A stretch of DNA of 64,000 nucleotides, taken from Guillardia theta CCMP2712 (Eukaryota; Protista; Cryptophyta). The notes under the pieces are model-generated. The model was not told the DNA's origin. It saw only the letters and a list, made by a program, of their open reading frames with translations, and did no database searches. Both the position numbers and the translations under genes were made by a program. The stretch's first letter is position 1. Each line of letters begins with the position of its first letter. The DNA is taken from the NCBI RefSeq assembly GCF_000315625.1, contig NW_005434670.1, positions 806,016 through 870,015 on the forward strand, read 5' to 3'. Of the stretch, positions 1 through 64,000 are shown one piece after another.

Positions 1-324
1 CGATACCCCAGCTTCGTTGCACAGAGCGATGAGGATCATGAGCGGAGTTTGGAGAATCTCAAGCAATCATTCTTAGATTACGAGAGAGGTCTGAATGCCA
101 TCCGTGAGGCTGAACACTTTGCATCGCTCAACGACATAAGTGCGATAGAAGCAGCCCTGCTGGAGGCACAGAACATTTTCTCGACAATTGAGAGCGACAC
201 ATTGCTCAGAGCTTCAAAGCAAGTGAACACTAGGATGCAGTCATTGATCCAGCTAGTCGAACGCTCAAAAACGAGCTTGGAACCCCAACAATCGGAAGAG
301 CAAGACCAGCAGGAGGACAGTTGA
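1..324 (+). CDS. 3' end of a hypothetical helical/coiled-coil protein (partial, begins before window)
   Basis: Open frame from the window start to TGA at 322-324 with ordinary protein-like composition (LKQSFLDYERGLNAIREAEHF...EEQDQQEDS). No family motif. Confidence 0.5.
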   Translation, partial: RYPSFVAQSDEDHERSLENLKQSFLDYERGLNAIREAEHFASLNDISAIEAALLEAQNIFSTIESDTLLRASKQVNTRMQSLIQLVERSKTSLEPQQSEEQDQQEDS

Positions 325-730
325 ATATCAGCTCCTGGGCTGTAAAGGGATGACAACCGGGGATAGATTGCTCCTGAGCAAACCTCAGTGTCGAATGAGG
401 CTGATATATCGAGTGACCTGGAGAGTTTATGGCTCCTGAAACGCTGGTTGTCAAATTCCACCTTGGCACTGAGTCGGATGGATTTGGATAAAGTGGAGTG
501 ATTCATCGACGCAACATGCTGCACATCTGTAGTCAACCAGCAGCAGTCAGGAGGGGGAGTTACCTGCTGAGTGTCTCTCCTTGTCTGACTCCCCACAAGC
601 GTCCCTGTTTGGTAGTAGGGAACAACCTGAAACGAGAGTAAACAAACCCTGAATCCCACAACGAAGAAGATGTACCTTCAGCATTTGTTCGAAAGGGTGC
701 TCGTTTACAGCGATCGCCTCTGAGACTATC

Positions 731-1345
731 TCATTCTTGCATTTCAAAACTTCTGCACCTACCTCGCCTTCGATTGAAGCTCGACGCTCTCGAAGAAGCG
801 TTGCTCTGACTTGTAGCTGGTCTGGACACGTTAGACCACCTCGCGTCTGCTTGCATCGGATCTTCGACGGGGAGGATTACTGGCTCGTACACCTCATCCT
901 GATACTCCCACACGCCGAAAGACCGAGAGAAGAAACTAGAGGATATTTGGCTCATCGCGTCCACCGAGCCTCCCACTCTACGTTTGCTCGCCTCATTGAG
1001 TTCGCTCGATTTCTTTGTCCTCGCAATCCTTGTTCCAACTGATCTTCCCCTCAGCCCAACTGTCTCAAAACTCTTTCTGAATTGAACGTATGCATGCCCC
1101 ATTGCGCTTCTTGATCTGGTCATTGGGTTTGCTTCTTCCTTGGCTGTCGGAGATGGCCATGATTTGCGGGTGAAGTAGAACTCGTGGTCAATGTTCTTAA
1201 CACTCGTCTTTGAATCGTTGTTGGTGCTGTGCTTCTTATAAGGTTCTGGCATCCTTCCAAACGTTGGTTTCCATACATGTGGAAGTTCAAAGGTGGCAGA
1301 TTTTTCCAAAATGCCTGCACTTGTTGATCCAAACCCCTTGGCCAT
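731..1345 (-). CDS. Hypothetical protein; first exon(s), probably continuing with more exons toward ~330
   Basis: 204-aa ATG-initiated ORF with a C-rich tract upstream. No recognisable domain; 3' exon structure unresolved. Confidence 0.35.
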   Translation of the reverse strand: MAKGFGSTSAGILEKSATFELPHVWKPTFGRMPEPYKKHSTNNDSKTSVKNIDHEFYFTRKSWPSPTAKEEANPMTRSRSAMGHAYVQFRKSFETVGLRGRSVGTRIARTKKSSELNEASKRRVGGSVDAMSQISSSFFSRSFGVWEYQDEVYEPVILPVEDPMQADARWSNVSRPATSQSNASSRASSFNRRRGRCRSFEMQE

Positions 1346-1931
1346 CTTGCGGGGCGTGTTAGAAATGCACAGAGTTAAGCTTGCAAAGATCTTGGGGGCG
1401 CGAAAACTAGAAACATGTTGGTATAAGTTGGGAGCCAGCTTTCCTAACTCGATCCCTGTGCTTTGAGTCTGCCTGTTCGAGAAGAATTCTTGTCAACCCA
1501 CAGAGCTGTGACATGTGACTCGTTCTGAATTGATTTCTACCTCCTCTCCTCCTCCCTCCTCCATCTTGCTGACATTGCGGCCAGGATATTCTCGCAAACT
1601 GATTTGGTCCGGACCCACCATGTGGGTCTTCATACCCCTACCCCCGAATTATCGAACATCTATAGGAATTCAGTGGGTGGTTCAGATATACCACCCACCC
1701 CAATCACTCTCTCTTTACTTCTCCCCGGACCTACCTAATACGGGGTCCTACTAGTCGGGTCCTACAAGTGGATTGCATCCAAATACCCCTACCCCCGATT
1801 CTCCTCCTGGAACTACCCCTGATGATCCCGCATTCCGACCCCTCAACTCCAAAGACAAACTACTACTGTTTACTCACTACTAGTAACTGAGTCATCAAGC
1901 GCGAGCATGCTCGAGCAGCTTGTCTCCATGC

Positions 1932-1994
1932 ACCTGTGTAGAGCTGCAGCGCGATCAGCTCCGCCTCCTGTAGCCCCGCCTTGATGGCCGTCTC
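1932..1994 (-). pseudogene. 63-bp duplicated fragment of the ART-gene exon end (ETAIKAGLQEAELIALQLYTG)
   Basis: 1932-1994 matches 4134-4196 at 62 of 63 positions and stops exactly at the GT splice donor. Confidence 0.8.
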
Positions 1995-2212
1995 TTCCCT
2001 ACACTGCCAGTAGAAGGTACTCCCCGCTAGCCTCAAGCCGCATCCAGTCCTCTATTGTGCTTGCCAGATCCTCGTCCTGTCTCTCTCGCGTCACCTGCGC
2101 AGCTGATCGTCCGCGCGACTCGGTCTGTCAGCTCCCCTCGCGCCGCCGCCACGTGCTAGGCCTCTGATAGGTATGAGAGCGATTGCTATAGCTGCAGCTT
2201 GTTGGTTCAGTC

Positions 2213-5200
2213 TTAGTCTATACCTAAAGATCTAAGATAATCCTTGACATTTGAGTCACTGCACTTACGAGCACAAGTCAAGCATGTCCATCCGTCAATG
2301 GTCTTCTCCCTCAGCACCTCCTCCCCGCATGTCTCTGCAAGATACCGCAGCACCTCCAGATGCCCTCCTATACTCGCCCAGTGCGCGCATGTCATGCCGT
2401 GATTGGCCATCTCCCTCAGCAGCTCCTCCCCGCATGTCTCTGCAAGGTACCGCAGCACCTCCAAGTGACTTCCCTCACTCGCCCAGTGCGCGCATGTCCT
2501 GCCGTAATTGTCCTTCTCCCTCAGCACCTCCTCCCCGCATGTCCTCCCCACATACCGTACTACCCTAACGTCCCCTCCCATGCTCGCCATGTGCGAGCAA
2601 GTCCTGCCGTCATTGTCCTTCTCCCTCAGCACCTCCTCCCCGCATGTCACTGCAACATACCGCAGCACCTCCAAGTGACCTCCCTCACTCGCCAAATGCG
2701 CGCATGTCCTGCTGTCATAGCTCTTCTCCAACGTCAAGGTGCTCAGAGCCTCTTTCCCGCATTGTTCCTCTACGGTCTTCAGTACCTCCAAATGTCCGTA
2801 CTCTGCCGCCCAGTGCACCAACGTCTTCCCTTCCTTGTCCTTCGCTAGTACCTCCGCTCCTGCCTCGATCAGCTCCCTCACGCTCCCCGCCCTCCCCAGC
2901 ATCCCTGCTACATGTAGCCCTGTCCTCCCGTCCTTCATCCGCTCGTCCATGTCGCATCCGGTCGCCTTCAGCAGCGAGATCAGCTCGCCCTGTCCTCGTA
3001 CCACCGCCGTGACTGTCGGCGGCTCCCCGTCCTCGTCCGACCTTGAGATCGACAAGCCGTACATCCCGCACAGCCTCTTGCTCTCTTCTTGTCTGACATC
3101 ATCGGTTGCTGGAGTCCACGAGCTGATCTTGTACATCAGACCCGCCATCGTCTTCCAGTACACTGACTGCATCGGCTCGTTCGCAAGGGCTTCACATTTC
3201 CAGTCTCCCTGAGTATCTTCGATCCAGTGTCTGAGCTTGTTGATCGCCATGTCTTTCACTCGGTTCGACAGCTCGATCGCCTCCTTGTAGTTTGACTCAT
3301 CGTTGTACCAGCCCGCCTCCCTCCCCCGGCTCGCCTCCACCAGACCCCAGCACTCCTTCACGATCGAGCTCACAAGATCCTGATGGCGCTCCCAATATGA
3401 GTCGTCTGTTGCTGTCCTGAGCCGCTCCTGGATCCTCCCCTCCTCCCCCCTCAAGTCTCGCTCTACCTCCCTCGCGATGTTCTCCATCAGCCCTACATAC
3501 AGCTGCTTCCTCCTCCCTACAAAGTCCTCGATCGTCAAGCTCATCGTGTTCGCGTTGATCTTCAGCTCCAGCGCCTTCACCCGCCTCCCCTCTACCTCCC
3601 TGTACCGCGGCTCCTTCACCACCTCCAAGTACGACAGCGGCGGATACAGCATCTCCCCCTCCCCCGGATACTGAGACACAAACCCCAAGCTCGCCCCCCG
3701 GTCGATCGCCCCGCAGCTCATCTCGAACACGATCGGCTCTGCCCCGTCCCCGGCGTACTGGATCGCCGTCCTGACGTCCGTCGTCGTGCTCAGCAGCCCG
3801 TACTCGACTCCTCCGGACACGCCCAGCTCGTCCTCGCTCAGGAAGCTCTCCGGCAGCCTCAGCCCGTTCAGCCCCCTCCACACCCGCCGGTCCTCCGGCA
3901 GAGGAGTGTGACGAGACAGCTTGACGACGCCGCTGACGATGCAGTGGATGGTGGTCGTGTACTTGTTGGGGATCTTCCTGGGGTCTCGGAGGTGCTCCAT
4001 GGGAGCTCGAAGTACAGAGTTGTACTTGTGGTACATCGGCCCTGTCAAACCAAAGCCTCTCGTCATATACCGCATATCCTCTATCCTCCTCTCTCTCCTC
4101 CTACATGCTTCCCTCTCGCTTTCTATCTTCCTTACCTGTGTAGAGCTGCAGCGCGATCAGCTCCGCCTCCTGTAGCCCCGCCTTGATCGCCGTCTCATGC
4201 TTCATCAGCTCCTCGATCCCTCGGATGATCCGCGTCCCCTCCGACAGCCTCTGCCTCCTCTCGGGGTCTCTGACGTTGAGCCACTCCTCCTTCGATGTCG
4301 TCGTGATCCCGTAGTTGCTCGTCACAAACGCCTCCTCCGCGTCCTCGCCCCTGCAGTGCTCCTCCTCTATCGCCTTCATCAGGTCCGGCTGCGGTAGCCC
4401 GATCCGGTCTATCAGCCCCCCGTAGTACTCCTCGATCTTCCCGTACACGGCCTCTCGCGTCTCGTTCATCGCGTACTTGCTGTTGTGTGGGGACAGATAG
4501 TCTCCGGCCTCCCGCCCTCGAGCCTTCTCCGGCCTCCTCAGCGCTGCCGCCAGCCTCCCTGCTATCGTCGTCTCGCATAGAGCCGATAGAGCCACCTCCG
4601 TCATCTCCTGTAGCCCCGCAAGAGGACTCTCCGCGCTCCCGCCGGGGATGCACTCCGCCAGCACTCGCACGATGTCCATGTCGGCGAGGCTGCTGGCCTT
4701 GCGAGAGAGCTCCCACTCTCGTGCGACTCTGGCCTCGAAGTTCTCGTACGAGAGCTTGTCTGTGCTTGACTGAAGCTGTGAAGACGAGACGTCGACGCCG
4801 AGAGTCACGAGGAGGTCGTTGCGGAGAAGCTTCGATCGCTTGGGGTCTAGAGAGCCGCTCAAGTACTCGCGGAGGGCAGAGCGAGTATCATCGGTGAGTA
4901 TCCATGACGTGATAGGATCTGTTGTAGGCTGCGCTTTGTCTGGTGGCTGAGGTCTCTGGCTTGATGTGATCGACATGCTCTGCTTGGTCTCTTCAAGGCT
5001 CACAGGCGGGTCCTTGACAGTAGCTTGCTGGAGTGCCGCCTGGAGCTCGGATATCTTTCTAGTCGCCTGCTCTAAGCTCTGCTTGAGGGACGAGTAGGAG
5101 CCATCGCCAGCATCATCCGGCCTCTTCGTCATTTCCTGATTCTCCCTTGTCAAGCTCGTCAACTTCCCTTCGAGCTCTGAGATCTTCTTCCTCGCTGTCT

Positions 5201-5267
5201 CCAGCTCCTCCTCTGCTTGCTTGTTCTCCGGTCTTACCCGAGACGACAAGCTTCCAAAGCATCTCAT
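2213..5267 (-). CDS. Coiled-coil + mono-ADP-ribosyltransferase (R-S-E type) + ankyrin-repeat protein; intron 4042-4135
   Basis: Splicing GTAAGG(4135)...TGACAG(4042) joins LQLYT-G-PMYHKYNSVLR in frame. ART motifs: VWRG (Arg), GLLSTT (Ser), SQYPGEGEMLYPP (ExE). C-terminal ankyrin repeats of the form GRTCAHWASEGSHLEVLRYL. The true 5' end may lie further upstream (5267-5900 has mixed frames). Confidence 0.85.
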
Positions 5268-6899
5268 CCTTCCGTACCTCCTTCAGTGCCAGGACCAGCC
5301 TCTCCTCTTGTCACAGTCTTCTCTCAAGCCAACTGCCTCTTGTCCTTTCCGTCTTGCTCGTCCTTGTGGTTGAGCTCTTAGAGCCTGAGCCCTGCAGCAT
5401 TCATCAGCTGAGACACCTCTAGACGGTTCTGATGAACGTTCACGTCCTCGTGTCTGCATGGACACTCGCCTTATGTCTCCATCCTCCCTTCCTCTCCTTC
5501 AACTGCTCTGACAACCTGCTCCTGCTGCTTTGCCCGCGCTCAGCTTGTACCTCTGCTCCCTCCCTCCTCCTACCTCTCCTTGGCTTCGTTACCTGACAGT
5601 TCCTCCTTGCTTCCCTGACAAATCTACTGTTCCCTTCCTCCTCCTCTGCCTTGTGAGCCTGCTGCTGCTCCTCAGCAAGTGCTCCCAATGAGAATGATAA
5701 AGCAGAGACAAACCGTTGAAAGAAACGAGGGAAAACAAAGAGAACGAGACATGGATTGAAGGGAAGGAGGGGAAACAAAGAACGAGACGTGGTGAGTAAA
5801 TGAGAGAGAGCAGAAGGTACAGAGAGAAAGATGATAGAGGGCAAGATACAAAGATCACTTGCAAGAGAAGAACAGGTAAGGAGGAGGACGGAGGAAGGTC
5901 AAGACTCAGAGACTATCGAACATGCGAGGAGGTGAGCAGCAACTTTCGAAAGTTCTTTCGAAACTTTGAAAGTTTAGACTGTTTCGAAAGTTGGAAAGTT
6001 TAGACTGGAACCGAACAAATGAGCGAGACAGCCAGACCAGCAGGCAAAGTGCAATAGAGCGAAAACAAAGGAAACATGCTATGGGACTACCTACCAACAA
6101 GAAGGGAGCGATGAAGGGAGGTATGGTAGCACGAGTCATAGGAAAGACAGAGATGAGATGAGAGAAGTAGTCAAGAGAAGCAGCAAAGCAGATAGAGCAG
6201 ATCAGACGCTGAAGCAGATCCAGAATCAGAAGGTTTACTACAAGGAAATGTCACAGAGGGGAAGGAAAACAGCCGGGAGGGAAGTTAAGTTTGGTAGCGA
6301 TGAGAGAGAGAGAGGACGCACAGAGAAACAAGCAGAGTGTCATACTAGCAGCTTGGAGTATGTCAGTTAGGAGCGGGAGACCCCGTGTGATGCCCCTGGT
6401 GTGAGCAACCCTGCCGGCCGGCATGTCTCGAGGAAGCATCATGCTCTAGCAGCTGGCGCCATCCCACGTGACCTGCTGGCTCCTCATCGCCATGCTCAGA
6501 GCGTAGGAGCAGGACGCGAGCCCCTCCTGCTCGGGAGCGGGGTCGGGCGGTTAGACTGAGAGGGGTAGGGGTACTGAAGTACCCACCTGACATCTTCTTG
6601 TCGTTTTGAGCTACCCACCTTAGTGCCACCATGAAAGAACTTATGGTACCATGGGGTGGTCGATACACTGGTAAGAACAATTTGGGGTAGGGAAAGGGGA
6701 GGGGGGGGGGGGGGGGGTTGTTTTGGTAGGGTACTGGTAGTTCTGAGCATGTATAGCTTATACATCACGAATGTATCAACAATACCCTTTATACCGGCAA
6801 GCCTGATGCCAGCAACAGCTCTTCGCGTTGTGGTTGTCAAATGAATTAAACTATTGACTTTTGATTTAGGACAGGCGGTTGTGTCCATCGCCAGATCTC

Positions 6900-7334
6900 A
6901 TATCCACTGCAGGTAGCACAACCCCGATGTGGTGTACACAACCTTGGGGAGTCAGAGAGAGAGAGCTATCACTGCTGCGTTGACTTCAACACGACGAGCA
7001 CGACAGACTTGTGATGTCAGCTAGGACATCAACCTGTTCCTCTGCACGATCACAACGATCGTTGCATGCCCTTCTTCAAACAACTCTGACAGGTGTTCGG
7101 AGCAAGATGTGATAAGTAGAGAGTTGCCCTCGGACTATGTGTGCTTCATCGATATTCACAGATACAGATAGGGAACCCTTAGCTTCGGAAGACAGGGGAA
7201 CCGGGGTTTGAGTTCATCGAGGGCGGGTTGTAAGTACTATGAGAGGTACCTAGAGAAGTAGGGGTCACAGGGAACACGACAACGCGAGAACCACAGGAAA
7301 GAGTTCTTACCTGTGTGAAGAGACTTAGCTTACA
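6900..7334 (+). mobile_element. Possible degenerate Ty1/copia 3' remnant: decayed RNase H-like tail, polypurine tract and short LTR-like segment (7229-7334)
   Basis: Purine-rich GAGGGCGGG(T) is followed directly by TGTAAG(7229)...CTTACA(7334), which are inverted termini. The stop-riddled peptide upstream (DVVY..LG.Q..AI....STRRAR...DINLFLC..TIVA) loosely recalls copia RNase H. No partner LTR seen. Confidence 0.3.
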
Positions 7335-8261
7335 GACTTGTTCTGTTCTCCATTTAGCTTAACGATCTTTCTCCATCACCCTCGGGCCCCCGGAGCCTCA
7401 CTATACGGTCGGGCTGCTGACGATGACAGCGCTGCATCGCTCAGAGGCGAAGTGCGGCGATGTCTACAGTGAACCAGTCGATGCCTGACAAACGTACGGT
7501 CTATGCTAGCCTACATCAGCAGACAGCAGCCCCCTTCTACCTCAAGAGGCTCATCCTTGTACAGCCTCAGGGAAGGACGAGGGGTAGTGCTCCTTGCTGC
7601 TCGAGCAGACCCGTCTCGTGCGAACTTTCAGCGGCTTCTCGCAGGCCTCTGCTCCTCGTCCTACCAGCAGTCAGGGAAGCCACCGGTACTTAGTAGTCTC
7701 TTTCAGGAACCAGGGGTCGGCAAGTAACAGACCTGTCAAACTGCTGGTTCAATCTTGTCATCTTTGCTCTCACAACTGGCTAGTTTTCGGTTTCTGCACC
7801 GAGTCTAGAGCTCACACCAAAAGCTGGGACTTTTTCAAGACGGGAAGATTCTTCGTCGTCCCAGGTTGGACTCAGTACAACCTAAATAGTATTTATGAAT
7901 TTCATATTTATGTTCGCTTCAAGAGGCTCTGAAAGCTTTTTTGAAGAAATGAATGACCCATATTTTCCCAGTATCACATGTGGAGAGAATGACCTTGATT
8001 GATCATTTAAAATCTGCTGCAACCAATTCTTCCATTGAAAGAATAAAGAGACATGACGAGAAGTCTCGTCGTAATCTTTTGTACAGGTTGCCGTGCGGTC
8101 TGACTCCTGCATGTCAGGTCGAACAATGTTTCTGAATGTTGTTTTGATCATCTATGGTGTACGTTGCCTTAATGTATAATGATGAATTTCCTACACATTT
8201 GTTCAGAAACCAAATCTCCTGCTTCAAACTGTTGGACAAAAAAAAATTCATTCATTGCTAT

Positions 8262-10877
8262 TTATTGATTTTTTTCACTGCTTTTTCTTGACAGAGTTGG
8301 ATTAAGTTCCTCCTTTTTCTCCTTCCAGTAGTTGAGATTACTATGTAGGTTAGGCAAACAAACATCCTTGATAGTAGGAAGAGCGGTAGATAAAACCTGG
8401 AAAGATGGCAGAACAACAAACTCAATGAATCCTATTTGCGAGTCGGGAATACTTGTTGTTTCCCTGTTGCATTGAGGCGACACTGGAAGCCCCAACGATT
8501 TTTCTTGATCTCCCTGCGAAAAGAACTCTTCAATGCATCGCTCTGTCCAGCTGATCGCCAGCTCTCGTGGCTTTGCGGGGTTCGAGATGTCGCAAACGTG
8601 CAGCACGGCCTTGAGCAGCAGGTCGCTGGACCCTCGAAGCTTTTCGTCGAGCGAGTCCGCCTCGCAGGTCTCCTTGAGGTCCTTGAGCAGCATGAAGTGC
8701 TTGGACATGTCGGTGAAGAGCACCATATCAATGATCGCCTTCCTCAGCTCCAGAAAGTTCTCCTGCGAAAGATTGTGGAAGATGTCGATTTCTTGGTTCG
8801 TGTCCATGCTAGAGAAGAGGAGAAAGAGGTGATAATTTTCTTGAATGCTCTGATCATTGTACATGAGCGCTCGCTGAGAGATTGAGTTCTTGTGGTAGTT
8901 GTTGTTGAGCCCATCATGTCCAAGATCGTGCACGAGAGCTGCAAGGAGGAGAGCGGTGATCTGCTTCTGCGTCAAGTAGCTCCACAAGTTGCAGGTCTGG
9001 AGCATGAAGTGAACAGTCTGCAAGATGTCGGATGCATGAATGGCGTTGTGGTATGGATTGCTATTGTACTTTGACTCCACGAACGCCAGCCAATTCCTCA
9101 TAGTCATCTCATCAATCATAAGCTCCTCCAACACGTTCCACCTGCATAGTAAATGCCATCCTAATGCCTGGATTGGGCGCATATGTGAAGCCTGAGCCAG
9201 CTCAAAGGGACTGAAACCCCACTCATCCACGTTCGCAAGCACCTTGTTCAGCTGTAGGAGCTCTTGTTCGCTCCAATGTGCAGGAAACGGCAACTCACTC
9301 TGCTCATCAAACTTGGACAAACTGAGCGTTTGCTCGGCGCGCTTCTCTGAGAAATATTTTGGAGTGTTGACGCTAGATCGAGGTCGCGGAGTTGTCCCTC
9401 GAGACTCAGCCGAGAACACAGGAGTGCCGCTGAATGGGGTAAAGAAACTCAAAATCCATTCTTTCACATCGTCGGATACAGCGGGCTTGTCTCGCTTCAG
9501 AAGTCCCTTCTGTTCCTTCACGTTCTTGTACCACACGACAATCGCGGCGGTCAGCTGTCCTCTTCCTGCATTACCCTTTGCGATCATTTTGGCATCTTTG
9601 AGAATTCGATCTATGTCTTCGCTGTTTGGCTCGTAATCGAAGATGAGGTCCTTCATGAGGAGAGCGAGCCCGTTGCGCTTGAGGTTCCCGCTGCGCTTGT
9701 CAGAATACTTGTCCAGCAGCGGCATGATGGTATCCTTCAACCTTGTGTACACCATCCATGTGTTTGTCAGCTGCTCATGGAACTTTTCTTCATCAATTGG
9801 CTCATCTTCCCCTCCAGTTCGGAACGCGCCCACCTCATGCTGAGTGAGGTCGTAGATTGACCTGATCTCTTCATCAGGGATGCCAGAGAGGTCATAATCG
9901 CCACGACTAAGAGCCAACTCAAGAGCTTTCATCTGCCTTTCAGCGTCATCCAAAATATCAGAATCAATTCTCTGGTCACTCTGCACAGCCCCTGATGTTG
10001 TTTCTGATTTCTGCCTCATGGTTGGGCTTCCTTGAACATGATTGGGACTGAACAAGCCTTGTGGGATAGAGGAAATTTTTTCATCTGACTGTAGTGTTTT
10101 GATTGCATACGTGATTATTGCCCTATCTGTGATGGCAAGGAAGCTGCATTGCCTCATAAACTCTTGTAACAGATGTGCTGCATTCTCAGCAGACGAATGC
10201 TCAGCTGCGATGAGGTCTCGAGATTCCAGGATGTAGCTTGCCTCTTCCCAGCTCATTCCCACACCATCCAATGGACAAGTTTCATGGACAAGCTCGGGAA
10301 AGAAGACTGAAGTGGGCGTGTTCTCAGAACTCGAAAATTCAGAGCTATTCTGATGTCTCAGTTTAGCTGAGATGCTGGAGTAAGAGGGAGTGATATCACA
10401 GTTTCCTGCGCTCTCCATGCTCAGTCGTCTAAGTCGCAGATCTGAATCGGATCTGATGACATTCATGTTCAACATGGGGAGATTTTTGCAAGAATCGCGT
10501 TTCAGCACTTGGCTCGGTTGTGACACGTTGGATTCCAGCAACTTGGTCAGCCTAGACAAATTCTTCCTCTGCTCTTGGATGATTTGCTCTGCACCCTTGA
10601 TCGCATTCAACATGCTGTTGTCGCCATCTTTGCCTGAGTCCAGGTTTGTCGAGATCCTTCTCTCACGATTCTCTATGTTACTCTGTCCAGCCTCAATGCC
10701 TTCTGAATGTGAACGAGCGTTGCTGCAGGCAATCATACTTGACATGTCTTGACCCGCGCATCCCTCTTGGTCAGGTCTCGAGCCCTGTATCCTTGCTCCC
10801 TGTGCCTCCTCCTGTTCCTCAGCGTTCCTCCTCTCACCCCCCAGGAGCACATGACGCTCCAGCCCTGCCATGGTCAT
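8262..10877 (-). CDS. Class I 3',5'-cyclic nucleotide phosphodiesterase with an EF-hand-like segment upstream of the catalytic domain; single exon
   Basis: 871-aa ORF with PYHNAIHASD, LVHDLGHDGLNN (HD signature), ENYH, FTDMSKHF, LHVCDISNP, EEFFSQGDQEK and SQIGFIEFVV. EF-like segment LLDKYSDKRSGNLKRNGLALLMKDL. Confidence 0.95.
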   Translation of the reverse strand: MTMAGLERHVLLGGERRNAEEQEEAQGARIQGSRPDQEGCAGQDMSSMIACSNARSHSEGIEAGQSNIENRERRISTNLDSGKDGDNSMLNAIKGAEQIIQEQRKNLSRLTKLLESNVSQPSQVLKRDSCKNLPMLNMNVIRSDSDLRLRRLSMESAGNCDITPSYSSISAKLRHQNSSEFSSSENTPTSVFFPELVHETCPLDGVGMSWEEASYILESRDLIAAEHSSAENAAHLLQEFMRQCSFLAITDRAIITYAIKTLQSDEKISSIPQGLFSPNHVQGSPTMRQKSETTSGAVQSDQRIDSDILDDAERQMKALELALSRGDYDLSGIPDEEIRSIYDLTQHEVGAFRTGGEDEPIDEEKFHEQLTNTWMVYTRLKDTIMPLLDKYSDKRSGNLKRNGLALLMKDLIFDYEPNSEDIDRILKDAKMIAKGNAGRGQLTAAIVVWYKNVKEQKGLLKRDKPAVSDDVKEWILSFFTPFSGTPVFSAESRGTTPRPRSSVNTPKYFSEKRAEQTLSLSKFDEQSELPFPAHWSEQELLQLNKVLANVDEWGFSPFELAQASHMRPIQALGWHLLCRWNVLEELMIDEMTMRNWLAFVESKYNSNPYHNAIHASDILQTVHFMLQTCNLWSYLTQKQITALLLAALVHDLGHDGLNNNYHKNSISQRALMYNDQSIQENYHLFLLFSSMDTNQEIDIFHNLSQENFLELRKAIIDMVLFTDMSKHFMLLKDLKETCEADSLDEKLRGSSDLLLKAVLHVCDISNPAKPRELAISWTERCIEEFFSQGDQEKSLGLPVSPQCNRETTSIPDSQIGFIEFVVLPSFQVLSTALPTIKDVCLPNLHSNLNYWKEKKEELNPTLSRKSSEKNQ

Positions 10878-10971
10878 CGCAACCTTATCCAGGTGCCGTG
10901 GCCCTCATCCCCGCGCAATCTAGTAGGCCCCAGGCCCCCTCCAGGCTCCCTCACCAGGCTCCGGAAATAGC

Positions 10972-11591
10972 ATGGGGGGCATTATGGAGGCGGTACCAGC
11001 GATCCTCCTATGGTGAGTGAAGTTGATGGGGGATCGACGAGAGCGTTGGACGAAGAAGATGAGAAGTGGACAGAGAAATTATCCTCTCGAATGATGCAAG
11101 TTGAGAGTGTCCGCTAACTTTTGTCTTTAGCATCCTTGTTGCTGTTGACGCTGGTTCGCCGATGAAATCATCTCAAGCCCTGCTTTCATCGCTGGATCAC
11201 ATGCCTGACATATACAGGTAAAGTGTTTGGTGTTGCATACCCTTGCTTGTTTCATCAGAGTAGCACGGACTGACATTTCTCTTGGCATCCCTCAGGCCAG
11301 GAGACCCTGTGAAAGAAGAAGTTTTTCGCGACAATTTTCTGCATGTGGATGGAACAATCAATGAGAAAGTTCTTTTGCTACTGCAAAAGTATGTTGCAAA
11401 TGCGTCATTCTCAGAACTATCATATTGATTTTTGCTTCAGATATGTCCCCATCAGCTCTGGTGCACTTCCAGCAAGCGCTGGATTCTTGATATTCATCTG
11501 CTTTGTGATTGGAATTGTGTATTCGTGGATGCACAAGAATCGATGCTGGGAAGTACGGGTATGTTTTCCTCTTGGAAGCCGCAATGTTTGA
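10972..11591 (+). CDS. Small secretory single-pass membrane protein, at least 4 exons
   Basis: Manual splicing of three GT-AG introns gives MGGIMEAVPAILLCILVAVDAGSPMKSSQ...KYVPISSGALPASAGFLIFICFVIGIVYSWMHKNRCW, i.e. a signal peptide plus a C-terminal TM helix. Last exon boundary uncertain. Confidence 0.65.
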
Positions 11592-11746
11592 AAGCATTCT
11601 GTTTAGGACACCGAATACACAAGACATGTATGTGAAACAAGGAGGCTGAGGAGTATACAAAAGTACGAAGAAAACCAAGTCTGAATGTCAGAACACTCTA
11701 TTTATTACATGATCATGCTATAGTAAAACTTTCATACAACTCATTC

Positions 11747-14700
11747 TCACAGAACTTGAATGCTTTGATCTGCGAATCTGAGGTCAGGAAGACGTTGAAG
11801 GAATGATTTACCTCACCAGAAACGTTTGATTGTGCCGCTGTGAGAAGAATTCAAGGTCGACGAGAACTCCTGGACTTTCATCTACCAGAGTCCTCACTGA
11901 ATGAATTGAATTGCGTCCAATCTCAACAGAATTGACAGACAGCAAGATGTCTCCTGGTTGAACCAGCCTGGTCTCGTCGTTGAGAGCAGTCCAGTCATGC
12001 ACTTCGTCTTCACTGTATCTGACAGATTTGACTCGGAACGGGGAGTCCTTGGATATGAAGAGCTCTGGGTTCATCAGTTTCATCTTTTCGACTCCTGCAC
12101 CACCATCAAGGTGATCAAGGAGAGACCTCCACATGCTGAACACCATATCAACCATGTCGTTCTTGTTGTTTCGTCTGAACAGATCGTCAAGTTTGTCTGT
12201 GAGGACTCGCTTTGCCCTCAACATTATCATCTTTCCTATCTGACTTTCGCGCTTTCTGAACTTCATCAGGTTTCTCAACAGTTTGCTCTGAATCTGTTTA
12301 TCTTGATTCTTACTTTCCTCCAGTTCAATAATGGTTTGCTGGTAATTGTGCTGCATTATACTCATACGCTCCCTGAGATCTGACAGACTCTCTGCTTTGC
12401 TGCTGACATTTGCGACCTCAATCATCTGCTGATCCCCTTGTTCCTGGAATGAAATCTGCTCAAATCTCTCTGACACGTCATCGTCTCCAGAACCTCTCTG
12501 CGACATCAAGTCAGGCTCGAGAGTGACGTCTTGAGGAGATATCTGAGCCAGCAACGCGTCCTTGTCCTGCACAGCAGCTGAAGGACTAGGCTGATTCAGC
12601 TCCTTCCCCACCAGCTCTTTAGATTTGTAGATCTGCAACTGATAAAGGAGATAGTTGGAGATTTCTTTCTGTTTGACGTATTTGTTTTTGAGCACGTGAT
12701 ATTCGATCTTTGATTCAATGAGATCATTTTGCAGGCAGGCTGAATTTGCTCGAGCGTGCTTGTCTTTTGGGGACTTTAGCTTCAGCATGTCGGCGCTATC
12801 CAACTTGTTGAAGAAGGCGTTCAGTCGCGAGGAGATCTCCATGCACTCGAGACTAGCGGCCTCGGCCTCTGCAAGCATGTTCTGAACAAGTTGCCTCCAG
12901 TAGTTGTTGGGCCTCCAAGAGACCTGCGGCCCTGAGGTGACTTTTCTTTGCAGCAGCTCTGAATGGGCGTGAGCTTCCCTGAGTCTCAGCATCAGCTCGC
13001 GGTTCGAAGTCTCGATGTAGTCGCACCGCCTTGACAGCTCCTGTATGAGGTTGTGTCGATCTTTCAGCTTCTGCTGCAGATGAATGTTTTCTTCCCTAGA
13101 GTTATTCAGCTCGTCTTTGGAGTTCTGTACAAACGACCTGCACATCAAGTCAGCTCTCAAGGAAGGCTGACCTTGAGCGTCTGATACCTCACGAGAGCGA
13201 TGAAGGTCTTGACCTTGATCAAAGTCGACGACACTTTCTTCTTCGCGTGATCGAGCTCAATCAGAGAGCTCTCTCTCTTCTCACCTCCGTTCGTCTTTCT
13301 CTGTACAGTGATGCTCTTCACTCTGGAGGTGTAGAACCCGTGCTTCAAAGGAGAGTCTGCCAGGTGGATTTGCCGCTCAAGTTCCTTGAGAATCTGATGT
13401 ACATTCCTTCCATCCCGACAGAACTGAGGAAAGACTTGAACCTCGATGCAAGGGTCTTCATCCTCAAGAAAGCGAGCCTTCACCCCTTCCCTCCTCCCAT
13501 TCAGAGCTCTTGCGATGTCAACAACGATGCTGTCTAGCAAGAAGGTTGCATCCCGTCTCCAATCTTTCTTGTCGAGGTACAGCTTTGCGGTGATCAGCTG
13601 AGATTCTGCTGATCCTTCTTCCGAGACCTCAACGACGTCAAAACTTCTGTCAAAGAAGGACAGAGCGTTGACAATCTCCGTATCGAATGACTCGATGATA
13701 TCTTTGCACTCTTGCAGTGTAGCAGCGATCAGAGTTTTGCTGTCATCTGCTGGCTCGATTGCAGTGTGCATCTCCGTGTATTCCAGAACATTCTGTGCAG
13801 ATGGTTAGTCACTTGAACATTCTACAGCATGTTTCACCTCAAAGGATGGGGATTTGCGCTCGATAGAAGAATAGAAGGAATTCATGCTTGAATCCTCGAC
13901 AGCCGTCACAGGCTCAATGTTCTCATGCATGTCATGCAGACACGCTTCTTCCTTCTCTGGCCTCGTCCGTTCATCTCTACAATTGTTGATACCTGGCAGC
14001 ATACGTTCTGACTGGCTCAAAACTTTGCTGACTGACCCAACGAGGGCCTCAAACGCCTTCATATGCTCCTGCCTCAAACAATCAGGACAAGCTGTGATGA
14101 AGAAACCCATCATAGTGTCGATGGAGGAGAAGAGCCCGGCTGCATGGTTTGTTCTTTCATGGGATGAGTTGAAGAATTGATCTCTCGTTGACTTCAGATC
14201 ATTCCAAAGCTTTTCTTTTGCTCTGAGATCCCGATCTGCAAGAGTCGTAGACCAGATGTCGAACGATTGAGACATCGCTTGCCTTCTTGCCTGTGCTCGT
14301 GATCTTTCAAGCTTCCTTCTAAGTTCTCTTTTTCTTTTTGCGAACCTCGACATGTAGCTGTGAAACACTTTCAACGTCCGTTTGCGGAGCATGATGACCA
14401 CTCGAAAGGAACGTTTGAGAAATTTGATTCGCCCCAACCAGAAGAGAAAGTTTTGCTGCAACATTTTTGGGTGTGGCTTTTTGGATACGACATGCAGGTG
14501 ACGTGTTTGCACAATCTTCCATACTTTGAAAACCATCACCATTAACTTCTTCGTGTAATTTTGCGCTGCTGTCAACGATAATCTCTTGAAGAAACAAAAA
14601 TCAAGAAGATGGTCGAATGCATTCCTAAGAATTCTTGGGGCAAATTTCAACTGCAGAGACAAATGCAGGTATATGACTTGATCAATGTATCGCCGCCAGG

Positions 14701-15595
14701 ACGCAAGAAGTTCTTTACACAAACGACGATTTTGGAATCTTAGCATGTAAGAACTCCACAAGTCCTGTCTGTAACAAACAAAGCTATCATCTTTCCAGGC
14801 AATGTAAGCACGGCTCAGTCGCGTTCTTTCAAATCTCTTGATGAACCAATTGATTTGATCAGTCGAGACATCACCTTCAATCGCACGAGACCAAGAGCTC
14901 ATCATGGTTCTTAAGCGTTTTAGGCGAACATTGCAGAATTTCATGATCAATCTCTGTCTTTGCTGTCTCAACGTCTTCCACCCATTGAAGGCAATTTGTG
15001 TCTGTTTCGTCGCAGTTGTGAGGCTAGTCATAGAGGCTGTATTCAAGTTTGCCGCTGGATAGCAATTGTAGACTCTTTCAAGTGACAGGCAGCTTATTAG
15101 AAGTTTTTGATTCAGGTAGGATGAATGGGTTTGTTTTCTTTTCATCACACTCAGCTTGTACCAGGACAATGACCGCATCTTGAGCAAAGTTTCATATCTC
15201 AGCAGGATACGGGTACCGACGCTGACAACATGAGCTTGCTTTCTCGTCTCGTCTATCCAGAGGTAAAGCAAACTCATCTGTAATCTTTTTGACCTTTTTC
15301 GCTCAAAGTGCATTGTACGCAGTCGAAGTCGTCCTTTCTCTATTGTGAGTTGACGCCAAGCAGTGAAAGATCGAGGCAGGAAAGAGAAGGAATCTCGTCT
15401 GAGTGGACCTTCCGCGCGTTTTCCTGCCGCTTCATCACCTTCACCTGACCTGGGCTGCTGCGCTTTCGCAGGGTCGTTACACGTCATGGAGAGCAAGATC
15501 TCAAGATTTCTTTTCTTGACATCCTCCAACTCTCTGTTGGTGCTCTGAGATCCCATCAGCCTCCTGCTGCTTGTTTCTCCGTTCATGGGTCGCAT
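11747..15595 (-). CDS. Large Sfi1-like (centrin-binding-type W repeats) coiled-coil protein with a C-terminal PDZ-like domain; about 4 exons
   Basis: ORFs 13805-15622, 13157-13771 and 11808-13160 join through short GT-AG introns (one has a CTAAC branch site). Repeated F/LxxW(K/R) motifs: SFTAWRQ, AFNGWKT, LLASWRR, VFKVWKI. PDZ-like VQPGDILLSVNSVEIG...LVDESPGVLVDLEF. Ends approximate. Confidence 0.7.
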
Positions 15596-15974
15596 GGTTC
15601 TGCTGCGTTTCGATAGAGCCAATTTTCGAGGATCTCAATACTTGTTGGAGTGCTTGATCGTCATGCTATGTCAGCTCATGTCGGCCAGCACGAGCTTGAA
15701 CGTCTGCTTCCTCCTCTTGACCTCCCTGCTTCCCTCTCTCTCTCTCGCTCGCTGCCCTCTGCCATCGCTCCCCATCTCCCTCCCTACTGCATTTTATGTA
15801 CTCTATATGGACCTACAGGGTTATCATAATTTTCGCTGCGCGATGGCAAGGGTGGGGAGCTCCGTTACTGAAGAGAGCATGACGAGAGCGCATGGGAGCA
15901 ACGAAGCATCAGATACAAGGGCAGTCACATTCGCAGTCTGTGTATTGTGAACGATCACAATATGAATAGGTCTT

Positions 15975-16928
15975 TCATGACGGGAAAACAGGCTTCGCTC
16001 CGAAAGCGCTTCTAAGAGCATTCTCGTACTTGGCCTCGCTTTGAAGGGACGCCTGAGGGAGAAGAGTCAAGCACAACAAGGAGGTTGAGCAATAAAGAAT
16101 GTTCGTGAGAGCTTACATCACTAGAGAATCCTTCGCCCTTCCTCAAAGTGTCATATGATCCTCTGCCATCATACCAGGTCAGCACAGAAATCACAAGCAA
16201 TGCTCAGCGGCTATCATCACCCAGAGTTCACAATGATGTCATCCAGCTTCCGCAGTTCACGCTCCCATCTACGCATGGAGAGTTAGAAAATGCACAAGAC
16301 ACAAGTTAGCCGACGAGAAAACGAGCGAGCGAGAGACAACGAAGGGAAGGGGGGGGGAGAGAAAGAGAGAGAACACAGACTTCGCGTGCTTCAAACGGTG
16401 CAACGATGATTTCTTCAGAGAAGCTACGCGCTTCTGCTTCATCTCTGCTTCCTTTGCAGCTTCCATCTTCTTGTTGAGAATAGCCAGTATGAAATCAATC
16501 CGCTTGGCAAACTTTCCACCCATTGCTTTGAGACGTGTGATGGCATTCGGATCCTTTTCCATTTCAGTCTTCAAGGCTTTTTCTTGTTTTGACAACCAAA
16601 CCCTCCTCGCTTTGAGCTGCTGCGCCATCTTAAGATCTATCCCGTGCTTCCCGACCTCGCTTGTATCCCACGTCTCGATTGGTGTCGAGATGTGTATCAC
16701 GGACGAACGTCCTTTCAATCCCCTTTGAAACGCCTGCTCGAACATCTCCTCAATCGAATCTTCCTTAGAACGCACAGAGCTCGATGTTCGCGTCTTCGTT
16801 GCTGGTACAGGATGGTCTAGGAGCGCGTCTTGGTTGGGCGGCTGATTCGAGGAGAGGAGAAGGAGAACGTACAACAAAGAGATGAGAGTGCACGCAATGA
16901 AGCCGCTCCTCTTTGATCTATTCCACAT
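15975..16928 (-). CDS. Hypothetical type II membrane-anchored coiled-coil protein, 4 exons
   Basis: MWNRSKRSGFIACTLISLLYVLLLLSS (signal anchor). Three GT-AG introns splice in frame to ...WERELRKLDDIIVNSGGSYDTLRKGEGFSSDASLQSEAKYENALRSAFGAKPVFPS*. Confidence 0.65.
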
Positions 16929-17584
16929 GGTACAGTGTAGGGGAAAAAGAAGATTATCCGACGAGCACCAAGACGCCTTCACACCTGCTGTCTTACGATC
17001 GAGTTTCGCACGTCAATCAGAACATCACTTTCAACTTCTCATGCAGCTCTGTACCCTCGCTCTCTGTGCTCACCGTTGCCCTTGCTCTTGTCCTCTCGAC
17101 GCTCTTCCCATGTGTTGATCTCTCTCGCTCGCTCCTTGTTTCCTGCCCTCCCACTGCCCTCTTCACAAACCCGCAACTTCGCTCCAGGAAATCTGCATCG
17201 AAGTGGCGCGTCTGCCCGTTGCAATTGTAACGGATATTATAAGTGGCAGACCTGCCCCGGTGTCACCAGCAGGCTGGGCTGAAACAGTGAGCGGCCGGGG
17301 GCCCGGGCGGGCGGCCTGACTGAGTGAGGCATTACTCGAAGAACGCGGCGAGGCGAGAATAACTGCCCTATGCTTATCAGTGTCGTGAGTGCCATGATCA
17401 ATCTCAGTTTGATGTTTCTTTTCTTCAAATAAATACATTTACACCTCAAGACCTCGTGAAACTTCCCATCCTCTGGCCTTCTGAGCGAGAGAAGTCATCA
17501 CTTTTCTTCCTGACCTCTCACTTGCAACCTCCCACTCCCTGATGCATGTTGCACCCCACTACGAGACTTGATCTAAAGAATATG

Positions 17585-19009
17585 TTACCGTAGACGAATT
17601 CGAGAGTCGAACTCCATTTCCCTCAGTGCCTCGTAGTTCTTGGGGTCGTTCTCGTCGAGCTCGAGCTACAGAATCAGTGAGATGTCAGATGTCAGAAAAC
17701 ATCCTCACCTCTGGGCCAAGAAGCTCAGTCTTCAACCACATCACGATCTGTGGTATCACTGCACATAACAAGTCAGTGCTGTAGATGAGCAGAACTCCGT
17801 GAAGAAAGAGTCAAAAAGATCGACAATCTCACCGTATAAGACAAGGCATATTGAAGCCATACCAAACATCATCAAAATTGCACTTAATATGGCAGAAAAG
17901 AAAGTGTAGTGACGACAATGTGGCAAATTGTTGCAAGGATTATCGTCGGAATTCCTGTCTGCCCAATATGAATTCATCTGCTTGGCATTCCTGAGTTGCT
18001 TCCATGCTGCTTTTGTGCTGACTCCTCTGGCCCTCATCTCCTCGATGTCCTTTTCAATCTTCCCAACAGACGCTGCACTCGCATGGTCCAAGCTCAAAGT
18101 ACAAACCCCCGGAGAGATGATTCCACATCTGCTTCGTTGCCCCCCTACCTTCACTTCAGGATTTTGCAACGTGAGCTTCGATCCTGCAACTGTTGTACAA
18201 CGAACAGTGGAATTGTCGATCCAAGTAGTCTTTCCACATGCCTGGCCGTTTATCTGGGCTTCCGGCTTAGTGTCCCAGTTCCCAACCCCCCACACTCGAA
18301 TGTTGAGATCCATTGGCCCGTAGATCGGTTCTCCAACAATGAAGGGCTCAACGTCGAAGACAAAAGGAGCCGAATACCGGAACATCTGCTTTCCAACTGC
18401 AACTGCAGGAATAAATGCAGGCTCACTCACGGTGACGGTCACATCTAGATCCTTCCCAACCCCTGCAGGGGTCCTCACAACGAGAGTTCTCTCGTCTACC
18501 CACTGAGTAGATTCTGCAACGGTGTTGCCTATCCGGACAGACACGTCTGCGTCAAAGTCTCCCAAATTTTTGCCATAGATAGTAAGAGGATCTCCGCCCG
18601 AAGCTCGCATGATAGATGACGACGACTTGACGGATATCACCCTGGGCTTTCTGTAATTTGGCAAACTCTTTCTCAGGGACACTGCGAGCTGCTCTTTGCC
18701 TTGTTTTGCAGAATGCAATCCAGAGATAGACCTTACAGCTTTCTTGAATGCTTCTTTGGACACGGTCATAGATTCATAGTTTGCATGACCATCCCTGACA
18801 AGATCTGCAACCATGGTATACAAAAATATTGACCCCAGGGTCAGAATTACACCCAGATTAACGTATGAGAGGTGTTTTCGTTCCCTTGATCGAGACCATA
18901 CCAAACGACTCGAAAGTGGTCTAGGAGAGAAATCATCACTCGTTGATGCCGTTGTCTCATCTACGTCCAACGCCGATCTAGCATGTGCCGAATGGCCTGA
19001 GTCCGTCAT
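17585..19009 (-). CDS. IPT/TIG-domain membrane protein (two TIG domains between two TM helices), 3 exons
   Basis: PRVISV...GGDPLTIYGKNLG...VSVRIGNT...WVDERTLVVRTPAGVG and a second unit INGQACGKTTWIDNSTVRCTT. Hydrophobic helices near both ends. Spliced tail ...ELELDENDPKNYEALREMEFDSRIRLR*. Confidence 0.85.
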
Positions 19010-20748
19010 GTTCGTTCGTTCCAGCTGATGCAAGATGGGAGCTTGCAAGTCTCAGTTCGCTAATCCTGTCAAGACTTCTCGATCTTGATCATGTAACTGA
19101 AGCTCAAACACTTAGTTGCGAGAGACCTCGACGGAAAAGCTCTGGACAGGACCAGAGGAGAGGAGGTCCCTTCTTCTCGCGCTTCAGCCCGCCGTCCTCC
19201 TCCTTCAGTGAAGTGAAGGCAGACTGAACTCAACAAGAGCGAGCTTGAAGTGACAAGGAAGTGTCCACACGCGGAGAGGAGGCTGATATCTCAGGCTCTC
19301 TTCGCCTCCTCCCTGCTCCCCGCCATGCGGAGTTCTCGCTCTATTTCGGGTTGGTGTTGAGTAAAAAAGCATCATTCTAGAAATGTTTTAGAGACGAGTC
19401 CGCCTCATGCTTATTTAGAAAGTTTAATGGGGGCACTTTCATATATCACCGTACATGCCAATGCTGCCTCTGATGGAACTAATGGTTTAACCCCACCCCC
19501 TCGAATACTGAAGAGAGAGGGAAAAAGGAGGGGTGAGACTAGTGGAAAATGTTTACTCAAGTCTCAAGCGAAGGGGCAACTGCAGGTCCTCTCAGGGAAG
19601 AACTCAGGGTGGGTACCAGTGACTTCTAGGGGTGATTTTAGGATGTAAGACGGGGGTGGGGTGGTATTGGCAGAAATAGCGTTTCATGATGCTGTCGAGC
19701 CTTTTCGGAGCCAACATGTTCATCAGGGGAGACGCGGAACTGAGGTGAAGAGATCGACGAATGCTTGCACGAACATTGCTGAAGATAATGCGGTCCTGTA
19801 GAAATCTTGCCTGTAGATCTGCGTTTCGTTGTTGGAGGTTGTTGGTTGGTTTAGAATCTCGCAAGTTGATGTTCCGCACCTGTCAGATGTCATACAATGG
19901 GATGGGTTTGAAGATGGAAATTGCAAAGTGGTGGTTCGAGTGTTTAATTTGTGTTGATTTTTAAGTTCCTGTTTCGTCTGAACGATTCTTGAAGCAAGTA
20001 TACGTTTATCGGAATGAGATGATTATAAGTTTCCCGACAAATTGACGACAAAAGTGATATTTGGGCATTCATTCATGCCCACACGATGCTGATGGATTAC
20101 GTTTCTCACAAACCAATCATGTGCTTTTACATGAGCTTGTGTCCTCTGTGTGCATGATACCCCATGTTGTGTACTTCACTGCGATGAGATTATGTCAATA
20201 CTTTTTTTCATTCTCTTACGTAATCAACAGTCATGAGAGGCACAAACTCGGAATGAAGGACAGCATCTTCAAGCCATGGTCAGGCCCACCGCGTACTTCT
20301 CATCAGGAGGTTGAAAATTTTGATTGCTGTGGGCTGGGCACATATCTTTGTTGACATGACTGGATTTCTGTAGCATGATGCTAGGATGCGCGTCATCGAT
20401 TCGAGCAACGGCATTGATTCCATTCTCAAGCGTGCAATGGGTGCTTGTTCTCACCTTCCAGAATTCCCTCGTAATTTGTTTCCAGGAAATCGTTCATCCC
20501 TATTCAAGAGAACTTAAAATATGTGGCACTACGCGATGACTCATATGCTATGAAATGTGTTTTTCTCCCATCTTGTTACTTTGTTATGTTCATCTGTTCC
20601 AACCAACTTTATCGTTTCTTGCCCTGTTGAGTGATACGTATTGAGGTAGACGTTATTCTTTAACATAGTTCAGCTTTGTTTCATCCCAAGTAAAGTGTAA
20701 TTCTTTCTTCATCTTTTAACATTGATTCCAAGAAGATTTAAGCGACAA

Positions 20749-22351
20749 CTATGAACATGCGCTAATGCTTTCAAAAAACTTTTGAGCTTTGGAAGTTGAC
20801 AGCTCGTTTCTCAGTCTTTCTAACATGGGATGAGATGAAACAGGTTCTTCTTGGTAAGATAGCTCATCCGTATCATCTTCAACGATTTCATCTAGTCCAA
20901 TCTTCTTGGCTATTTCGATGTTCTGCGCACGTTTCCACTTCATCAGGTGTGGAAGGAGCCTTCGAGGAACCGAGCGCTCTGAATCAAAGATGTCCAAAGG
21001 CACTGAGAGCAAGTCTGCAAAAATTGCCCGGAATTCAATTTCAAGCTCGATGTTTGCCGGAGAATCTCTATCAGATAGATCATTGAAAAGTTCTAAAACG
21101 AAGTTGGCGAAGTCATTAATGCGGTGATTGTCATCGTCGTTTTCCAACATATGCCGGAATTTTGCTTTCAACTCTGTCTGCTGGCTACTATTTGTTTGAA
21201 CATAGAGTTTTGACAAAGACCGACAGAGCTTCTCTTTGGAGACCGTCTTGAGATTGTTGCGTCTTCTTTCTGCTAATTTGTGTTCCATCGTCAGCATATT
21301 TTCCAGCTGTTCTTCACTCTTAAACAGTGCGCCCTGGTTCACAGGAATGTTTGTTGTGTCCGGTTTCTTGTCCCTCTCGGTCTGCCTGTAAGCATAGATC
21401 TGCTTGAATTGATCGAATGTGATTCTTGAGCTTTGGTTCTCCTTCTGGAACCTGCAGCATCCTGACGTGAGAACCCTGTTGGTAGCATGGGCTAAAATAT
21501 GCATAGGGGAGGAGCACGATGGGCATAGGGCGATCGGAGAAAGTCATCGTGGAGGAAAACAAAGGTGGGGGGGTAGGCGATAGAATGCAGGCGACCATGA
21601 AGATCGACACAAACCTTTCAAATAATCTTCGTGCCTCGTGCAGTTCTCCATCAGATAAAGACTGTGCGGGTTCAGCCAGCCGCAGTCGTCAAAGAAAAAT
21701 TCTCCCACCTTGCTCATACTTGTATCGAATATCCGGTGGCTAGTGATTCGGTTAGCGTCCTCTTTACTTTGATGTGCGCGATGTTCATCTGCACGATCCT
21801 GAGCGCTGTTGCCTCGGAATACTTCCACACGTATGACGGAATGTTGGTCCTCGTTCCTAAGGACATCCAACTGTGCGCACGAGCCTTCCTCACCAAGTAT
21901 CAACTGTGACAACTCGATATCAGGATGATAAAAGACAAAGAGATGCAGCTATCATTATCCTACATTCGTCATCTCCTTCATACTCAACTCCGAGATCTTC
22001 ACTCCATCGATTGCAATCACTATGTCCCCACGGCGAACTCTGTCAAGGAAATCACACTCGTCACTGGTCGACCCATCTAAAACTATTCGGGATCCTTACT
22101 TTCCGTCCACAGAAGCATCAAACCCTTCGAGCACTGTAGACATATGTAGTGAGTACGAATGCTTCACGAGTCCCCCTTCCCCTTCCCCATCCCCCACCCT
22201 GCTCGGCAAGCCACATCTCCTCCCCCCTTGTCCTCCTCCTGCCTTCAACGCCCAAGACAACACAAGATGAACGACCTTCTTCGACCCTCAGGCCTTCACC
22301 TCCTCCTGTCCGCTGCGATGCGAACCTGATTCCCAAGCTCCTCCTCGCCAT
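20749..22351 (-). CDS. Multi-exon PDZ-domain + EF-hand-like protein; possible further or decayed 3' exons to ~19604
   Basis: Spliced exons read MARRSLGIRF...VLEGFDASVDG..VRRGDIVIAIDGVKISELSMKEMTNLILGEEGSCAQLDVLR (PDZ), then RIFDTSMS..LSDGEL and SSRITFDQFKQIY (EF-like). Confidence 0.65.
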
Positions 22352-22740
22352 TCCTTCAACCCCAACGACTTTGAATTTAGTCAATATCGGGCCCGCCTTA
22401 GCATCGGATGGCTGACTGTGAGGCAGTCGGAGATGAGGGTGAGGTTGACTGACAAGATGTCTGATAGGGGGTGGGGTGGTCACTAGAGATGTTGGGCAAT
22501 TAAAGTTTTGAGTGGGAAAAAGATTTTCAGCAAAAATTCTAAGGTAGGTTTAGGGGTTTTCTAAAGATCAAGGGTAGGTGAATCAACAAAAATCAAAGAT
22601 TTCGGGCGATTGCTGACAGGTCACGATACTTTAAAATTTTCATAATTACTTATACATTACATACTATGTGCTTTATAATAAGTTGCACAAAACGCTACCA
22701 AACGTTTCGATTTTACATTTAGTTGTACCCAGCGCGGGAA

Positions 22741-24853
22741 ATGCAGGCAGAGGAAGGCTCGACAAAGGCCAGGAGGCTCAGGATGAGTGCCAAGCTACGT
22801 GCTGTGAAACAAGAGCTGGAGCTCGACCTCCCTACCAATGCGTCGTACATTGTCATTGTTGAACGTGGATTTCGTTGCTTGGGTATGAAACCCCCCGAAC
22901 AATTGTCCTTGATCCAGCGTGTCGAGCGGCTCTATGCCCTCATCTTCGATGCCCCGACCTCTTCATTATCATCACCTCCCCTTCCTCACACATGGAATGA
23001 CCCTTCAGATCCGTTGCTTCCTCACGGAGCGGACACATCTTTGCCTGAAGATGATAGTTGTGCAAGCCACAACTATCAATCCATATCAATCGGGGAAGAG
23101 CCCTCCTGCTTTTGGACTAGTGAAGACGAATGTGTCTCCTCATCTGAATCAGAATCATACAACAAGGAACCTCCATCTGACCATGTCATGACGTTGCGCG
23201 GATTGCAGTTCTCCAAACGACGTGAATGTACAAGATTCCTTAAACATATCAACTTGAAGGATTACAACAAGCAAATCAAGAATACTCCTAGCAAAAAACT
23301 CCATGGCATGACCGGCTATATCATGCGCTGCTCCTGCTCTACATGCCCGTGAGCATCATTCTTGTTGCTTTCATGTCGTTTCCTCTCATTGCATTCTCTC
23401 AGGTACACAGTCATCGTCAAGAGGGGCAAGCAACACAAAAAGGATAAGTTTACCATCAATATGGAGGATAGCACCCTATACCATAGCACATTGTGCTCTT
23501 CCGTGGGAAATGCCGGAGCGAGTTATCTAGTTCATTCCAAACCTTTCCGTTCTATTATCGCCGAAGGGTCCAGGAGGGACATTGGAGGCAGTGTTCATCG
23601 ACGTATGACAGCCGAAGTCATTCAGAAGTTGTTCAAAAAACGCACTGGCATCTCCGCTGCACTGCATAACATTTATATTGCTCGCCTTGAAGTTGAAAAT
23701 GGATCGAGTGGCGTGGGAGTACCTTGACCAAATCGAGCCTCGACACTGGGTGCATGTCTTCCATTTCGCTCGGTCATGATTGCTAATCCTTTGCACCCCA
23801 GGCGAGATATGCTCAATGCCAATACTCGTCAACTGCGTCCAGTGTGAAACTGGACAGTTATGTTCGAAGTACGAGAACTGTTGGTTAGCAGATACCTGGA
23901 TTGCTGCCATCGCTGATAATGAAGGCTTCAAGGTCGGTATTATTCCACTGATTCATGACTTCAGCCCTGCTGATGATGACGAATTCCGTCATCACCCGGC
24001 CAGACATTGCAAACCTGGTCAGATGGAAGGCAGGAAGGCATCTAGAGGAGACCCTGATTATGTACCCAAATGCAAAAAACCCAGGCGGGGAGAAAGGAGG
24101 GTTACTCGGCCAGAGTCAGAACCCGAGAGTATGGATGAAATGGACGATTACAGTTATGACAATGACACAGAACCTGGAAATTGTCTTGATACGCAATACA
24201 ATGTGAATGGCCGTTCGAAGAAGCAATGTAGTATCTGCAAGTGCCGGGGGCATAACAAACGCACTTGCGATGCGAAGAAGCGCAGACGTGGGGGCAAGTC
24301 TGAAACAAAAACATCACATCACCAACCAACGAACATTGTTCAAGCTACACAATCATCCCAATTCTCGCGTGAAGCGCAACATTGGACATTGGTAGTGATT
24401 GACCTCCCACATCGAAAGATGACGTAAGGCTTCCCATGACGATGGAGAGGTGGAGTTGCGCTCTGATGTATGAACCATCAGGATGTATGACCCCATGTGC
24501 ATGCATGAACAGGACGAAGAGCACTGGAAGCGACCTCTCTGCGGTACGCATTGTTGCTTCCCATAAGTGTTATTCTAACCATCTACACAACAGCGTTCCT
24601 GCCAATGGAATGGCGTGAAAAAGGCTACAAGGAAACGCTCACCAAATTATGCAATTGGTCTTTTGAAGTTGCAACGGTCGATGCCTTCCCACAGCAACAG
24701 GACAGTGAGTCATGCGGCATGTTTGTATGCTGCTACGCGGACTGTATCGCGCAAGGTATACACCTCAAAAGCTTTTCACACCGCATCATCCCGGCGATCA
24801 GATCACAAACAGCAGCATTGTTGAGAACATGTTGTGAAGGCTGTGATGTATAA
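22741..24853 (+). pseudogene. Disrupted MULE transposase-Ulp1 (peptidase C48) fusion gene
   Basis: MuDR/FAR1-type DNA-binding Zn motif across intron 23349-23402 (MRCSCSTCP|YTVIVKR...LYHSTLC). MULE motif AWEYLDQIEPRHW|ARYAQ in a shifted frame. Zn knuckle CSICKCRGHNKRTC. Ulp1 triad after removing introns 24424-24481 and 24544-24593: HWTLVVIDLPHRKMTMYDPM...FPQQQDSESCGMFVCCYAD. No DDE core found. Confidence 0.8.
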
Positions 24854-24855
24854 AC

Positions 24856-24861
24856 AATAAA
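24856..24861 (+). promoter_or_regulatory. Candidate polyadenylation signal AATAAA for the transposon gene
   Basis: AATAAA lies 3 bp after the TAA stop (24851-24853). Confidence 0.35.
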
Positions 24862-24880
24862 CCTGTATGAGAAGGGCAGC

Positions 24881-25920
24881 ATAGTCGTCAGGCAGGAGGC
24901 GGAGGATAGTCGTCAGGCAGGAGGCGGAGCAGGCTGTCGGGGCAGGATAGTCGTCAGGCGGGAGGCGGAGCAGGCTGTCGGGGCAGTATAGTCGTCAGGC
25001 GGGAGGCGGAGCAGACTGTCGGGTCAGGATAGTCGTCAGGCAGGAGGCGGAGCAGGCTGTCGGGTCAGGATAGTCGTCAGGCAGGAGGCGGAGCAGGCTG
25101 TCGGGTCAGGATAGTCGTCAGGCAGGAGGCGGAGCAGGCTGTCGGGTCAGGATAGTCGTCAGGCAGGAGGCGGAGCAGGCTGTCGGGGCAGGATAGCCGT
25201 CAGGCAGGAGGCGGAGCAGGCTGTCGGGGCAGTATAGTCGTCAGGCAGGAGGCGGAGCAGGCTGTCGGGGCAGGATAGCCGTCAGGCAGGAGGCGGAGCA
25301 GGCTGTCGGGGCAGGATAGCCGTCAGGCAGGAGGCGGAGCAGGCTGTCGGGGCAGGATAGGCGTCAGGCAGGAGGCGGAGCAGACTGTCGGGTCAGGATA
25401 GTCGTCAGGCAGGAGGCGGAGCAGACTGTCGGGTCAGGATAGTCGTCAGGCAGGAGGCGGAGCAGGCTGTCGGGGCAGTATAGTCGTCAGGCAGGAGGCG
25501 GAGCAGGCTGCCGGGTCAGGATAGTCGTCAGGCAGGAGGCGGAGGATAGTCGTCAGGCAGGAGGCGGAGCAGACTGTCGGGTCAGGATAGTCGTCAGGCA
25601 GGAGGCGGAGCCGCTGAGCAGGCTGTCGGGTCAGGATAGTCGTCAGGCAGGAGGCGGAGCAGGCTGTCGAGGCAGGATAGTCGTCAGGCGGGAGGCGGAG
25701 CAGACTGTCGGGTCAGGATAGTAGGCGGAGCAGGCTGTCGGGTCAGGATAGTCGTCAGGCAGGAGCGGCGGAGCAGGCTGTCGGGTCAGGATAGTCGACA
25801 GGCAGGAGGCGGAGCAGCCTGGATAGCCGTCAGGCAGGAGGCGGAGTAGGCTCAGCCCGGTTTCGGGGCAGGATACTAGTCGTCAGGCAGGAGGGCGGAG
25901 TAGGTGTAGGCTTTCGGGGC
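24881..25920 (+). repeat. 41-bp GC-rich minisatellite (~24 copies) inside the MULE
   Basis: Unit GGATAGTCGTCAGGCAGGAGGCGGAGCAGGCTGTCGGGTCA; consecutive copies start at 25027 and 25068. Variants, truncated units and decay toward the 3' end. Confidence 0.95.
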
Positions 25921-26851
25921 TGACTCCCCGGACACCCCGGATGGGCCCGGTCAAAGAGGGGATGTGGGACTTTTTTCTCCACCCCTCTCTGCTTGGCGTT
26001 TTGGACCCACCCATGTACTGAGATTTTACTACAGGGTATGAGGTATTGGGATGTTTATATCTATTTGTATGTTGTCAGAATATACTATACTTTTATACCA
26101 CCCTCTCAATTTACATCCAAGTGATGGGTGGTCCTTTGATTGTGAAACGAAACGGTTGGTTTCGCACGCGTAGTATAGACCTCAATATGACCGGTTGTTT
26201 TCGGCCTCGTTTTAATATGCTTAACCTACCCGAAGATTTCTGCTGAAAATCTTTTTCCCACTCAAAACTTTAATTGCCCGAGAGATGTTATCTGGGTAGG
26301 GGTCATTGCAGCATGGTTTAAAGGAGTTTTGGTTAGGTGGTGGGGTACATCTGGAAGTAGTGAGGGGGGGTGGGGCTTTTCTCCTCGAATTTTGACTCCA
26401 AGATTCATCCATCGGCGATGAGCGCGGAGCGCGGAAGAAGAGAAGAGGGAGGGAGAGGGAGGGAGAGGGGAGGGAGAGGAAGGGGGGAGGGAGAGGGGGA
26501 GAGACGGGGGGAGGGAGGAAGAGAAGGCTTTACACTGAGATTACATGAAACTAGGCATAGAAACAGGGACGGTGCAGCAAGTAGTAGAATGGATGAGAGG
26601 CTTCGAATCGTCTGTTGCATGGTGACTTTGTGGAGGCAAGAGTGTGATAAGAAAAGGTCGTGGATGATGATTCGATGAAGTAAGGGATTCCAGATATGTG
26701 AGATTTTCGCAAGTCATGCAATGCTTCAAAAGACAAGAATGATTTCCAGCATAGTCTTTTATCAACCGCCAAATGACCTGATCATCAGGGAGCTGTTGGA
26801 TTGAAACGCAGCAGTCTTCAGATGTGAGATAGTGAAAGAGGTGAGACCATC

Positions 26852-29800
26852 ATGCCCAAACTCTATCAGGGCGATTCTGAAGAAGACGGGAACCATTCCT
26901 CGATTTCCAATCGATACTCTGGCGATCTTGGCGAAGCACTCCGATATGAAAATGCCACGGAGACCATACGGAGGTTGCAGTATGAGATGCAGTTATGGAA
27001 GTCAGGGAAGAGTCTTACTAGCGACGAAGAAGAGAGGAGTGACGCCCTCAAAGGGCATGCTGACGCGCGAGCTGATCGCACTGCTCGACGAGAGCAGGAG
27101 AAGAAAGCAGCATACGCTAAGATACAAGAGACGAAGCGGCGCGCGCAGGCCATGCGTGAAAAGATTTCAACGATCAGAAGCTCGATGAGCCCCGGCATGC
27201 CGCCTCCTCTTTCCACCAGCATGCTTTCCAACTCGGGGAAGAAACGGGAAGACGCGATGGAGGAGCATTTGACCAGGCATTTGGACGATTCGCCTGAGGA
27301 AGATGAGCGATGGAAAGATTCTGGGAAGAGGACGGCAGGGATAAACTCTTACAAGGCCCGTCAGCCTAGCACATCGCCCGACAGTCAAGGACGGGCTCAA
27401 CCGGATCACGACGTTGATAGCATCGACAACTACCTCAAGCCCCGGAAACATCGGGGTGAAACGAACCGGGAAGACAAGTGGGCGGCCTCTACGAGGAGCA
27501 ATAGGGGTCAGACATCCTCGAGGTTTGGGGAGGAAGAGGCGCAGAACGAGTCACAACGAGTGAACAAGACGAGAGACACAGCAAGCCCTGGTGATGGGAA
27601 TTCTCCTCTGCCGTCTGGGAGCAGGGCGTTGCACACGGCTGTTCAATCGAGAAAGCCACCAACGAGTCCAAAGGCCGGAGGAGCAGGAGGCGGCAGGCGA
27701 TCGATGAGCCCGAGGGAAGCTCCGACGAAGCTGCCGGAGAGAGAGGAAAGGAGGAGGTCAGAGGAGCAAGACGAGGAGGAGAGGCTCCGGCTGCAGGAGC
27801 GCTCATACAGGGAGATGCGAAGCCGGCAGGCAGCTGGGGGCGGGGATCCAGAGGCAAGAGCCGGAGGAGCAGGAGGCGGCAGGCGATCGATGAGCCCGAG
27901 GGAAGCTCCGACGAAGCTGCCGGAGAGGCTGCTGGAGGGAGCCGGGGAAAGACGATATGAGGAGGAGCAGGAGATGGTAGAGGAAGGATGGAATCTGAAT
28001 GCTCGACGGGAAATGGGAAGGGTGGCTCGGGAAATGGCTGAACTGGAGGACAAGAAGAGCAAAGTAGACTCGCTCGTCCCCCTTGAGCTCCGTCGGTCGG
28101 TTTCTCCTAAGGATGATGGAGAGGCTCAGGAGGAGAGGATGTCGCAGGAGGAGCTGGGGTTGGAAGCTGAAGGGGAGGAGAGGGTGGGCAAGGGCCTTGA
28201 GGAGAGGGATGCGGGTCCGGACGACAGCTCTTCTCGCAAGGGGCTTCATACTTTCCTTGGAGGATGGTTTCCGAATCCTTTCCGGGGAAGAAATTCTCGC
28301 AGCAGCAGGGGGCAAGAGAATGCTGTCGTGAACGATGATCAGAATGAAAGGAGTGTCCTGGGGAGTAAGGAGGAGGGGAGGAAAGAGGAGGGGAGGAAGG
28401 AGGAGGAGGATCTGTTTGGTCACCCCCAGCCAATGGACCAGAGCAGCCTGCCTGAGGTGAATCAGAGCCGGGCTGACCTCGGATGCACCTTGGGCGAAAT
28501 TTCAGCCATCGCCATGCAGAAGACTCCTGCCTCCTCCGACTCGAACTCGCCGGAGTCCATGCGGGAGGAAGTGAACAGAAGGCAAGAGGGTCTTTCGACG
28601 AGAGCAGCTCTGTTTCCTTCCCATCCCGTTCTCATGAGCCGTAGAAAAGCGAAGGGGGACGAAGAGAGGAATGGCAAGCAGGAGCAGGAGCAGCAGGAGC
28701 AGGAGCAGCAGGAGCAGGAGCAGGATGCGACGGACTTGTCGGACAGGAAAGGGCCCTCCGCAAGGAGGAGAACGATTCCAAGCGGACTACCAAAGGTGAG
28801 GAGGAAATGCGAGGATTAGAGGGAGGAAAAGCTGCCGCGTGTAAACTGGAAGGCCAGGTCGACAGGAGCGCTGGAAGGGAGGAGGCAGCAGAGGTTGGTT
28901 GTTGTTGTACATGACGATTGATCTCATGTCCTTGTCTTGTCTTGGCAGGATGGTGTGAGAGGTTTCTTGAAGCTCTAGAGTTGCAGTTGCTCGTTGATGT
29001 GCATGCAAGGTTTCTCACGCGCCGGCAAGACAAGTCACCATGACGGAGAGGTGATGTTGATGTTTGTATCACAGATGAAGTTGATGATGATCGTGATCAT
29101 GTTACTGTTGTTGTTGTCGATCATGTTGATCAAGTTCTTGATGATGATAATCACTTGGTTCTTAATCCTGTCCCCTGTTTGTGTTCTTTTCCCTCACGGT
29201 GTTGCTGGTGCTGATAGTAACTGTATTCTTGCAAGAAACCAATCCTATCTGACTGCATCACAGGCTGTCTCCTTCCCATCAGAATTCGTCTGCATCAAGT
29301 GCCGCTCGTCCTCGAGAATGTTTTCAGCTCTTCGACGCCCCGGGCATCACGTTTGATTCACTTCCTCCAGGAACGGACACGAAGGATGGGAGGTTGCGGG
29401 GATAGAAAAGCTCCGGGCGAGAGAGGAGGACGTGCTGTCTCAGCTGCGGCAGGTGGGGAGAGGTGATCGCTGCAGCTGGAGTCTGACGTGGGTTTGATAG
29501 GAGAACGAGAGGCTGAAGGAGGAGAACAGCAAGTGCGAGAGAAGGGAGAGGAGGAGGAGGAGGAGGATGACGGGTGCCTCAGGTTCAAAGCAGATCTCAG
29601 TGCTTTGTGCTCCCATTCCAAGATGAAGGTAGACGCCTCCCTCTCCCTCTCCTCCCTGTAGTATCCCTCTCACTGTATCCTCCCTCCCCTCCCCCTCCTC
29701 CCCCTCCCTGCTCCCTGCTCCTGCTCCTGCTCCTGCTCCTTCCTCGGCTGATCTCCCATCAGAGTTGATATCGCGCATATGTCCAAGGAGCTCAAGGAGC

Positions 29801-30702
29801 AGGCGGCCATGAAGCGACAGGTAGCGACTGATGATGCTGAAAATTCCGACAAGCGAGCAGGTGGAGCTGCTGAATCTCGAGCTGAAGAGACTGCGAGAGC
29901 AGATCAAGGTGAGAGGAGGAAACATGCACGAGAGGGAGGGAGGAATAGGGTGGGAAGAACAACACGTGGAGTGAAGAAGGCAGTAGCAGGCGGAGCACGA
30001 GCACGAGCAGGGGCAGAAGGAGCAGGAGCAGGAGCAGGAGTAGGAGTAGGAGTAGGAGTAGGAGTAGGAGCATCTTTGACAAGCACTTTGTGCAGATCGA
30101 GGGGAAACGTGAAGTAACGAAGAGAGAAAGGTATCTCCCTCCCTCCAATCCTCTCACCTCATTTGACCTCCTCCCTCCCTCTCGCATTCTGTATGGATCC
30201 TTCCTCCTCCTTCTTCCTCTCCCTCCTCCCTTCGCTCCTACTCAATCTTGTTCTCTTTTCAGCTTCACGGGCAGCGGAACGTCGACCTCCTCCGAGGAGA
30301 ATCGGCAGCTGAAGGAGAGACTCGAGTCGATGGCTTTAGAGATAGACAGCTTGAGGTGCACGAGGAGGAGGAGGAGGAGGAGGAGGAGGACGAGGACGAG
30401 GACGAGGACGAGGAGGAGGAGGAGGAGGAGGAGGAGGAGGAAGAGATATCTGATCATTTTCTACAGGTCCAGACATTGACAACCGAGCAAGCACTTCCTC
30501 CAAGTAAGAGAACTAAGTCATCCTTTCCTTCTCTCCTCCACTACAGCTCTCATCTGCTCTCTCCTCTTGCTCTCTTCTCTTCTCTGCTCCCTTTTCTCCT
30601 ATGCTCTGCTAACTTGTGTCTTTTCCTCCTATTCTTCTCCTTTGCTCCTGCTCGCACTTGCACCTACACCTGCAACCGTGTGATCCTTGGTTTTCCTCGT
30701 CC

Positions 30703-30748
<46 letters not shown>

Positions 30749-31678
30749 TCTCGTTCTCGTCCTTCTCGTTCTCGTCCTCGTCCTCCTCGTCCTCGCCCTC
30801 CTCCTCTTCTCTTCGTTCCGCAGGGTGTACAAAATCCTCCCTCGGGGGCATGTCGCACGTGAAGCTCATCCGATCCTGAGGAGTCAAAAGTGAACGACAG
30901 GAGGGAATTTAACAAGTTGAAAGAAGTTTAACAAGTCAACTTGAGCAAGACGAGAGAAGATATAAAGAGACGCAAACAGTAAANNNNNNNNNNNNNNNNN
31001 NNNNNNNNNNNNNNNNNNNNNNNNNNNNNNNNNNNNNNNNNNNNNNNNNNNNNNNNNNNNNNNNNNNNNNNNNNNNNNNNNNNCTCTCAACCCTTTCCCA
31101 ATCTCCTGCTGCTCCCTCCAATTCTCCTCCTCCTCCTCCTCCTCCTCCTCCTCGATAATCCTCTTTATCATCCTCATCCTCATCCTCATCCTCATCCTTC
31201 TCTACCTCTTCCCTTCCCCTCCCCGCCCTCTATACTCTCCTTGTCTCGTCTCTCTCTCCCTCTCTCCTTCACCTGCTGTGTCCTCCTCCTCAATCGTTTC
31301 CTAGCAGAAGAGCATTCACAAGACTCCGTCGGAGATCGGAATGATTCTCATGCCTTCCGACGATCAGACCAGGTGAATACAAGATAGTTCCAAACACCAT
31401 CATCATCATTACCATCATCATCATCATAATCATCATCATCAGCAGCAATAACAAGAGTAACATCATCATCATCTATCTCAACAACAAAAGTGACAATGAC
31501 AATGACAATAACATCACAAACCAAATCACAAGCAAACAATCACTCAAAGACACCCACAACAGATCAACGTGACAAAACCAACAAGCTGACTGGCGATCAT
31601 GTTGCCATGGTTTGCAGAGACTTCGTCGTCACGGCTGATGTGGTTTGCAACGAAGACGAATCGGATTCTTCAGTGTGA
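26852..31678 (+). CDS. Large low-complexity, charged coiled-coil hypothetical protein; multi-exon, spans an N-gap; may start at ATG 26418
   Basis: 655-aa ORF 26852-28819 with an internal duplication (AGGAGGGRRSMSPREAPTKLPER twice), followed by short coiled-coil exons separated by SSR-filled introns. Ends uncertain. Confidence 0.5.
30984..31083. other. Assembly gap (100 N)
   Basis: Run of n. Confidence 1.
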
Positions 31679-31763
31679 AGGCAAGGCGGCAAGAAAAGGA
31701 CATTTGCTTTATTGATTGAATAAACGTGTGATGAATAAGATTCTACAAGTCAAACAGGCTGAT

Positions 31764-33081
31764 TTAAACATTCAAAAGCTCACGATCCACCTCCTCCCTC
31801 TTCTCTGAATTCTCTACTGAGTGAAAAGTGCTTGTCAGGTACTGTTTGTTTTCTCCTCCCTCCTCTCCTCTCCTCTCCCTTCCTCCATCTTTCCTCTCAG
31901 CATCATACACAAACATATCGACTGAGCGTTGCGTCAAACTGTTTGCTCTTTCCGTTGTCGCAGTACCAGTCGCAGTCGTTACTGCAACACAGTAAGAACT
32001 TCTCACTCAAGGGGATTTTTCTTCCCTTCCCCCTTTCCCACCCCTGCCTCGCTCTCGTCCTCGTCCCTCCCACTCCTCCTTCCTCTCTTGCTTGCTGCGG
32101 TCTGACTTGTCCTTCTGTTCTAACATCCTCCCCCTTCTCTCACCCGTTCACTCCCGACGAGTTGTAGATCGCGTTTGTATCGCACGCGTTGGTACAGGGA
32201 ACGCACTGCGACAGCGGTAAAGCAGGAGAAGCAAGAAGAGGAGAGGAGGAAGAGAGAGGAGAAAAGGCGAGCGAAGTAGGAGAGAGAGGCAGGGAAGAAG
32301 AGCAGGACGAAGAGAACAAGAGGAGAAAGGGAGGAGGAGGAGGGGGCAAGAGGAGGAGAGGAGGGGGAGGAGAAAAGAAGGAGGAGAGGGGGGAGGAGGA
32401 GAGGAGGAGGATGAGGAAGAAAGAAGGAGTGGAAAAGGAGACAAGAGGAGGAGGAGGACGAGGACGAGGACGAGGACGAGGAGGAGGAGGAGAGGAGGAG
32501 GAGGAGGAGGAGGAGGAGGACGAGGAGGAGGAGGAGGAGGAGGAGGAGGACGAGGAGGAGGAGGAGGAGGAGGAGGAGGAGGAGGAGGAGGAGGAGGAGG
32601 AGGAGGAGGCAAGTTTTGAAGCTGGCTCAATTGGTTAACGAACCTGCCCTGGAGTTGTGTCGCGATATTCCAGAACGCAGGAGCTGGAGCAGGGCGACCT
32701 GAACTCGCCGATAGGACAGGAGCTCATCCAGTGATAAGTCCATCCGCTCTGAGATCACAGTGAGAAGAAAAGAGGATCAGCGGAGGAGGAGGAGGAGGAG
32801 GAGAGGAGGAGGAGAGGAGGAGGAGAGGAGGAGGAGAGGAGGAGGAGAGGAGGAGGAGAGGAGGAGGAGGAGGAGGAGGAGGAGGAAAGGAGGAGGAGGA
32901 GGAGGAGGGAGAGGAGAGGAGGGGAGGAGGACAGGAGACAGGAAGGGAGGAGAGATTCAGGCATCGTGCAGAGAAGTTGAGACAAGAAGGATGGAACCTG
33001 ATTGACAACTTGAACATCTGAGCACACATGACATTGTACCCCTGTGGATGTGCAGGAGGAATACTCCCACATTCGGCATCT

Positions 33082-33172
<91 letters not shown>

Positions 33173-35268
33173 AAGTAAGTGCAGGAAGTGCAGGAAGAGG
33201 AAAAACAGGTAGCAGTGGGATCGAGGCAGGACAAGGAGCAGAGGGGGAGGGGGGAGAGAAGGAGGGGAAGACAGTCAGAACACCATGGCTCCATCTCTTT
33301 CCAGGATCGCTCACGCTGTCACCATCACGATCGAGTGGTTCTGTCCGAACTCCATCCTCGGGGACGCCGGCAGCCCCTCGGCATTCTTGCAAGCATCTAC
33401 AGGACGATCAAGTCGCAACCCTCCCCCCCCTCCGCTCTCACCCCGCAGATCTCCCCCGAGACAGTCGCCCGACTGCGCCGTCGTCCTCGCAACGCACGTT
33501 GAGTTGACTCGGATGTACCCGCTAGACGAGCTCGTCAGCGCCTCGCTCCCACTGCCCGTCGACTCACTCGTTACATCTCCAGGGGCACACTGGGCACCCG
33601 TCTCCCGGTCCTCCTGGCCCCATCCTCTCACTCCTCCCCTCCTCTGCCACCGCAACGCACCAGGTCCGCTGTAGTTGGCGTTGTCAGGCTGTACAAGTCA
33701 CACCAGTCAGTCCCCCATCTGCTGCCTGCCGGCCGCTGGTCATACCAGGGAGTTGCCACATCTAGAGCACTGAGATCCGTCCTTGTAGTACCCGCTCATA
33801 CACGTCCACCCGCACGCATTCCTGCAGCATCAGCACACGAGGGTCACGAGCAAACCAAAACTCATTCGCGCTCACGAGTCGTAAGGGATGCCTGGAGGGG
33901 GGCAGTCAGCAAACCGCCAGCAACAACCCTCAGCCCCATCATCAAGGATCACCGGGGGAGCTGTAAACAGAGTTCTCCGGCTTGGAGTTGGTGCAGGCGG
34001 TGCAAACTCCGTCATGAGTCTCGTTGCAGGCGGTCCTGCCGGAACAGCTCAGCACAACACGGAGGTCGTCCGCGTCCCAGGACGTGAGCACCTGAAGTGA
34101 CCGACGGGACAAGGAGCAGTGGTGCAGTTGACGCACTGTCCCAGCTGTTCAACCGTGCAAACGTTCAGCAGACGGCGGGAAACAACCCACGAGCATCCCA
34201 CCTCGTTCATCCTGGTGGAGGCGCTGCAGACGTAGGAACAGCTGTCAGGGAGGTTCATCGTGACCTGTCCATATCTCGTCACAGCTCTTGGCATGCATCG
34301 TAAGGTCCCTCATGCCTGGCACGTCGCATTGCGAATGATCGCAACGTTCCTCTCGAGTGAAAAGCACGAGTAGCTGAAACCCCAGGCTGTCTTCAGCTGA
34401 CTGGACTGGGCATGCTCCGCAATGATCGTGTACAAGGCTCCACGCTGGACAACGAAGGAGCTGGCTAGGACGCGGGTTACGTTCACGAGCTCGTCCTCGA
34501 TCCGGAAAAGCTTCCCCGCAAACTCCGCCGGTACAGTCAGCGAAATAGTACTCCTTAAGTCCGTCCCTAACAGCTGTCCGGGAACATTGAACCCACTGTC
34601 GCTCTACGAGCCATGCCTCGTCAGCGCCTTGAACCATGTTCATGCCTCTCTCACCACATCAGTCGTGCTGTTCACCCCCGAGCTCGTGTACTCGGCCCGC
34701 GAAGGAGCGTTGCGGCACGGCAAGCACTCCCCGTCTTTGATAGCAGTGCAGTTCGAGTAGTAGCCAGTCGGACAAGAGCTGGGAAAGGAAATGGTGTCAG
34801 CTCGACTTTAAAGGACTGGGAACGTTCAGTCGACCTGCAGGGTATGCAGCTGGAGTCTGTGACGTCCTTGTATGTTCCAAAAGGGCATGGGACGCACCCC
34901 TGTCCGTCCTCGAAGTACCCTGGGACGCACACGCAGTCGGTCAAGTTGGTGCTGCCTGCCGGGGCGGAGGTGAAGGCAGGACATGGCAGACACTCAGTCC
35001 CGTTGTAGTAGGTGTTCTCGCCACAGGAGGAGGACAAGAGCCTCCTCTCAGTCCCCGTCGTGCCAGCCTGCGATTCCGCTTTTTTTGCCGATCGTTTCCC
35101 TCTTAACAAGCTTCTCACTTGTGAGAACGGTTTCCATCGCCCTTGCCTGTCTGCCTGCACGTCTCCCATGCCTCCTCCCTTCGTCTCATCAGCGTCAGCT
35201 GCTCCTGTCAACGCCAACGCCGCCAACGCGGCCACAGCCAACATACTCCTGACCGCCCACCACCGCAT
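31764..35268 (-). CDS. Secreted or cell-surface cysteine-rich repeat protein (TNFR/GCC2-GCC3/ephrin-receptor-like repeats), multi-exon
   Basis: Signal peptide MRWWAVRSMLAVAALAALALTGAADA; CLPCPAFTSAPAGSTNLTDCVCVPGYFEDGQGCVPCPFGTYK; further CxxC-rich exons (CVNCTTAPCPVGHFRCS, CNETHDGVCTACTNSKPENS). Confidence 0.75.
32340..33170. repeat. (GAG)n, (GAGGAC)n and (GGAGCA)n purine-rich microsatellite tracts within introns
   Basis: Directly visible at about 32450-32610, 32780-32930 and 33082-33170. Confidence 0.9.
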
Positions 35269-35500
35269 TGTCCTTCCCCACCCTTCTGGCCCTACCCGGC
35301 ACATACGAGCACTACCCCTTAATTATCTATCATTTCATCTCTGAAAGTACCGGTACGTAAGATCACCCCACCCATCCTGGAACTGACAACTTTCAGGTTT
35401 GACAAGCGGCTGTTCCTTGGAAGAGCCTCCGGTCTCCCGGGTACTGTGGTTACTTCTAGGTCTACCAGATTCCGCGGTCAACCACCTTGGGACGCAAACG

Positions 35501-37307
35501 ATGGCATCAGTCGTGCTCGTGACAGGAGGAGCGCGAAGCGGGAAGAGCGGTAAGAGGAGGAGAAGATGGAGAGAGGTGGAGGGGGAAGGAGTGGAAGAGA
35601 CGAGATGATGGGATCAAGAGGAGGAGAGGAGGACAGGACGTTTAATCGCGACTGAGAGATGATCGCGAGCTGGGATCGTCGCCATGGCTGGCAAGAGTTG
35701 CTGATTTGCTCGCAGGCTATGCTCAGAAGTTCTGTGAGAAGATCTGTGAGCAACCAGTATATGTAGCGACTGCTAAGGTCTGGGACAAGGAGATGAAGGA
35801 GCGCATCTCAAAGTAAGCGGCTTCAATCCTGATATGCCACATCTCAGGCATTAACCTGCATGCGCAGGCACGTTGCCGACCGGGGTCCGAACTGGAAGAC
35901 AATAGAATGCAACCTGAATCTCAGTGAGAATGTAAACCTCCGATCTTCATCCACATTCCTGCTGGAGGCGCCTTGTTGATACCTTTCCAGGCTGAGCAGT
36001 TCAGCGGTAAAGCTGTAATGGTCGACTGCCTGACGTTGTGGTTGACAAACTTCTTCCTGGAGGAGGGAGCGTAAGTGTTGTTGATGTTACGGAGACCCGA
36101 TGACAGTCTGATCAGCTTCTCGATGCCCAAGACTGACGATGAGAACGTGACTGTGAGCAGCGACACGAAGGCTTCAGAGCTGGTAGGACTCATCCTGCTC
36201 CTTTGCCCTCTTGACTGTGCCCAGGCCTTGCAGAAGGTGAAACAAGAGTTTGACAAGCTCGTCTCGCAGTGGGATGTTACCTTCGTCAGTGCTCCCAACC
36301 ATAGGCGCCGGTCTCTCACAGCACTGTCAGGTGTTTGTGACGAATGAGATCGGTTCCGGAGTTCATCCCGAACACACCATGAGCCGGGCCTTCGTTGATT
36401 GCCAGGTCTCCCTGATCACTCTGCCTCCTCCGCTGACTGGGAAGGAAGGGATGGCTCAACCAACATGTCTCAGCCCGTGCAGACAGAGTTGTGCACATGG
36501 TCGCGGGCCAACCACACATGATCAAGGTAGACCTCCCTGCTCTCGCGCTCTGCGTCATACATCTGCAGCAACCGAGGCCTGTTGATGTTCCGTGCTTCTT
36601 GCCTCTCGATGCAGAGATGAAGATTGAACAAGCAAGCTTGGATCAGGTTGGTGAACAATTGTGTTCTAAAACCAGCTCATGCCCTGCACCGACAGCTCTT
36701 ATCTACCCGAAGGATGCAGATGGAGCCTGAAGGTAACCTTCACTCGGATGCTCGCCGTGTCTTCCTTGCACTTGTCCTTGATCCTCCTCCCCCTCACAGG
36801 ATATTTCCTGGTGAGCGTCGACAGGAACATTCATCGGATCTGTGCCGAGTGAGCTTGCAACTCGTTGGCAGCTACTGTCACTGACAGCACCAAGGTTCTA
36901 CTCGTGCATCTTGGACGATCAAGGGCGAGTTTGTGACCTTGAGGGGAACGTGATCCCGTGCGATGTATCTTTCGCATTCTCCCCTGATCCTGCTTGCGAG
37001 CTGAGAGTGCCTTGCAGGCGGACAGGAAGGTCCCGCCGGTCAAGCGCTTCGAGGGGAGGACAGCGAAAGAGCTAGCGGTAAGACAAAGCGACAGTAGATG
37101 TGTATGATGGGCATCGACTGAGTTCTGATAGGTCATGGTGTTCGAGAAGTGGCCTGCTTGCCCCCTCAAGTCGCTCGTGCATGCATCGTGAGCTCCTTGG
37201 CTGCCGTCCCCCCCTCCCGCTGATCGTTGTGGAGCAGATACCTAGGGAGAGAGTTCCAGAAAGCTGAACTTGCCCTCATCCATGGATTCAAGTACGAGCA
37301 GGATTAG
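35501..37307 (+). CDS. cobU: Adenosylcobinamide kinase / adenosylcobinamide-phosphate guanylyltransferase (CobU/CobP) fused to a C-terminal DUF4346-type domain; 15 exons, 329 aa
   Basis: Exons 35501-35549, 35716-35812, 35868-35931, 35991-36070, 36116-36182, 36225-36284, 36331-36405, 36449-36526, 36569-36646, 36696-36732, 36800-36848, 36895-36964, 37018-37077, 37132-37187 and 37238-37307 total 990 nt in frame, all introns GT-AG. CobU motifs: LVTGGARSGKS, YVATA, EMKERISKHVADRG, VDCLTLWLTN, FVTNEIGSG, FVDCQGWLNQ, ADRVVHMVAGQP. DUF4346-like: EPEGYFLV...FEGRTAKEL...HASYLGREFQKAELAL...YEQD. Confidence 0.9.
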
Positions 37308-37918
37308 TCCTGTGCGATCCCATGCAATGCTGTCTGGTGCCGACCCATCGCCAGGGATTGAGAGCAGATCTTAGATTGAGGAAGAAGAATGAGGAGGGAG
37401 GGAGGGAGGGAGGGAGGGAGGACAAGGACAAGGACAAGGACAAGGACAAGGACAAGGACAAGGACAAGGAGGAAGTGGAGGAGGAGGAGCTCTTTCCTCG
37501 TCGTCCTCCTCGTTGATATCTTGCTCGTCCATGCTCTGCTACCATACCAAGTCCGAACCAACAAGTTTGACAACGAAGAAAATAAAAGTGGGGCCCCACC
37601 CCTACCATGTCTTCATTTGAAGAACCCCTGAAAGGAGTAATAGAATGGAGGGTATAGACTTGAAGTAGAGTACCCCCTACCCCACCAGTAGGTCAAAGAC
37701 CTCCGATCCAACATGGTATGAAGAGGGAAGGAAGGGAGGAGATGGAGGCGAGCGTCTCGCTGATGTCAGACGGCTTTGTTTGCATGCTGTCGATCAAGAT
37801 GCCACAAGTTGGGTAGACCGAGGGGAGAGGAGAGCCGTTGGCTGCGATAGCAACAAACCTCTCAAGCATGTTCGGGGATGAATGATGTATGGTACATGCA
37901 CCTCGATAGAGTTGGAGA

Positions 37919-40618
37919 ATGACATCAGGTATGAGGCAGGAAGTTGACGTCATCTCGTCCCTCTGACATCTGGATAGAACATTGCAGCACGGGGTTTGCC
38001 TTGACTTCAATCGTCGCGCTCGCAGCTCTATGGTTTTCATGTTTCCCGATCGAGCAAGACGAGTTTCTTTTCCCTCTCAACGAAGGTTTCTTCTCCTTCT
38101 ACTGCTTCTTTGCTCTCAGCCTGAGGGTGCACAGATCTCTCGCTGCGGAGACTCTTGAAGGGACATGTACATGTAGCTCCTGGGGACCCGCTGCGTTTCT
38201 TCGATAGCGAGAACTGGATATCAAACCCTGACCTCAACGGTCCAACCAGGAGCCCGGGCACCATTTCAGACGAGGCTGCAAGGCGGCGTGGGGAGCAGAA
38301 GCACGATATGAGTCAGGGACCAGGTCAGGGACCCCCGCACGAGGAAGGGGATGCAGTTTGCAGGCACAGAGGTTACATCGGAATCAACATCTCCCTTATC
38401 CCTGGTATCGGATGGGGAAACCTGGGCCTTGCCCTCTTGTTCGGGCTCTTCAACGACTCAATGTGAGCTTGGAGGGTTGCGATGCCCTTTGACATGTGAC
38501 GCTCGATGCTCATTCAGCAGCGACGGCCGCGAGCCTCTGCTGTTCGGAGAGGTACATCCCAGTGCACTGAGCCCGGAGTATCCGCAGCATGAGAGGGTCA
38601 AGAAGGTGTGGCATGGCATGGCATGGCATGAGGTCAGGGACTGATGATGGCGGACAGATACTGAGAGCGCAGGAGGACATGAGGAGAAGACAACTTGCAA
38701 GGACCAAGACGGGTAACTGTCAGATCTGCAGTAGCTTCCTCCTGATCAGCGTCTTGTCCCTTCTGTTTGTTAGATATTCCGATGATTCACGCCGTCGATC
38801 ATATGCACTTCCATCGCCCGCGGCTGGTGGGGAGGCCCAACCTTGGAATCATCTTCTTCGATAGCGTCAGTTTTAGCCCGGAGTTGGTTCGTTGGATTCT
38901 TGGCTGCCTCAATGTCAGTCTCCGCTTGAACAATTCCCAGATCTCAGCCGCGGAGCGAAATTTCGATGGAATCATTGTTGGGTCTACATGGAATGCTCAG
39001 GTTTGGCAGAAAACACCTGCCAACTACAACAACTCTGAAGAATGTTGTTCAGATACTGAATAAGTCTGGTATCCAGATACCCGTTCACCGCATGTTCCAG
39101 GTGCTACCGTCTGCTCTCTTCCCTCAAGAAGAACTGAGTCATGCCAGGGAGTAGACACAGACGTGTTCTATCCAGCAAACAGGCAGGCCGGGCTCGAAGG
39201 GGGGCAAGGAAAGCAACAAAGGGAGCAGCAGGCCTTCTTGCAGGTTGCAAGACCTTACAAGCTGCGCGATCGATTCGTCGTCTTCTCGGGAGGAAAGTTC
39301 GAACTTCGCAAAGCGCAGGACATCGGTAGCGCACGCTTGATCCCCTCTTTGCCCGTGATTCTGTCACAGTGACCGCAGCCTTCCGCGAGCTCCTTGCGCA
39401 GAAACTGGACCCCAGACCCATCCTCTTGTTTGCTTGGCACAATCCTTGGCCGATTCGTTGGTAGGGAGAGGATGGGAAAGGGCTGAGCTTTATGCGGGCG
39501 GCAACCGAAAGGGAGGAGGGCAGGAGGAGAAGGGGCGAGGGAAAAGAGGGGAGGATGGGAGAAGCGGAGGCGGAAGAATGGTTGGAGGCGTGGGACGCGG
39601 GGAGAGAACGGAAACTTTCTTTTTGAGTTTCTTCGCAGGTATGCAGAGGGGGGAGGACCTGGGTACACCAAAGGGATGCCGCAGCTACAGGCGGATGGGA
39701 GGTACGACTTTACAGAGGTGAGAACTAAGAAGGGAAGAGAGAGAAGGAGGGGAGGGCGAGGAGAGGAGAGGCGCGGCATTCCTTGACTGAGGTCTCAAGT
39801 GGCTCTCGCTCAACGGCATCTCTCCATCGGACTCTTTCGACCTCGGTGACTCCAGCTGGAGACAATCCCTTCCCCCCAGCTCACGCCCAGCAGGTCATCG
39901 CAGCGCAGAGGAGCTGTCAAGTGTCCTGAGGAACTGGGTTGACGTCGCCGTGTTCCCGAACCGATGCGAGGGAGGGACGAACCTGGTGGCCATGGAGGCA
40001 AGCTGACGCTGCTCGGAGGGAGAAGCGTGCCTGACAGACGTGCAGGCCATGGCAAGTGGAGTTCCCGTCATCCTCTCTGCCAACACAGGTGACGAGTCCT
40101 AATCCCTCCCCCCCCCCTCTCCCCCCCCTTGATCTCCTCCTCCTCATCCTCTCCTGCCAACCCCAACCCCTTCTCTCGGTCTTCTGCGTATACGTTGAGA
40201 TGAGACGAGGCTGCAGGGCATTTGGATCTCATCCAGCTCGCCTGTCCCCAAGGAGATGCTCCGACCGCCTCCTGCGTTCCTCTGCGGAAACAGAAGGCCA
40301 TCGTGAGCTCCACGGAGGGGGCCACGAACCCTTACACGGGCTGGGGGGAGAGCTACCTCGGTATATCGATCCTCTCTCGTGATCATGTGATTCGCGTCAG
40401 ATGAGATCGTGAGCGCCATGAAGGGGCTCCTCGCGGACCCAGCAAGGTCGAGGAAGGTGGGAGGCAATGCGGCGAAGGTGGGTGGGGGTGTGAAGATTCC
40501 TCCCCTGACTCACTACACGCAGTTCATTCGAGCTCGCATGACATGGAACACAACAGTCCGCTCGCTGAAGCAAGTGATCGGCATGGAAGAGAGAGCAGGG
40601 AAGGGAAGAACGACATGA
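37919..40618 (+). CDS. Glycosyltransferase family 4 (GT-B) with an N-terminal signal anchor, multi-exon
   Basis: Spliced motifs VVFSGGKFELRKAQDI, DVAVFPNRCEGGTNLVAME|AMASGVPVILSANTG|HLDL (two-Glu GT4 acceptor motif) and MTWNTTV. Hydrophobic N-terminus FALTSIVALAALWFSCF. Confidence 0.85.
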
Positions 40619-40899
40619 TGTATAAATTGTTCGAGAAGATTCAAAGAAGATCCGCACCTGCTCTCTCTCTCTCTCCTGTACTCGCATCCTGCAGTGTTCG
40701 CCATGCACTCTCGAAGCTCCGAGCTCCGTCAGTCTTCACATCTGCTTCCATCGCCGCCATTGACTCCCGCCCTCGCCAACCTTTCCCCCGGCCATTCCGC
40801 CCTCTCCGATCCGTCGGAGGCCCCGAGCGCGAACTCCGAAAAACTGGTCAGAGGGTGGGGTGGGTGAGGATTTGACGTCTGACGGGATAGAAAAAGACA

Positions 40900-41145
40900 G
40901 GAAGGAGGGAGGAAGGTAGAGAGAGGGAGGGAGAGGTAGGGAGGAGGAGGGAGAGGAGGGAAGGAGAGGGAGGGAGAGGAGGGAAGAGGGAGGGAGGGAG
41001 AGGGAGGGAGGGAGGAGGGAGGGAGGGAGGAGGGAGGAGGGAGAGGGAGGGAGAGGGAGGGAGAGGAGGGAGAGAGAGGGAGGAGGGAGAGGGAGGGAGA
41101 GGAGGGAGAGGAGGGAGGGAGAGGAGGGAGGGAGTGGGAGAGGAT
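40900..41145. repeat. Polypurine (G/A-only) low-complexity tract
   Basis: About 245 bp almost entirely G and A. Confidence 0.85.
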
Positions 41146-41280
41146 GTACTTTGGGAGAGTTAGGGGACGTTTGATACCCTAAGAAAGGAGAAGGGAGCAC
41201 AAAGAGCCAGAAGGAGCCATGGGGGTTGATGAAAGCTCGCCCAGCCGTCAAAAACAACTCCCACATGCGCATGTAGAGCC

Positions 41281-42426
41281 ATGGAGATGCTGAACTCCGC
41301 TACCAGCGCAAGGGCTGATTGGGTGCATGTTTGTGCAGGTGTGTGGGTATCGGCAGATATCGGAGTGATGAAGCGTAGGGAAGTTCACGGTATAACAGGT
41401 CAACTTTGATTGCTGCATAAACACGATTTTGATGACCCTGGTCCCTGATCAGATCGTCAGCATTAACCTCTGCGAATGCTCTGATGGGAGCAGCACAGGG
41501 TGCTTTCAACAGGAGAAGTGAGCGCCTTGCCCTGATCAGGGAGCTGCTCATTCTTCCTCTCCACAGGCGACAGAGGCGGGGTTGACGTGTTCCTGGGCCT
41601 CCGCCGGCAGACGAAGGAGAAAGTGCCGGATCTCTTCGGCTGTGGGATCATATGGCGGCTCGACAAGAAAGGATGCATGGTAAGGAGCAGCAGATGCCTG
41701 ACCAGGAGCTAACTCGGCAACTCCCTGTACTCCCAGGTAGTCAGCGGAGTGGTACCCAACAGCCCAGCTAGTGTGGTGAGCCTTGTCCTACTCACATCGC
41801 ATGCAACCGGCGCTGATCGCGGCGTAGAGCACTCCCTCAATCCTTGTCGGCGACATCCTCCTCAGCGTCGACGGCGTCGAAGTCCCGGAGGCGCTGGACC
41901 AGGCGCAGGTGGCGCAGGTGGCGCAGGTATGTGACTGGGATTTCATCGTCTGCTCCTGCCTTGAACGCCCTCGCAGTCCTTCCTCGGACCTGAAAACTCA
42001 ACGATCGTGCTGGGACTCTGCCGCCCTCTCAAGATCCCCATCGATCCATCGCAGCTGGAAGTGACTGGCACTGGAGGAGGGTGTAGGCCTTACAAGGTTC
42101 CAGGCTCTGACCGAGGGGAACGCTGACTACTTCCTCGGCATCTTGGGTGACGTCACCTGTGCGACGTTCCATGTTGAGATCACGGTGCGAGACGTCAACG
42201 GGCCTGTTCCTCCCTCGCTGATGCTTCCCCTCCTCGCTGGCTGATGCTTCCCCTCCTCCCTCGCTGATGCTTCCCCTCCTCGCTCGCTGATGCTTCCCTT
42301 CCTCCCTCGCTGATGCTTCTCCTCTGCTAGCGATTCGCCTACAAGAAGGAGTCCAACGAGGGCTGGAAGGAATTTGTGGAGAGCGGTCAGATGAGCCTTG
42401 ACGAAGATAGTCGGATTCTGTTTTGA
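41281..42426 (+). CDS. Small PDZ-domain protein, multi-exon; start uncertain
   Basis: Spliced FGCGIIWRLDKKGCM|VVSGVVPNSPASV|STPSILVGDILLSVDGVEV...|FLGPENSTIVLGLCRP. The last intron holds a ~20-bp tandem repeat (CCTCGCTGATGCTTCCCCT, about 5 copies). Stop TGA at 42424-42426. Confidence 0.7.
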
Positions 42427-42543
42427 GATGCTAACGAGGATTAAGAGCTTTCCGTCCTCCTATGCACCATCTCCAGCTCCCCCCCCCCCTCCTCTGCAAC
42501 TTATGCAAGTCGGAATCGAGCTCAGGGAATGAATTCCGTCATG

Positions 42544-45406
42544 TCATGCAACATCGACCATGGCTCGCAACGTCTCCATGACATTCTTTTTCACGTCGCA
42601 CACACGTCCGAGCGCTCCTCCTCTCATCTTGTCGAGCCGGGCATGGCCTCTTCCCTCTCCTCCCTGTTGGGCAATCGGAGCGTCAGCAGTGCCAGCGATG
42701 GCAGAGGAAGCGGAGGACGTACCGCAGCGTCCTCTTGATGAGCTGAAGCTCGATGAGGTCCACGCCTGAGTAGTCGTTTTGGAAATGGACAGGAGCAGAC
42801 TGTTCCAGCAAATCTCACAAAAAAAGAAGGTAGGAGGGGCACCAAGGTCACCGGGGAGGCTTCTGTGCTCAGTGGTTGCAGCTGTAGCCCAGGGATCGTG
42901 TGTATGCCCCCGTCTCCCTTCTGCCTGTGACTACAGCAGTGTCAGCGCTACCCTCCTCGCTCAACAAGTGTGTTGCCGCACAAGACGTGAATCTTCCCCC
43001 CCGTGGAGCCGGCGAGGAGGTTGTTCGAAGTTGCATCCCAGTACAGCGAGACGACAGGGCCGCTGGTGATGTGCAGGCTTTGGAGGTTGACAAGCCTTGA
43101 GGAGTCGAAGATGTTGACCTCACCCCTCTCCTCCTTCCTCTTCTTCTTGGATCGGGCGGAGGAGCTCGAGAAGACTCTAGAGCCTACTGCAAAGAAATTG
43201 CCATCGGGGCTGAAGCAGATGGCAGAGCCAAAGCTGGAACAGTCAACGTTCTCAAAGATCTTGACCGGCTTGTCAGTTCTCCTAACATCCCAGACCTGGA
43301 CTTCAGATGAGTGTCCCCACTGGCTCCTTCTCCCCTGCCCGGTCTCCCTCCCTCCCTCCTCCTCCCTCCTCCCTCCTTCCTTCTCCTTCTTTCTGTACCT
43401 TCACTGTCTTGTCCATCCCCCCTCCCTGGCTCACAATCAGCCGCTTCCTATCCAAGTACGCCAAGGCACATGGCAATCCGGATGCGTCAACATTCAGGTG
43501 CGCGTCCCTGGAAGGAGCGAAAGTCTCAGATGGCGTCCGACGCATCGGGCAGAAGCTACTTGATTGTGATTTCTGGCTTCTCAGCGTCTGTGAGGATGCG
43601 ATTCCTCTTTCCGACTCGGTCATCCCACATGACGATATTCCCTTCCGAAGTCATCGCAAGGACTCCGCCCACGTCCGAGGGGACGGCACAGGGAATGGGG
43701 ACTTTATGCTGCTCAGGTGAGGCAGCAAAGGATGAGACATCGCCCACGTGACAACTCCTCACGTCCCACAGGCGGACAGTCCCGTCTCCTGCCTGATCTT
43801 GGGATCAGAAGTCACCAGCAGCATGTGTTCGGGTTCACCGCAGTGTAGCACCAGCCTGACTTCCTTGGATGCCAGAAGGCTGCAGTCAGCGATGCAATAT
43901 GTCCAGCCGTGTCTTCGATGTACTGCAGGAGTGCAATGCGAGCGTGAGCCGGGCAGGTCGAAAGAAGTTTGACTTACATCATAGTATGGGTTTCCTGCCT
44001 TGAAGTCTACCAGAGGACGTCCTGGTAGAGACTTTGTCATTCTAAGTCGCTGAGAGGGGGTTCAGCTCAGCTCAGGACCTGCTCGTCTCTTGAGCCCATG
44101 TCGAAACAAAGCCGCCTGATGAGAGGAGGTAGCCACGATGAGCAACATCTCGTTCTTCCCTTCTTCCACGGTGAGGTCTTCTGGCAGGAAGGTGTTGGAT
44201 GGATGAGGACAAATCTATGACAACGATCAACAATATGTCATAGCATTGAGGGCCTCACTTGAATCTGCTTCACGCTACACCCTGGAGCAGGTTCAAAGGA
44301 GTGAGACGGCGTCAGTTTGGTCGGATCCACCCGCCTGAAGACCTACTGAGCATGTCTAACATGTCCAGGCCCGCTATCACCTCAGGTCGAACGTGTGAAT
44401 CTCATGGTCCATACCGCCTGAGAGGAAGACATCTGACTTGTGACCTGCAGCAAGTCGATGAGAAGAGAAGAGACAGGAAAGCTCGTCCACCTGTGATGGT
44501 CAGGACTGGACCACCGTGCCCATGCAGGATCGTTTCGTGTGTGAATTCAGGGAACGGGGCTGATTTAGAAGCCTTCCGCTACTTCAGCATGAACATTTGA
44601 AGAGCATTTTAGACCTCGCTCTCCTCCTCGACTGGACCTCCAGACAAACGGGTGTTGACTTCGCTCGCGACCTTCCGACGCTTTTCTTCTACGTGAAGCT
44701 CAAGCTTGAAAATGGACTGTCGAACAAACCTGCTTGGATCTCCAAGAAACTTTGGTCACACGCTCTCTTGCTGGATACATGCTCCTTATCTTTGAGAATC
44801 GTGCGAACATCATGAAAGTCTCGTCTGCACCCCATCACTCGTGCGACTGTTGAGCGGATTTCCAAGTCTGAATTCTCAGAGTCTTTTGAGTTAAAATCCA
44901 CCACTCCTCCTAACGGCATCACACTCTGGTCGACCTTCTCCTCGTCTTTGTCCACGTCGTCGTTGCTTGTGACTTTGGTGGCTCCAGCCTTTTCTTCACT
45001 CAATTTCCTCTCATGGAGCCCGCAGCCACACGGCATCGTCCACTGCCTGAAAGCACAAGATCATGCAAGGAAGCAGCGGGATGGAGCCACCTTTCTAAGG
45101 AGATCATGTCATAGTAGTAGCTGCCAGTGGTTGCAATAAGAAAACTTCATCGATCACAGGGCAAATCCAAGTACAGGGGACGCACGTTCGGTTGGTTTCG
45201 GGGTCAATCGATTGTATCCATCCGCCGGGCAGGCGACATCCTTCAGCATGGGAGGCCCCTCCTCTTAGAATGAGCGGCATTACTTGGTTCTTGGCCGTGT
45301 ACAGCATGCCAACTTCCCGCAGAGACCGCGAGGCTGAACGGCAGCATGGTACCATGAGCAGGAGGACGATCGCAGTTCCGAAGGAGATGCTGCCCTGCTT
45401 TGCCAT
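42544..45406 (-). CDS. WW-domain + WD40 protein, WDR70/GAD-1-like, with a signal-peptide-like leader; multi-exon
   Basis: Spliced WW domain LPGGWIQSIDPETNRTYYYDMISLERQWTMP. WDR70-like segments FTHETILHGHGGPVLTI, FLSGGMDHEIHTFDL, DFKAGNPYYDYIEDTAGHIASLTAAFWHPR, GDGTVRLWDV and C-terminal DAPIAQQGGEGRG. Confidence 0.75.
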
Positions 45407-45569
45407 CGCCTATGGACTCAGGAGGTCGGGATGTCTCTGGCATACTTCTCAACGAGTGAGGACCGGCATTAGAGTCGCTGAACAGCTCCCTTCTCCTCCC
45501 CTCCTCCCGCTTTCCTTCTCCCGTCCACCATGTCTGGGCAGCCGGATCTCAATGTTGATGCCAAGCGCG

Positions 45570-46185
45570 CCTCCGATTTTGTTCGCGCCGGGCGGGCTTC
45601 AACGTACGGTACCCGGCGGGGCGCCGGCCCGGGCCGGCGTGACAGTGCCGCTGTGACGGTCGGATCGGACAGTGCCGCGTACTAGGGCTGGCCCTGCCGC
45701 CGCCGTGAACACCGGCGTGACTGCTGCAGTGCGGCTGAGCGCGCCGCCGCGCGGCCCGCCGTGTGAGACCGGGGCCTACCCGCTGCAACAACTTGCCAAG
45801 TTGACCCGAATCTGAAGCGTTGCCTGTCACGTCGATGAACACTGCCATACTGGCAACTTGGCAAAGCCGGCCACTCAGTGATCGGACTCTCGGCGGCGCC
45901 GCCGCTCGACTCCGGCGAGTGAACCGCCGTGACATCATCATGAGCGGTGTCCCAACTGAGTTCGATTCACAGTCACGGACTGGCAACGGGAAGGACGCGC
46001 TCAGTCCAAGGCCGCCTTACTAACGACGTATCGCGCGGCTGGGGGTCCATGGCTTCCTGGATTCTAGAGCCGATTGCATGAAAAAGAACTTGAAAACTTG
46101 AAGTTGAAAGCCTGCCGCGGTCATCGGACCGGCCCGGCCGGGCGCCGGGCCCGGCCCGGCGGACCTGGGGTGCCAGTGACACGGT
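45570..46185. repeat. GC-rich intergenic segment with CCGG/GGCC palindromic clusters (possible dispersed repeat)
   Basis: For example CCCGGCGGGGCGCCGGCCCGGGCCGG (~45612) and CCGGCCCGGCCGGGCGCCGGGCCCGGCCCGG (~46130). A similar shorter patch lies at ~17255-17330. Confidence 0.4.
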
Positions 46186-46857
46186 TAAGTCGAGAGTCCA
46201 TATTTGTCTAGTTCGATTCTCGCACCCAGAAAGTCGTTACGAGGGGTACATAAGAAGTAGGTAGGGGTGCCATACCACCGGTAATTTCTCAAAGTATTGT
46301 AGGGGTACTAAAAGGTTTTCGGATAGCAATGGGAGGGTTGTGGGGGTACTCGGAGGCCCCATGCACGGTAAGCCCGTGGGCGCAATGAAGGAGAGAGATG
46401 AGCGGGGAGGAAGGGATCAGACAGGAAGACGATTGCTTGAGATAGTTGAAAAGGACACGATGACATAGGCATTCACCCTATAGCTGTCATGAAGCCGTTC
46501 GCCAACACAGTTTCCTCCCCGCCCTCCGATCTCCCCCCTCTTGTTACAAATGGCAGTTTGAACTGCGTCGGGACGGTTGCAAGAGATTGGAGCTGATTTC
46601 CCCTCCCCATTCACCCGCCTTCTCCATGCACGTTTTTGGCATCTAGATGCGATCTAGTTGACACTCAAAAGATTAGTCTAGATCGATCATGTTCATATGA
46701 TGAATTGAAATCCGAAGGTTTCTGATAGGCTCAACTGACATCAAAGTGCTGTAGGCCAGCCTGTCGCCACCTCATACCGAACGATGGCATTGTGCAGTTC
46801 TGACTGGTAGAGCATGGTCCATCAGACGCTCTATCACGAGTAAACCAGCGCCTCGCC

Positions 46858-49800
46858 ATGGAATCAGACCGCCTGCGGAAATCGGCTCTAGAATCCAGGA
46901 AGCCATGGACCCCCAGCGGAGCGCACAAGTACTGGGCCGACGCTAATGCTCTTGAGTTGAGAGCATCGTCAACACATCGGCCATGGTCGGCGGTTCAGGC
47001 TGTGAGTGATTGTTGAGCATGCCTGGACTGTTTGACTGACCGTCGTCGTGCAGCGTGTGGACACCAGGCGAGCTTTCGAGAAGAAGCTGAACTTCTCCGA
47101 GGAGGAGATCCTGGAAAATTCTCGGCCTGAGATCAAGGTGAAGGACAAGTCTGAGCTGAAAACTTTCGGTCGGCGAAAATGGAGGGGGGTGGCGAGTCTT
47201 TTCCGCTTCTCCTACAGGTCGCAAACCCTGAACCGGACAAGGCGGATGATTCTGCAAGGGGTCAAGGAGAAGGCTGTGGGGCAGATCCCAGTGTTTGCGG
47301 GGCTAGGAACGTTCACAATCCGCTCTCTCTCGCTGACTTCGCTCAAGGGAATGGGAATGCATGCAGAGGTGAAGCGGATTTACATGCAGAACAACCTCCT
47401 CACGTCGTTCGAGGGCTGGGAGTTCCAGCCCTCCTTGGAGGAGCTGCATGCTGAAGAGAACTTCCTCGAGAGCTTTCGCGGCGTCTGTGAGCAGCCGAAG
47501 CTCGAGAGCATCTGGTTGCAAGGAAATCCAATCACAAGATGCTACTGCTACCGCGTCATGGCGATCTGTGCGTTTGGCAAGAGCCTTCGGTACATCGACG
47601 GGCAGGCTGTGAAGAAGGAGGAGGCAGAGAAGGCGCAGGCCCTTGGAGCGATGGCTGCGGAGGCCGTACGTGACGGATGGCTGGTAGACACTGCACCCAA
47701 TCCTGACGCGGAGTTCGACCTCAGCTTCGAGGAGTATAGGGATTTCCGCAAGTTCGCTACTCCCCTGGTGACGTGGGCAGCGGAAGACAGTGACAACGAA
47801 AGAGAGATGGCAGATGTCAGCAGACAATCGTTGAGATCCTCTCGCTCACAACCTCGCAAGCTCGGAAGGAGTCAAGACTTGTTGCCCCCCAGTCGCCATT
47901 CTGCCTCCCTGCACGGGAGCCGTTTATTGGACCAGTCCGGGTCCGACGACGAGTCGCTTCACAGCGAAGACCTACAAGGGGAGAGGAAGCGAGTGAATGT
48001 AGCTCGTCTCCTCCAGGTGTTGACGTCGAAGAGCAAGATGCTGGAGGAGCAGCTGGGGGAGCAGCTGAAGAGTCAGGTGGAGACGTTGGACAGCATCAGG
48101 AGGAAGCCTAGCCAAGGGAAGACTCTCGAGGTAGAGGAAGACGTAGAGGAGGACGAAGGTCTTGTGCGAGGAAACGGTTTCACAACTCCTGAGAGGAATC
48201 GAGTTCGCGAGGATGAATCTCCTCCCGGGAGTGGGTCGGCCCTGAAGAGAAAGGTGGAAGCAAGGAGAAAGCAGGAGGGTTCGGACGGCCTGTCTTCGAT
48301 GCTCAAGGAATGGTCGTCGCTGAAAAGCTCGAAGAGCTCCCTGAAGTCTTGCCTGGTGGTGGAGAAGAGCCCAGTAGAGGACTGGAAGGACGGGAGGAGG
48401 AAGCAGCGGAACAGGCTCAGCTGGAGTCAGAGTCCCACAGCGAGGCAGCCGGAGGCCGCAAGAGAAAGTTCTTGGCTGGAGGAGGAAGCAGAGTCGAAGC
48501 TGCGCAGCAAGATCTTCACTCACGGGATTGCTCCTCGCACGTCAAGAGGATTGCAGAGGACGGTGATGGAGATCTGGAGCCGCGTCCTCCTACTGAAGCA
48601 GCGGGACGAGGCGACCAGCAAGGCAAGGGACAAGAAAACCCGGACGATGAAGAGCCAGCAGCATGATGAAAGAGATCCTTCTCCGCCGTCATCTCCTCGG
48701 TCCGGATCTGAGAGGCGACAAGGAGAAGGTGGTAAAGAGGAGCGGCATGAAGGTAGGAGGCTGGAAGCTGAGAACGCTTTACCGAATGCTGGATCGTCTT
48801 CAGATGAGAAACAGCAGGAGGGCACGGAGAAGAGAAAAGGGGAAAAGCGGGAAGATGCCACGTCATCGCGACCGCTGGAGGCGATTGAAGAGCCGAGGAG
48901 AGAGAAGTCAGTCCAAGCTCGTCGACGAGAGATTGAGGAGAGGCTGCGTGCGAAGCTCGATTCGAACCGCAAGGGAGGAGAGCGAAATGGAGAGCTGGGG
49001 GTCGAAACCTCGTTCGATGCTGGCGGGTCGAAGGATGAGGAGAATGGAGTGCAGGCATTGGTGTCGATGCCGAGGCAAGGAGATGATCGTTCCGTGGAGA
49101 AGCAACTTGCCCAGCATGCAAAGAATGAGGAAGCGAAGATGAAGGAGGGGCGGGTCGACGAGGGACGCGAGTCCGACGGGGAAGGGTCATGGAGGTCGGG
49201 AGAGGAGAGTGGAGGGGAAGATGAGGAGCATCTGCGGATGCTCTATGATCGCGAGGACAGACAACGCAGGGAAGAGGAGAATGATGCGCACAGACAGCGA
49301 GAAGTGGAGGCGGAGAGGGCGAGGAAAGCTCGGGAGGAGGAGGAGAGGGCGAGAAGGGCTCGGGAGGAGGAGGAGAGGGCGAGGAAAGCTCGGGAGGAGG
49401 AGGAGAGGGCGAGAAGGGCTCGGGTAGAGGAAGGAGGAGGAGGAGTAGAGGGCGAGAAGGGCTCAGGGACGGAGGAGGAGAACAGGGCTAGGAAGCTCGG
49501 GAGGAGGAGGAGAGGGCGAGAAGGGCTCGGGAGGAGGAGGAGAGGGCGAGAAGGGCTCGGGAGGAGGAGGAGGAGAGGGCGAGGAAAGCTCGGGAGGAGG
49601 AGGAGAGGGCGAGAAGGGCTCGGGAGGAGGAGGAGGAGGAGGAGGAGAGGGCGAGAAGGGCTCGGGAGGAGGAGGAGAGGGCGAGAAGGGCTCGGGAGGA
49701 GGAGGAGAGGGCGAGAAGGGCTCGGGAGGAGGAGGAGAGGGCGAGAAGGGCTCGGGTAGAGAAGGAGAGGGCGAGAAGGGCTCGGGTAGAGAAGGCTCAG

Positions 49801-50960
49801 CGGAGAGAAGAAGAGGAGGAGAGACACATCCAGGAAGAGTCAGCGAGACCGATGAGCCTCAAGTCCTTGGCGTACGAAGGAGGAGGATGGCAACAGCGTC
49901 CTACCGACGATCTAGTCAGCAGCGGTGGGAGGGACAGGAGAGCTGGAGGGGGGGAAGAGCGCGACTTGGATCGATCTGTCCCCCAGCTGAACACTTTCTT
50001 CTCGGACTTGGACAAACAGACAGACAAAGTGAATGGAGGCCAGGAAGAGGAGGAAGAGGAGGAGGAGGACGTTGTGCGAAAGTCAGGGAAGAAGAAGAAG
50101 AGGAAGGAGAAGCTGGAGGAGGATGGGCAGCCCGTGCTGCTCACCAACTGCGAGGTTAGAGGAGAGCTCAAGGTAGGCAGCAAGATCGTCGCGTTCGCGA
50201 AGAGGGCGAGGAAAGTGAACCTGGTGTGCTCGTTCCAGTGGTACCGCGTGCGGGCAGATGGTGGGGAGACACTGCTGGCAGGACAGACCAAGGCGTCCTA
50301 CGTGGTGGTGGAGGAGGACGCGGAGCATCGTCTCAAGGTAGTGACGTCACCAGTTGTGAAGGAGACGGGCGAGCAGGGAGTCGTGGTCTCCGCTGTCACT
50401 TCCAGCACTGTGGCTCCTTCCTCAAGGGAGGAGGAGGAGGAGCAGCAGCAGCCAGAGGAGGAGGAGGAGGAGGGAGGAGGGAGAAGGGAGGTCGAGCAGG
50501 GCGATGGGGAGCCGAAGATCGTGAGCTGGGAGTTGAGCATGAACAAGTGGCAGCAGTACGTCGAGCCGATTCAGATCACCTACGTGTACGAGGTGAGGAG
50601 GAGACGAGAGGAGGAGGAGGAGGAGGAGGAGGGGAACGAGGAGGAGGAGGGGTGGGAGAGGGGGGAGAGGTGGGAGAGATGGGGAAGGGGGAAAGGAGGA
50701 GGTGATGGAGGCGGAGCTGATACATGGGGAGAGTTTGAGGAAAGTGACCGCGTTACTGAGCAGGGAGGACGAGAAGGTACGACGAGGATCCGCTGGTTCA
50801 GGGAGGTGGATGGGAAGGAAGGGTGCGGGGAGAAGGAGGAGGACTTTGAAGCCATCGAGTTCAGGTGGGGCCTCAGATGCATCTTGTGAACCATGTTGAC
50901 ATGGACTTGTTGCCAGCCAAGGGTCCACGTCCTATCAGCCCAGTGTGGATGATGTGAACA
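46858..50960 (+). CDS. AIR9-like microtubule-associated protein (LRRs + charged linker + A9 Ig-like repeats); continues toward or through the gap, possibly to ~52668
   Basis: LRRs (IYMQNNLLTSFEG, LHAEENFLESFRG, IWLQGNPI) with cap YRVMAICAFGKSLRYIDG...AEAVRDGW. A9-type domains CSFQWYRV...SYVVVEEDAEHRLKVVTSPV and YVYE|GGREGTTRIRWFRE. Frame break inside the EEEERARRAR repeat at ~49425-49500. Confidence 0.8.
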
Positions 50961-51514
50961 GGTAGCTGCTGCTGCTGCTGCTGCCGCCGCCGCCGCCGCC
51001 CCCCCCCCTCTCTTCTTCCTGCTGCTGCTGCCCGCTCCCTGCCTACCCTTTCCTCTGCCTCTGCCTCTTCCTCGTGCCTGTCTATCCTCCTGTGCTTCCT
51101 TTACCTTCGCTTGCCTTTCCTCACCCACATTTCCTCCCTCTCCTCGTCTGCTGCCTCCCTCCCACCTCAAAACCCACGCCCTCATCATCACTGTCCTTCT
51201 GCTTGACTTGACTTCCTCACAGGCGCATCAAAATTTCTCTCCCCCCCGTGACATCCCATGGCCTTGAACGGCCCAATTCAAGGTCAGATAAGACAGCCTC
51301 CTCCTCCGCTATCTACCATTCCCTCCCGCCCTTCATGTCTCCTCCACACATCTCCTTCTTACCCACCTCGTCCCTCTATCTCTACATCTTACTCCATTGT
51401 ACCCCTCTTTCCTGATCAGTCTCATCGCTTTCCGTCCCCCTCCCACCGCCATCCTATCATCTCAGCACTAGCTTCATGGCCTTGACACTTATCCCATCAC
51501 AAAGCCAAGCGTAC

Positions 51515-52428
51515 NNNNNNNNNNNNNNNNNNNNNNNNNNNNNNNNNNNNNNNNNNNNNNNNNNNNNNNNNNNNNNNNNNNNNNNNNNNNNNNNNNNNNN
51601 NNNNNNNNNNNNNNNNNNNNNNNNNNNNNNNNNNNNNNNNNNNNNNNNNNNNNNNNNNNNNNNNNNNNNNNNNNNNNNNNNNNNNNNNNNNNNNNNNNNN
51701 NNNNNNNNNNNNNNNNNNNNNNNNNNNNNNNNNNNNNNNNNNNNNNNNNNNNNNNNNNNNNNNNNNNNNNNNNNNNNNNNNNNNNNNNNNNNNNNNNNNN
51801 NNNNNNNNNNNNNNNNNNNNNNNNNNNNNNNNNNNNNNNNNNNNNNNNNNNNNNNNNNNNNNNNNNNNNNNNNNNNNNNNNNNNNNNNNNNNNNNNNNNN
51901 NNNNNNNNNNNNNNNNNNNNNNNNNNNNNNNNNNNNNNNNNNNNNNNNNNNNNNNNNNNNNNNNNNNNNNNNNNNNNNNNNNNNNNNNNNNNNNNNNNNN
52001 NNNNNNNNNNNNNNNNNNNNNNNNNNNNNNNNNNNNNNNNNNNNNNNNNNNNNNNNNNNNNNNNNNNNNNNNNNNNNNNNNNNNNNNNNNNNNNNNNNNN
52101 NNNNNNNNNNNNNNNNNNNNNNNNNNNNNNNNNNNNNNNNNNNNNNNNNNNNNNNNNNNNNNNNNNNNNNNNNNNNNNNNNNNNNNNNNNNNNNNNNNNN
52201 NNNNNNNNNNNNNNNNNNNNNNNNNNNNNNNNNNNNNNNNNNNNNNNNNNNNNNNNNNNNNNNNNNNNNNNNNNNNNNNNNNNNNNNNNNNNNNNNNNNN
52301 NNNNNNNNNNNNNNNNNNNNNNNNNNNNNNNNNNNNNNNNNNNNNNNNNNNNNNNNNNNNNNNNNNNNNNNNNNNNNNNNNNNNNNNNNNNNNNNNNNNN
52401 NNNNNNNNNNNNNNNNNNNNNNNNNNNN
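51515..52428. other. Assembly gap
   Basis: Run of n. Confidence 1.
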
Positions 52429-52848
52429 TGGAAGTTGAGAGGGGGAGGGGGCGAGTTGGTAGGAGGCAGGCAGGTAGGCAGGCAGGTTGGCAGGCAGGAG
52501 GAGGAGGAGCAGCTGCAGCAGGAGGAGGAGCAGGATGAGGAGGAGCAGGAGCAGGAGGAGGAGGAGGAAGAGGAGGAGGTGATTTGGGTGATGGTTGATG
52601 GGCAGGTGGCGGAGAGCTTGATAGCACGTGACATCGTCTTGCTGACCCTACGAGGCCTCATAACTTAGCTCAGAGCTCCTCTTGTACATACCCATGAACA
52701 TGAAGCAAATAAACTTAAACAAGATCTGCGTTGAAGGGATGGGACTAGGATGGAGGTCTAGTGAATGCAAGACGGCACAAGGAGGAGGAGGAGGAGGAGG
52801 AGGAGGAGGAGCAGGAGAATAACAAGTTGCGGATCGAGGGTCAGATCT

Positions 52849-54157
52849 CTACTTTCTTATCTCCACCACTATCTTTCCTCCCGCATGTCCCTCCCTGGAC
52901 TTGGCGAAGGCGGCGAGAGCGTCCTCGAAGCTGAACACCGAGTCGATGACCGGCTTCACCTGACCCCTCCCCATCGCCTCCGCCAGGACCCCCATCAGCT
53001 CCCCGTCCCCTGCCCCGATGACGTGAAAGAAACTGCCGCCCCTCCTCCTGCACAGCGACCTCAGCCCAGCAGCACCTGAGAAGAATTCCACCAGCTGCCC
53101 TCCCCAGCTGCTCCTCAACACCACCTCCACCCCCATGGTGATGCTTCGGGGATCCACCCTTGCGTCGTCGAGCCAGGTCAGAAGAGCGTCCTGCGTTCCC
53201 CCAGCTACGATTGAGCAGAGACTACCCCCCTCCTTGAGCAGCCGCGCGCACCTCTTGGCGTCCCCAACACAGTCAAGCACGACGTCGAAGCTGCAGCCCT
53301 CCTCCTCCAGCTTCTTCACCCACTCCTCGTGGTAGTTCACCACCCTAGCTCCCAGCTCCTCGCACAGGGTCGTCTTCCTCCCCGGCGACGCTGTCGCCAC
53401 CACCTCCGCTCCCATCATGTTGCGAACGATCTGGATCGCCACTGTGCCGACGCCTCCTGCTCCTCCCGCCACCAGCACGCGCGGGTGATCCTGCGATCGC
53501 TCCTGCAGCCTGCAGGCTCGGAAGGCCTTGAGGGCTGTGATGGCAACGAGGGGGAGGCTCGCGCAGTCCACATGGGAGAAGGAGGGAGGGCAGGCAGCGC
53601 AAACGTCCTCGTCCACTACCATGTACTCTGCCAGCGCTCCCCTGCCCAGCTGTGGGAGGCCTCGGATCATACCGAAGACTCGGTCACCTGCGAGCACGGG
53701 AGTGACTGAGAGTGGGAGCGAACCGTAATGCACAGACCTTCCTTCCACCGCCCTCCTGCTCCTGCTCCTCCAACCTTTACGACCTCCCCAGAGAAGTCGA
53801 AGCATGGCACGCGCGGCCATCGCATCCGAAGAAGCCAGTCATGCGCGCCATCCATCGTCTTCCAGTCGATCGGGTTCAGGGACGCAGCATGCACGCGAAC
53901 CAACAGCTCTCCCTCCCCAGCCGTGGGAATCTCAATCCCCTCCTTCCCGTCCCATCCCCGCGGCTCCAGGCGCCCTCCTCTCCTCCATGTCCAGGCCTTC
54001 ATCCGTCCTGCCTCGTTTCCTTCGCCTGCTCTCAGCTCAGCATCGTCCTCGCCCTCTCTCCCTCTCCCCTTCTGCCTCTTTCCCACTCCCTTCCCCTCCC
54101 TTCCTGCCCTCTCCCTCTCCCTCTCTCTCCTTCTTCGCCTCCATCACCTCCTGCCAT
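52849..54157 (-). CDS. MDR-superfamily NAD(P)H:quinone oxidoreductase-like protein (RTN4IP1/ceQORH-like); intron 53688-53737 and a likely 10-nt first exon
   Basis: ELLVRVHAASLNPIDWK, PCFDFSGEVVKVG, GDRVFG, GALAEY, ASLPLVAITA, Rossmann VLVAGGAGGVGTVAIQ, VKPVIDSVFSFEDA...GHAGGKIVV. Confidence 0.92.
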
Positions 54158-54228
54158 TTTGCTGCTTTGGGTGCCAGGCCTTGCGACTCCTGAGGCAAAT
54201 TGCGAATTTCCATTCCACCAGCACCAAC

Positions 54229-57122
54229 ATGACCATGGCGAGGCGCTTGGCGCTTGTCATGGCAGGGATGGCGATGGCGAGCGCCAACCTGAGAGGAGGA
54301 GGAGGAGGAGGAGGAGGATGCAGGCTTCGAGGAGGACTGCAAGCTGAGGAGCCGAAGGGAGCGCTGCCGCTGCCATCGAAGCTGAACAGGAGAGAGAGCT
54401 CTGGCCTTTGGGCTTCGCCATGGGGCACAAAGGGGCAGGGTACGGAGGACGATCGCAGCTTGAGAGGCACATGGACGAGCATGCGGAAGAGGATGGCGTA
54501 CCTGGAGTACCGCTTCTCCAACATCGTCGTCTCCTCCAACACGGTCAAGGCAGCGTTCATCTTCAGCATCTCCCTCGTCCTCGTCGTCGTTGGCGGACTC
54601 ATCCTGCGGTGTGTGGGGAACGTCGGCTCCTGGAGGAATGCGCTCTTCAAGGCCTACGCCCTTCTCAACAACGCTCCTGGCATCGACGCGGTTTCCGAGG
54701 AGTCCACGGGGTACCTGGTAGCTGCCAACGTGCTGTTCGTGTCCGGTATTTTCACCTTCGCCGTCATCCTCGGACTCGTCACTTCCTCCATCGAGATGTC
54801 AGTGCAGAACATCCTTGAGGGGAACTACAGGATCGTCGAGGCCGGCCACACCCTCCTCCTCAACTGGAACAGCAGAACGACCCCCCTTCTCCGGCAGCTG
54901 GCAGAGGCCGTGAAGGACGGGTACTCCGCCCTCCCCATCGTCATCCTTGCGCAGATGGACGGGAAGGAGATGCGGCAGAGGATCCAGGAGAGCCTGAGAG
55001 ACGTCTACCTCCCTATCAGCGTCAGAGCAGGCAACCCGTGCTCCCTCAACGAGCTGCAGGACGTCTGCGCCGGGGAGGCCAGCCACGTCCTGCTCCAGTA
55101 CCCTGAAGGAGAGGAGGACGAGGAGAAGGTCCTGTCGACGCAGGTCGCATGCGTGAGGACACTGCAGGAGAAGCATCAGCCCATGAAGAGCATGGGATAC
55201 AAGCTCCACGACCTGCACGGCGTCATGGTCTCGTCCTCCCGGCTGGAGCTCGCCCCCGAGCTCGGGTTCGTCCCCGTCCTCCGCAACGGGTTCACACAGC
55301 AGGTGATACGAGCATGCATGACGCTGCAGGGCATCACCGACGTGTACGAGGACATCCTGCATGCGGGAGAGGGGAGCCAGATGTACGTTCTCTCCTCCTC
55401 CACCTGGTCATGGCTGGAGGGGAGGACGTTCGGGGAGGCCAGGCGGCTCTTTCCTTCAGCGGTGCTGCTGGGATGGATAGAGGACGGGAGCAAGAGGATT
55501 CAGCTGATACCCGACGGAGAAGAGACAGTTCCTGGCAGCAGCCTGCTCATTCTGCTGTCCAGCGACCACAGCATCCGGTGCAACAAGCAGGTGGTGGTGG
55601 GCAAGGATGAGATGGAAGGGAAGGGGAGGACGAATGAGCAGGAGGAGCAGGACACCCAGAGGAAGGAGAGGGTAGTGAAGAAGCTTGAGAGGTGCTTCTC
55701 TTGCATGAAGAAGAAGTTTGCCCTCCGCGTCCTCATCCTCAACATGGGGGAGGAGGAAATGCTGCTGCAGAGCATGGAGGAGAGTCTGGCGCCCGGCTCC
55801 TCCTTGGTCGTCCACTTCTCATCCTCGGACAAGTCTGAGGGGCAGGAGAAGGCGATCAGAGAGATGGGACAGAGGAGGAACATCTCGACCGAGCTGCTCT
55901 ACGGTGGGTTCCTCACCATGGAGAAGCTCAGGGAGGTGAGGGCTGCGGAGTGTGACGTCGTCATCAGCCTCCCCTCCGCCTCCTCCAGCGCCGCCGACAC
56001 CAACGATGCTCAGCTAGTCGCCCTTGCCAAGGTTGGCTAACTGGAGATCGCATCTCCCTCCTCTCCCTCCCCTCCCTCCTTCACCTCCCTCCTCTCCTCA
56101 CCTTCTCTCCTCCTTCGCCCCCTTTCACCCTCCCCTCATACAACTGACCCTTTCCTGTGGCCCCGACCCAAACCTGCCAGATTTCCTTCCTTGCATCTGC
56201 TTGCTCCTCCCCTGCTACTTGCTTGCGCAGTCGTCATCGCGTCTCACTCCAGCGCAGATGATCGTCTCCTGCCGCAGGAGGAGCGCGCGGGAGGGCGTCG
56301 TCCTTCCCCTCATGCACGTCATCGCCTGCGTCGAGCAGCCGACGAGCGTGGAGCTGGTGGAGGAGGCGCTGAAGCAGCAGGGGATCTCCTTGGAGTGGCT
56401 AATGCCCAACGAGCTCGAAGCTGGAGCGCTCGTCCAGGTATTTCCTCATCCTCCTCCTCCTTCTCCCTCTCCCTCCCCCCTTCCCTCTCCCTCTCCTGCT
56501 CCTCGTACAATTTCCCATCCCTCTCTCCCTCTCACTTCAGTTGCAGATCCTGCGGAGCCCGTACCTCTCTTACGTGTATGACGACATTCTCCGTGCTTCC
56601 ACCGCGCAGCTCACCCTGCTCTCCCCTCACGCGATCCTCCCCCACGACGTGAGCCTCCTCCTACTCCTCCTTGCTGCTGCTGCCGAATGACGTGGGAGAC
56701 AGGAGGAGGTTGAGTTCGCTTTCCTCTCCGATTGCTTCTTGGAGAGGAGCGCAAGTATCCAGCAGCTTTTAGCTCCTCCTGCCTGACCTCCTGCTGCAGT
56801 TGCTCTCGGTGTGCGATGGTCGGACGGAAAGGTGGAGTTGAGGTGCAGCTCCTTCCTCCTCCCCCCCCCCGTTCCTCCCTATCTCTTCCTCACATGTCTT
56901 CCATGTTCACTTACCCCCCCACCCTCCTTCTGCTCCCCTGCTCCTTCCTCCTTCTCTCCCAACAACTGCCGCGCTCCTTCCTGCGTTTCTCTCCTCTGCT
57001 CTCCTTCCTCTCGCAATCTAATCAACTTCACTGACGCGTCGGTCAGTCCTGACAGGAGGAAACTCTTCAAGTTTGGCAAGAAAGACAAGATAGTCGTGCT
57101 GCAGCAGGTGAAGGGCAGCTGA
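54229..57122 (+). CDS. CASTOR/POLLUX (DMI1/PEC)-like cation channel with RCK domains and a signal-peptide-like leader; multi-exon 3' part
   Basis: TM-pore-TM region followed by FTFAVILGLVTSSIE...ILEGNYRIVEAGHTLLLNWN...LLRQL, PIVILA, RAGNP...L..V.A..A, GITDVYEDILHAGEGSQMY, RTFGEARRLFPSAVLLG. Last exon ...FGKKDKIVVLQQVKGS*. Confidence 0.85.
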
Positions 57123-57142
57123 GGGGAACAGGAGGCTTTCAA

Positions 57143-60115
57143 TCAAGTTTTCAACGGAAGTGTCGGGGGAATCCACGGCCGATCTGAGAACAAATGAGGA
57201 GGAGCGAGGGGAACGAGGAGGTGGAAAGGAGACGAATGAGGTCCAAGAACTTGAACGAGGAGGACCAAGACGAAGGTCGAGAGGGCACAACAAAGGGAGG
57301 GGGGTAACGAACAGAAAGGCAAGGGGAAGGAGAAGGAGGAGGATGAGGAGGAGGAGGAGAACGGGAGTATTGAAATACTTGGAGCAATGCCTTGATCGTG
57401 TTCCAAGAATTCATGTTTGCTCCTCATCTCTGATATCCTCATGAGGGATCGCTCCCTGCTCGCAAGCTCAGCAACTGAAGATCCCAGCAAGACGACACGA
57501 GGCGGAGCATGGCAAGGAGTAAGCTCAAAAGAGCTGGAAGGGCAGAGGAAGGGGGGTATGGTGGGGATCGGAAGGAAAGGGGCAAGGATGAGCAAAGCTG
57601 ACCTTCTCTTCTGCTCTAACAACATGCGGTGCTCTGCTCTCGAGTGCGGCTTGAACTGCCGGAGAATCTCATCGTCGTTGCCCTCCACCGGCGTGACGAG
57701 CTGACGGGACAGAGGCGACGACAGCGAGGGAGGAGGAAGTGGAGACAGTCAAGTCAGAGGCACGCAGGGAGGAGACGGAGAAGGGAGAAAGTCGTCAAGG
57801 GCTGGGGATAGGCAGCTGAGCAGCAGCTCGAAGAAAGGAGGAAAGCAAGGAGGGGACAGCAACGAGCCTCACCATGACAGGCTCTTCCTGGATCACCTCC
57901 TCCTGCTCCTCCCTCAGCTTTTCGCTCTCCGCTGAAGGAGGTTCTGAAGGACGTTCGAGCTGATCTTCCTCCATCTGCACCCCTTTTGCGCCAAGCGGGA
58001 ACCCTGATTCTGATGGGAACGGATCATCGAGACCCCAGCAGGTCAAGGAGGACGCGACCTTGCGGCTTCTTCGCTGTCAGCCACCCCGGCCCTTGCAGCC
58101 AGACCTTGACAAACACGGTGTCAAACGGGCTCAGCTGCACAGCAGCCCGACCTTGTGCGCGAGGGCGTTCTCTTCCAACTCGCTGGATCTCCTGAGGCTC
58201 TGAAGGCACTGGGATCGAGGGGGGCAACAGGGCGGAGCCGAGCTGAGACTCACCTGGGAAGAAGAACTCGCCTTGCTCGGTTCGGGGATTAGACCCGGGA
58301 TGGACTCGAGGACTTCAGGGGGAGGAGCGATCTGCGGTCTAGGGTAGAAGATGAGAACAGCGAACAGCAGGAGGGAGACAGTACTCTTCCTCGACCTTGT
58401 ACGAGTTCAGCTCAGCCTCCAGCGTTGACATGGCTGAGCATCCGATATTGCAGTCAATGGCGGGGAGGGAGAAGACAGAAGGGCAAGAGGAGGAGAGTCG
58501 AATTTCAGGCTCGGAAAAGAAGGGAAGGGAAGGGAGGAAGCGAGCTGATCGACCTGCCAGCATCCCGTCAAGCTCTCGAATCATGCGCTTGAAGGATTTG
58601 ACGTCTTCATCCTGCGGAGGCATCAGGCAGGGAGGGGTGAGGAGCTGTTGGACCTCTTCTTGAGACTCCAGCAAGTTGGCTTGACCCTTGGGCTCCCCCC
58701 CCTGCTGGTTCACGTCCGATTGTCCCTGGGGAATCCATCAACACAGGGAAGGAAACGCCTCCTCTGGACCTTGAGCGACTTAGAAGATCGGAACAAACTC
58801 GTGATTGATAATCGTGAGAGCAGCGACTTGCTCGGTCGGACGGATGAGGATGATTGACTTCTGCTGTTGGTGAGGCTCAGCACGTCTGGTTTGGTCTGGG
58901 AGGGAGAAAGGTGAAGTTGAAGCTCGTTCGGTTCGTCTTCGTCTTTCTGGCGAGCAGGTTTCGGTGTGGGAACAGTAAGAGATTCGGTGTACCTTCTCAG
59001 CTCTCGATATAGAGATCTTCGAAGCCATTCTTGACAGTAAAGACGAGCTTTTCTTCAACTTTGCCGCAGAATCATTTCGATCCGCTTCGAGCTTCGAGAG
59101 GTAATCTACGACGTCTTGCTGCTTCGACTGGTAGTAGAAGGATTATTCTTGACATCACACAAGTATTCCTCTCACCGCAATCGCTTTATCCACAGCCTTC
59201 TCACCAAACGCATTCAATCTTGAAATGTCGGCATTGAAAGATTCGACAAGCTCCGTCACAAGGGCTGCTTTGCCAAATGCTGCTGCCACATGAAGCTGGA
59301 AGGATACAAGTCAGAAGACTGCGATTTCTTCATCTCTGAGACAACAGCAACCCCAAACTACATCACAAACAAACACGAGTAATACCAGTCGATCGCCAGT
59401 ACCCTCGCACAGCTTATCCTCCACCGACAGTTTGCCTTCCTTAAGCTGATTGGAGATAAACTCTACATCTCCTTGACTTGCAGCGTAGAGCAGGTCGTAT
59501 TTCTCTTTCGATCCCTGTGAGCTCTCTGCTGCACTTCTCAGGGCTTCCATCGCCTCAATGTTCTGGAAGACACGTGCTTTGTCCAGCGCAGTTTCATTGT
59601 ATTGGTTGAGCATGGTCCTGCTTGCGCCCAAGGCAAGGAGCTCACGGATCAGAGAGGGCCTTCACATGAACACATCAGCATCGTCTCAGGAAAGCACAGC
59701 CACCTCACTTGTTATTTGTGGCTGCAACGTGCAATGCGGTGTCTAGATGAACTGGATCGATCGGAGAATCTACATGGACTCTGCCCGAGGTCACTGCTTC
59801 GGCAAAGGGCTTGATGTTTCCCTTCCTGAGCTCATGCAGGGCTCTTCTCACTTCTTCTCTAGCTTCCTCGGACACCGCATGCTCAGTCTGCACCTGATCC
59901 TGCCAGCAGCACAAAGGTCTGAGTGAAGCAAAACAAACTTTCAAGTTTGCAACAGCGTTCCTCACCTTCGAAGGCTTGGAGGGCGCGGGAAGAAGAGAGG
60001 AAGTGTCGAACTGAGGATGCATGTAGCCCAAGAGGAGGAGGATACTTTCTCTCTCCCCCTCCTCTCCTCCTCCTCCTCGCTTCCTCTTCGCTTCCCTTGC
60101 TGCCCTCGCCGCCAT
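57143..60115 (-). CDS. Ankyrin-repeat + coiled-coil protein, multi-exon
   Basis: DTALHVAATNNK|PSLIRELLALGA, NETALDKA, LLYAASQGDVEFI, LHVAAAFGKAALVTEL. Last exon RPWIPPTLPLKT* ends at 57143. Confidence 0.7.
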
Positions 60116-60428
60116 GTCGAGGTTTGACCTATCGGGACAACCCCCACCCTGTACCTAAAATCCCGGAAATCACTGGGGAGGGTCCAGGGGTGGGTGGGAA
60201 ATTGTCTGAGCGGGGAAGTGGGTTAGTCGGGGAGCCAGGATCATGGTGGACAGATCACAGGCAATGGGGATGAGGAGGACGGAGAGGACGGAGAGGACAG
60301 AGAGGACGGAGAGGATAAGAGTGAGCCTGCGGAACAGTCTGACACAAAGTTATCATCTTCGTACTCATCGTCTCCTTTCCCTCCTCCCTCTAGGTTGATT
60401 TTTCTCCTTTCTCTGTCTCTCTGTCTCT

Positions 60429-60621
<193 letters not shown>

Positions 60622-60762
60622 TCACTCCCTCCCTCCCTCCCTCACTCACTCACTGCTGCCCTTCTCCGTTGCACGGTGGGAAGCGCGTGCTCTGTGGATG
60701 GCGGCAAAGTCATACTCTGAAGCTCTTTAGCAACTCGTCCTTGCTTAGAACGTCACTTCGAT

Positions 60763-64000
<3,238 letters not shown>

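What the first reader, a model, noticed from the sequence alone, without database searches (positions are those of the whole stretch)
35501..37307. Hidden 15-exon eukaryotic CobU-DUF4346 fusion: candidate algal cobamide salvage/remodelling protein that links an uncharacterised domain to B12 metabolism
Seen: 15 short exons splice through canonical GT-AG introns into one 329-aa frame that the ORF track misses. The first ~190 aa carry the CobU motifs, including the P-loop GGARSGKS and the RIxxHxxxR histidine. With no stop in between, the last ~115 aa match the short cyanobacterial-type DUF4346 protein as I recall it (LD..LS.R......GYFL...ICA......D..G...D..G..IPC...F.GRTAKEL....FE....CP...L.HA.YLGREFQ.AE.AL..G..Y.QD). 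Established: CobU/CobP activates cobinamide during nucleotide-loop assembly and forms a His-GMP intermediate; eukaryotes do not make B12 de novo, but some microalgae remodel cyanobacterial pseudocobalamin; DUF4346 is uncharacterised and also occurs fused to MtrA-like and pterin-binding proteins in prokaryotes. Inference: the fusion is a Rosetta-stone clue that DUF4346 binds or processes corrinoids, for example handing cobinamide to CobU or helping remove the lower ligand. The dense introns point to an old, integrated gene of bacterial origin rather than contamination.
Basis: partly seen in the sequence, partly recalled or inferred. Interest (0 to 1): 0.85.

Follow-up and report, generated by a model that had tools for sequence, protein, structure and literature searches.

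The report
Algal CobU enzyme fused to DUF4346
This is a real, expressed 15-exon gene of the cryptophyte alga Guillardia theta that joins the vitamin-B12 salvage enzyme CobU to a domain of unknown function; the gene is already in public databases and diatoms and a haptophyte share the fusion, but nobody has explained the extra domain.

Summary
Spliced transcript contigs from three studies remove exactly 14 GT..AG introns and join 15 exons (window 35501-37307, + strand) into one 329-aa reading frame.

- **Domains.** Residues 1-191 are a full CobU: P-loop, invariant His50, NCBIfam equivalog score above cut-off, and a fold match to solved CobU structures. Residues 207-329 are a full copy of the cyanobacterial stand-alone DUF4346 protein (43% identity; Pfam 71.7 bits).
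- **Not hidden.** The window is Guillardia theta CCMP2712, and the identical 329-aa model is public (XP_005841134.1, UniProt L1K0R9).
- **Distribution.** The same fusion occurs in many diatoms and in the haptophyte Phaeocystis. The DUF4346 parts of the fusions form one clade, so the fusion probably arose once, in a eukaryote.
- **Pathway.** The genome also has CbiZ+CbiB, CobS, CobT, a PduO-type adenosyltransferase and METH. METE was not found. A role in cobamide salvage and remodelling is well supported.
- **DUF4346 and corrinoids.** The claim that DUF4346 handles corrinoids is neither supported nor excluded. I found no cob neighbours, no B12 riboswitch, no known fold, and many unrelated fusion partners.

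Interest is moderate.

The parts
35501..37307 (+). Whole coding region of GUITHDRAFT_100401: 15 exons, 14 introns, a 329-aa product, and stop codon TAG at 37305-37307.
   Evidence: Spliced contigs in three runs; assembly and translation; identical to P0269 = XP_005841134.1.
35501..35549 (+). Exon 1: start codon and P-loop GGARSGKS (aa 1-17). No targeting peptide. No in-frame ATG lies upstream.
   Evidence: The transcript contigs begin at about 35495-35501.
35716..35812 (+). Exon 2 (aa 17-49), CobU.
   Evidence: Junctions; Pfam CobU positions 14-45.
35868..35931 (+). Exon 3 (aa 49-70), which holds the invariant His50 of the RIxxHxxxR motif.
   Evidence: His50 is invariant in 90 fusion proteins.
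35991..36070 (+). Exon 4 (aa 71-97), CobU, with the DCLTLWLTN motif.
   Evidence: Pfam CobU positions 70-94.
36116..36182 (+). Exon 5 (aa 97-119), a variable insert of CobU.
   Evidence: Junctions 36070/36116 and 36182/36225.
36225..36284 (+). Exon 6 (aa 120-139), CobU.
36331..36405 (+). Exon 7 (aa 140-164), CobU, with the VTNEIGSG motif.
   Evidence: Pfam CobU positions 118-144.
36449..36526 (+). Exon 8 (aa 165-190), the end of the CobU domain.
   Evidence: Pfam CobU positions 142-166.
36569..36646 (+). Exon 9 (aa 191-216): the linker and the start of the DUF4346 module. The alignment to cyanobacterial proteins starts at aa 207, about nt 36617.
   Evidence: The 42-nt intron before this exon is confirmed; alignment.
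36696..36732 (+). Exon 10 (aa 217-229), DUF4346.
36800..36848 (+). Exon 11 (aa 229-245), DUF4346, with the GYF strand.
36895..36964 (+). Exon 12 (aa 245-268), DUF4346.
37018..37077 (+). Exon 13 (aa 269-288), DUF4346, with the GRTAKE motif.
37132..37187 (+). Exon 14 (aa 289-307), DUF4346, with the invariant His305.
37238..37307 (+). Exon 15 (aa 307-329 plus stop), DUF4346, with the YLGRE...Y.QD C-terminus.
   Evidence: Pfam PF14251 positions 64-86 at 26.6 bits on this exon alone.

Best explanation
This is the nuclear gene GUITHDRAFT_100401 of Guillardia theta.

Shown: the gene is transcribed and spliced as one mRNA, and it encodes a 329-aa protein without a targeting peptide, so the protein is probably cytosolic.

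Strongly inferred from homology: the N-terminal 190 aa are a complete bifunctional adenosylcobinamide kinase / adenosylcobinamide-phosphate guanylyltransferase (CobU/CobP). This enzyme uses its P-loop and the invariant His50 (a guanylyl-histidine intermediate) to turn adenosylcobinamide, or its phosphate, into adenosylcobinamide-GDP.

Inferred from gene content: the enzyme works in a corrinoid salvage and remodelling route of this B12-dependent alga. A PduO-type adenosyltransferase comes first, then CbiZ+CbiB strip and rebuild the aminopropanol arm, then CobU acts, and then CobS joins the lower-ligand riboside phosphate made by CobT.

Inferred: the C-terminal 123 aa are a full copy of the stand-alone cyanobacterial/algal DUF4346 protein, fused once in a eukaryote to a CobU of proteobacterial type. 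I take it to be a small ligand-binding accessory module serving the guanylyltransferase step. My preferred ligand is the guanine-nucleotide part (GTP, or the GDP of the product), at about 0.3, because most other DUF4346 partners handle guanine- or pterin-type rings. Corrinoid binding is the next option, at about 0.2.
For: Gene and transcript:
- One spliced contig spans all 15 exons in three studies.
- The translation is identical to XP_005841134.1, which lies on a 1.28-Mb contig.

CobU part:
- 34% identity to E. coli CobU over its whole length, E 9e-29.
- NCBIfam equivalog NF004469 scores 172 bits against a cut-off of 161.
- Pfam CobU scores 116.8 bits even on the N-truncated model.
- Matches to solved CobU structures reach E 9e-29 by sequence and TM 0.85-0.86 by fold (1c9k, 9vit).
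- The P-loop and His50 are invariant in 90 fusion proteins.

Pathway genes in the same genome: CobS, CobT, CbiZ and CbiB in one frame, a PduO-type adenosyltransferase, METH present and METE not found.

DUF4346 part:
- 43% identity, E 2e-32, end to end with 127-aa cyanobacterial proteins.
- PF14251 scores 71.7 bits against a cut-off of 29.6.
- The family-invariant residues are kept.

Fusion:
- All 120 best relatives carry both domains, in diatoms and in the haptophyte Phaeocystis.
- The DUF parts of the fusions form one clade, SH-aLRT 97, next to eukaryotic stand-alone forms.
- The CobU part is nearer to proteobacterial CobU (34-35% identity) than to cyanobacterial CobU (29%).
- The full-length AlphaFold model has pLDDT 91.7 and pTM 0.84, which suggests the two domains pack in a fixed way.

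Other DUF4346 partners: DHPS-like pterin-binding, ThyA-like, MtrA-like, HGPRT-like, NUDIX and ferredoxin.
Against: - No enzyme activity was measured.
- A CobC-type phosphatase and the source of aminopropanol phosphate were not looked for.
- The ligand of DUF4346 is pure inference. There is no solved or recognisable fold (best Z 6.2, within background), no motif of a known nucleotide or B12 pocket, and the coordinates of the model could not be inspected.
- The runs are labelled RNA only by guess, and the one run of raw RNA reads laid a single read.
- The tree rests on about 120 columns, and the nodes around the fusion clade have weak support (77, 68, 38).
Confidence: 0.55

Rival explanations
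1. One reading: DUF4346 is a corrinoid-binding or corrinoid-processing module. It would hold base-less corrinoids such as cobinamide, for instance through its invariant histidine, and hand them to CobU, or it would help remove the lower ligand. The stand-alone cyanobacterial protein would do the same in pseudocobalamin synthesis.
For: - The fusion to CobU has been conserved in three algal phyla with all family-invariant residues kept.
- MtrA-like proteins, which belong to a corrinoid-binding family, are another partner.
- All 58 DUF4346-positive genomes in the cyanobacterial sample also have CobS.
- Among named Viridiplantae hits only algae appear, and no land plant.
- The fusion joins genes of different origin, which argues that selection favoured the link.
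Against: - No cob gene lies next to the stand-alone gene in the four cyanobacterial neighbourhoods read. The recurring neighbour, seen in three of them, is a FemAB-like acyltransferase.
- No cobalamin riboswitch was found in six loci.
- Ten CobS-positive genomes of the phylum lack DUF4346; within the sample the domain tracks the photosynthetic class.
- There is no resemblance to known B12-binding folds.
- The HGPRT-like, NUDIX, ThyA-like and DHPS-like partners have no obvious link to corrinoids.
- Most cobamide-making bacteria, E. coli among them, have CobU without DUF4346.
Confidence: 0.2
2. DUF4346 binds no small molecule. It would be a docking or oligomerisation module that tethers CobU to a partner, for example the membrane enzymes CobS or CbiB, or that stabilises the CobU trimer.
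For: - It is a small, compact alpha/beta module always placed at the extreme C-terminus of very different enzymes, and it ends in a conserved Y.QD.
- The full-length model has a high pTM, suggesting fixed packing against CobU.
- Weak structural resemblance, Z about 4-6, is to PH/EVH1-like and ribosomal adaptor folds.
Against: - The invariant residues are polar and charged (His, Tyr, Arg, Glu), which looks more like a ligand site than an interface.
- A stand-alone form is universal in the sampled photosynthetic cyanobacteria, so the domain has a function of its own.
- The structural matches are within background.
Confidence: 0.15
3. The fusion has no functional meaning for B12. DUF4346 would keep an unrelated cyanobacterial/plastid-type job, and it merely became joined to CobU by a neutral gene fusion that was then inherited or passed between algae.
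For: - In cyanobacteria DUF4346 tracks the photosynthetic class rather than cobamide genes.
- In three of the four neighbourhoods read it sits beside a FemAB-like gene.
- Its fusion partners are heterogeneous.
Against: - Retention across diatoms, a haptophyte and a cryptophyte at only 45-54% overall identity, with the invariant residues and the reading frame kept, indicates long purifying selection on the two-domain form.
- A domain made for the plastid would be mislocalised on a protein that has no transit peptide.
Confidence: 0.08
4. Artefact: either bacterial contamination, or two neighbouring genes wrongly joined.
For: Both halves have prokaryotic relatives.
Against: - Fourteen spliceosomal introns are removed in transcripts.
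- One contig runs across the domain boundary in three studies.
- The gene lies on a 1.28-Mb nuclear contig.
- No intron-free copy was found elsewhere in the genome.
Confidence: 0.01

Closest known systems
CobU of Salmonella enterica / E. coli, and CobP of Pseudomonas denitrificans (bifunctional adenosylcobinamide kinase / guanylyltransferase; PDB 1cbu, 1c9k)
   Same: - Full-length homology at 34% identity.
- The same P-loop and the same conserved histidine.
- The NCBIfam equivalog score is above its cut-off.
- The same fold, TM about 0.85.
   Different: - The algal protein carries an extra 123-aa C-terminal DUF4346 module and a roughly 20-aa insert (exon 5).
- It is encoded by a 15-exon nuclear gene.
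- The bacterial enzymes are stand-alone proteins of about 180 aa.
Diatom CobU/CobP genes described as bacterial horizontal transfers (Vancaester et al. 2020, bioRxiv 10.1101/2020.01.24.918219)
   Same: - They are the closest relatives, at 45-54% identity over the full length, with the same two-domain architecture.
- They come with the same companion genes, including a CbiZ+CbiB fusion.
   Different: - The passages of that paper that I read name CobU/CobP but not its DUF4346 domain.
- The present gene extends the fusion to a cryptophyte.
Stand-alone DUF4346 proteins of cyanobacteria (about 127 aa), and their N-terminally extended homologues in green and streptophyte algae
   Same: - End-to-end alignment at 43% identity.
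- The same invariant residues and the same Y.QD C-terminus.
   Different: - Here the domain is fused to CobU and lacks the N-terminal extension of the algal stand-alone forms.
- The function of the stand-alone protein is unknown.
Prokaryotic enzymes with a C-terminal DUF4346: the archaeal DHPS-like protein TIGR00284, MtrA-like+ThyA-like+DUF4346 (about 500 aa, cyanobacteria), and HGPRT-like, NUDIX and ferredoxin fusions
   Same: The same domain sits at the same C-terminal position.
   Different: The catalytic partner differs in each case. None of these proteins is a cobamide-loop enzyme, and only MtrA-like belongs to a corrinoid-binding family.
CobY (the archaeal, non-orthologous guanylyltransferase) and the Thermus CobQ-CobU fusion
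   Same: They act at the same pathway step. Thermus shows that CobU tolerates fusion.
   Different: CobY is an unrelated fold and was not detected here. The Thermus fusion partner is the preceding pathway enzyme, not a domain of unknown function.

Membership tests
CobU/CobP (PF02283; NCBIfam NF004469) | The profile score is above the curated cut-off over the whole domain. | tested here: met
   NF004469 scores 172 bits against a cut-off of 161 on P0269. PF02283 scores 116.8 bits against 27 on the N-truncated copy. Exon-wise hits are collinear.
CobU/CobP (PF02283; NCBIfam NF004469) | A Walker-A P-loop lies at the N-terminus. | tested here: met
   GGARSGKS at aa 9-16; invariant in 90 fusion proteins.
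CobU/CobP (PF02283; NCBIfam NF004469) | A conserved histidine that forms the guanylyl-enzyme intermediate (RIxxHxxxR). | tested here: met
   R46..H50..R54 aligns with the HH pair of E. coli CobU. H50 is invariant. That this histidine is the guanylylation site rests on my knowledge of the Salmonella enzyme.
CobU/CobP (PF02283; NCBIfam NF004469) | The CobU (RecA-like) fold. | tested here: met
   Foldseek E 1.5e-15; TM by target 0.85-0.86 to 9vit, 9vis and 1c9k. The model has pLDDT 91.7.
CobU/CobP (PF02283; NCBIfam NF004469) | Kinase and guanylyltransferase activity; a homotrimer. | not testable with these tools
   This needs enzyme assays or complementation.
DUF4346 (PF14251, 'PterinBD-DUF4346') | The profile score is above the curated cut-off. 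| tested here: met
   71.7 bits against a cut-off of 29.6, profile positions 2-86 of 86.
DUF4346 (PF14251, 'PterinBD-DUF4346') | Full-length similarity to the stand-alone protein, the family-invariant residues, and the C-terminal Y.QD. | tested here: met
   aa 207-329 against residues 3-127 of a 127-aa cyanobacterial protein: 43% identity, E 2e-32. A284, H305, Y308, G310, R311, E312 and E317 are kept.
CbiZ-type cobamide remodelling pathway | CbiZ, CbiB, CobU, CobS and a lower-ligand phosphoribosyltransferase (CobT) are present in the same genome. | tested here: met
   CbiZ 154 bits, CbiB 254 bits, CobS 140 bits, CobT exon-wise up to 37.9 bits. CobC was not searched. Activity is not testable here.
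Known B12-binding domains (for example PF02310, the DxHxxG type), taken as a model for a corrinoid-binding DUF4346 | Sequence or fold similarity to a known corrinoid-binding module. | tested here: not met
   Pfam finds only PF14251 on this part. There is no PDB sequence hit. No fold match rises above background, and none is to a B12-binding domain. This lowers the claim 'is a known B12-binding domain', not the claim 'binds corrinoids'.

The most novel reading that the evidence does not exclude
DUF4346 is an unrecognised component of cobamide nucleotide-loop assembly. The stand-alone protein is universal in the sampled oxygenic cyanobacteria, which make pseudocobalamin yet mostly lack CobT (Helliwell 2016). 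It would supply a missing step or hand-off there, such as presenting the purine riboside phosphate or the GDP-activated corrinoid. Algae would have welded it to CobU for the same reason.
Probability: 0.15. Interest if true: 0.8.

Novelty: new variant of a known kind. Interest (0 to 1): 0.5.

Why it matters
More than half of the microalgal species surveyed need B12 (Helliwell 2016), and how they salvage or remodel the corrinoids made by bacteria and cyanobacteria is only partly known.

- **Pathway.** This gene shows that a cryptophyte has the full CbiZ+CbiB / CobU / CobS / CobT set, not only COBT and COBS. Its CobU is the same fused form as in diatoms and a haptophyte.
- **A lead on DUF4346.** The fusion was made in a eukaryote from genes of two different origins and has been kept for a long time. 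It is the only functional lead so far for DUF4346, a small domain found in every photosynthetic cyanobacterium sampled.
- **Testability.** If the lead holds, it assigns a function to a widespread unknown domain and points to a new step or control point in cobamide loop assembly. The test is simple: complementation, plus binding assays with and without the domain.

Tried and rejected
**Getting the spliced protein into the search tools**
- I did not type the spliced protein into any tool. At first I tried to reach it through exon references.
- An alignment of a bacterial CobU with the exon rows was misplaced by MAFFT and gave a 66-position profile, so I dropped it.
- The genome search would not take a locus as its centre.
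- What worked:
  - A cyanobacterial 16S pattern gave genome handles.
  - Those handles gave stand-alone DUF4346 genes.
  - An exhaustive profile search with those genes returned the window's own protein and its relatives.

**Searches that gave nothing usable**
- Complex prediction of Chlorogloeopsis CobU with its stand-alone DUF4346 returned 'no answer' (score 0.00). This is evidence neither for nor against binding.
- Fold searches of the DUF4346 model found nothing above background: Foldseek PDB had no hit at E <= 0.001, and VIA-align gave a best Z of 6.2.
- The feature search in the ESM Atlas, leaving out PF14251, found nothing.
- Rfam on six DUF4346 loci gave no hit.
- Paper searches for DUF4346, PF14251 and IPR025595 returned zero papers.
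- The raw RNA-seq run X18 laid only one read, so strand, transcript ends and expression level could not be judged.

**Distance between DUF4346 and CobS in cyanobacterial genomes**
- One genome has them 3.6 kb apart. In the others where both lie on one contig they are tens of kilobases to megabases apart. I judged the one close pair to be chance.

**Readings I rejected**
- Contamination.
- Two separate genes.
- A longer N-terminus with a targeting peptide: there is no upstream in-frame ATG, and the contigs start at about 35495.
Full report
**Observation**

The region 35501-37307 has no long ORF. Joining fifteen short exons through fourteen GT..AG introns gives a 990-nt reading frame of 329 codons plus TAG.

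I laid four public runs on 35251-37385. Three runs from three different studies (X1, X5, X9) each hold one contig of 1049-1084 nt that skips exactly these fourteen introns, which are 42-166 nt long. Each contig runs from about 35495 to beyond 37385.

The runs are labelled RNA only by guess. However, an intron-free copy was not found anywhere in the genome, so the contigs must come from spliced RNA. The one raw RNA-seq run laid a single read and adds nothing.

There is no in-frame ATG upstream of 35501, and the contigs start within a few bases of it. The protein therefore begins directly with the P-loop.

**Identity of the gene**

An exhaustive profile search with cyanobacterial DUF4346 proteins returned P0062, which is 100% identical to residues 43-329 of my translation. 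Its cluster contains P0269, 329 aa, letter-for-letter my protein.

P0269 is XP_005841134.1 / EKX54154.1, 'hypothetical protein GUITHDRAFT_100401' of Guillardia theta CCMP2712, and UniRef L1K0R9 'Adenosylcobinamide kinase'. It lies on a 1.28-Mb contig.

The gene is therefore real, but it is not hidden. The exact model and both Pfam domains are already on record. The MMETSP model (P0062) is N-terminally truncated and lacks the P-loop.

**The CobU half**

- Residues 4-184 align with all of E. coli CobU (34% identity, E 9e-29).
- The NCBIfam equivalog model for the bifunctional kinase/guanylyltransferase scores 172 bits against a cut-off of 161.
- Solved CobU structures are the only PDB sequence hits.
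- The AlphaFold model (pLDDT 91.7) superposes on them with a TM-score of up to 0.86.
- The P-loop (aa 9-16), His50 of the RIxxHxxxR motif and the other motif residues are invariant in 90 fusion proteins.
- This half is nearer to proteobacterial CobU (34-35% identity) than to cyanobacterial CobU (29%). That agrees with the bacterial-transfer origin proposed for diatom CobU/CobP.

**The DUF4346 half**

- Residues 207-329 align end to end with the 127-aa stand-alone proteins of Chlorogloeopsis, Calothrix, Scytonema and Trichodesmium (38-45% identity, E down to 2e-32).
- PF14251 scores 71.7 bits against a cut-off of 29.6.
- The family-invariant residues are kept: Ala-Lys of the TAKE motif, His, Tyr, Gly-Arg-Glu and Glu of the last helix, and the C-terminal Y.QD.
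- The domain model (pLDDT 93) is helix, three or four strands, then two helices.
- It matches nothing in the PDB above background. Foldseek found no hit at E <= 0.001. VIA-align gave a best Z of 6.2, to ribosomal and PH-like folds.

**Distribution and origin of the fusion**

- All 120 best relatives of the G. theta protein, and of a diatom homologue, carry both domains. They include Thalassiosira, Cyclostephanos, Discostella, Skeletonema, Nitzschia, Seminavis, Ditylum, Amphora and the haptophyte Phaeocystis antarctica.
- Nearly all start at the P-loop.
- The ESM Atlas cluster with this architecture is 96% eukaryotic.
- In a tree of 229 DUF4346 domains, the fusion domains form one clade (SH-aLRT 97). 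The clade's other members are fragments of fusions, plus one possible stand-alone haptophyte form. It sits beside eukaryotic stand-alone proteins that have N-terminal extensions, including green algae, but the nodes there are weak.
- The simplest reading is a single fusion, made in a eukaryote, of a CobU of proteobacterial type with a DUF4346 of plastid/cyanobacterial type. It was then inherited or passed among algae with red-type plastids.

**Pathway context in G. theta**

The genome also has:
- CobS, on the same contig;
- a multi-exon CobT;
- CbiZ and CbiB in one frame on contig 15, most likely the same CbiZ+CbiB fusion reported for diatoms;
- a PduO-type adenosyltransferase;
- METH.

METE and CobA/BtuR were not found.

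Helliwell et al. 2016 found no cbiZ or cbiB in the algal genomes they analysed. G. theta, like several diatoms, does have them. A role for this CobU in salvaging cobinamide-type corrinoids and in remodelling is therefore well grounded, though untested.

**Does the fusion tell us what DUF4346 does?**

1. *Co-occurrence.* I sampled 151 genomes of the phylum Cyanobacteriota. DUF4346 is in 58, CobS in 68 and a photosystem reaction-centre gene in 55.
   - All 55 photosynthetic genomes have DUF4346.
   - All 58 DUF4346 genomes have CobS.
   - Ten CobS-positive, non-photosynthetic genomes lack DUF4346.
   - The domain therefore tracks the oxygenic class, and it is not needed for cobamide synthesis as such.
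2. *Neighbourhood.* In Chlorogloeopsis, Chamaesiphon and Cyanobium the gene follows a FemAB-like acyltransferase. In Geminocystis it does not. No cob gene is adjacent in any of them. Distances to CobS and CobU are tens of kilobases to megabases, with one exception at 3.6 kb that I judge to be chance.
3. *Regulation.* No cobalamin riboswitch, or any other Rfam family, was found in six loci.
4. *Partners.* DUF4346 also ends DHPS-like pterin-binding proteins (archaea), MtrA-like and ThyA-like proteins, an HGPRT-like phosphoribosyltransferase, a NUDIX hydrolase, a ferredoxin and others.
   - CobU and MtrA point to corrinoids.
   - DHPS-like, ThyA-like, HGPRT-like, MutT-like NUDIX and CobU (which uses GTP) all handle guanine- or pterin-type rings, a theme that covers more of the partners.
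5. *Plants.* Named stand-alone hits in Viridiplantae are all algae: Klebsormidium, Chara, Mesotaenium, Spirogloea, Mesostigma, Ulva, Bryopsis, Parachlorella and Botryococcus. No land plant appears among them. This fits a cofactor that land plants gave up, but it is weak evidence.
6. *Binding.* A binding prediction for cyanobacterial CobU with its stand-alone DUF4346 gave no answer.

**Verdict**

The link between DUF4346 and CobU is real and under selection.

What the domain binds or does remains open. I prefer a ligand-binding accessory role at the guanylyltransferase step, with the guanine-nucleotide moiety somewhat more likely than the corrinoid ring. A docking role and a functionally neutral fusion are the remaining rivals.

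The architecture is catalogued in databases. In the literature I could search, it is neither named nor discussed.

Noticed in passing
G000 contig C15:72248-73975 (loci L144, L145): CbiZ (154 bits) and CbiB (254 bits) lie in the same reading frame, 250 nt apart, with one TGA inside the CbiZ match. This is probably a CbiZ+CbiB fusion gene with an intron, as reported for diatoms. Helliwell 2016 found no cbiZ or cbiB in the algal genomes they analysed.
   Followed up: partly
G000 C4:227707-228498 (L139); C108:75156-76855 (L140-L143); C58:466892-467621; C43:461675-462650: The same genome has CobS (apparently intron-free over the domain), a multi-exon CobT, a PduO-type adenosyltransferase and METH. 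METE and CobA/BtuR were not found. The gene content is that of a B12 auxotroph with a full loop-assembly set.
   Followed up: partly
L134:1969-3144 (-), L154:3248-4432, L155:3818-5035: In three distant cyanobacteria a FemAB-like/Acetyltransf_6 gene (PF04339) lies directly upstream of the stand-alone DUF4346 gene, and in Cyanobium the two overlap. This recurring gene pair of unknown meaning may be a better clue to the domain's native role than the CobU fusion.
   Followed up: partly
L138:1471-2994 (-), with about 27 similar loci: About half of the sampled photosynthetic cyanobacteria carry a second DUF4346 gene. It encodes a protein of about 500 aa with an MtrA-like N-terminus, a ThyA-like middle (methanogen-type thymidylate synthase model, 131 bits, below its cut-off) and a DUF4346 end.
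   Followed up: partly
L150:8001-9044 and L151:8001-8825: Cyanobacterial HGPRT-like+DUF4346 and NUDIX+DUF4346 fusions. The NUDIX fusion sits beside carboxysome and RuBisCO genes.
   Followed up: partly
L012:1034-3052 (Thermus thermophilus HB27 plasmid pTT27): The CobU match lies inside a 672-aa gene annotated as cobyric acid synthase, which makes it a CobQ-CobU fusion.
   Followed up: no
window 37393-37470: A compound microsatellite, (GGGA)n followed by (GGACAA)n, starts about 85 nt after the stop codon, probably in the 3' UTR or just beyond it.
   Followed up: no
window 35495-35501: The transcript contigs of three runs begin at most about 6 nt before the start codon. Either the 5' UTR is very short or the assemblies are incomplete at the 5' end. 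No spliced-leader-like overhang was reported.
   Followed up: no
window 34672-35304 (-): A 210-aa cysteine-rich ORF on the opposite strand ends about 200 nt upstream of the CobU start. It may be an exon of a divergently transcribed neighbour.
   Followed up: no
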